Shown piece after piece: positions 1 to 29,348 of a DNA stretch of 29,348 nucleotides. Position numbers and translations under genes: made by a program. A model generated the notes under the pieces. That model ran no database searches. It saw only the letters and a list, made by a program, of their open reading frames with translations, and was not told the DNA's origin. How positions within the stretch are numbered: position 1 is the first letter of the stretch; each line of letters opens with the position of its first letter. Location of the stretch: contig JBHLMI010000001.1 of assembly GCA_048938295.1 (NCBI GenBank), positions 1 through 29,348 of the forward strand, in the 5' to 3' direction. This DNA comes from Promethearchaeota archaeon (GTDB taxonomy: Archaea > Asgardarchaeota > Hermodarchaeia > Hermodarchaeales > Hermodarchaeaceae).

Positions 1-713
1 TCCAATCGGTTTCGCATCTCATCTGCTTCTTGAAGGCATCTGACGTACATCTGATGGGCTTCATCAATTTCAGAACGTGCTGGTCCAAGTCCTTGGGATA
101 ATTGAAGCATACTATGATGGGTTTGTTGAGCTTCATCTACCAGTGCAATCATCCTTTCATGATGTTGTTGTGCTCGGTCCCGGGTTTCCTGTATTTCTTG
201 CCAGAGCTGCTCCATTTCTTCAGACTGATTATGTGGATCGGTCTGCTTTATTGGCGCGGTTTCCATTGACTTTACCAACCTGTCCATCTCATCTAGTAAC
301 GCTCTCTCTTCATCCACTGATAATGAAGTGGTTTGTTGCTTCCATTCCAACTCGCGAAATCGACGCTGCAGCTCTTCTAATGGCACGATGTTTCTCTGGG
401 TATCTCGCTGTTCTTTTAGCTCTTGGAGTTGCTCATGTAATATCCGAGCCTGTTCATTTGCCTCATCGCGGAGTCTTTTCTGCCGTTGAACCTCTTCGTT
501 TAGCTCATCTCTGGTAGCTCGTCGGTTGGTAAGTTCATCTTGTACCACAGGAGTTTCTGCGCGTAAAGCATCTCTTCGATCCCGCCACTCCCAGGCTTGA
601 TTCTTTGTATCCCAGATGCCCCGCATTAATACACGCATAGCTGCCTGCGTTTTACGTAGCTGTTCTAAAATGACTCCAAACTCATCTAGTTCAGTCGCGG
701 AATCCTCTACCAT
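1..713 (-). CDS. Archaeal long coiled-coil protein (COG1340-like), truncated by the window edge
   Basis: Hand translation from ATG at 713 is open to the window edge: MVEDSATELDEFGVILEQLRKTQ...RRATRDELNEEVQRQKRLRDEANEQ...LQRRFRELEWKQQTTSLSVDEERALLDEMDRL... E/Q/R/L heptad-rich. The LEWKQQTTSLSxxEER motif is typical of this archaeal family (recalled). It is missing from the ORF track because it has no stop in the window. Confidence 0.85.
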   Translation of the reverse strand, partial: MVEDSATELDEFGVILEQLRKTQAAMRVLMRGIWDTKNQAWEWRDRRDALRAETPVVQDELTNRRATRDELNEEVQRQKRLRDEANEQARILHEQLQELKEQRDTQRNIVPLEELQRRFRELEWKQQTTSLSVDEERALLDEMDRLVKSMETAPIKQTDPHNQSEEMEQLWQEIQETRDRAQQHHERMIALVDEAQQTHHSMLQLSQGLGPARSEIDEAHQMYVRCLQEADEMRNRL

Positions 714-822
714 AATATCCACATTACAATCGATTATATGCTACGAAGTTCTTGTAGCTCAGGTCCACTTTGCCTAAATCTTTTTGGTCTCTCAGGCGAC
801 AACTCGATATGGTGATGACGTA

Positions 823-1971
823 TTGACAATTCCTTTGCTTAACTTGGGCGAGAAACTTCATCTGGTGCGGCAACACATGTCTGAATCCGATTTAGATGCG
901 TGGCTAATCATCGACTTTCGAGGAAGCGATCCCACTGGCCCTGTGCTACTTGGAGAACTCACCCCTCATTCACGTTCATATGCCATACTTATCACTCCTT
1001 CTGACCCTATCATTATTATCAAATCCCCTGTTGAAAGCAATGAGCTCATTGGTCTCCATCCCTCTCTTCAGATACTCGATGCGCGAACCCAAGCCTCATT
1101 CTTTCAAATGATAAAACAGCAAACTAAGGGGCTAAAGCGCATCGCGCTGAATTACAGCGAAAATCCCCAGACAGATGTCTTATCAGCCGGTCGATTTGTC
1201 AATCTTCGAAAAGTCCTTACTAGAATGGATTATCAATCAGGGGAAAATCTAATGCAAATAATTCACTCGGTATTAACCGACGAGGAACTAGCCAGTCATA
1301 ATCGTGCTGCCCTAACATTGACAAATATCATGAAACAGACCTTTGATTATGTCAAAGATCGTTTGGGATCCATTACAGAGGAGCAGGTTGCTGACTATCT
1401 GCAGGAACAGCTTCGACAAGAAGAACTTACCTTCGTGGATGTACCCATGGTAGCGGTTCAAGCCAATTCCGCTAATCCTCACTACACTCCCGGAAATGTC
1501 ATCATCAAAAAGAATCAGCTACTCATGATAGATCTATGGGCAAAATGGGAAATCTTTGCTGATATCACACATATGGCCTACACAGGCTCAAAGGTTCCTG
1601 ACGAGATTCAGACAGTGTGGAACACCATAAGAGAGGCTCGAGACGTAGCCGCTGCTTCCATAAAACCTCGTATACCCGCGAGAATCCCCGATGAGCGAGC
1701 CCGGAAAATCCTAATCGCGGCTGGCTTCGAAGACGCCATCTTACACAGAACTGGACACAGCATAGATGTCAGGTCCCACGGTAGAGGGGCCAACCTTGAC
1801 AGTTACGAGATGCCTGAAACCAGACTTTTACTACCGAATACCCTCACTTCGGTGGAACCTGGTATTTACCTCAAAGGACGCTTTGGCGTACGGAGCGAAA
1901 TCAATGTCGCAGTAACTAAGACAGGACATAGAGTCACTACACCGCCACAAGAAAGCTTATTGTGCCTATAA
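823..1971 (+). CDS. M24-family (Xaa-Pro-type) aminopeptidase
   Basis: Pita-bread metal ligands in IDLWAK, ADITHM, HRTGHSID, SVEPGIY and GVRSEIN; N-terminal DxWLxxDFRGSDP motif. Start placed at TTG 823 after SD GGTGAT (811-816); the track start TTG 784 is an alternative. Confidence 0.92.
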   Translation: MTIPLLNLGEKLHLVRQHMSESDLDAWLIIDFRGSDPTGPVLLGELTPHSRSYAILITPSDPIIIIKSPVESNELIGLHPSLQILDARTQASFFQMIKQQTKGLKRIALNYSENPQTDVLSAGRFVNLRKVLTRMDYQSGENLMQIIHSVLTDEELASHNRAALTLTNIMKQTFDYVKDRLGSITEEQVADYLQEQLRQEELTFVDVPMVAVQANSANPHYTPGNVIIKKNQLLMIDLWAKWEIFADITHMAYTGSKVPDEIQTVWNTIREARDVAAASIKPRIPARIPDERARKILIAAGFEDAILHRTGHSIDVRSHGRGANLDSYEMPETRLLLPNTLTSVEPGIYLKGRFGVRSEINVAVTKTGHRVTTPPQESLLCL

Positions 1972-2028
1972 AATAATAAAGGAACATAATCTGCTATTTA
2001 GAAATACTAACCGGCGGGATAACACATC

Positions 2029-2817
2029 ATGGCGGATAAATTTGTGCTACTCCTCGAATTTTCCTCAGGAATTATTGAACCCTTACCCCTATCAACAGAA
2101 GCCCTCACCGAAGACCGAATTGTTATTGCCATTGACGAGCTAAAAGAACGCGTCTGGCTGTGGCAAGGCGCCTCCACCTCTCTGGTTGAACGTCGAGCGG
2201 CCCAACGGAAAGCCCGGTCCCTTGTCAGTGCTGGCTATCAACTAGGACCCTATCGCATTGGACGAGATGTCACCAACATAGAAATCATCGATGGAGAAAT
2301 ACTTGACGACCCTGAAATCAAAGGCTTCTATGATCAATTAGTGCACACGTTAAGCCAGCAGTTCAAAATCACCGAAGGCGTTCTTGGTCGGTTTGGTGGA
2401 ACCCCTTCTCCGGCTCCTGAACCTGCTTCTCCTGCACCTCGACCTACAACACCTGCACCTAAACCCACTCCAACAGAAAAAATCCCGCCACCTACCGCCG
2501 CCAAAACTGAAACGGTGACAGTTCAGCCAAGAACTGAAACCGTGGCCCCCGAACCCTCTCGTGACCTACAAGATCTAGGGGTGATTCGTGTAGGGATACT
2601 TATCTCATCAATACTAGACTTTTTCCCAATGTGCTACGTCAGTGCAACAAAAATCGAAAATGGCACTCGGTATTCAATTGAAGATCCCGAGGGAGTTATC
2701 TGCCAAATTGAGGTCAGTCAAGGCTCAGTCCAATTCTTACAACGATACGACTTTCGTGGAAGACGCAATGACATATTGGGGCTGCTCCGTGACCGACTAG
2801 CCTCAGCAGACCTGTAA
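2029..2817 (+). CDS. Asgard-type single-gelsolin-domain protein with Pro-rich linker and C-terminal X domain (1DGelX-like), paralog A
   Basis: LTEDRIVIAIDELKERVWLWQGASTSLVERRAAQRKARSL matches the gelsolin-repeat core (hydrophobic strand-D...hWhWxG...S...ER..A...A). Linker TPSPAPEPASPAPRPTTPAPKPTP; C-terminal helix + beta-meander domain. Confidence 0.78.
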   Translation: MADKFVLLLEFSSGIIEPLPLSTEALTEDRIVIAIDELKERVWLWQGASTSLVERRAAQRKARSLVSAGYQLGPYRIGRDVTNIEIIDGEILDDPEIKGFYDQLVHTLSQQFKITEGVLGRFGGTPSPAPEPASPAPRPTTPAPKPTPTEKIPPPTAAKTETVTVQPRTETVAPEPSRDLQDLGVIRVGILISSILDFFPMCYVSATKIENGTRYSIEDPEGVICQIEVSQGSVQFLQRYDFRGRRNDILGLLRDRLASADL

Positions 2818-3034
2818 TCCCACGAAACTCAGCAAAGCTTTTTGCAGTAACTGTATCAGTTTATCTTGCCAATCAATCCCTTGGGTCAACTTAATAAATA
2901 AAGTATCAAATTCTAAAGCAGACCTTGAGAGAAAATACCTACTCCTCAAGCTTTGGGCGAGTATTTCGGGGTCAAAATCTGTGCACCGAATGCTGTGTTT
3001 CATACTAAATGGGATCCATTAGGATGTTAAGCAC

Positions 3035-3751
3035 ATGACACGAGTTATAATGTTAGAAATAGGGGGCTTGGGCTTTGTTCGGTCAATCCGACCTGGCGCT
3101 CGAAAGCTTCGAGGTGATGTTTGCGTCGCTGTTGTTGACGAAAAAAATAAGGCACTTTGGTTCTGGATGGGTAGCGGCGTACAATACGATAAACGTCGCA
3201 CAGCCAAAGCAAAGGCAGAAGAAATCGCCTTGGAAGGACACCGAATCGGCGATGAATTACTGGGACGTGGCTTCTCACTAGTACCCATTGACCAGGACAG
3301 CATAGATGACCCCACCACCTCAAACAACTACAATAATGTCATTGCCTTGTTAGAATCTCCCATGGAAATCACCACAGAGGCAAATCCCAAAGGCACACTC
3401 ATCATAGGACACCTTCAAGGAGCCACTCCAGCTGTTCAAATTGCTACTAGTGAACCAACCTCAACCACCACTCCAGTTACACCCATTAAAACTACAACCC
3501 CAACAGCGGCAAGGAAAATTTCCAAACTTGACCTAGAAGCTGCCTTGATGGCGATCATACGTGTTCATCAGCAAGTGCACATCGAATATAAGAGCAAAGG
3601 TGACACCGAAGAACTCCTCATTGAAGGTGCTGACGGTCTAACACATCAAATGAAGCGCAGTAAAGGAAGACTCACCTTCAAATGGGACCCAAAAACTCCC
3701 AAAGAACTCAAAGACTTGGTCGCCCACGAACTCAAAGGCCTAGCAGGCTAG
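3035..3751 (+). CDS. Gelsolin-like domain protein with Thr-rich linker and C-terminal domain, paralog B
   Basis: LRGDVCVAVVDEKNKALWFWMGSGVQYDKRRTAKAKAEEI matches the same core and shares the GxxhGxxxhG hairpin with paralogs A and C. Linker TSEPTSTTTPVTPIKTTTPT. Confidence 0.68.
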   Translation: MTRVIMLEIGGLGFVRSIRPGARKLRGDVCVAVVDEKNKALWFWMGSGVQYDKRRTAKAKAEEIALEGHRIGDELLGRGFSLVPIDQDSIDDPTTSNNYNNVIALLESPMEITTEANPKGTLIIGHLQGATPAVQIATSEPTSTTTPVTPIKTTTPTAARKISKLDLEAALMAIIRVHQQVHIEYKSKGDTEELLIEGADGLTHQMKRSKGRLTFKWDPKTPKELKDLVAHELKGLAG

Positions 3752-3778
3752 CCGATAACAAAGCAAAGGCTGGGGATT

Positions 3779-4366
3779 ATGAGCTCAATTCCTTTTGCCT
3801 TGGCTCTAATAACATCCTACGCGCTCATTGGGGCAGGCATTAAACTTGTTGATCAGGCCGTTGATGATCCAAGCTGCATTCGATTCCGCAAGCACCTTCT
3901 GTGGTTGGTTGTAGCTGGCCTAATTATTCTGGTCAACATCTGGGTCTTCCTTGATGTCTACACTGCCGTTTTGGCACTAGGAATCATATTGAGCCTCATT
4001 GCTTCGCGTAAGATTGACAATACCTACTTCATACTCCTCGCAATCACCGTCTTCCCCCTCACTCTCTTTCGATTTTTCGATATTAGCATTCTAATCTTAG
4101 TTCTTCCTACTCTCATTGCCATCTTCATTGCGTCGCTGCTTGACGAGGTGCTTCATGCACACGCATACAAAATTCAAAACGCTGCTTTACGCCGTTTTCT
4201 ACTACACCGTCCTATATTGAAAATTTGCGTTGTGATTCTCCCTTTGTTTGGGTTACTGACGTTTATTCACACAATTGGTTTTTGGTGCTTTGACATCGCG
4301 TATGACGCCTTGGCTTACTATTTTGGCGCCAAATCGTTTCCAAACGCTGAGATTGCCCCGACTTGA
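3779..4366 (+). CDS. Uncharacterised polytopic membrane protein (about 5-6 TM)
   Basis: Several 20-residue hydrophobic segments with polar motifs KLVDQAVDD, SRKIDN, SLLDE and FDIAYD; 27 nt downstream of paralog B. Confidence 0.8.
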   Translation: MSSIPFALALITSYALIGAGIKLVDQAVDDPSCIRFRKHLLWLVVAGLIILVNIWVFLDVYTAVLALGIILSLIASRKIDNTYFILLAITVFPLTLFRFFDISILILVLPTLIAIFIASLLDEVLHAHAYKIQNAALRRFLLHRPILKICVVILPLFGLLTFIHTIGFWCFDIAYDALAYYFGAKSFPNAEIAPT

Positions 4367-4397
4367 CTACTATTATCGGGTCATTCGACACTGGTTT

Positions 4398-4446
4398 GGA
4401 AAGGTTTAAGTCGGCTCGTTTATCAAAGAATGACACCTAGGTGAGG
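4398..4446 (+). promoter_or_regulatory. Putative BRE/TATA element and SD for the 4454 gene
   Basis: GGAAAGG-TTTAAG (4398-4410) lies about 44 nt upstream of the ATG, and AGGTGAGG (4439-4446) lies 7 nt upstream. Confidence 0.55.
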
Positions 4447-4453
4447 CTACATC

Positions 4454-4696
4454 ATGAAAGCAAACATTTCGCTTTCCTACAAGGGGATTAACCGAGAGGA
4501 AACCGCAACTAAAACCGGTTGGATCAATCTCCTCCTCAACCAGCATGGACGCATCATCAGTAAATTACCGTTGGGGGAAGGACGGTACCATTTCATAATC
4601 GAACTCGATGACCTGGAACGATTCACTCAGTCACTTTTCGAATTCACACGCCAGAATCCCTGGCTCCGTGTGGAAAAAGTTTCAGCCCATGCATGA
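4454..4696 (+). CDS. Small (80 aa) protein with an ACT/ferredoxin-like beta-alpha-beta-beta-alpha-beta pattern
   Basis: Fills the gap between genes and has a strong SD. Alternating strand/helix pattern: KANISLSY / TGWINLLLNQH / RIISK / RYHFIIEL / LERFTQSLFEF / LRVEKV. The fold is inference. Confidence 0.65.
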   Translation: MKANISLSYKGINREETATKTGWINLLLNQHGRIISKLPLGEGRYHFIIELDDLERFTQSLFEFTRQNPWLRVEKVSAHA

Positions 4697-4709
4697 AACA
4701 ATATTTTTT

Positions 4710-6143
4710 TCAGGTTAGCACGAACCGCTGCCCTATCCTAGGTGCTACAGCAGGACACCTAACAAGACGTTTAGCTGCATTTACGAGACTCTGACACGCC
4801 TGAGGACTTCCATGAACACAAAAAATTGTCTTTGGTGGATTTTCTCGAAGCGCCGATAAGAACCCATATAACTCCGTCTTATCCGCATGGGCAGAGAAGC
4901 CATACAATCTTTCTACCCGCGCATTCACTCGTTTTCTTTGACCATAGATGCTGACCGTTCTAGCTCCATGGACAATGCGGTGACCAAGGGTTCCTGGAGC
5001 CTGAAATCCAATTACCATCAAATTAGTGTTTTTATCCTCAATTCGCCTGAAGAGATGTCGAACAATACGCCCTCCGTTCATCATTCCGGATCCTGCCACA
5101 ATCATGATCGGGCCCCGTTGTTGGCTCAAGTTATTGCTGTCATACTGGCGTTCAACATATTGCAGGCCTTTGAAATCCAGCGGTGCGTCTCCGGATTCTA
5201 TCAGGTTCCACGTTTCCTCATCAAAGCATTCTTTATGGCGTTTGAAAATCTTGGTTGCTTTGATGGCTAATGGTGAATCGATGGCAACTGGAATGATGGG
5301 AACGCGTGCATTTTCCACTAGTAAGTTAAGGGCATAGATGAGGGCTTGTGTGCGACCAATGGCAAAGGCTGGCACCAAGATGTGGCTGTGGTGTCGATGG
5401 GTTTTGATGATGATTCGTTCAAACCGCTGAATTGCTCTTGAAAGTAGCTCGTGGTTCCGATTTGCATAGGTGGATTCGCACATTAGGTACGTCGCAGCCG
5501 AGGGGAAATCTGGATCCCGAATAATGGGGGCGTTCCTTCGACCAACGTCTCCAGTGTCAACGAGGTGAATCACCTTTCCATACTCCTCAATCCATGTTTC
5601 GACAATCGAGGACCCAAGAATATGCCCGGCATCTCGAAACTGCAAGGTTACGTTCCCAGACAGCGCTTTTTTCTTTCCATACTTGACAATCCGCAGCTGT
5701 CTGATAGTCTGTTCAGCATCGGGGGTCGTAAACAAGGGCTCTGTTGAATAGATATGATCACTTGTCTGGGGTTGCCTATTTGACCGTGCTCGTGTCGCCT
5801 CTTCCTCTTCACTTTCAGCAACATCTCTGAGAAGCAGCGAACACAGCTCGGAGGTGGCAGCAGTAACGTAGATGGGTCCGCGGAATCCTGCACGCACAAG
5901 GATAGGTAGCCGTCCACAATGATCAAGATGCGCGTGAGATAAAATAGCATAATCGATGGCAGATGCATCGAAGTGTAGGGTTTGGTTGCGCTTATGCTGC
6001 TCTGCCGGGTTGCCTTGAAAAAGGCCACAATCAATGAGAAAATTCGCAGTCTTGGTCTTGATTTGAAACAGGCTACCTGTAACGGTGTGTCCAGCACCAT
6101 GAATGGTTAGTTCCAATATGGAAAGCTCCTTTTTGGAAATCAA
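4710..6143 (-). CDS. Beta-CASP metallo-beta-lactamase ribonuclease (bacterial YSH1/TTHA0252-like, no KH domains)
   Basis: Motifs GxxxTVTGS, IDCGLFQG, SHAHLDHCGRLP, AGHILGS, TGDVG, ESTYA, PAFAIGRTQ, GSGMMNGGRI, GFQAPGTLG, FSAHAD and VHG. The start may be TTG 6116 (SD AAGGAG). Confidence 0.93.
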   Translation of the reverse strand: MISKKELSILELTIHGAGHTVTGSLFQIKTKTANFLIDCGLFQGNPAEQHKRNQTLHFDASAIDYAILSHAHLDHCGRLPILVRAGFRGPIYVTAATSELCSLLLRDVAESEEEEATRARSNRQPQTSDHIYSTEPLFTTPDAEQTIRQLRIVKYGKKKALSGNVTLQFRDAGHILGSSIVETWIEEYGKVIHLVDTGDVGRRNAPIIRDPDFPSAATYLMCESTYANRNHELLSRAIQRFERIIIKTHRHHSHILVPAFAIGRTQALIYALNLLVENARVPIIPVAIDSPLAIKATKIFKRHKECFDEETWNLIESGDAPLDFKGLQYVERQYDSNNLSQQRGPIMIVAGSGMMNGGRIVRHLFRRIEDKNTNLMVIGFQAPGTLGHRIVHGARTVSIYGQRKRVNARVERLYGFSAHADKTELYGFLSALRENPPKTIFCVHGSPQACQSLVNAAKRLVRCPAVAPRIGQRFVLT

Positions 6144-6161
6144 GGTGTTTGTAGTTAGAGG

Positions 6162-7094
6162 CTAGGCAAAGAGGTCGAATTCAGAGGATCCACCTTTCTC
6201 ATCTTCTTCCTCTTCCGGTTCCTCTTTCTTGACGGAAGTTGGCTCTGCGTCTTGCTTATTATCCTCTTTTGGTTGTTGACTGATTTGGGATAATTGTTCA
6301 CGCATGGAATCAACCACTGAAGCCGGCTTTTCGTCTGTTGAAGTTGTTGGTTCAGCAATTTGTAAGGTGGACGCAACGTAGATTTGTCCATCTGAAGTAA
6401 GTTGGGGTTGCTGTCCAAAACATCGGGCAAACGCATCGATATCTTCCTGAGTTGCCCCTCGTATCTCAGAAAACAGAATTGCGTCTCCTTGGCAGATGAA
6501 GCGTAATTGTAAACGGAGTACGGAGACCTGAAATTCGCTAGGTCCAATTGGATTCATTGTTGCTTGTCCGTAACAATCTGATACCGCGAAAAGAACTTTT
6601 GTCGCCAATTGCTCCTCATATGTTAAAATCCGACGACGAATGGGGGTGACTTGGCGGATGGGTTCAGGTACTATTGTCTGTTCAATGACTTCGACTTTAT
6701 CTTGGAAGGATTCTTCAAATGTCGAAATCTCAACCTCTTCTTTGGTGACAACAAGATAATCAGAAGCCTTTGGATGTTTTTCAAGGAGCTTGTTGAGGAG
6801 AGCCACCTTGGGGCTATTCAAATTTCCTGGCACTTCAATGAAGGTTGTGCATTTTGTGCCAAAGTGGGTATCTCCGACATGGGTGCCATTTTTCATGATA
6901 AAGCGGGCCTGCCGCAGTGCAGTGGTCCGCTGTAACATGGTTGTCCCACGTCCTAGCCATACCCAGACAATGCCCTCGGTCTCGTCAACAATGAGTATTG
7001 ATCGTCCGTCTACTAGATGCTTGGGATTCCAGTGGAGCGGTTGCATCTCGCCCCCTTCGCCCAGGACTTCAATCATCCCGATGTACTGTTTCAT
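6162..7094 (-). CDS. Gelsolin-like domain protein with C-terminal domain and acidic tail, paralog C
   Basis: LVDGRSILIVDETEGIVWVWLGRGTTMLQRTTALRQARFI matches the gelsolin core; the protein ends EEPEEEEDEKGGSSEFDLFA. ATG 7094 follows SD GGTGAT; the track start GTG 7106 is an alternative. Confidence 0.7.
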   Translation of the reverse strand: MKQYIGMIEVLGEGGEMQPLHWNPKHLVDGRSILIVDETEGIVWVWLGRGTTMLQRTTALRQARFIMKNGTHVGDTHFGTKCTTFIEVPGNLNSPKVALLNKLLEKHPKASDYLVVTKEEVEISTFEESFQDKVEVIEQTIVPEPIRQVTPIRRRILTYEEQLATKVLFAVSDCYGQATMNPIGPSEFQVSVLRLQLRFICQGDAILFSEIRGATQEDIDAFARCFGQQPQLTSDGQIYVASTLQIAEPTTSTDEKPASVVDSMREQLSQISQQPKEDNKQDAEPTSVKKEEPEEEEDEKGGSSEFDLFA

Positions 7095-7191
7095 TTTATG
7101 AATCACCGCTAGACCGTGCCATGCTCATGCAGCCACACGCTGTAAGCTCTTGTTACATATGAGGTGGGGAAGCCTATAAGAAATTGTTGTG

Positions 7192-8499
7192 TCACGCTCT
7201 TTTATTTCGCAACTCAGCGAGGATTTCTTGGGCTGCATCAAATCGCACGCGTTTTTCAGCAATCATCTTCTGTGCAACTTGGTCCACTTCTCTCTCAGAC
7301 GCGCCAGCAGCAATGGCAACATTACGGGCATGCAATTTCATATGCCCTGCTTGGATTCCTTCTTGGCTCAGCGCTCGTAAGGCCGCAAGATTTTGGGCAA
7401 GACCCACGCTCACAATGATTTGAGCGAGCTCAGTTGCTGTTTTGATCCCGAGTATCTTCACACATAAGCGGGCTACAGGATGTGTTCGGGTTGCACCCCC
7501 CACTAAGCCAACGGCCATTGGCAATTCGATAGTTCCTCGAAGATCACCCTCTGGGGTCTTTTCATAATGCGTTAATGATTGATAGCCCCCATCTTGGATC
7601 GCGGCATATGTATGGGCACCAGCCTCAACTGCCCGGAAATCTTGTCCCGTAGCTAATAACACAGCGTCAATCCCGTTCATGATTCCTTTGTTATGCGTTG
7701 CGCACCGATAGGGGTCAGCTTGGGCAAACGCGTACGCTTTCAAAATACCCTCAACAACATGTGGACCACCAAGGTCTCTAGCAGAAAAAAGCGCTTCAGC
7801 CCGTGCGAGTCGATACTCCGCTAGATTCGATAGAATGCGAAGATACACCTTGCCTTTCGTCAACTCCTCAATCAATGGAGCTAACACCTCGCACATCGTA
7901 TTCACAGCATTTGCCCCCATAGCATCCCGTGTATCAACAAGGAGATGAACGATAAGCATCGGCCCCCTCATTGTATCCAGTGGGCGTAATTGTAAGTCAT
8001 GTGCTCCACCGCCGAATTTCACCAATACCGGATCCTGCGCGTTGGCAACCTTCAACAAGTTCTCTTTCTGTTGAAGAACGGCATCCTGAGCCGCGTTCAT
8101 ATCAGAAATATCTGCTATCTGAATTTGTCCAATCATCACCGGATCAGTACTACTAGCAGTAAATCCACCTGTTTTTCGTGCTATTCGGGCAGCATTTGAA
8201 GCCGCTGCTACCACCGAGGGTTCTTCCAATGCCATGGGAATCAGATAGTCTTGCCCATTGATCTGAAAATTCGTGGCTATACCAAGCGGAAACGCGTAAG
8301 AACCAACGACATTCTCAATCATCCTGTCAGCTGTTCCTGCGTCTAAGGCACCAAATGCTGATAATATAGCAACATCATCATCAGAGAGATCGGCGAAGGC
8401 TCGAAGCTTTTCGACACGCTCTTCGATGGAAAGGCGATAAAACCTACTAATAGCTGAAGTCTTCTCAGGCACGATGCTCACTCCATCGACACCTGGCAT
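7192..8499 (-). CDS. mvaA: Hydroxymethylglutaryl-CoA reductase, class II (MvaA-type)
   Basis: Motifs MIENVVG, EEPSVVAAAS, DAMGANAVN, ATHNKGIMNG, GQDFRAVEAGAH and GIQAGHMKLH are diagnostic of class II HMGR. Confidence 0.95.
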   Translation of the reverse strand: MPGVDGVSIVPEKTSAISRFYRLSIEERVEKLRAFADLSDDDVAILSAFGALDAGTADRMIENVVGSYAFPLGIATNFQINGQDYLIPMALEEPSVVAAASNAARIARKTGGFTASSTDPVMIGQIQIADISDMNAAQDAVLQQKENLLKVANAQDPVLVKFGGGAHDLQLRPLDTMRGPMLIVHLLVDTRDAMGANAVNTMCEVLAPLIEELTKGKVYLRILSNLAEYRLARAEALFSARDLGGPHVVEGILKAYAFAQADPYRCATHNKGIMNGIDAVLLATGQDFRAVEAGAHTYAAIQDGGYQSLTHYEKTPEGDLRGTIELPMAVGLVGGATRTHPVARLCVKILGIKTATELAQIIVSVGLAQNLAALRALSQEGIQAGHMKLHARNVAIAAGASEREVDQVAQKMIAEKRVRFDAAQEILAELRNKRA

Positions 8500-8549
8500 C
8501 GGTTAACTTATCAAACTTTCTTTGCTAACCTCAAAACCTACTCCGTCAC

Positions 8550-8575
8550 AAAAAACCACTGGCAATGAAGTGGCT
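8550..8575 (-). terminator. Hairpin + U-tract directly after the V4R stop
   Basis: Minus strand reads TAA-AGCCACT-TCATTGCC-AGTGGTT-TTTTG: a 7-bp stem (one G-U) followed by a U run. Confidence 0.6.
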
Positions 8576-9085
8576 TTAGACTTCGCGCAATTCCCAAACA
8601 CAAGCGTCGGCCCCCCATGTCTTGCATTGGACCTCTTCGCATTCGCTGCTGAAGCCACGGAGGGTTAGGACGTGTTGAAAGACGCCACTGAGGATGTTGC
8701 AGTATTTCAGGCCATGGAATTCATCGGACATTCGGATGTTTTCACAGATGGGGCAGTCGTTAAAGACGTATACAATTTTTCTTTCAGCTTTGTCGTAGAA
8801 CGCGTTGTCAAAGGCTCTACCTAGCATTACGCGTGTTGCTAGGGTGAAGGTGTCGAGGAATCCTTCGAAGGTGGTTGCATGTTCTCCGATGGTATCGCTG
8901 TATTCGAATAAGAGGGTTTCTGCCATTGCGTTGCCTAATCGCAATAATTTTTGATTTGCTATGTTGATATCGCCTTTACAGGATTCAAGGACATCATCGA
9001 TAACTGCTGCGACTAAAGCTTGGAATGCATTTAGTGAGGTTTTTTGCATTTTGAAGTGCCAACCGAGCCAACCTTTGACACCCAT
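8576..9085 (-). CDS. Stand-alone V4R (4-vinyl reductase)-domain protein
   Basis: Contains CPIC, YCNILSGVF and EVQCKTWGADACVWEL, the V4R Cys pattern. The exact start is uncertain. Confidence 0.85.
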   Translation of the reverse strand: MGVKGWLGWHFKMQKTSLNAFQALVAAVIDDVLESCKGDINIANQKLLRLGNAMAETLLFEYSDTIGEHATTFEGFLDTFTLATRVMLGRAFDNAFYDKAERKIVYVFNDCPICENIRMSDEFHGLKYCNILSGVFQHVLTLRGFSSECEEVQCKTWGADACVWELREV

Positions 9086-9151
9086 GTCATTTCACCACAT
9101 ATTCGTACTATCGAACTAGGGTTATCAATCATTCGTTCCCTTTATTTTAGA

Positions 9152-9634
9152 TTAGAAGCGTTTTTCGAAATCTACAAGCCCGCGTTTCTGAAGGTCTAAT
9201 AACATCCGCATAGCAATGAAAAATTGTAGGCCCATTTTTTCAGCAATCTCCTGCAAGGTTAATTTTCCATCGCATAAGCTGAGCATTCGGAATTCTGTGA
9301 TTGACAGTTTTTGTTTTTCTAAATCAGCGACGACCCGGGGAACAATCCGGCGGCTTTTCGTACCAACCATTGGTCTGGTCGCTGGAGCAGTAGGTTGTGG
9401 TGCTCCAGGCTGAGATTGAGATACCTTAACTTCGTTGCCTGCATAGATTTCTGATACTTCATGACCGCGCTCGACTAGGTCCTGATCCAAATATATTGTA
9501 ATCACATGCGAAGGATCTCCATGCACATAGGAGTAGGGGAAGGGAAAGACGTTCTGACGTTGGATGATATCTGGCGAGACGTCTATTGCAATGTATGCCT
9601 TGCACTTCTCACAGTAGGTGTATACGACAGGCAT
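9152..9634 (-). CDS. Protein with N-terminal CxxC...HG...H domain, Pro-rich linker and C-terminal winged helix
   Basis: YCEKC...FPFPYSYVHGDPSHVITIYLD...RG, linker QPGAPQPTAPATRP, then a wHTH-like LSLCDGKLTLQEIAEKMGL...MLLDLQKRGLV. The N-terminal domain resembles a family I recall from Asgard genomes (not verified). Confidence 0.8.
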   Translation of the reverse strand: MPVVYTYCEKCKAYIAIDVSPDIIQRQNVFPFPYSYVHGDPSHVITIYLDQDLVERGHEVSEIYAGNEVKVSQSQPGAPQPTAPATRPMVGTKSRRIVPRVVADLEKQKLSITEFRMLSLCDGKLTLQEIAEKMGLQFFIAMRMLLDLQKRGLVDFEKRF

Positions 9635-9744
9635 CGACGGGCTCCCAGGATTGTTTCCGAGTATATTGCACCAGAACCGTTCTTAACGTTTCCTTCTGAA
9701 ACATTTTAAGTCGGCACAAATTCCCGATAATCTCGAAGGCAAGG

Positions 9745-9760
9745 AGGAGCTGGTGCTCCT
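9745..9760 (-). terminator. Short hairpin 1 nt after the LarA-family stop
   Basis: Minus strand AGGAGC-ACCA-GCTCCT is a perfect 6-bp stem followed by CCTTGCCTTC; there is no long U-tract. Confidence 0.35.
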
Positions 9761-9761
9761 A

Positions 9762-11057
9762 TTAAGTTCGTGCATAAACGGCAATTTTGTTAGCCTCATG
9801 AAAGACATGAATTGTGGCAGCAGGATCTTTTTGCAACCATGAGTCTACAACCTTTTGGGGATGCGGAGCAAAAGCGATGTGAGCCGTTTCTACCTGATTT
9901 CTATTAAGAGTCGAATAGAGCCAAATATGGCGGAGACGCTGGATGAGTTCACCGAATTTCCAGCTCTTATGGGTGTACAGTCGGTAATGGTCACGGATTT
10001 TTGTCATCATTTCGGGAAGTGGCATGATGAGATAGTCGTAAAAAAATTCCTGTGCTATAGGGGTTGGTGCAATGCCCTTGGGACATTCTGCAAGAAGGAG
10101 TACTTCGCCTTCATCCTGAACTGCGTTTTTCGTGAGCTCCAATCCGCGTTGGGCGTTGTAGAGACTTTCATCTTGGGGATTGCCACCCGGTGTGACGATG
10201 ATGAAGTCTGCAGGTGGTACAGAAAAAGACGCTGAATCGTCAATGACCTGAAATCCTTCACTAGTGACGGGTTTTGGTGATCCACTTTTTGACCATATGA
10301 TGTAGGGACCACTGGTTACCATTGCTAGAAGAAACACTGGACGATCTTGTAGAATCATCTGCATTCCTTCTAACATGTCCTCTGCTACGGGGTTAGTTCG
10401 CCGTGCGGGATTTGGGTGGAATGGGTGGCGACCAAAGGTGGATTCCGGCTCCAATGCGAGGCTGTGATTGCCTTCGATAGTATTGAAATCACAAATGCCT
10501 GGTAAGAAATTCTTCAGGACGTTAGAATATCCCGCAAAATAGTGGTTTTTCATATCCGCAGCAATGATGAATGCTTCTATAGCCAAGACTTCTTTGTTTA
10601 CACGAACTTCGGTTCCTCGACTGGTTGTTCCTACTAATTTACAGGGAGATTGGAGCGCATCATGGACCAGAACACGATAGGATTCAAGGGTGTTTGTTTT
10701 GCAGTTTTGGTGGATGGCCTGTATGATTTCTTGGTTGCGTACACTGTTCGGTTCATGGGAGCCGGTTGCGATAATGAAGGTGAGTTCTTTAGCAGGTTGA
10801 AAATGAGGAATCAGTTCAGCAAGGATGATTTCGTGCGGTTCTGCTCGAGTTCCATCCTCCACTAAGACACAGACGTGGCGATTTGCGATGGTTTCGGCAA
10901 GCGATATACCAACAGGATTTTGAATCGCTGTTTGAAGGGAGCCAGCAACATCCCTTGAAGCTTCTTTTTTCTGTGGCTGGATGATTTCGCCCAGATTGTC
11001 CTCAGGAACATTCAGCTGGACTTGCCCTTGCCCGTATCGCAATTGAAGTTTTGTCAT
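9762..11057 (-). CDS. LarA-family (nickel-pincer nucleotide-dependent) 2-hydroxyacid racemase/epimerase homolog
   Basis: Motifs DGTRAEP, ATGSH, HYFAGYSxxxKNFLPG, NH and GGNPQDESLYNAQRG correspond to LarA/DUF2088 motifs. Confidence 0.88.
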   Translation of the reverse strand: MTKLQLRYGQGQVQLNVPEDNLGEIIQPQKKEASRDVAGSLQTAIQNPVGISLAETIANRHVCVLVEDGTRAEPHEIILAELIPHFQPAKELTFIIATGSHEPNSVRNQEIIQAIHQNCKTNTLESYRVLVHDALQSPCKLVGTTSRGTEVRVNKEVLAIEAFIIAADMKNHYFAGYSNVLKNFLPGICDFNTIEGNHSLALEPESTFGRHPFHPNPARRTNPVAEDMLEGMQMILQDRPVFLLAMVTSGPYIIWSKSGSPKPVTSEGFQVIDDSASFSVPPADFIIVTPGGNPQDESLYNAQRGLELTKNAVQDEGEVLLLAECPKGIAPTPIAQEFFYDYLIMPLPEMMTKIRDHYRLYTHKSWKFGELIQRLRHIWLYSTLNRNQVETAHIAFAPHPQKVVDSWLQKDPAATIHVFHEANKIAVYART

Positions 11058-11063
11058 GTACGC

Positions 11064-12611
11064 TCATGCGTCAAGTATGCTCAGTTGTGAAAAAACCTTT
11101 GCCTTCTCTAAGGTTAGATATGCCTCCGTCTGAACAGCATATAGTTTGTTATAGTGGTCTATGACTTCAACTGATGGTTCAAATCGTGTACCACTTGTGA
11201 CCATCGATTCGACTGCTTGATCCACCGTCGAATACAGGTCGCCACCAATGGATGCAAGGATTGCCGCTCCAAGGGCAGTTGCTTCCTCGACTTGACTTAG
11301 CTGAACCGGTAATGTGGTCACATCTGCGTGAATTTGATTCCACACGCTGCTCCGAGTCGCTCCACCAGTAAGACGAAGTTCTTTTAGTGAAATCCCAAGA
11401 TCTTTCATAACCTCTAAGTTCCGACGCACTTCATAGCAGGTGCCCTCCATGATTGCCCGTATGATGTCTGCTCGAGAATGACCGAGAGCAAGTCCAATGA
11501 TGACTCCACGAGCCTCAGGGTTCCAATATGGTGCACCAGCTCCGACAAAATGGGGTAAAAGGATAACTCCTCTTGATCCGGGAGGTGATTGACAGGCTTG
11601 GTAATCCATAAACTCATAGGCATCTCTTTCTAAAAGTTTCGCCAGTTGTTTCTCCTCGTATCCAAATTGGTCCCGGAACCATCGGTAGATGATGCCACTT
11701 GTAAAGATACTGGCTTCCATTACCCATTGGTTCGGAATGGCATGGCAGCTACATAATAAGCGTCGTTGAGGATCGAAGAGGGGGTTTTCCTCAAAAGCTA
11801 GAATAAAGGTGCCGGTCCCTATTGTGGCCTTCACACGACCTGGTCTGACCACACCAACTCCCACTGCACCACATTGCTGATCGCCACCTCCAATAACAAC
11901 AGGGAGTCCCTTGGGGAGTCCGGTTGCCTTTGCTGCTGTGTGGGAGAGTTCAGCAATATTAGTACCCGATGGATATGTGGGTGGTAACTTTTCTTGAGGA
12001 ATTTCTAGTTGGTCACACATTAGGCTAGACCATTCCCTTTTCTTTACATTGAAGAGCATGGTCCTAGATGCGTTACTATGGTCTGTAGCAAATTGCCCTG
12101 TTAAGTGATTCAGAATGAAATCATGGACGAGTAGGAATTTATGAGTTTTTTCAAAAATTCGGGGTTTTTCCTCTTTGAACCAGAGAATCTTTGGCGCAGA
12201 GAAGTATGGATCGATTATCAATCCTGTTTCTTCGTAAACCTTCTCCGCTCCTAGTCTATTTTGGATTGTAGAGCACTGACGGGTTGTTCTTCGATCCTGC
12301 CATACTAATGCGCTGTAAAGGGGATTGCCAGCTGAATCAACAGGAACGATGGTTTCTCGCTGGTTTGTGATACTCACGGCCACTAGATTGGCTATACGTT
12401 TCCCGATTTTTTTGAGGGTTGTCTGGCAGGTGTTACAGGTAGTCTGCCACCAAGCCTGGGCATCCTGCTCTACCCATGTTGGTTGAGGAAAAAAACTGGC
12501 ATACTCTTGATGGGTCTGAGCAACAAGGTTACCCGTCTTTGTATCAAACACCGCCGTTCGCGTTCCACTGGTTCCCACATCAATTGCCATAACTAGCGGG
12601 GATTCACTCAA
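11064..12611 (-). CDS. FGGY-family carbohydrate kinase (GlpK/XylB-like)
   Basis: Motifs IDVGTSGTR, WVEQD, TNQRET, WQDRRT, PYFSAPK, TDHSNASRTMLFN, GDQQ, GTGTF, GAPYW, IMEG and GGAT. Substrate cannot be resolved from sequence. Confidence 0.93.
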   Translation of the reverse strand: MSESPLVMAIDVGTSGTRTAVFDTKTGNLVAQTHQEYASFFPQPTWVEQDAQAWWQTTCNTCQTTLKKIGKRIANLVAVSITNQRETIVPVDSAGNPLYSALVWQDRRTTRQCSTIQNRLGAEKVYEETGLIIDPYFSAPKILWFKEEKPRIFEKTHKFLLVHDFILNHLTGQFATDHSNASRTMLFNVKKREWSSLMCDQLEIPQEKLPPTYPSGTNIAELSHTAAKATGLPKGLPVVIGGGDQQCGAVGVGVVRPGRVKATIGTGTFILAFEENPLFDPQRRLLCSCHAIPNQWVMEASIFTSGIIYRWFRDQFGYEEKQLAKLLERDAYEFMDYQACQSPPGSRGVILLPHFVGAGAPYWNPEARGVIIGLALGHSRADIIRAIMEGTCYEVRRNLEVMKDLGISLKELRLTGGATRSSVWNQIHADVTTLPVQLSQVEEATALGAAILASIGGDLYSTVDQAVESMVTSGTRFEPSVEVIDHYNKLYAVQTEAYLTLEKAKVFSQLSILDA

Positions 12612-12727
12612 TGGGTTCCACCTGGCTTAAACAAGCAGGAAGTTAGTTATAATGTGTACCGAAATCGCAGTACCCACAGGTTTATGGCTTCTCGTAGGGG
12701 GTACCTTCCATAAGAAGGAAGTCCAGA

Positions 12728-13483
12728 ATGTCAACTCAAAGTATAGAACGAGCTGCCCAAATGATTCTTGATTCAACGTCAACAGTAGCTCTCACAGGGG
12801 CTGGCGTATCGACAAGGAGTGGCATCCCTGATTTTCGAAGCCCTAGTGGGCTCTGGACTAAAGTTGACCCCATCAAATTTGGCAGCATGAACGGCTTCCT
12901 TAGTGATCCGAAAGCATGGTGGGAAATGGCACTAGAATTAGCGCCAACAGTCTTGAATGCTAAACCAAATCCTGCTCATACTAAATTAGCTGAACTCGAG
13001 AAAATGAAAAAGCTGGAATTAGTTATCACGCAAAACGTTGATGGCTTACATCAACGCGCAGGCAGCTTGAATGTTATTGAAGTCCATGGCAGCCTTTCAA
13101 GTGGCACCTGTACGGTATGTCATATTAAAGTTGATCAGAAATATCTTGAAAAGGCTATTAAGAAACAGCAAATTCCTGTGATGTGCCCAGCTTGTGGTGG
13201 CCTTATTAAATTAGATACGATCTTTTTCGGTGAAGCTCTACCACAAAAGCAATTAGCTATTGCCATCGAATCAGCTAGGCGATGCCAATTAATGTTGGCA
13301 ATTGGCTCTTCATTACTGGTCTACCCCATTGCTTCTCTTCCCACTATTGCCTGTCAAAGTGGCGCTAAGCTAATTATCATCAACGAAGAACCTACTCCTT
13401 TTGACCAGACCGCAGAACTTGTTTTCAATGCTGAGGCGGGAGACACGTTGACGGCCATTGTTGAAGCGCTTCGAAGGCTTTAA
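12728..13483 (+). CDS. cobB: NAD-dependent protein deacylase (sirtuin)
   Basis: Motifs GAGVSTRSGIPDFRS, TQNVDGLHQRAG and HG, Zn finger CTVC...CPAC, and GSSLLVYP. Confidence 0.95.
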   Translation: MSTQSIERAAQMILDSTSTVALTGAGVSTRSGIPDFRSPSGLWTKVDPIKFGSMNGFLSDPKAWWEMALELAPTVLNAKPNPAHTKLAELEKMKKLELVITQNVDGLHQRAGSLNVIEVHGSLSSGTCTVCHIKVDQKYLEKAIKKQQIPVMCPACGGLIKLDTIFFGEALPQKQLAIAIESARRCQLMLAIGSSLLVYPIASLPTIACQSGAKLIIINEEPTPFDQTAELVFNAEAGDTLTAIVEALRRL

Positions 13484-13491
13484 TGAGTCTT

Positions 13492-15228
13492 TTATTGTCG
13501 CAGCCGATATTGGGGTGCATGGTTGACATAGTGTAACTCGCGAGGTACATCCTCACTACCTGGAATCACAGGAAGAAGGCTTAAGCTGGTTTGATGCCGC
13601 TTTTTCAAGGATTCTGGTAGCTCTCCTCCAAACGGATGTTGAAAGGGTAGTAGGAACCGGTAATCCTTTCCGAGGATACCTGAAATCCGGTTAAGCATTT
13701 GTTTGGATCGTCCTCCGTGCTTGTATTTGTAGTAAGCTAGATAGAGGAAGCCGCCAATCAGTTTGATGAATTGGCGATTGAGCCAGAAGTCTTTGATTTC
13801 GCCGAGCCAAATATCACGCCAATGGAGTAGGTTATGATCCCAGCATTCAATGAACATTTGCCATTGTAAATCAGTGAGGCGACGAAGGTTCAGTGTTTTC
13901 TCCTTCCGCAATGCGCAATCTTCTAACGAAACGAAAAAGAGGGGAACAAAAAAGGTCTTAAACTGGCGCATCCGGTGGATCAAATCTAAAGTGAGTAAAA
14001 CATCCTCTTCTGTTTCCTTCGGTAATCCTGTGACTAGCGTACACAAGGGCACCCAGTTGGCATCATTGAGAATTCCATAAGCTTCACATACAATTTCGGG
14101 CCATTGACTGACATCATAAGGTAATGCTTTCCCGCGCATATGTTCTTGCATCAATCGTGGGCTTCCCGTTTCCACCCCTACTTCCACAGTTACCACAGGG
14201 TTCCCGTGGTAGGTATATCGGCATTTATCCCCGATGGTTTCGGTGATCTCGGAGACCATTTGGGGATCAAGGATTGCTGGGGCGAGCGAGGCATGTGCCG
14301 TTTGAACCACATCGACACCGGGTTCGTTCACAACTGCTTTATACACTCCGACAACGGCTTCACGGTTGGGAAGAAATCTTTCCTTTGACCCGTACAAAAA
14401 GACATCATCAGTATTCAACAGAATCATGTTTGCGCCACTTTTTAAATTCGCCCGAACTTCGTAGAGGATTTTTTTAATCGGGAAATTGCGACGGTATTTC
14501 ATGGTTGGTGAGCAGAATTGGCACCCACGTCCACATCCACGAGAAATTTCTACTGCTCCATAAATGGCTCCGTTTCGAATGGCTGGTATGTCTTCATCCG
14601 CTGGGCGTTTAGCATGTACTAATGGAGGTAATTTTTCACCACGAACAGCCTTGTTGAAGATTTCAGGAGCCTCGAGTTCCGATTCACCCATGACAATACA
14701 ATCGATTCCATATTCTTTACGCAGCCTTGGGTTCCTCAGCTGCCAGGAGCCTGCACCACCCAGAATGCGGGGGACGTGGTATTCTCTTAGTGCCGGGTGC
14801 TGTGATAATCGCCAAAACTCGACACCGGTAGCTGATACGTCTCCCAGACCCGTTAGCGATGTATAGGTCAAACTCACGTAGGCCATCCCAAGAGGATCCA
14901 TACTCGAGATACCCACGACTTTCGTGTTTGGTCCCATGACACGTTTAAGGTATCTGGGATGAACGGTCATCACATCGTCTTCATCGAAGCCATTTTCTAA
15001 AAGTGCCGCCTCGATTTTACGAAGTCCATAAGGGGCAAAGGGTGCAGAATAATCCGCGTTTGGTTCATCGGGCTTATACATTCGCTTAAGTAGAATAGGT
15101 GGAAATAAACGACCTGGAAATCCACCTGCAAATGCCATGAATGGGTCGGCATCCCATCCTGCCATCTCAGCAACTGAGGCGGTCAAAACTACTTTCTTCC
15201 CACCGTTTCTTCCCATCATATCATCCAT
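13492..15228 (-). CDS. Radical SAM protein with N-terminal B12-binding-like domain (archaeal family)
   Basis: EISRGCGRGCQFC carries CxxxCxxC. Other motifs are PYGLRKIEA, VGISSMDPLG, LGGAG, GESE, GVETGSPRL and GLPKET. Confidence 0.9.
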   Translation of the reverse strand: MDDMMGRNGGKKVVLTASVAEMAGWDADPFMAFAGGFPGRLFPPILLKRMYKPDEPNADYSAPFAPYGLRKIEAALLENGFDEDDVMTVHPRYLKRVMGPNTKVVGISSMDPLGMAYVSLTYTSLTGLGDVSATGVEFWRLSQHPALREYHVPRILGGAGSWQLRNPRLRKEYGIDCIVMGESELEAPEIFNKAVRGEKLPPLVHAKRPADEDIPAIRNGAIYGAVEISRGCGRGCQFCSPTMKYRRNFPIKKILYEVRANLKSGANMILLNTDDVFLYGSKERFLPNREAVVGVYKAVVNEPGVDVVQTAHASLAPAILDPQMVSEITETIGDKCRYTYHGNPVVTVEVGVETGSPRLMQEHMRGKALPYDVSQWPEIVCEAYGILNDANWVPLCTLVTGLPKETEEDVLLTLDLIHRMRQFKTFFVPLFFVSLEDCALRKEKTLNLRRLTDLQWQMFIECWDHNLLHWRDIWLGEIKDFWLNRQFIKLIGGFLYLAYYKYKHGGRSKQMLNRISGILGKDYRFLLPFQHPFGGELPESLKKRHQTSLSLLPVIPGSEDVPRELHYVNHAPQYRLRQ

Positions 15229-15341
15229 CCCATCGTGTCTACACTTGTAATTTCAGGCATTGGTCATAGATTGGTTTGTTTGCTCTCGGAGTCAGGCTTA
15301 TTATTCTTTTCGCAACCCGCTGACCTCTTTTCACTCTCCTC

Positions 15342-15349
15342 TTATAAAA
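15342..15349 (-). promoter_or_regulatory. Putative TATA box for the radical SAM gene
   Basis: TTTTATAA on the minus strand in the 147-nt gap, about 115 nt upstream of the ATG, which implies a long 5' UTR. Confidence 0.45.
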
Positions 15350-15375
15350 TTGACACGGTCTTACATTGAAAGCTT

Positions 15376-16749
15376 CTACTGTGTAGCCGCTGTCATGGGC
15401 ACATCCTTGACTCGAACGAAGGGGGTGAATGTCGGTGTATCCACTTCCCACCACTTGACCTGTTGAACCAGCTTGCCTAAAGCTTCAATGTTGGCATACA
15501 TCCGAAGAAGGTTGTCTGCAATACGCAGCTTCTGAATTGGCTCACCAATTTCGCCCTTTTCAATGAGAAACATCCCATCCCGCGGAATTGTCGAGAACGT
15601 GCCCTCTAGCTGACTTGTATATCGTAAATACCAATTCGACGTCACATAGATGGCAGGTCTTCGAGGTTCGAGCAGCTCTTCAAATGATGCATCCCCTTCG
15701 GAAAACACAAGATTCGTAGAACTAGGAACAACGAATCTGGAACCCATACCAAATAGCACCAGTTGACAGTTCCCAGTACTCTTGGTTTTCTCCACACGGG
15801 CAGATGAAGCGTTATGAACAACTCCTTGCAGGGTTCCCTTCTCGAAGAGGGGTGATCTTTGAGTTGGGGTTCCTTCAAAATCAAAAGGCGCACTACCAAG
15901 GCCATTGGGAATGCGGCCATCATCCCATACATTCAATGAATCGGGTGCCAGCTTCTCGCCGACTTTCCCCTTCAATGGACTCATACCCAGCAACATCATC
16001 AATGGGTTTGCGGTTTCCGCCAGGCTACCTAGTATTGAAGCTGCAACAGTCGGATGCAATACTAGGTCATAAACTCCAGCTTTTCCTTGCTTTCCCCCAA
16101 CAGCTAACTTGGCTATCTCACCCGATTCCTGGGCCGCCCGTGTTATATGCTTTTGAATATCAGCGAGGGTACGCCCAACGGCGACTCCTTGACCAGAACT
16201 TTCCGGCTCCACAAAGCTCCGAAGAGTTATTTGATACGCTGATTCAGGATAACTACCGCTAAAGCCCGCTGAAGTTTCAAGTAAATTCTGAGTTTCATCA
16301 AAGAAAAAGGATCCAGCCGTACGCTTAGCTCCTGCTCTTTGGGCCTCCTGTAATGCCGCCGTTACAACATCCGGCGCTTGCCCTGGGAAATCACGAATCC
16401 GCTTATCATATAACTGATCAACCTTAGTCGGCGGCTTAATCTCGTTTTGCAATCCCGAAAATAAGGGGGTCGGTTGTAGGCTCCGAACAAACTTCGTCAA
16501 ATGCGCCAATTCAGTGTCCACACTTCTGATAGTTGGGTTGTGAATCTCGGTTGTCCCAATCCGTCCATTAATCGCCACAAAGACATCAAGAACTGTGTAA
16601 TTCCACTGCTTGAAGATGTCAATCTCTGAATTGCTAATTCGAATCTGGTGCTCTAACACTTCACGTGCCCGCACAATCGCTTCCCCCTCAGCAGACGCGA
16701 CCTTCAGTGCATGATCCACAATACCCTGCAGCTCCTCCTTACTTGTCAT
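15376..16749 (-). CDS. pmbA: PmbA/TldE-family protein (non-catalytic subunit)
   Basis: TldD/PmbA architecture (GxYDLVLHP, DDGRxxxGLGSAPFDFEG, GxhxxxhxKLRI) without HExxxH. ATGA overlap with tldD at 16746-16749. Confidence 0.9.
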   Translation of the reverse strand: MTSKEELQGIVDHALKVASAEGEAIVRAREVLEHQIRISNSEIDIFKQWNYTVLDVFVAINGRIGTTEIHNPTIRSVDTELAHLTKFVRSLQPTPLFSGLQNEIKPPTKVDQLYDKRIRDFPGQAPDVVTAALQEAQRAGAKRTAGSFFFDETQNLLETSAGFSGSYPESAYQITLRSFVEPESSGQGVAVGRTLADIQKHITRAAQESGEIAKLAVGGKQGKAGVYDLVLHPTVAASILGSLAETANPLMMLLGMSPLKGKVGEKLAPDSLNVWDDGRIPNGLGSAPFDFEGTPTQRSPLFEKGTLQGVVHNASSARVEKTKSTGNCQLVLFGMGSRFVVPSSTNLVFSEGDASFEELLEPRRPAIYVTSNWYLRYTSQLEGTFSTIPRDGMFLIEKGEIGEPIQKLRIADNLLRMYANIEALGKLVQQVKWWEVDTPTFTPFVRVKDVPMTAATQ

Positions 16750-18188
16750 GTTGACACACCTCCCAATCGAATCCCCCGCAATCTCACCGCATCAGGACCC
16801 GCCGTCCACACCGGCACACCCTGCCCCGGATCTGACTTCCCACAAATCGCTGTCCAACCTTCAAATCCCTTCGAACACGCATCAACCGCCTTAAACAGCC
16901 CACGCGATGTAATCTCAAGAGCTGGCCTCCGGACAAAGCGATCCGTAAGCTCCCCATCCTTAATCAACCGCACATACGAACCCACATACTTAGACTGATA
17001 CCGCCTATCATCGATGTTCCACTCTGAGAAGTTGTGCATGTAGATACCGTATTTGATGTCTTCAATCAGTTCTTCTTTCGTATAGTCCCCTGCTGCAATA
17101 TAGGTGTTAGACATTCGGGGGATGGGTTCGCGGTCGTAGTTGGTAGCCCGTGATGAGCCGTTGGATTGAGTGCCGGCTCGACCGGCGGAGAGTCGGTCGT
17201 GGAGCATTTCATTTGCAATACCGGCTTTTATGAGGTATCGGGGACGGGCTTTGACCCCTTCTTCATCATAGAGGTAGAATCCAGCACTTTCAGAGATGGT
17301 GGGGTCGTCGATGATAGTCACAGCTGGAGATCCAAGCCGCGTTGTACCGACCTCGATGTCCATCCAGAATGATTCGCCTGCGTTCATGCCTTCTCGACCC
17401 TGAATTCTGTCGGCTTCGGAAGGGTGACCGCAGTTTTCATGAGCAATAATGCCTGCTACTTCCGGACCGATAATCATATCGATGGGCTGGTCAAAGGTGA
17501 TATGTTCAGCTTTGTCAGCCACTTCCTTTACCTCCTTTGCTTCGGCAATAATTCGTTGGGCGAATTTTGAGGAGTCGATGAATTCCCATCCACCGGTCTC
17601 TCCGTGCATCACCAGGCGTTGTTCTGTTCCCTTCTCTCCTTGTGCAGTGAGTAATCCAAGGTATCGGGCGAGACTCAAATTGGATTCTACTTGGGTTCCT
17701 TCATTCGTTGCAATGTATTTTCGCTGGGTCTCCAATGCGGTTACAAGTACACGGTAGGGAAAGGCCTTGTCACCGAGTGTACTTGTGAGCTCTTTGTCCA
17801 CTTCTAAGACTCGATTTAGTTTGTCCCTAGAGTGAATATCTACAAACGGAGTTTTAACAGGAACCTCCCATTTCGCCTGGACACTCGGTTCTTCAGAGAG
17901 CTGTAGAGCTGTTTTTCGCTTAGAAGCTCGGGCTAGTTGAATGGCTGCATCTACGGCACGTTCAATTCCCGATTTTTCTACTCTTGATGTGGCAACAAAG
18001 CCGATGCCACCATTGGTCAGTACACGGATACCGATTCCTGCAGTCTCTTTTGATCCTGCTGCAAGAATATCGCCGTTTCGTGTACTATATCCTTCCACCA
18101 CGTTGTTCACGTAGCGGAGCTCGATGTATTTGGCTCCTTGAGTGGTGCCATAATCGACACCATGGTGCACTAAGTCATGAAACGTCAT
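16746..18188 (-). CDS. tldD: TldD-family metalloprotease (catalytic subunit)
   Basis: HENCGHPSEADR carries HExxxH; also DDP, YDEEG, RMSNTY and the C-terminal CGKSDPGQGVPV Cys ligand. Confidence 0.93.
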   Translation of the reverse strand: MTFHDLVHHGVDYGTTQGAKYIELRYVNNVVEGYSTRNGDILAAGSKETAGIGIRVLTNGGIGFVATSRVEKSGIERAVDAAIQLARASKRKTALQLSEEPSVQAKWEVPVKTPFVDIHSRDKLNRVLEVDKELTSTLGDKAFPYRVLVTALETQRKYIATNEGTQVESNLSLARYLGLLTAQGEKGTEQRLVMHGETGGWEFIDSSKFAQRIIAEAKEVKEVADKAEHITFDQPIDMIIGPEVAGIIAHENCGHPSEADRIQGREGMNAGESFWMDIEVGTTRLGSPAVTIIDDPTISESAGFYLYDEEGVKARPRYLIKAGIANEMLHDRLSAGRAGTQSNGSSRATNYDREPIPRMSNTYIAAGDYTKEELIEDIKYGIYMHNFSEWNIDDRRYQSKYVGSYVRLIKDGELTDRFVRRPALEITSRGLFKAVDACSKGFEGWTAICGKSDPGQGVPVWTAGPDAVRLRGIRLGGVST

Positions 18189-18283
18189 AGAATCAAAACG
18201 AACTGTATGTTTGACCCATAAAAGGGGTACTCATTCACTGGTTTCTCACAGGGAAGGCTGAGAATGTATTCTCAGGTTAGCTG

Positions 18284-19354
18284 TTACTGTTCCCAAAAAT
18301 ATTTACCTCGATTGTAGATGACAAAATCACCTGCAATGATCTTTCCGTCATCTTTCATGCTTTTGATGATGTCGACGTGAACGGCACTTTGGTTGGTTCC
18401 TTTACATTCAGGATATGCATTTCCTAATGCGCAATGAATCGTGTCACCGATTTTTTCATCAAAGAGCATGTTCAAGGTATATTTTTTGATTCCCCGGTTC
18501 GTTCCAATCGCCATTTCACCTAGATACCGGGAGCCGTCATCGGCGTTCAGTGCTGCTTCCAAGGCGTCTTGTCCTTTCTCTGCTGAGTGGTTGACAACTC
18601 TTCCCTTTTCGAATTCGAGATAGACTCCTTGAATTTCGGTGCCTGCATAGAGGAAGGGGATATCAAAGTAGATCTTTCCTTCGACGGTTTTTTCTTTGGG
18701 GCTTGTGAAGACTTCGCCACTGGGCATATTGTTTGTGCCTTCAGCAGACACCCACTTACGGTCCTTCGTTGAAGCTTTCAAGTCAGTGTCTTTTCCAATA
18801 AATCGAATTGTTGAGTGTTTTTGCAACTTGTCTCGCAGTTTTCGCATCAAAAGTGCTTCCTTTTCCCAGTCCAGCAACGTCGCTCCATATACAAAGTCCT
18901 GATACTCCGTCAAGCTCATTTTTGCCTCCTGAGCAAGTGCTTGATTCGGGTGAAGAGTCAAGCACCAACGCTTGTTGAGGACTTCTTCAGAGATAGGCTT
19001 AGTAGTTGTTTGCCGACGCATAAGCCGTTTCGGGTCCACTCCGGCCATTGCGCGAGTATTCGACGGCGAAGCCAATCGGATGAGCACATCTGAAGCCTTA
19101 ATCGCTTCCATTTGGTGTTTGGGAAAAACATCTAACGCTTGATCTGTCGCTGCATCCATATAACCTCGATTAATGTCTGACGAATCCATTACCGTCAAAG
19201 TTGCCGCCCCTCGCTCGGCACATTTCTTGACAACTTCAACCGCTAGTTGGTGTGCGTCTAAAGCTGATATCATGTAAACCATATCACCTGCCTGCACATT
19301 CGTGGAATATTCAACCAAGATTCGAGCGTGTTCCTTGATTCGTTGATCAGCCAT
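18284..19354 (-). CDS. M29-family (AmpS/AmpT thermophilic metallo-) aminopeptidase
   Basis: Motifs NMPSGEVFTSP, GEMAIGTN, LFDEKIG, HCALG and SAVHVD. Start at MADQR (19354); 19375 is an alternative. Confidence 0.93.
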   Translation of the reverse strand: MADQRIKEHARILVEYSTNVQAGDMVYMISALDAHQLAVEVVKKCAERGAATLTVMDSSDINRGYMDAATDQALDVFPKHQMEAIKASDVLIRLASPSNTRAMAGVDPKRLMRRQTTTKPISEEVLNKRWCLTLHPNQALAQEAKMSLTEYQDFVYGATLLDWEKEALLMRKLRDKLQKHSTIRFIGKDTDLKASTKDRKWVSAEGTNNMPSGEVFTSPKEKTVEGKIYFDIPFLYAGTEIQGVYLEFEKGRVVNHSAEKGQDALEAALNADDGSRYLGEMAIGTNRGIKKYTLNMLFDEKIGDTIHCALGNAYPECKGTNQSAVHVDIIKSMKDDGKIIAGDFVIYNRGKYFWEQ

Positions 19355-19490
19355 ATTCAGACCAGCCTCGTTCATCGACTGCTACACAAGAAACAGAAGC
19401 GGTCATATAATCATTTGCGTTGTCTCCCAAAACCTCCTCACTAGGAAGTCGTATGTGCCTTCATGAACGACCACTTATGATGTGTTCTTA

Positions 19491-19512
19491 GATAATTCGA
19501 TGTACAATTATC
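19491..19512. repeat. Perfect 7-8-7 inverted repeat in an intergenic region
   Basis: GATAATT-CGATGTAC-AATTATC. Confidence 0.7.
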
Positions 19513-19543
19513 AATTCCATGAAGAAAAGCAGCTCTATGTGAG

Positions 19544-20971
19544 TTATTGGGTTTGTAATGACAAGCCACGAGATTTTCGATAGATAATATAAAGTAAGAA
19601 GCCTACTAGAAACCAGACAAATCCCGCCAAGCGTCCGAATTCCTTAAACAAAACAACAATCAACCACACAGCAGCACATGAAATAACGCCAATCGCTGCG
19701 GGTAGGGGTACTTCTATTTTTTTGCCACCACGCCACGGTATGGTGATTGTACCTGGGACTCGCCAGGGTCGATGTATATTAGGTTGAGTATTCCGGAGTT
19801 GAATTAATGCAAGATTCACCATAACGTAGCTTATCAGAGCACCAAAGGCATACAAGTCAACCAGTAAATTTAGATCACCAAGAAATGCAAATCCTACACC
19901 AATTGCAGAGAAAAGAACTATGCTGCGGTAAGGTGTACGGTATTTTGAATGCAATTTATTAAACCATTGAGGAATAAGCTTAGATCGGCTCATCTCATAC
20001 GATACTCGACTTACACCCACAATTCCAGCATTAGCACTAACATAGCTAATTGTTACACCAATAATCGCAATGAAAGGGGCAAGAATAAATGCCCACGGTA
20101 AGTAGCTTGCAACAACTGCTAAGGGGTTAGCCGTTCCTTCCGCGATGAGTGGCCATGGTACAATCCCCAATGCAAGAAGTGACACGGTCACAGTGAAGAA
20201 AATTATACAAACGATAAGGGCAAGTGTTGATCGGGTAATTGTTTTTCCAGGATTTTTAGTCTCCTCGGCAGCTTCTGAAATAGATTCTAGTCCGATGAAA
20301 CTAACCGTAGCAACACTGATAGAGTAAAGAAAACTGCCTACTGTGGGAGTCACACCCCACTGGATTTGCGATAATAGAAATGCCCAATTCCACACGGTGA
20401 CAAATCCAATAACCAATAAGAGGCCGAGTCCTACAAGGCAGAGGGCTACAAACACGATATTTAGGTTTGCACTTTCTCGAATTCCTAGATAATTCAAGAA
20501 GATGAGAAAAACCATGAGAGTGGCTGCTATCATACCCATCACACTGATAGGAAAAGGTCCGATTAGGATGTGTGCGAATATAATTGTTGGAAAGAAGAAT
20601 CCTAGATAGCCAATTGCGATTAAAGCAAATAGAGGAATGCAGATGGTATAATCCAGAAGTAATCCCCATCCTGCAATGAAGCCTGCGATGTCTCCAAATG
20701 CTTTTCGCGCATATACAGACCCTCCACCAGCAATAGGGTAAGTGGATGCAAGCTCAGTATAGCTGAGACCTGTACAGGCATATAGTATGGATGCAATGAG
20801 AAACGCAAGTGGAGCCGCACCCATAGCCCACACAACAACGACGCCGAGAGCTAGGAAAATATCTGCACCAATATCAGCAAATCCCATTCCAAAACTTCCC
20901 CAAAACCCAAGTGTTCTAACTAAACTCACTTGTTCTTTTTCTTCTTGGGGCTTTTGGGTTCTAGGAGTCAT
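19544..20971 (-). CDS. APC-superfamily amino acid permease
   Basis: About 12 TM segments with GADIF in TM1, YTELAS..PIAGG..Y, FIGLESIS..AEE..NP, SR..YEMSR..LIP and HxKYRTP. Confidence 0.93.
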   Translation of the reverse strand: MTPRTQKPQEEKEQVSLVRTLGFWGSFGMGFADIGADIFLALGVVVVWAMGAAPLAFLIASILYACTGLSYTELASTYPIAGGGSVYARKAFGDIAGFIAGWGLLLDYTICIPLFALIAIGYLGFFFPTIIFAHILIGPFPISVMGMIAATLMVFLIFLNYLGIRESANLNIVFVALCLVGLGLLLVIGFVTVWNWAFLLSQIQWGVTPTVGSFLYSISVATVSFIGLESISEAAEETKNPGKTITRSTLALIVCIIFFTVTVSLLALGIVPWPLIAEGTANPLAVVASYLPWAFILAPFIAIIGVTISYVSANAGIVGVSRVSYEMSRSKLIPQWFNKLHSKYRTPYRSIVLFSAIGVGFAFLGDLNLLVDLYAFGALISYVMVNLALIQLRNTQPNIHRPWRVPGTITIPWRGGKKIEVPLPAAIGVISCAAVWLIVVLFKEFGRLAGFVWFLVGFLLYIIYRKSRGLSLQTQ

Positions 20972-21001
20972 GTTTGCTCAGCTCGGATTTATTTTGCTTG
21001 A

Positions 21002-21886
21002 TTAATTCGGTCCAAAAATCATGACAACCGCCGCATTAGACTCGGTGGCAATTTTACGCGATAGTCTACCCAAAAAACCACCAAATCTGTGTGGTTTCTG
21101 ATGGATGCCTAAAATAATTAGATCAACTTGTTCTTCGGTTGCTATCTCAATGGCTGCATCACTAAGCTCTCTAGCTGCCACGTGTATAGGTTTAATTTTG
21201 ATTCTAGTTCGATTGGAAAAGATATTCATATCCTTGATGAAGTGTTCACGTTCAATCTGGATTTCAGGGGCATCTGTTGCTGTTAGACTTGTTACTAAAG
21301 GTAAGAGGGTAATATTCAGTGCAATTAGTTCAGCTGTTTTGGCCGCAGAACTTTTCTTCAAAGCCACAGCTAATTGAAGAGCTGAAAAGTCTTGACGTTT
21401 ACTTCGAATTGGAATTAGGATTTTTCGAAGCACTGGTTCTTGGTGTTTAGTGAAATCCTCTAACCACGATGCAATGACTAACAGTGGTACATTAGTTTTC
21501 CTTGCTACTCGGCGAGCTGTGGATCCGTATATGTATTTGTGATGAGACTTTTGTGCAGCTGTCATGATAATCAGATCGCTTTCTTGTTTATGACTTGATG
21601 TTAGAATAGCATCCGAAGCTCGAAAACGCGTTATTTCCTCAAAATCAAATGGAACCTGCAGGAGAACAGAAAGGGATTTTATGTGTCCTGATAAACGATT
21701 AAGCCAATATTCACTTATTTGACTAAAGCGTTCTTTACAATGTAAGACAGAAATTCTTGCCTTTGAAAATTCTGCCAAGTAGAATGCTAGATTAATCGCA
21801 CTCACTTCTGCAGGAAATCCTTGAACCGGGACAAGAATACGTTTCATCCTTGGCTCTTTCCATTCTTCAGAGAACAAAAAGCTCAT
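21002..21886 (-). CDS. Tandem universal stress protein (two USP domains)
   Basis: KRILVP...SDLIIM...YGSTARRVARKT..PLLV, then RKILIP...DLIILG...LGRLSRKIA. Confidence 0.88.
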   Translation of the reverse strand: MSFLFSEEWKEPRMKRILVPVQGFPAEVSAINLAFYLAEFSKARISVLHCKERFSQISEYWLNRLSGHIKSLSVLLQVPFDFEEITRFRASDAILTSSHKQESDLIIMTAAQKSHHKYIYGSTARRVARKTNVPLLVIASWLEDFTKHQEPVLRKILIPIRSKRQDFSALQLAVALKKSSAAKTAELIALNITLLPLVTSLTATDAPEIQIEREHFIKDMNIFSNRTRIKIKPIHVAARELSDAAIEIATEEQVDLIILGIHQKPHRFGGFLGRLSRKIATESNAAVVMIFGPN

Positions 21887-22361
21887 GAATAATCTGCTCC
21901 CAAATCTGTATCAAGAAAAAATTTGTACTACTCTTTTTTTTCAAAGACGGACTCGAAGCCTAGTATCCATATGGGCTATAAAGACTTTCAGTATTAACAC
22001 AGAGATAGATGTTATGCGTTTTACAATCTGTTGGATCATCACTACATTGTGAGTTCAAAATAATTCATTCTTTATTCAAATCGGTTTCATGATATTCTCA
22101 CAACCTGCGAATCATGCTCATTATATCCAAATTTCTCGCGTGTTTTGGATTCTTAATATGTGTTGGGGGAAGGAGAGGATGATGAAAAACGGTTTGGACT
22201 CTTTGAAATAACTAATGGAACTCAGATCTAAAGAAGTGAATGCTGCACTCAAAGAAAAAGAGAACCAGCCATAAGACTTTTGAAAAGAGAGAACCCAACC
22301 CTCAACCCGACTACTCGAAATAATGTTCCACTTTCATTAACAAAATTCAGAGTGATCTATT

Positions 22362-23513
22362 GTGACAGTGGCAATAATTGGAATTGGGTGCACATCATTT
22401 AATTCGGTAACGGCAGATGTTTCGTTTAAGGAGCAGATGTTTGAAGCAGCGGTCAAAGCCTACGCGGATGCAGGTGTCAACGCCCGCGAAGACATTGGCA
22501 GCTTCCTTGCTGCAGCTGAAGACTACTGGGAAGGGTATTCCATCTTTGATGAGTTTGTCCCCGACCAACTCGGTGCCGTGCTCCGATCCGTATGTACGAT
22601 TGGAGGTGACGGTCTGCTTGCACTGGCCAACGGTGCCATGCAGATTGAAACCGGATTATTTGACGTGGTAGCAATCGAGGCGCATAGCAAGGCCTCGGAT
22701 ATGCTCACCTTTGATGGTATTTTGACTCATGCCTTAGACCCGGTCTATAATCGTGCATTCAACGTCCACCCCTACTTTATCGCGGGATTGGAAATGCAAC
22801 GATACTTGCATGAGACCAAAACAACGCGGGAACAATGCGCTGCCGTCGTTGTGAAAAACAAACGCAACGCCATGGACAACCCCTTGGCCGCATATCCTGC
22901 AGATATGACAGTTGACGAAGTCATCAATTCCACGATGGTCTCCCATCCCCTGACCCAACGCGACATTAGCCCACTGGCCGATGGCATGATTGTCATGGTC
23001 CTCGCTTCCGAAAAGAAAGCCAAAGAACTCTCCGACCATCCTATCTGGATCAAGGGGCTGGGTTGGTGTTCTGATACACCTTGGCTCGAAGCACGAGATT
23101 GGGGAGCCGCGGGATATACCAACCTCGCACGGGATCGTGCATACAAACGCGCAGGCATCAAAAACCCCCGCAAAGAGTTCGACTTTGCTGAAGTTGATGA
23201 CTATTTCTCGTACAAGGAACTTCAACATCTTGAAGCCCTTCAACTGTGCGAACCTGGCAAAGCCGGGAAACTCGCAGAAGCCGGCGAATTCAATCGCGAT
23301 GGCGCATTCCCCGTCAACGTTTCAGGCGGACGACTCGGTGCAGGAAACCTCATCGAAGCCTCCGCATTACAGTCGGTCTTAGAGTGCGTCTATCAGTTGC
23401 GTGGACACGCTGGGAAGCGTCAAGTTAAGAACGCCAGAACCGCTCTTGCCCACAGCTGGCGTGGGGTCCCCACTGCAAGCGGTTGCGTCGCTGTATTAAG
23501 CAACGAAAACTAA
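22362..23513 (+). CDS. Thiolase-fold protein lacking the nucleophilic Cys (Ltp4-like archaeal family)
   Basis: VAIIGIG, AVVVKNKRNA..NP, ISPLADG, FAEVDDYF and PVNVSGG. The nucleophile loop reads CTIGGDG instead of NxCxSG. GTG start follows SD GAGTGAT. Confidence 0.85.
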   Translation: MTVAIIGIGCTSFNSVTADVSFKEQMFEAAVKAYADAGVNAREDIGSFLAAAEDYWEGYSIFDEFVPDQLGAVLRSVCTIGGDGLLALANGAMQIETGLFDVVAIEAHSKASDMLTFDGILTHALDPVYNRAFNVHPYFIAGLEMQRYLHETKTTREQCAAVVVKNKRNAMDNPLAAYPADMTVDEVINSTMVSHPLTQRDISPLADGMIVMVLASEKKAKELSDHPIWIKGLGWCSDTPWLEARDWGAAGYTNLARDRAYKRAGIKNPRKEFDFAEVDDYFSYKELQHLEALQLCEPGKAGKLAEAGEFNRDGAFPVNVSGGRLGAGNLIEASALQSVLECVYQLRGHAGKRQVKNARTALAHSWRGVPTASGCVAVLSNEN

Positions 23514-23530
23514 CCAAGGAGGAACACACA

Positions 23531-24700
23531 ATGAACATTAAAAAACGCGTAGCTGTCATAGGTGCCGGAATCACACTCTATCGCCGACGCCTTAAAGAAT
23601 CCGGGAAAGAACTCTCATTCTACGCCGCTAACATGGCCCTCGAATCCGCTGGCATGACACGCGACGACATCGACAGCGTCGTAATGGGAACGGCTCCCGA
23701 TGCCTTCGATGGCATCCATCTCAAATCCGAAAACCTCCTCGATGGTGCAGGCGCAACCCAAAAACCCTATACTCACGTCTACGTCGGCGGTGGCACTGGT
23801 GTCTTCTCACCAATCGGTGGTTGGTGGCACATCGCATCCGGCATGCACGACACCTGCCTCGTTGTTTGCGAAGAAAAAATGAGCCCATGCTTCCCCCACC
23901 CACAAACCGCCTTCCGCACCATATGGGATCCAATCATCAGCCGCCCACTCAACCCCAACCTCGTCTGGATCTTCGCACTCGAAATGCACCGCTACATGAA
24001 AGTCCACGGTATTCCCAAAGAGCACATCGCCCAAGTGGCCGTTAAAAACAAAGGCAACGCCCTCGACCACCCCAGTGCACAACTTGCTGCCAAAATCACC
24101 GTTGATGATGTCCTCAACTCCGAGATCATGGTCTACCCAGTCAACCGCCTCGACATCAGCCCCCCCAGCGACGGCGCAGCAGCTCTCGTCCTCGCCTCCG
24201 AAGATGTCGCTCGCAAATACACTGATGCCCCAGTCTGGCTCGACGGCGTCGGCTGGTCCCTGGACAGCGCCTACTGGACCAACCGTGACCTCTACTTCCC
24301 TCAATATGTCGCCGAAGCCGCAAAAATGGCCTACAAAATGGCCAAAATTAACAATCCCCGCAAAGAAGTCAGCTTCGCGGAGCCATACGACCCGTTCACC
24401 TACAAGGAGCTGCATCATACGGAGGGTTTGTTGCTGGCTGATAAAGGTCAGGCTCCTAAATTGACGGTGGAAGGCGTCACGGCACGGGATGGTGATATGC
24501 CAATCTGTCCGTCGGGCGGATTGCTTGGTGTCGGGAATCCGATTGCCGCCGCTGGGATGATGAAGTGTTGTGAAGCCTTCTGGCAGCTTCGGAATGAAGC
24601 TGGGAAGCGACAGGTTCCCAAGGCAGAAATAGGTGTCTGCCAGGCTTGGGGTGATTTAATGCAGGTCGGAACGGTCTGTGTCTTCAAGAGGGATAGCTAG
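23531..24700 (+). CDS. Thiolase-fold protein lacking the nucleophilic Cys (Ltp3-like archaeal family)
   Basis: RVAVIGAG, GTAPDAFDG, VAVKNKGNA, PPSDGAAA, AEPYDPF, CPSGGLLGVGNP and CQAWG. The nucleophile loop reads VYVGGGTG. ATG 23531 follows SD AAGGAGG. Confidence 0.88.
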   Translation: MNIKKRVAVIGAGITLYRRRLKESGKELSFYAANMALESAGMTRDDIDSVVMGTAPDAFDGIHLKSENLLDGAGATQKPYTHVYVGGGTGVFSPIGGWWHIASGMHDTCLVVCEEKMSPCFPHPQTAFRTIWDPIISRPLNPNLVWIFALEMHRYMKVHGIPKEHIAQVAVKNKGNALDHPSAQLAAKITVDDVLNSEIMVYPVNRLDISPPSDGAAALVLASEDVARKYTDAPVWLDGVGWSLDSAYWTNRDLYFPQYVAEAAKMAYKMAKINNPRKEVSFAEPYDPFTYKELHHTEGLLLADKGQAPKLTVEGVTARDGDMPICPSGGLLGVGNPIAAAGMMKCCEAFWQLRNEAGKRQVPKAEIGVCQAWGDLMQVGTVCVFKRDS

Positions 24701-24706
24701 GGAGGG

Positions 24707-25225
24707 ATGCCAATGAGCAAAGATATGAAAGAACTGCCAGGAACTCCGCTCTCAAGTAAGGAACTCAAATCGGATAAAGTAATTACCTTTAAATGGCGCC
24801 CGAACGCGAAGTATGCGTGGAGTGCTGGAATAGCCTACGGTCGTTTCCTTGAGGAGCTCAAAGAAGGTCGCATCATTGGTCGCCGCTGTAGCCGCTGTGA
24901 ACGCATCATTGTACCTCCTCGGATGTTCTGCGAACATTGTTTTGTCGCGACGAATGAGTGGGTGTACTGTAAGGATACAGGCACCATCAACACGTTTTCT
25001 TTGTCATACCTGGATGCCGATGCGAACCGCATCAAGGAACCGATTCCGGTTGCAGTGATTGACATTGATGGCGCAAGCCCGGGAGTGGGGCTGCTCCATA
25101 TTCTGGGAAATGTCGACCCGAAGAAGATTGATGTCGGGATGAAGGTGAAAGCAGTCTGGAAGCCTCCTGAAAAACGGGAAGGCGCTGTGACTGACATTCT
25201 CTACTGGGAACCCATGGAGGATTGA
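24707..25225 (+). CDS. DUF35 Zn-ribbon/OB-fold protein 1
   Basis: GRRCSRC...VPPRMFCEHC and GTINTFS, followed by an OB-fold C-terminus; GGAGG SD. Confidence 0.9.
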   Translation: MPMSKDMKELPGTPLSSKELKSDKVITFKWRPNAKYAWSAGIAYGRFLEELKEGRIIGRRCSRCERIIVPPRMFCEHCFVATNEWVYCKDTGTINTFSLSYLDADANRIKEPIPVAVIDIDGASPGVGLLHILGNVDPKKIDVGMKVKAVWKPPEKREGAVTDILYWEPMED

Positions 25226-25230
25226 AAAAA

Positions 25231-25701
25231 ATGTCGTTTGATAAAATTCGCGATCCACGTAAAATCCGCCACCAAATCGGAGACATGGAATGTGATTATA
25301 TCTACACGGCCGGAGTGGCGGGCGAACGCTTCTACATCGCCTTACGAGATGAGGAAAAGTTGCTAGCAACCCACTGTGACAAGTGTAACATTACCTTCAT
25401 GCCTCCACGCATGTACTGTGACAAATGTTTCGCAGAGCTCGCCAATTTTATGGAAGTGCCATCCATTGGGGTCATCGAATCATACACGATTACCTACTTT
25501 GACCGTGATGGGCAACCACTTCCAGACCCAGAAGTCTTGGCCTTTGTGAAAATCGACAAGACGAATGGTGGACTGATCCATCGGATTGGCGAAATCAAGC
25601 CTGAATCACTAAAAATCGGCACCAAGGTCACAGCCGTTTTTAGGGCGAAGAATGAACGGAAAGGTGCCTTAACCGATATCAAATACTTCAAACCTGCCTA
25701 G
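25231..25701 (+). CDS. DUF35 Zn-ribbon/OB-fold protein 2
   Basis: THCDKC...MPPRMYCDKC, GVIESYT and IGTKVTAVF. ATG 25231; TTG 25222 is an alternative. Confidence 0.9.
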   Translation: MSFDKIRDPRKIRHQIGDMECDYIYTAGVAGERFYIALRDEEKLLATHCDKCNITFMPPRMYCDKCFAELANFMEVPSIGVIESYTITYFDRDGQPLPDPEVLAFVKIDKTNGGLIHRIGEIKPESLKIGTKVTAVFRAKNERKGALTDIKYFKPA

Positions 25702-25702
25702 T

Positions 25703-25740
25703 GAGCAACCACTGCGGTTGCTCCGCCTCCTTTCTTTTTT
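25703..25740 (+). terminator. Hairpin + pyrimidine/U-tract ending the thiolase-DUF35 operon
   Basis: GAGCAACC-ACTGC-GGTTGCTC is a perfect 8-bp stem 1 nt after TAG, followed by CGCCTCCTTTCTTTTTT. Confidence 0.6.
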
Positions 25741-25766
25741 ATCAACTTAGTAAGAGTGCAGTAGAC

Positions 25767-26057
25767 TTATCGTGCACAGCTGGGTTTCTGGTAGGTGAGC
25801 CGGTATCGGACTTGAAAGGTCACATCATCTTCGGCTTCGAAGTCAACGACAGCAAGGCTGATTGGTGAGCGGTCATCGAGCTCGAAAATGAGGTCTTCAA
25901 AGTAGTCCAGCATACCACAGGTTCGACAAAATGACCCGGTGAATCGGATGTAGATTTCGTTGTTGTCAAAGCCGATAAACTCGGCGAAAGCTTCAGGGCT
26001 GCGGAGTCGGTTGAAATTGGCAATGGCTCGTGTAATGGTATCTGGTGGTGCTGGCAT
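25767..26057 (-). CDS. Small archaeal CxxC protein (NifU-C-like pattern)
   Basis: FNRLRSPEA...IRFTGSFCRTCGMLDYFED resembles the hxhxGxCxxC motif of NifU C-terminal domains. Confidence 0.75.
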   Translation of the reverse strand: MPAPPDTITRAIANFNRLRSPEAFAEFIGFDNNEIYIRFTGSFCRTCGMLDYFEDLIFELDDRSPISLAVVDFEAEDDVTFQVRYRLTYQKPSCAR

Positions 26058-26108
26058 AACTTATATTCCTCTGGATTTCTGGTTTTGAGGGCTTCGCTTT
26101 TACCAATA

Positions 26109-27020
26109 TTAGCTTATTAGTTCATCGCTGTTCGGAATGAGGCTCATGGCTAGTCCTTTGGCCATTACTTCGATGAAGAGAGGGCGGGCTTCTGGGGGAA
26201 AGACTTCGAGTTCCTGAAGGAAGCGGTCTCGAATCGCCTCCATTATCGAAGCCTTGGTTGGTTCAGTGTGCCAGGCCTGCTCAACGGTTTCTTTCCACGA
26301 ATCCAAAGTCGATAAAGCGCGATGAAAAATCACGGGAATATCCGATCCCGTGATGGCGCCGAAATGCGAGAATATCAGGACTGCAGGATCATATCCCTGC
26401 AATTTCTCGATGGATGCTTTGTAAGCATTAAACTTGAAGCTTGGAGGAAAGGAAGTCGGGGTCACGGTGTAATTCTTGGGGCCCAGCAAGCCCATTGCGT
26501 CCCCCGTATACAGGGTTCGAGAGCTGGTTTCGAAATAAGCAAGATGATCGGAGGTATGACCAGGCGTGCCGATGATTTCCACACTTAAGTTATCCCCGAG
26601 CTCGAATTGATCACCATCATCAACCTCCCACGTGGCAACGGAATCTGGTAGGGGGTGAATCGGTTGAGCGAATTTACCAAACAGTTCCTTGGCACCGCGG
26701 TTTAATCGACTCGGGTCGTGCAGAGTGGCAATGGCATACTTATGTCCCACAACTTTTGCTTCTGTTAGTGAATCTGCTAATGGTGTGGCACCACCACAAT
26801 GATCACCGTGCCTGTGGGTCACACAGATGAAGCGAACAGTATCTAAGGGAATCAACCGTGACTGTAATGCCGTAAGGATTTGATCACCACACCGATGATG
26901 CCCAGTTTCAATAATTGCCGTCTCCTTCCCCCGGATGATGAGGCTGGTGGTTGTGTGGTGAAAATCCCAGCCCTGAACGTCAATCAACTCGATGTGATTG
27001 GTTATCGATTGAGGTCGCAT
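26109..27020 (-). CDS. MBL-fold metallo-hydrolase (glyoxalase II-like)
   Basis: IETG, THRHGDHCGG, TPGHTSDH, TGDAMG and SHFG. ATG 27020; 27041 is an alternative. Confidence 0.9.
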   Translation of the reverse strand: MRPQSITNHIELIDVQGWDFHHTTTSLIIRGKETAIIETGHHRCGDQILTALQSRLIPLDTVRFICVTHRHGDHCGGATPLADSLTEAKVVGHKYAIATLHDPSRLNRGAKELFGKFAQPIHPLPDSVATWEVDDGDQFELGDNLSVEIIGTPGHTSDHLAYFETSSRTLYTGDAMGLLGPKNYTVTPTSFPPSFKFNAYKASIEKLQGYDPAVLIFSHFGAITGSDIPVIFHRALSTLDSWKETVEQAWHTEPTKASIMEAIRDRFLQELEVFPPEARPLFIEVMAKGLAMSLIPNSDELIS

Positions 27021-27150
27021 AATGAATGGCATTCGAATCATTCACCTGTGAGGTGGTCAATTTACTTGAAGCTAGAAAAGGCTTTTTGCTTTTCGTCACC
27101 TTGAAAAAGATAATTCCTTTCCTCCTATTGATGAATCGAGGGTTATCTCC

Positions 27151-27837
27151 GTGGAAGCTTCACCCCAACGAATCACCCGGCACACCTATTGTATCGGTGG
27201 ACCCAATATCACCGATCCTGAAGATGCCTTCATGTACCTTGTCGACTTGGGCGGGCCTCTCGTTTTGATTGATGCAGGTATCGGACGGAGCACAGACCGA
27301 ATACTAGCCAATATCAAAACGCTGGGTTTGGATCCGAGCAAGATTGAGTTATTGGTATTGACGCACGAACATGCAGATCATGTTGGAGGTGCGGTGCCCC
27401 TTCAGGCGCGGTTGAAGTTCAAAATCGCTGCTCATGAGATGGCTGTTCGAGCCATTAGCCAGGGGGATCCCATTGCAACTGCTGCGAATTATTATCGTAT
27501 GGAGGTTCCGCCAACTCCGATTGATGTGCCCCTCCGCAAGGATGCTGGTGACGTCCCAATTGGTAAGGGGGAACTTCGGTATCTCCATATTCCTGGTCAT
27601 ACGCCTGGAAGTATTGTGCTATATTTCAAAGATGGAGACCGCCGTGTGTTGTTTGGGCAAGATCTGCATGGTCCTTTCAACGTGGCGTGGGGGAGTGATG
27701 TTAATCAGTGGCGGACCTCCATGAAGTTGGTCCAAGCTTTGCAGGCGGATATCCTCTGTGAAGGGCACTTTGGAGTTTATCGTGGGAAATCCGCTGTCCG
27801 GCAATTCATTCATGGACTGCTCTCGCAGATCAGTTAA
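27151..27837 (+). CDS. MBL-fold metallo-hydrolase
   Basis: IDAG, THEHADHVGG, IPGHTPGS, FGQDLHG and EGHFG. Confidence 0.9.
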   Translation: MEASPQRITRHTYCIGGPNITDPEDAFMYLVDLGGPLVLIDAGIGRSTDRILANIKTLGLDPSKIELLVLTHEHADHVGGAVPLQARLKFKIAAHEMAVRAISQGDPIATAANYYRMEVPPTPIDVPLRKDAGDVPIGKGELRYLHIPGHTPGSIVLYFKDGDRRVLFGQDLHGPFNVAWGSDVNQWRTSMKLVQALQADILCEGHFGVYRGKSAVRQFIHGLLSQIS

Positions 27838-27983
27838 CCTTCGGTTTTGGGAGTTTCTGTGGGTTCTTGCTGTTGGCGGCGACGCCAAAGGTAATCGATT
27901 TCCCACAGAACTACGCCCACGATGAGTAAGACTGCCCCTGCGATGGCGATGTACCAAGGTATTCTCCTATTTTTCCCTTTCAA
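27834..27983 (-). CDS. Putative 49-aa single-pass membrane microprotein
   Basis: Hand translation from TTG 27983 gives MKGKNRRIPWYIAIAGAVLLIVGVVLWEIDYLWRRRQQQEPTETPKTEG*. Its stop shares the TTAA at 27834-27837 with the convergent MBL gene. The start codon is uncertain. Confidence 0.6.
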   Translation of the reverse strand: MKGKNRRIPWYIAIAGAVLLIVGVVLWEIDYLWRRRQQQEPTETPKTEG

Positions 27984-29136
27984 GTATTGTTGCTGTACCT
28001 AGTCCAAGCCCGCAACAAAACGTCGCTAGTCCATACTGGCCATCAGTTTGCTCCATGACATTGAGCAGAGTAGTGATTACTCGGGCACCGGATGCTCCTA
28101 ATGGATGGCCCAACGCAATCGATCCTCCATTGACGTTCAATCGCGGGTCCTTGAGGGGATCAAAGCCCAACATCTTGCCGGCGGCGATTACAACACTCGC
28201 AAATGCCTCATTGACCTCAATCGCATGAAGATCATCAATGGTGAGATTTGCCCGTTCTAAGGCAGGTGGTGTAGCGAAGATCGGTCCCTCCAAACAAATG
28301 ACGGGCTCAGTGCCAACCACAGCCTGTGATTTCACTACTGCGCGAGCCTTTAGTCCGTGCTCATCTGCTTTTTCCCGTGACATGAGCATCACTGCTGCTG
28401 CCCCATCGTTTATCGGGCAGCTATTTCCAGCGGTAACTACGCCACCAAACAGCGGAGGAAGCGTTGCCAGTTTTTCCAACGAGGTGGTGGGACGCGGACT
28501 TTCATCCTTCTCGATGGTTACCCAGCTTCCATCTTCCTGCTTTGCAGGCGTTGGCACGACTTCGTTCTTGAATTTGCCAGTCTCCCAAGCAGCTACTGCT
28601 TTCTGATGGCTCCACAAGGCAAACTTGTCAAGGTCTTCGCGGGGTATCTTGTATTTTTCCGCCATTCGCTCAGCACTCATGGGCATTGGTATAAACTGGT
28701 ATTTTTTGAGGAGTTCGGGATTGAAAGCTGCCCACCCTTCCCCAAAATCAGCACCGATAGGAAGCCAGGACATGTGCTCTACACCTGCTGCAATAACGAT
28801 GTCCGCGTTGTATGTGGATATAGACTGGGCGGCGAAATTTACTGCTTGCTGGGACGAACCACAAGCTCGATTGATTGAGCAGCCAGGTACAGTATATGGA
28901 AAATCAGCACCTAGCAATGCTAATCGACCAATGTTTGCCCCTTGCCAGGCAGTTTGGGTATTACAACCCATCATCACATCGTCAACGTCTTTAGGTTCAA
29001 CCCTCATTCGTTTCGTGATTTCACGAAGGACATGAGACGCCAATTCATCGGGTCGGGTATGTGCATATGCACGATCTTTCCGTCCAATGGGTGTTCGGAT
29101 AGCATCAACAATTACAGTGTCACGGAGTTCTTTCAT
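27967..29136 (-). CDS. fadA: Acetyl-CoA C-acyltransferase (classical degradative thiolase)
   Basis: INRACGSS (nucleophilic Cys), NEAFA, GHPLGASG and CCGLGLG. ATG 29136 follows SD GGTGA. Confidence 0.9.
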   Translation of the reverse strand: MKELRDTVIVDAIRTPIGRKDRAYAHTRPDELASHVLREITKRMRVEPKDVDDVMMGCNTQTAWQGANIGRLALLGADFPYTVPGCSINRACGSSQQAVNFAAQSISTYNADIVIAAGVEHMSWLPIGADFGEGWAAFNPELLKKYQFIPMPMSAERMAEKYKIPREDLDKFALWSHQKAVAAWETGKFKNEVVPTPAKQEDGSWVTIEKDESPRPTTSLEKLATLPPLFGGVVTAGNSCPINDGAAAVMLMSREKADEHGLKARAVVKSQAVVGTEPVICLEGPIFATPPALERANLTIDDLHAIEVNEAFASVVIAAGKMLGFDPLKDPRLNVNGGSIALGHPLGASGARVITTLLNVMEQTDGQYGLATFCCGLGLGTATILEREK

Positions 29137-29157
29137 ACAAGTCACCTTTACGGATTA

Positions 29158-29348
29158 TTATTCGCCTTTGAATTCAGGTTTCCGTTTTTGCAAGAATGCG
29201 GTCATACCCTCAAAAATGTCTTTTGTTGTAAACGTTTTCGCAAATGCCTGCGCTTCATAGGCCAACCCGATTTCAAGTGGGACTTGTGTGCCATAGTTAA
29301 GACATTGCTTTACCAGTTTCATTGCAATTGGTGCTCGCTCTGCGAGTG
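29158..29348 (-). CDS. Enoyl-CoA hydratase/crotonase C-terminus (5' part outside the window)
   Basis: Hand translation LAERAPIAMKLVKQCLNYG...GLAYEAQAFAKTFTTKDIFEGMTAFLQKRKPEFKGE* is a typical crotonase C-terminus. Confidence 0.88.
   Translation of the reverse strand, partial: LAERAPIAMKLVKQCLNYGTQVPLEIGLAYEAQAFAKTFTTKDIFEGMTAFLQKRKPEFKGE

Follow-up and report, generated by a model that had tools for sequence, protein, structure and literature searches.

[quoted passage not shown] In L. ossiferum, which has nine such GH proteins, five of them co-precipitate with Lokiactin (PMC13716822). ProGel of Thorarchaeota (PDB 7C2F chain B/D; PMC7444086) consists of a single domain of about 90 aa that stands alone, while the Thor 1DGelX protein is reported to carry a GH domain with 35% identity to ProGel (PMC7444086), followed by an X region described as coiled-coil or disordered (PMC7444086; bioRxiv 10.1101/2025.11.30.690169). 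In this study, we analysed a window of 29,348 bp from a Promethearchaeota archaeon assembly (GCA_048938295.1, JBHLMI010000001.1:1-29348), for which a sequence-only reading had proposed an actin-regulation locus of three locally expanded single-gelsolin-domain paralogues. Its rating of the locus as an undescribed system was too high, since many Asgard gelsolin paralogues, up to the nine mentioned above, had already been published.

The source organism is an Asgard archaeon of the Hermodarchaeota. All three open reading frames described by the sequence-only reading were present at the positions that it had given, apart from the start of gene C, which most likely is the ATG at 7094 (MKQYIG...) and not the GTG at 7106, since the database record and the homologues begin there (Table 1). 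The shared N-terminal motifs, i.e., a strand ending in Asp-Glu (IAIDE/AVVDE/LIVDE), a Trp-rich strand (VWLWQG/LWFWMG/VWVWLG), a basic helix, and a GxxhGxxxhG hairpin, were all found in the translations, and the Pro-rich (A), Thr-rich (B), and acidic-tailed (C) variants revealed linkers and a tail of the kind described. Structures were predicted for A and C, while B is known from sequence comparison alone. Conservation was 66–75% in the domains versus 16–33% in the linkers; for the A family, mean identity reached 75% in the N-domain, 67% in the X domain, and 33% in the linker. In the C family, the last 10 residues showed a mean identity of 54%, compared to 16% in the preceding variable acidic stretch (aa 273–300) upstream of the aromatic motif. 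The short helix of C harbored three invariant residues in the family alignment (S259, R265, and Q267) and three nearly invariant ones (M264, L268, and S269). The much higher conservation of the domains than of the linkers, together with the retained gene order, marks A, B, and C as real, constrained genes.

Table 1. Genes and domains of the A/B/C locus (window coordinates).
Feature	Position	Strand	Description
Gene A	2029..2817	+	262 aa (P0001); ORF confirmed
A GH domain	2029..2394	+	aa 1-122; DWG motif D36/W45/G47, type II Ca2+ pair D29/E54
A Pro/Thr-rich disordered linker	2395..2556	+	aa 123-176; pLDDT <50 over aa 133-176
A C-terminal X domain	2557..2814	+	aa 177-262; helix, four-stranded beta meander, helix
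Gene B	3035..3751	+	238 aa (P0002); two-domain architecture as in A
B GH domain	3035..3388	+	aa 1-118
B Thr-rich linker	3389..3514	+	aa 119-160
B X domain	3515..3748	+	aa 161-238; sequence homology to A-type X profile
Gene C	6162..7094	-	310 aa (P0131); ORF open up to GTG at 7106
C GH domain	6738..7094	-	aa 1-119; DWG motif retained, both type II Ca2+ ligands replaced
C second folded domain	6366..6644	-	aa 151-243; helix, four strands, helix, strand
C conserved short helix	6279..6323	-	aa 258-272, SVVDSMREQLSQ-type; helix predicted at 260-272
C C-terminal aromatic motif	6165..6194	-	GSS-[DE]-F-[DE]-L-F type; family alignment
Multi-pass membrane protein	3779..4366	+	195 aa; 27 nt downstream of B; context only

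An N-terminal domain of about 115 residues is common to the three proteins (hhalign probability 97–99%), which are mutually 25–30% identical. Their proposed mutual homology was confirmed by pairwise BLASTP (A-B, E 1e-12; A-C, E 2e-11; B-C, E 6e-7) and by comparison of the N-domain profiles, with a probability of 98.9% for A-B and of 98.3 and 97.0% for the other pairs. The same helix/beta-meander/helix domain had been claimed for the C-terminal part of each protein, and at sequence level this holds for A and B, which share a small alpha/beta domain by profile comparison: the X domain of B matched a broadened A-type X profile with an hhalign probability of 89.9% (E 1.7e-6) and in hmmsearch with E 3e-4. 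The second domain of C, however, is different from the A/B X domain or has diverged beyond recognition; it displays a similar order of secondary structures, and Foldseek aligned C across both domains to the same AlphaFold DB clusters as A. In the models, the second domains of both A and C were alpha/beta with pLDDT 83–94. Look-alikes of the second domains found with a protein language model scored 0.78–0.81, i.e., at the level of a lead.

The predicted models of A and C displayed the gelsolin fold suggested for the N-domains, with a mixed central beta sheet between a long and a shorter helix. While profiles of the A, B, or C N-domains taken separately reached only E 0.02–0.1, the joint N-domain profile (A4) matched PDB sequences of villin (2.9e-11), Loki 2DGel (5.4e-7), and horse gelsolin (2.4e-6), with 28 gelsolin-family chains in the PDB at E ≤ 0.05. 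Searched against a library of 1.84 billion proteins, it revealed, from E 1e-9, unnamed proteins of 459–1,417 aa with 3–6 matched stretches, which we read as putatively gelsolin/villin-like by length and stretch pattern only. Within the DWG motif, W45 and G47 were invariant across the A, B, and C families, and D36 was retained in 33/33 A, 30/35 B, and 33/35 C sequences. The N-domains of A, B, and C are homologous to those of gelsolin, villin, and Asgard 2DGel/ProGel, and the fold is gelsolin-type. No match to PF00626 was obtained for A, B, or C with hmmscan at threshold, and a genome-wide scan with this model scored A at 11.8 bits and C at 11.7 bits and did not pick up B, compared to the gathering score of 21 bits. 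This shortfall is a limit of model sensitivity and not evidence against homology; the GH domains of A, B, and C are of genuine gelsolin type, though very diverged.

With respect to distribution, the family to which A belongs was matched in 193 of 251 sampled Asgard genomes at E ≤ 1e-5. For A, 67 homologues were found, each unnamed or annotated as "hypothetical"; for B, there were 60. The genes of all three paralogues are called hypothetical by annotation pipelines, as had been predicted for B and C. Named members of the A-type family belong to Loki-, Odin-, Hel-, and Freyarchaeota, and the majority of representatives from other lineages scored best with the A N-domain HMM and carried an A-type C-terminal domain. 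In the tree, A was nested among these representatives; A is the Hermodarchaeota orthologue of a pan-Asgard, divergent GelX-type family. Sister clusters of B lie outside the B family of the Hermodarchaeota; P0268, from this sister group, gave no match in a phylum scan at E ≤ 1e-20. Records of the C family were of Hermodarchaeota type only. A search for related loci using family alignment A1 showed that the order of A, B, and C is conserved in all 17 species-level Hermodarchaeota genomes found, down to 42–49% identity and across two genera, with 11 of the 17 loci extending as far as C. Thus, the idea of a locally expanded family did not hold: in view of their low mutual identity, the pan-Asgard range of A, the sister clusters of B, and a synteny fixed across two genera, A, B, and C are old paralogues without recent local expansion.

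The genes interleaved with and flanking the three paralogues encode an M24 peptidase, a membrane protein widespread in archaea, a beta-CASP RNase, and HMG-CoA reductase. As these neighbours are unrelated housekeeping genes, the suggested actin-regulation locus was abandoned, and an actin-regulation operon was dropped as well. The neighbouring genes offer no cytoskeletal context, which we counted against an actin role. The membrane protein gene was located downstream of B in 13 of the 17 related loci, i.e., on every contig reaching that far, and between B and C in all 11 loci that reach C. A search of the protein against Pfam and NCBIfam resulted in no match, and its nearest Atlas clusters were hypothetical archaeal proteins of Thermoplasmatota and Methanobacteriota (scores 0.94–0.96). 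It is not Asgard-specific, and a functional link to B was dropped since its family is widespread in non-Asgard archaea. Regarding RNA data, no run was listed as containing the interval 2029–7106; the best four runs, all from one sediment-metagenome study, contained 42–96% of its words.

Elsewhere, the genome carries an actin gene, two genes for actin-like proteins, and two for canonical 2DGel (contigs C4 and C8). Its own actin gene lies in two parts at the ends of two contigs; a genome of the same genus carries an intact one (L059:1474-2616). Two further single-GH proteins, D and E, were also identified, and D gave direct matches to both ProGel and 2DGel (E 1.4e-5 to 3.7e-7), being about 27% identical to the former. 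D and E lie closer to ProGel than A, B, and C do. In the tree, they were separated from the A/B/C clade with a support of 97, and their C-terminal regions differ from the X domain, giving no match in a search with the X profile.

Mapping of the calcium-site residues via a HMMER alignment to Heimdall 2DGel revealed the type II Ca2+ pair D29 and E54 in 33/33 A sequences. At this site, B keeps the Asp and carries K, L, N, or S in place of the Glu, while C has G and Q at the Asp and Glu positions, respectively. Because A alone keeps the Asp/Glu pair, it may respond to Ca2+, and B and C would then be Ca2+-independent. In the wider family, the Glu position is mostly A, T, K, or S; the pair of A is not ancestral to this wider family, and Ca2+ control of A is speculative for this reason.

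Our main reading, to which we assign a probability of roughly 60%, is that A, B, and C are anciently diverged paralogues of an Asgard-wide GH subfamily missed by domain libraries, each combining a GH domain, a low-complexity linker, and a small folded module, and that they would act as distinct actin regulators. Based on their diverged gelsolin-type domains and their membership in an Asgard-wide unannotated family, they probably serve as additional regulators of the archaeal actin skeleton. By analogy to ProGel and gelsolin G1, the GH domain would bind archaeal actin with its long helix in the subdomain 1/3 cleft. The C-terminal modules may give each paralogue another second contact, i.e., the filament side, another copy, or other partners, and with different second contacts, A, B, and C would act as different actin regulators. 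It is rather unlikely that the proteins have a real gelsolin fold and yet no action on actin, with a GH-like domain that is a generic interaction module as in Sec23/Sec24 and serves another process, e.g., membrane trafficking or another filament: the top matches by both structure and profile are actin-binding gelsolins, namely ProGel, 2DGel, gelsolin G2/G3, and villin, the structural DWG motif is retained, and all Asgard GH proteins tested to date act on actin (PMC7444086, PMC9433394).

If A, B, and C were orthologues or close paralogues of Thorarchaeota 1DGelX, their function, Ca2+-independent severing, would be known. The gross architecture is indeed alike, with one GH domain and a further C-terminal region (PMC7444086), and the label has been used loosely, with several such proteins reported per genome (PMC9433394). 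Compared to the published protein, however, A and C reach only 11–19% identity to ProGel instead of 35%, they have confident alpha/beta second domains in place of a coiled-coil or disordered X region, and it is D that matches ProGel/2DGel directly, with D and E showing a different C-terminal region and a position outside the A/B/C clade, all of which makes this explanation very unlikely. Thus, the earlier assignment to a 1DGelX family is adequate for the type of architecture but does not fit the published description. Highly improbable, in our view, is also that C represents a hidden two-domain gelsolin (2DGel-like), with a degenerate GH domain in second position. The order of four strands, helix, and strand in this domain resembles the GH core, Foldseek alignments of model C with multi-domain gelsolin and villin span 250–310 columns, and one VIA row aligned 155 residues across two villin domains; hhalign of the second domains against GH profiles returned a probability of 0.1–1.2%, and structure searches with whole models gave no gelsolin match confined to second-domain residues.

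Counts of gelsolin homologues from domain annotation (InterPro, PMC13716822) may miss the A/B/C subfamily and, if so, understate the repertoire. Of the sampled Asgard genomes, about three quarters contain this subfamily, which is unseen by Pfam and "hypothetical" wherever named. The family also shows a second way to extend a single gelsolin domain, a small folded module being added instead of the domain being duplicated. The practical gain is modest and consists in a defined candidate set for biochemistry, including orthologues in cultured Lokiarchaeia. A more detailed scenario, which we consider quite doubtful, is that A/B/C form a separate GH branch from the Asgard ancestor in which X became a new dimerisation or filament-side module, yielding bivalent severing or cross-linking proteins by a route unlike the domain duplication of 2DGel and eukaryotic gelsolins; in the Hermodarchaeota, this branch would have split into a Ca2+-sensing A, a Ca2+-blind B, and a C that recruits a further partner via its conserved helix and its acidic tail with an aromatic end.

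In comparison with the described systems, A and C are 11–19% identical to ProGel in structural alignments, and all three proteins add to this stand-alone domain a beta hairpin that follows the second helix, as well as a long linker and another folded domain. With 1DGelX/GelX (Thor 1DGelX, PMC7444086; L. ossiferum B35_GelX, PMC13716822), they share the class, i.e., a GH domain, a linker, and a non-GH region, as well as the occurrence of several genes per Asgard genome; in contrast to published 1DGelX, which was compared by description only, their GH domain is far more diverged and X is compact and alpha/beta, and genes D and E of the same genome look closer to that published type. The GH domains are likewise homologous to those of 2DGel (PDB 7C2G, 7C2H, 7WHF, 7WHG; PMC7444086, PMC9433394), as seen in the profile match to Loki 2DGel (E 5.4e-7), and A shares with them the Asp/Glu pair forming the type II Ca2+ site, but Pfam detects both of the GH domains in 2DGel, which is under Ca2+ control, whereas B and C are without the Ca2+ ligands. 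The repeats of eukaryotic gelsolin, villin, and adseverin (PF00626) have the fold and DWG motif found in A, B, and C and are reached significantly by the joint profile; while the eukaryotic proteins contain three to six repeats each, A, B, and C carry a single GH domain that falls below the PF00626 threshold.

The three neighbouring genes A, B and C, each with a predicted single N-terminal gelsolin-homology (GH) domain, a linker and a C-terminal module, had about 60–67 homologues each. None of these carried a precomputed Pfam domain, and all were unnamed or annotated as "hypothetical protein", as a sequence-only reading of this DNA had expected of annotation pipelines for B and C. Searches of A, B and C against Pfam and NCBIfam also gave no significant match. 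All motifs quoted in the sequence-only reading were found in the three translations. Mean identity within each family was 66–75% in the folded parts and 16–33% in the linkers, which varied in length; A, B and C are each real genes under constraint. In database records and homologues, gene C starts with ATG at 7094, resulting in 310 aa.

The N-terminal regions of the three proteins are homologous, as claimed before, both by BLASTP (A–B, E 1e-12; A–C, 2e-11; B–C, 6e-7; identity 27–34%) and by hhalign of family profiles built from 33–35 orthologues per gene (probabilities of 98.9, 98.3, and 97.0% across the first 85–102 residues). Single sequences and single-family profiles yielded sub-threshold gelsolin matches (E 0.02–1.5), the profile match lists being topped in constant register by gelsolin-family chains, namely Thor ProGel (7C2F), Heimdall and Loki 2DGel, and villin. 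When the three N-domains were joined in one profile (A4), the link became significant at the sequence level (villin, 2.9e-11; Loki 2DGel, 5.4e-7; horse gelsolin, 2.4e-6). AlphaFold2 models of A and C from family alignments revealed a pLDDT of mostly 83–94 in the folded parts, and nearly all Foldseek matches in the PDB were gelsolin-family entries. Within the DWG motif, W45 and G47 were invariant in all three families, while D36 was present in 33/33 (A), 30/35 (B), and 33/35 (C) members. Judged by the models, the N-domain fold of A and C is that of gelsolin, and B is assigned to the GH group via its homology to both; models, Foldseek, A4 profile and DWG motif thus agree with the gelsolin-type core proposed earlier, in the case of B by homology.

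A second domain common to all three had been proposed as well, which held at the sequence level for A and B only. In the AlphaFold2 models, residues 180–259 of A form a helix, four strands and a helix, and residues 159–240 of C a helix, four strands, a helix and a strand. With Hermodarchaeota-only profiles in hhalign, the second domains resembled neither one another nor the GH domain significantly. After broadening the profile of the small alpha/beta module of A (X domain) with 43 representatives of other lineages, the C-terminal domain of B matched it (hhalign probability 89.9%, E 1.7e-6; hmmsearch E 3e-4), as did one member of the sister group of B (E 5.8e-12), while the second domain of C gave no alignment (E 0.11). 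Protein C carries a conserved helix at aa 258–272, followed by an acidic stretch of variable sequence and, at the C-terminus, a conserved aromatic motif of the GSS-[DE]-F-[DE]-L-F type. This end, whose conservation was confirmed, has the look of a linear binding motif of short length; the sequence-only reading had listed it as a separate, WASP CA-like item.

Features of the window and of other contigs of the same genome (C-numbers; L-numbers denote sequence stretches)
Feature	Position	Strand	Description
DUF7121 protein	3-722	-	coiled-coil, E 1e-20; runs past window start
A	2029-2817	+	262 aa
B	3035-3751	+	238 aa
80-aa ORF	4454-4696	+	
beta-CASP RNase	4710-6143	-	CPSF73-like, metallo-beta-lactamase
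C	6162-7106	-	314 aa if start is GTG
C, terminus	6165-6323	-	helix, acidic stretch, aromatic motif
169-aa protein	8576-9085	-	adjoins HMG-CoA reductase
D	C6:22261-22518 (L010:925-1788)	-	single-GH protein, 287 aa
E	C32:109426-109572 (L011:766-1722)	-	single-GH protein, 318 aa
F	C60:1287-1439 (L012:1191-1520)	-	109-aa ORF, weak A4 match (E 0.003)
Actin, split	C9:53228-53734; C18:11406-11822		canonical gene at two contig ends

A search of 1.84 billion cluster representatives with A4 resulted in 183 proteins at E <= 0.001, of which 93 reached E <= 1e-10. Most of the best c. 90 matches had a length of 200–340 aa and an N-terminal position of the domain, about one fifth being shorter; unnamed multi-repeat proteins (459–1,417 aa, 3–6 matched stretches) appeared from E 1e-9 and were taken to be gelsolin/villin-like by length and repeat pattern. 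In a sample of the phylum, 193 of 251 genomes matched at E <= 1e-5. Within the family to which the window belongs, each of the 18 other genomes did so, typically with three strong copies, and genomes of other families usually had one (E 1e-17 to 1e-31, ORFs of 250–330 aa); named members included Lokiarchaeota (Harpocratesius), Odinarchaeia, Helarchaeota, and Freyarchaeota. According to domain-specific HMMs, the majority of representatives were A-like, including the C-terminal domain of A, five clusters (209–224 aa) were B-like, and the second domain and tail of C were confined to the Hermodarchaeota family. In the N-domain tree, A was nested among representatives of other lineages, B joined the five B-like clusters (support 98), and C was located on a long stem without resolved placement.

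The gene order, i.e., DUF7121 coiled-coil protein, M24 peptidase, A, B, membrane protein, an 80-aa protein and a beta-CASP RNase as variable members, C, and HMG-CoA reductase, was constant in all 17 species-level genomes recovered, even at 42–49% identity of A, B and C. Thus, the A-B-C arrangement is old and fixed and does not go back to a recent expansion; the suggested local expansion had to be abandoned. The DUF7121 gene kept its position in 16/16 related loci (of 17) reaching far enough upstream. As the beta-CASP gene was absent between the membrane protein and C in four related loci (L028–L031; three divergent spanning loci and one closer genome), it seems to have been either inserted into an older A-B-membrane-C arrangement or lost from it. 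The 80-aa ORF, which had no family match and was not found in the three divergent spanning loci (L029–L031), is among the best conserved genes of the neighbourhood (82–95% identity across genomes where A, B and C show 66–91%). The 169-aa protein was 86–95% conserved in relatives and is possibly of TRAPP/V4R type, based on weak V4R and TRAPP-component matches below the cut-off. Contigs sharing the syntenic block at 66–91% protein identity are labelled at NCBI as Hermodarchaeota, Promethearchaeota, Thorarchaeota, or Odinarchaeota (L018, L021, L022, L033, and others), so that the source labels of these MAGs are unreliable for taxonomy.

Elsewhere in the genome, we identified two canonical two-domain gelsolins detected by Pfam (contigs C4 and C8) and the single-GH proteins D and E, which showed 36% mutual identity and each have a Pro-rich linker; the A-type X profile did not match their C-terminal regions. 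The A4 match of F takes in the helix and GY-hairpin region, and F is possibly a member of ProGel size or a degenerate one. With A, B and C, this gives seven clear gelsolin-domain genes plus the weak candidate F, in line with the literature, where an Asgard genome is reported to have up to nine (PMC13716822). The split of the canonical actin gene is probably an assembly break, and two adjacent actin-like genes are located on C53.

Type II Ca2+ positions were mapped by alignment to Heimdall 2DGel. The Asp/Glu pair (D29, E54) was present in 33/33 members of the A family, whereas B keeps the Asp with the Glu replaced by K, L, N, or S, and in C the two residues are G and Q; across the wider family, the Glu position is mostly A, T, K, or S. 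Since A has the pair and B and C lack the full one, A may be Ca2+-sensitive and B and C not.

Based on homology and on how other Asgard GH proteins are reported to behave, the best-supported reading, with a probability of about 0.6, is that A, B and C are additional actin regulators. Their GH domain would contact actin in the manner of ProGel and gelsolin G1, while the differing C-terminal modules would provide a differing second contact for each paralogue. A use of the gelsolin fold for something other than actin seems less likely; the flanking and interleaved genes, for their part, lend no support to a functional unit, and the earlier term "actin-regulation locus" was therefore dropped.

That Asgard archaea possess several gelsolin-domain paralogues, among them single-domain-plus-X proteins, is already known (PMC7444086, PMC9433394, PMC13716822). 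We did not find a description of this particular branch, which escapes Pfam, extends across the Asgard archaea, has a compact alpha/beta X domain, and occurs in Hermodarchaeota as three copies in fixed synteny. The Thorarchaeota 1DGelX, which severs actin, is reported to run on gels at actin's size and to have a GH domain with 35% identity to ProGel and a coiled-coil or disordered X region (PMC7444086; bioRxiv 10.1101/2025.11.30.690169). D and E look closer to this published type than A, B and C, since D gave direct matches to both ProGel and 2DGel (E 1.4e-5 to 3.7e-7; c. 27% identity to ProGel). The proposed assignment of A, B and C to a 1DGelX family is retained for the type of architecture, which they share; however, with 11–19% identity of A and C to ProGel in structural alignments and a split of D and E from the clade of A, B, C and c. 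70 cluster representatives (SH-aLRT 97), they appear, by the published description of Thor 1DGelX, unlike the characterised family.

Follow-up and report, generated by a model that had tools for sequence, protein, structure and literature searches.

Actin regulation in Asgard archaea is thought to rely mainly on profilins and gelsolins (PMC13716822). The biochemically characterised 1DGelX protein comes from Thor SMTZ1-83 (PMC7444086). It can nucleate, sever and bundle rabbit actin, free of calcium control (Akil et al. 2020, PMC7444086), and at low dose it shortens the lag phase of actin polymerisation (PMC7444086). Its authors proposed that 1DGelX's C-terminal extension adds function; what the extensions beyond the gelsolin core do remained a hypothesis (PMC7444086).

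We analyzed a window of 29,348 nucleotides (contig JBHLMI010000001.1 of assembly GCA_048938295.1, positions 1 to 29,348 of the forward strand) from a Promethearchaeota archaeon of the family Hermodarchaeaceae. The window encodes three gelsolin paralogs, A, B and C. Like 1DGelX and ProGel, paralog C has one gelsolin/cofilin-type domain, belongs to an Asgard-specific family and is one of several paralogs in its genome. It is likened to 1DGelX by its layout of gelsolin domain, linker and small domain without known fold. Paralog C then continues into a tail composed of a helix, a spacer and a terminal motif, which is undescribed in the 1DGelX/ProGel literature that we compared.

In eukaryotic gelsolin-family proteins, a C-terminal add-on regulates or extends actin binding. 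The eukaryotic gelsolin latch helix, the villin headpiece and the paralog C tail have a common arrangement, in which such an add-on is attached to one or more gelsolin domains by a flexible linker. Eukaryotic nucleation-promoting factors (NPFs) carry a central amphipathic helix followed by an acidic tail with a terminal aromatic residue that binds Arp2/3. A preliminary description of this DNA had compared the C terminus of paralog C with that region of WASP/WAVE proteins (the CA region).

Domain architecture of paralog C

The gene for paralog C lies on the minus strand at 6162..7094. This assignment draws on the open reading frame (ORF) list and its translation, the starts of orthologs and an identical database protein of 310 aa (P0002). 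The longest ORF begins at GTG 7106 and encodes 314 aa (window 6162-7106, minus strand). Because the orthologs begin with MKQY, the true start is probably ATG 7094, which gives a protein of 310 aa. Residue numbers follow the 314-aa numbering (GTG 7106) throughout.

An AlphaFold2 (AF2) model of the protein was built on a 36-sequence alignment. The gelsolin/cofilin-type domain (residues ~5-125; 6732..7094, minus strand), which includes an hWvWlG strand and a long basic helix, was predicted with a pLDDT of 84-94. Structural comparison with VIA-align matched this N-terminal domain to Thorarchaeota ProGel (7c2f_D; Z 12.8, rmsd 1.7 Å, 88 residues) and, with Z 9-11, to gelsolin G1-G3, fragmin, adseverin and the Loki, Heimdall and Thor 2DGels. 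Foldseek gave the same answer (7c2f_B; TM 0.84, probability 1.00). Judged by the fold of the gelsolin/cofilin superfamily, the modeled N-terminal domain is a genuine gelsolin domain, as the preliminary description had held.

At the level of sequence, the domain is only ~14% identical to ProGel, whereas published 1DGelX is 35% identical. The Pfam Gelsolin signature (PF00626) found no match in paralog C at E<=10, because the domain is too divergent for that model; genome-wide, two canonical 2DGel genes were all that the same search recovered. Each of the paralogs A, B and C, scanned against Pfam at E<=10, returned nothing above noise. When the family profile was run against the PDB, a marginal match to villin repeat 3 was seen around the WvWxG strand (E 0.09).

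The two other paralogs lie on the plus strand. Paralog A (2029..2817) consists of a gelsolin-like domain, a Pro-rich linker and a small C-terminal domain, and paralog B (3035..3751) has the same order of parts with a Thr/Pro linker. The N-terminal domain of ~100 aa is common to all three proteins (blastp E 1e-5 to 1e-10): paralog A matches C at E 4e-10, and paralog B matches A at E 4e-11 and C at E 2e-5. A search for ProGel matches with paralogs A and B gave E 0.33 or none. Both proteins lack an acidic tail and end in a small folded domain; among the three window paralogs, only C has the tail.

In paralog C, the gelsolin domain is joined to the second domain by an inter-domain linker (residues 126-159; 6630..6731, minus strand) with a low AF2 pLDDT of 54-60. 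The linker ends in the motif P-x-RRR-I-L-T-Y-E-E-Q, called invariant in the ortholog alignment, in which R158 and R159 never vary and R157 hardly does (R157-R159 at 6630-6638). The second domain, termed domain X (residues 160-244; 6375..6629, minus strand), is predicted as a compact unit of helix, four strands, helix and strand, with a pLDDT of 91-95 in both AF2 models that were made. Its fold found no significant match to a known one: the best Foldseek hit had E 0.12, and the best VIA-align score among 48,161 chains was Z 5.1. The top VIA-align neighbors, namely the C-terminal domain of IntS9, the KA1 domain of Chk1 and the gamma-COP appendage, are within the noise described for the tool, and neither a fold nor a function was assigned from them. 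A feature search of the ESM Atlas with residues 150-314 scored at most 0.80 and returned only unnamed Asgard clusters. As a two-domain AF2 model, the predicted architecture of paralog C matches the 1DGelX class.

The gene downstream of paralog C, at a distance of 19 bp, encodes a beta-CASP protein. It was rejected as a functional clue, as the gene is missing at several orthologous loci. Public relatives of paralog C are labelled Thorarchaeota, Hermodarchaeota or Promethearchaeota.

Anatomy and conservation of the tail

Domain X is followed by variable linker 2 (residues 245-261; 6324..6374, minus strand), in which pLDDT falls below 50 and the orthologs differ by indels. The remainder of the protein consists of the helix SVVDSMREQLSQISQ, a charged spacer of 26 residues and the sequence GGSSEFDLFA. 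Translation of 6162-7106 (minus strand) ends in KPASVVDSMREQLSQISQQPKEDNKQDAEPTSVKKEEPEEEEDEKGGSSEFDLFA*, letter for letter the C terminus quoted in the preliminary description. The interval 6162-6325 covers helix, spacer and tail, as the codon of S263 occupies 6318-6320 and the stop codon occupies 6162-6164.

The amphipathic helix ASVVDSMREQLSQISQ (residues 262-277; 6276..6323, minus strand) was delimited by its conserved columns and is helical in both AF2 models, with a pLDDT of ~62-68; in the full-length model it spans residues 264-276 at a pLDDT of ~62. Its hydrophobic moment of 0.46 is among the top ~11% of the 14-mers in the protein. The helix is predicted with middling confidence and, in these models, is not firmly integrated into domain X. 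S263, R269, Q271 and L272 are invariant among the aligned orthologs, and conservation reaches at least 90% at M268 and S273. The invariance of the polar residues S263, R269 and Q271 suggests that the helix takes part in specific recognition rather than mere packing.

AF2 predicts the spacer and the end of the protein to be disordered. The spacer (residues 278-303; 6198..6275, minus strand) has a pLDDT of 27-31 and is acidic in this protein, with a net charge of -8. The terminal motif KGGSSEFDLFA (6165..6197, minus strand) was defined from the alignment, lists of ortholog tails and codon variation. The family consensus is G-S-[ST]-[DE]-[FY]-[DEG]-Φ-F, followed by 0-3 residues. In the full-length model the last five residues have a pLDDT of ~40, compared with 63 when domain X and the tail are modeled alone.

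An alignment of ~40 orthologs with 42-100% identity, the check proposed in the preliminary description, spoke for conservation: helix and terminal aromatic motif persist and the spacer varies. Column identities, averaged by region over 36 orthologs from databases (51-100% identity), start at 0.79 for the gelsolin domain and 0.81 for domain X, fall to 0.37 in linker 2, rise to 0.76 in the helix, fall again to 0.35 in the spacer and recover to 0.57 in the last 11 residues. Ortholog spacers are 20-42 aa long and variable in sequence, and their net charge runs from about -14 to +3; counts of acidic and basic residues extend from 17/3 to 7/10, and one clade is net basic. Aromatic residues account for 1 of 1178 spacer residues and for 78 of 296 residues in the last eight positions, a comparison of related sequences that is descriptive and is not a P value.

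The end motif occurs as DFELF, EFDLF, DFDLF, EYGLF, GYELF, GYDWF, DFTLF, STGLF, DEYYF and EEFYF. In several orthologs F, M, W, I or Y takes the place of the Leu. The final Phe is followed by no residue in 3 sequences, one in 27, two in 1 and three in 6. Orthologs from the sister genus, at 42-48% identity, end in DDY[DE]LF plus two residues. Across species, all six Leu codons and both Phe codons are used in the motif, which is also retained at loci that lack the downstream beta-CASP gene or any following gene. This synonymous codon turnover, the persistence of the motif where nothing follows and the pattern of conservation together show that it is the protein that is under constraint, rather than overlapping DNA signals. 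The alternation of conserved helix, free spacer and conserved motif goes beyond chance.

Full-length matches to paralog C were confined to one family among 301 Asgard species genomes, where they were found in 13 of 14 genomes of the window genus and 4 of 4 of the sister genus. In the genomes outside this family, the gelsolin domain alone is matched. In a profile search of 1.84 billion representatives, four clusters at 50% identity reached beyond the gelsolin domain, and all belong to the same family. The tail by itself (residues 255-314) matched nothing outside the family of paralog C among 5.8 billion proteins, a tail-like terminus was seen in none of ~70 other Asgard gelsolin-domain representatives, and the last 50 residues of paralog C, searched against PDB sequences, gave no match at E<=10. 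Judged from these comparisons, the tail of helix, spacer and motif on this Asgard regulator with a single gelsolin domain is an undescribed, conserved C-terminal module confined to one small lineage.

So narrow a distribution (two genera and four clusters) is what one would expect if the tail were a tolerated disordered extension without specific function, conserved only because the evolutionary distances are short. The same sequences argue against that explanation. Divergence in the spacer and linker 2 is nearly complete (0.35-0.37 identity), yet the helix stands at 0.76 and the ΦF motif persists down to 42% overall identity through the turnover of synonymous codons. We regard a functionless tail as very improbable.

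Apart from paralog C, the only real genes of the source genome that encode charged tails with a hydrophobic-aromatic end are those for aP1 of the ribosomal stalk, two Pro/Glu-rich proteins with FFF at the terminus and one large Fe-S flavoprotein. A further acidic tail with an aromatic end from the genome scan was discarded as an antisense shadow ORF over a 2DGel gene.

Comparison with nucleation-promoting factors and other C-terminal motifs

WASP/WAVE CA regions and the paralog C tail share an Arg-containing amphipathic helix, an acidic stretch and an aromatic residue near the C terminus. The likeness put forward in the preliminary description therefore stands for overall composition, but it does not extend to the features that define a CA region, namely the Trp, the contiguity of its parts, the acidity, a WH2 motif and the Arp2/3 subunits. 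In WAVE1 the C helix abuts the acidic region, whereas in paralog C and its orthologs 20-42 variable residues separate the helix from the motif. The acidic tract of paralog C, unlike that of a CA region, is not conserved across orthologs. Phe had been noted in place of the canonical Trp, and this holds for the family: the conserved aromatic residue is Phe or Tyr, and Trp occurs in only two orthologs (P0038 and L019), both of one lineage and both ending in GYDWFE. The SSEFD ascribed to WAVE2 in the preliminary description shrinks to SEFD in the WAVE1 tail (PDB 3p8c_D, 4n78_D). SEFD is present in only 5 of 38 orthologs, and its occurrence in both paralog C and WAVE1 is that of a chance 4-mer.

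A search of paralog C for the WH2 motif (PF02205) gave no match at E<=10. WH2 follows the pattern L-basic-basic-V/T (PMC9433394), and the P-x-RRR-I-L segment of the inter-domain linker, considered as a candidate, does not fit it. The gelsolin domain could serve as a functional substitute for WH2. ARPC4 (PF05856) had no match at E<=1 in the source genome, whose completeness is 91.6%, and a search of 19 family genomes (the source and 18 relatives) was negative at E<=0.01. The source genome likewise gave no match to ARPC2 (PF04045). The controls for these searches were prokaryote-only and cannot validate their sensitivity. Because the defining CA features do not hold, the tail does not belong to the WASP/WAVE CA group.

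The source genome does encode two tandem, divergent and truncated actin-family genes of ~340 aa each, on contig C53 (27217-29369). Full-length orthologs of this pair are limited to the paralog C family; in other Asgard genomes, the pair is matched at E~1e-27 only, through ordinary actin. These genes permit a version of the NPF comparison in which homology to CA is not needed. The tail would act as a functional analog of CA on the tandem actin paralogs, which would form an Arp2/Arp3-like dimer, and the gelsolin domain would contribute an actin monomer. The order of helix, acidic stretch and terminal aromatic residue, the shared phylogenetic range of the actin pair and paralog C, and the shortened polymerisation lag seen with low doses of Thor 1DGelX (PMC7444086) are in keeping with such a scheme. 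Against it stand the restriction of Trp to two sequences of one lineage, the gap of 20-42 residues where WAVE1 has abutting elements, the unconserved acidity and the negative searches for WH2, ARPC4 and ARPC2. Moreover, the co-occurrence of the actin pair with paralog C is confined to one clade and represents one evolutionary event; it is a lead and not evidence of interaction. We consider this scheme improbable. Its evolutionary extension, that the tail is a primitive, independently evolved nucleation-promoting module and that one Asgard family has a minimal system of NPF and Arp without the ARPC scaffold, appears more improbable still.

The ribosomal stalk offers a parallel in layout. As in paralog C, the chain of aP1, P1 and P2 runs from a folded domain through a disordered linker, charged and variable, to a short hydrophobic peptide that is conserved and forms the extreme C terminus. 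The aP1 of the source genome ends in EEKPKKEKEEEKPEEVAGLGALFG, a charged hinge followed by LF-x-COOH. The Leu-Phe of stalk tails is strictly conserved and contacts aEF1A, and the human P1 end, GFGLFD (PMC4267659), resembles the EYGLFD of one ortholog clade. It is conceivable on these grounds that the spacer and LF-x end of paralog C copy the aP1 peptide, bind aEF1A or aEF2 and link these factors to actin. However, aP1 contacts aEF1A through hydrophobic residues at -8, -5, -2 and -1 and a carboxylate salt bridge one residue past the Phe (PMC4267659). The strict Leu-Phe-X-COOH end with hydrophobic -5 and -8 positions is not found in paralog C and its orthologs, where position -5 is acidic, Gly or Ser, the Phe is followed by 0-3 residues and not by exactly one, and the Leu is exchanged in several sequences. 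The two proteins also lack homology, and paralog C has an upstream helix. True mimicry of aP1 is unlikely, because of the residues at -5 and the variable distance to the carboxylate, and a link from elongation factors to actin by this route seems a very slim prospect.

Other C-terminal motifs were compared with the tail. The HbYX motif of proteasome activators places hydrophobic-Tyr-X exactly at the C terminus; it was rejected, as paralog C and its relatives have Phe, not Tyr, at the key position and a variable distance to the end. Villin headpieces end in ...GLF. Paralog C gave no match to the Pfam VHP model at E<=10, and the headpiece is a folded three-helix unit, whereas the corresponding region of paralog C is predicted to be one helix plus disorder of variable length. 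The PIP-box, LIR, FFAT, MIM1 and adaptor-ear motifs do not fit the conserved spacing.

Possible docking in trans or within the molecule

Two short conserved elements on freely varying linkers, with hydrophobic faces and invariant polar residues, lead us to favor, if tentatively and with a little less than even confidence, a bipartite tethered docking peptide, a 'hook' that binds a putative partner in trans. The gelsolin domain of paralog C would bind actin, by homology to ProGel and 1DGelX. The helix (V264/M268/L272/I275) and the end motif (F311, L313 and F314) would each insert hydrophobic side chains into the surface of a second, folded protein, with the spacer doing no more than set their reach. 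The likely outcome would be recruitment of the partner to actin or of the regulator to a site. The logic would be that of the FtsZ C-terminal peptide, ribosomal stalk tails and SSB tails and not that of an Arp2/3-activating CA region; the FtsZ peptide and the SSB tail are tethered C-terminal docking peptides. What has been gained on the gelsolin-domain regulator would then be a module in which an entropic spacer (20-42 residues) connects the conserved helix to an aromatic short linear motif at the terminus, [DE][FY][DEG]ΦF. It counts against docking in trans that all orthologs come from one family, so that the conservation is of limited evolutionary depth.

The same elements might instead bind within the protein. 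As an autoinhibitory latch, the helix, the motif or both would fold onto the gelsolin domain or domain X of the same molecule and mask its actin-binding surface until a signal arrives. A C-terminal amphipathic helix on a flexible tether is the usual autoinhibitory device of eukaryotic actin regulators, and the gelsolin C-terminal latch helix, the formin DAD-DID pair and WASP autoinhibition are analogues. In the model of domain X with the tail, the last five residues reach a pLDDT of 63 and the helix ~66; the rise at the end over the full-length model hints at an intramolecular contact, and such a contact would favor a latch over docking in trans. KA1 domains and appendage platform subdomains, which are peptide-binding or autoinhibitory, are among the weak structural neighbors of domain X, but their scores (Z 4.2-5.1) are not significant and fall below the stated noise level of the tool. 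AF2 docks neither the helix nor the motif with confidence. A latch would also answer to the lack of calcium control in Thor 1DGelX, which calls for some other control mechanism (PMC7444086). We rate the latch as possible though doubtful, a close second to docking in trans.

The restriction of the tail to one family limits the general reach of the finding. Within that family, a conserved docking peptide on a flexible tether would provide a concrete experimental handle on how an Asgard actin regulator is targeted or controlled. If the partner is the actin paralog pair of the same lineage, the tail would have a bearing on how Arp-based nucleation arose. If the partner is a different protein, the tail would still represent the first interaction by a short linear motif in the archaeal actin toolkit.

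Gene neighbourhood of paralog C

The gene order around paralog C is conserved in both the window's genus and its sister genus (window 3035-7106; orthologous loci L007-L023). Paralog B is followed by a gene for a polytopic membrane protein of 195 residues (3779-4366), which has no Pfam match, and then by C, which is convergent to both. The gene encoding HMG-CoA reductase lies upstream of C in all 17 loci. An 80-residue gene between the membrane-protein gene and C (4454-4696) is seen in part of the window's genus. The gene for a β-CASP nuclease (4710-6143) lies 19 bp downstream of C; since it is absent from several of the orthologous loci, it seems to have been inserted into the B/membrane-protein/C cluster.

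The top structural matches of domain X, which follows the gelsolin domain and linker of C (6375-6629, minus strand), have Z scores of about 5, which are insignificant; they include the C-terminal dimerization domains of IntS9 and CPSF73/100. The gene adjoining C encodes a β-CASP nuclease. Given the low scores and the variable synteny, its pairing with these structural neighbors is probably coincidental.

Other C-terminal ends in the genome

Two ORFs of the same genome (G000) with long, Pro/Glu-rich disordered regions terminate in three phenylalanines (DQDAFFF, G000:C3:59411-59803, minus strand; KRRTFFF, G000:C33:106584-107330, plus strand) and could be examples of a second type of aromatic end-motif at the C-terminus. 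The 308-residue ORF upstream of the gene for ribosomal stalk protein aP1 (locus L001, 421-1347, contig C62) looks like the stalk base protein P0. It ends in NKNPDALLN, with neither the charged hinge nor the LF-x peptide of aP1.

Gelsolin and actin complement

The genome encodes at least five gelsolin-domain proteins: A, B, C and two canonical two-domain gelsolins with Pfam Gelsolin matches (206 residues, G000:C4:42596-43132, plus strand; 202 residues, G000:C8:136432-136971, minus strand). The main actin gene is split over two contig ends of this assembly (G000:C9:53228-53734 and G000:C18:11406-11822). A tandem pair of actin-family genes, each encoding about 340 residues (G000:C53:27217-29369; loci L004 and L005), keeps the phosphate-binding motifs, and the only full-length orthologs found come from the Asgard family that carries paralog C.

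The stretch joining the gelsolin domain of C to domain X contains an invariant motif, P-x-RRR-I-L-T-Y-E-E-Q-L (window 6630-6650, minus strand). At the matching position, two-domain Asgard gelsolins have a WH2-like LRRV/LKHV motif. Although the motif of C does not strictly fit the L-basic-basic-V/T pattern, it could be the counterpart of their actin-groove contact.
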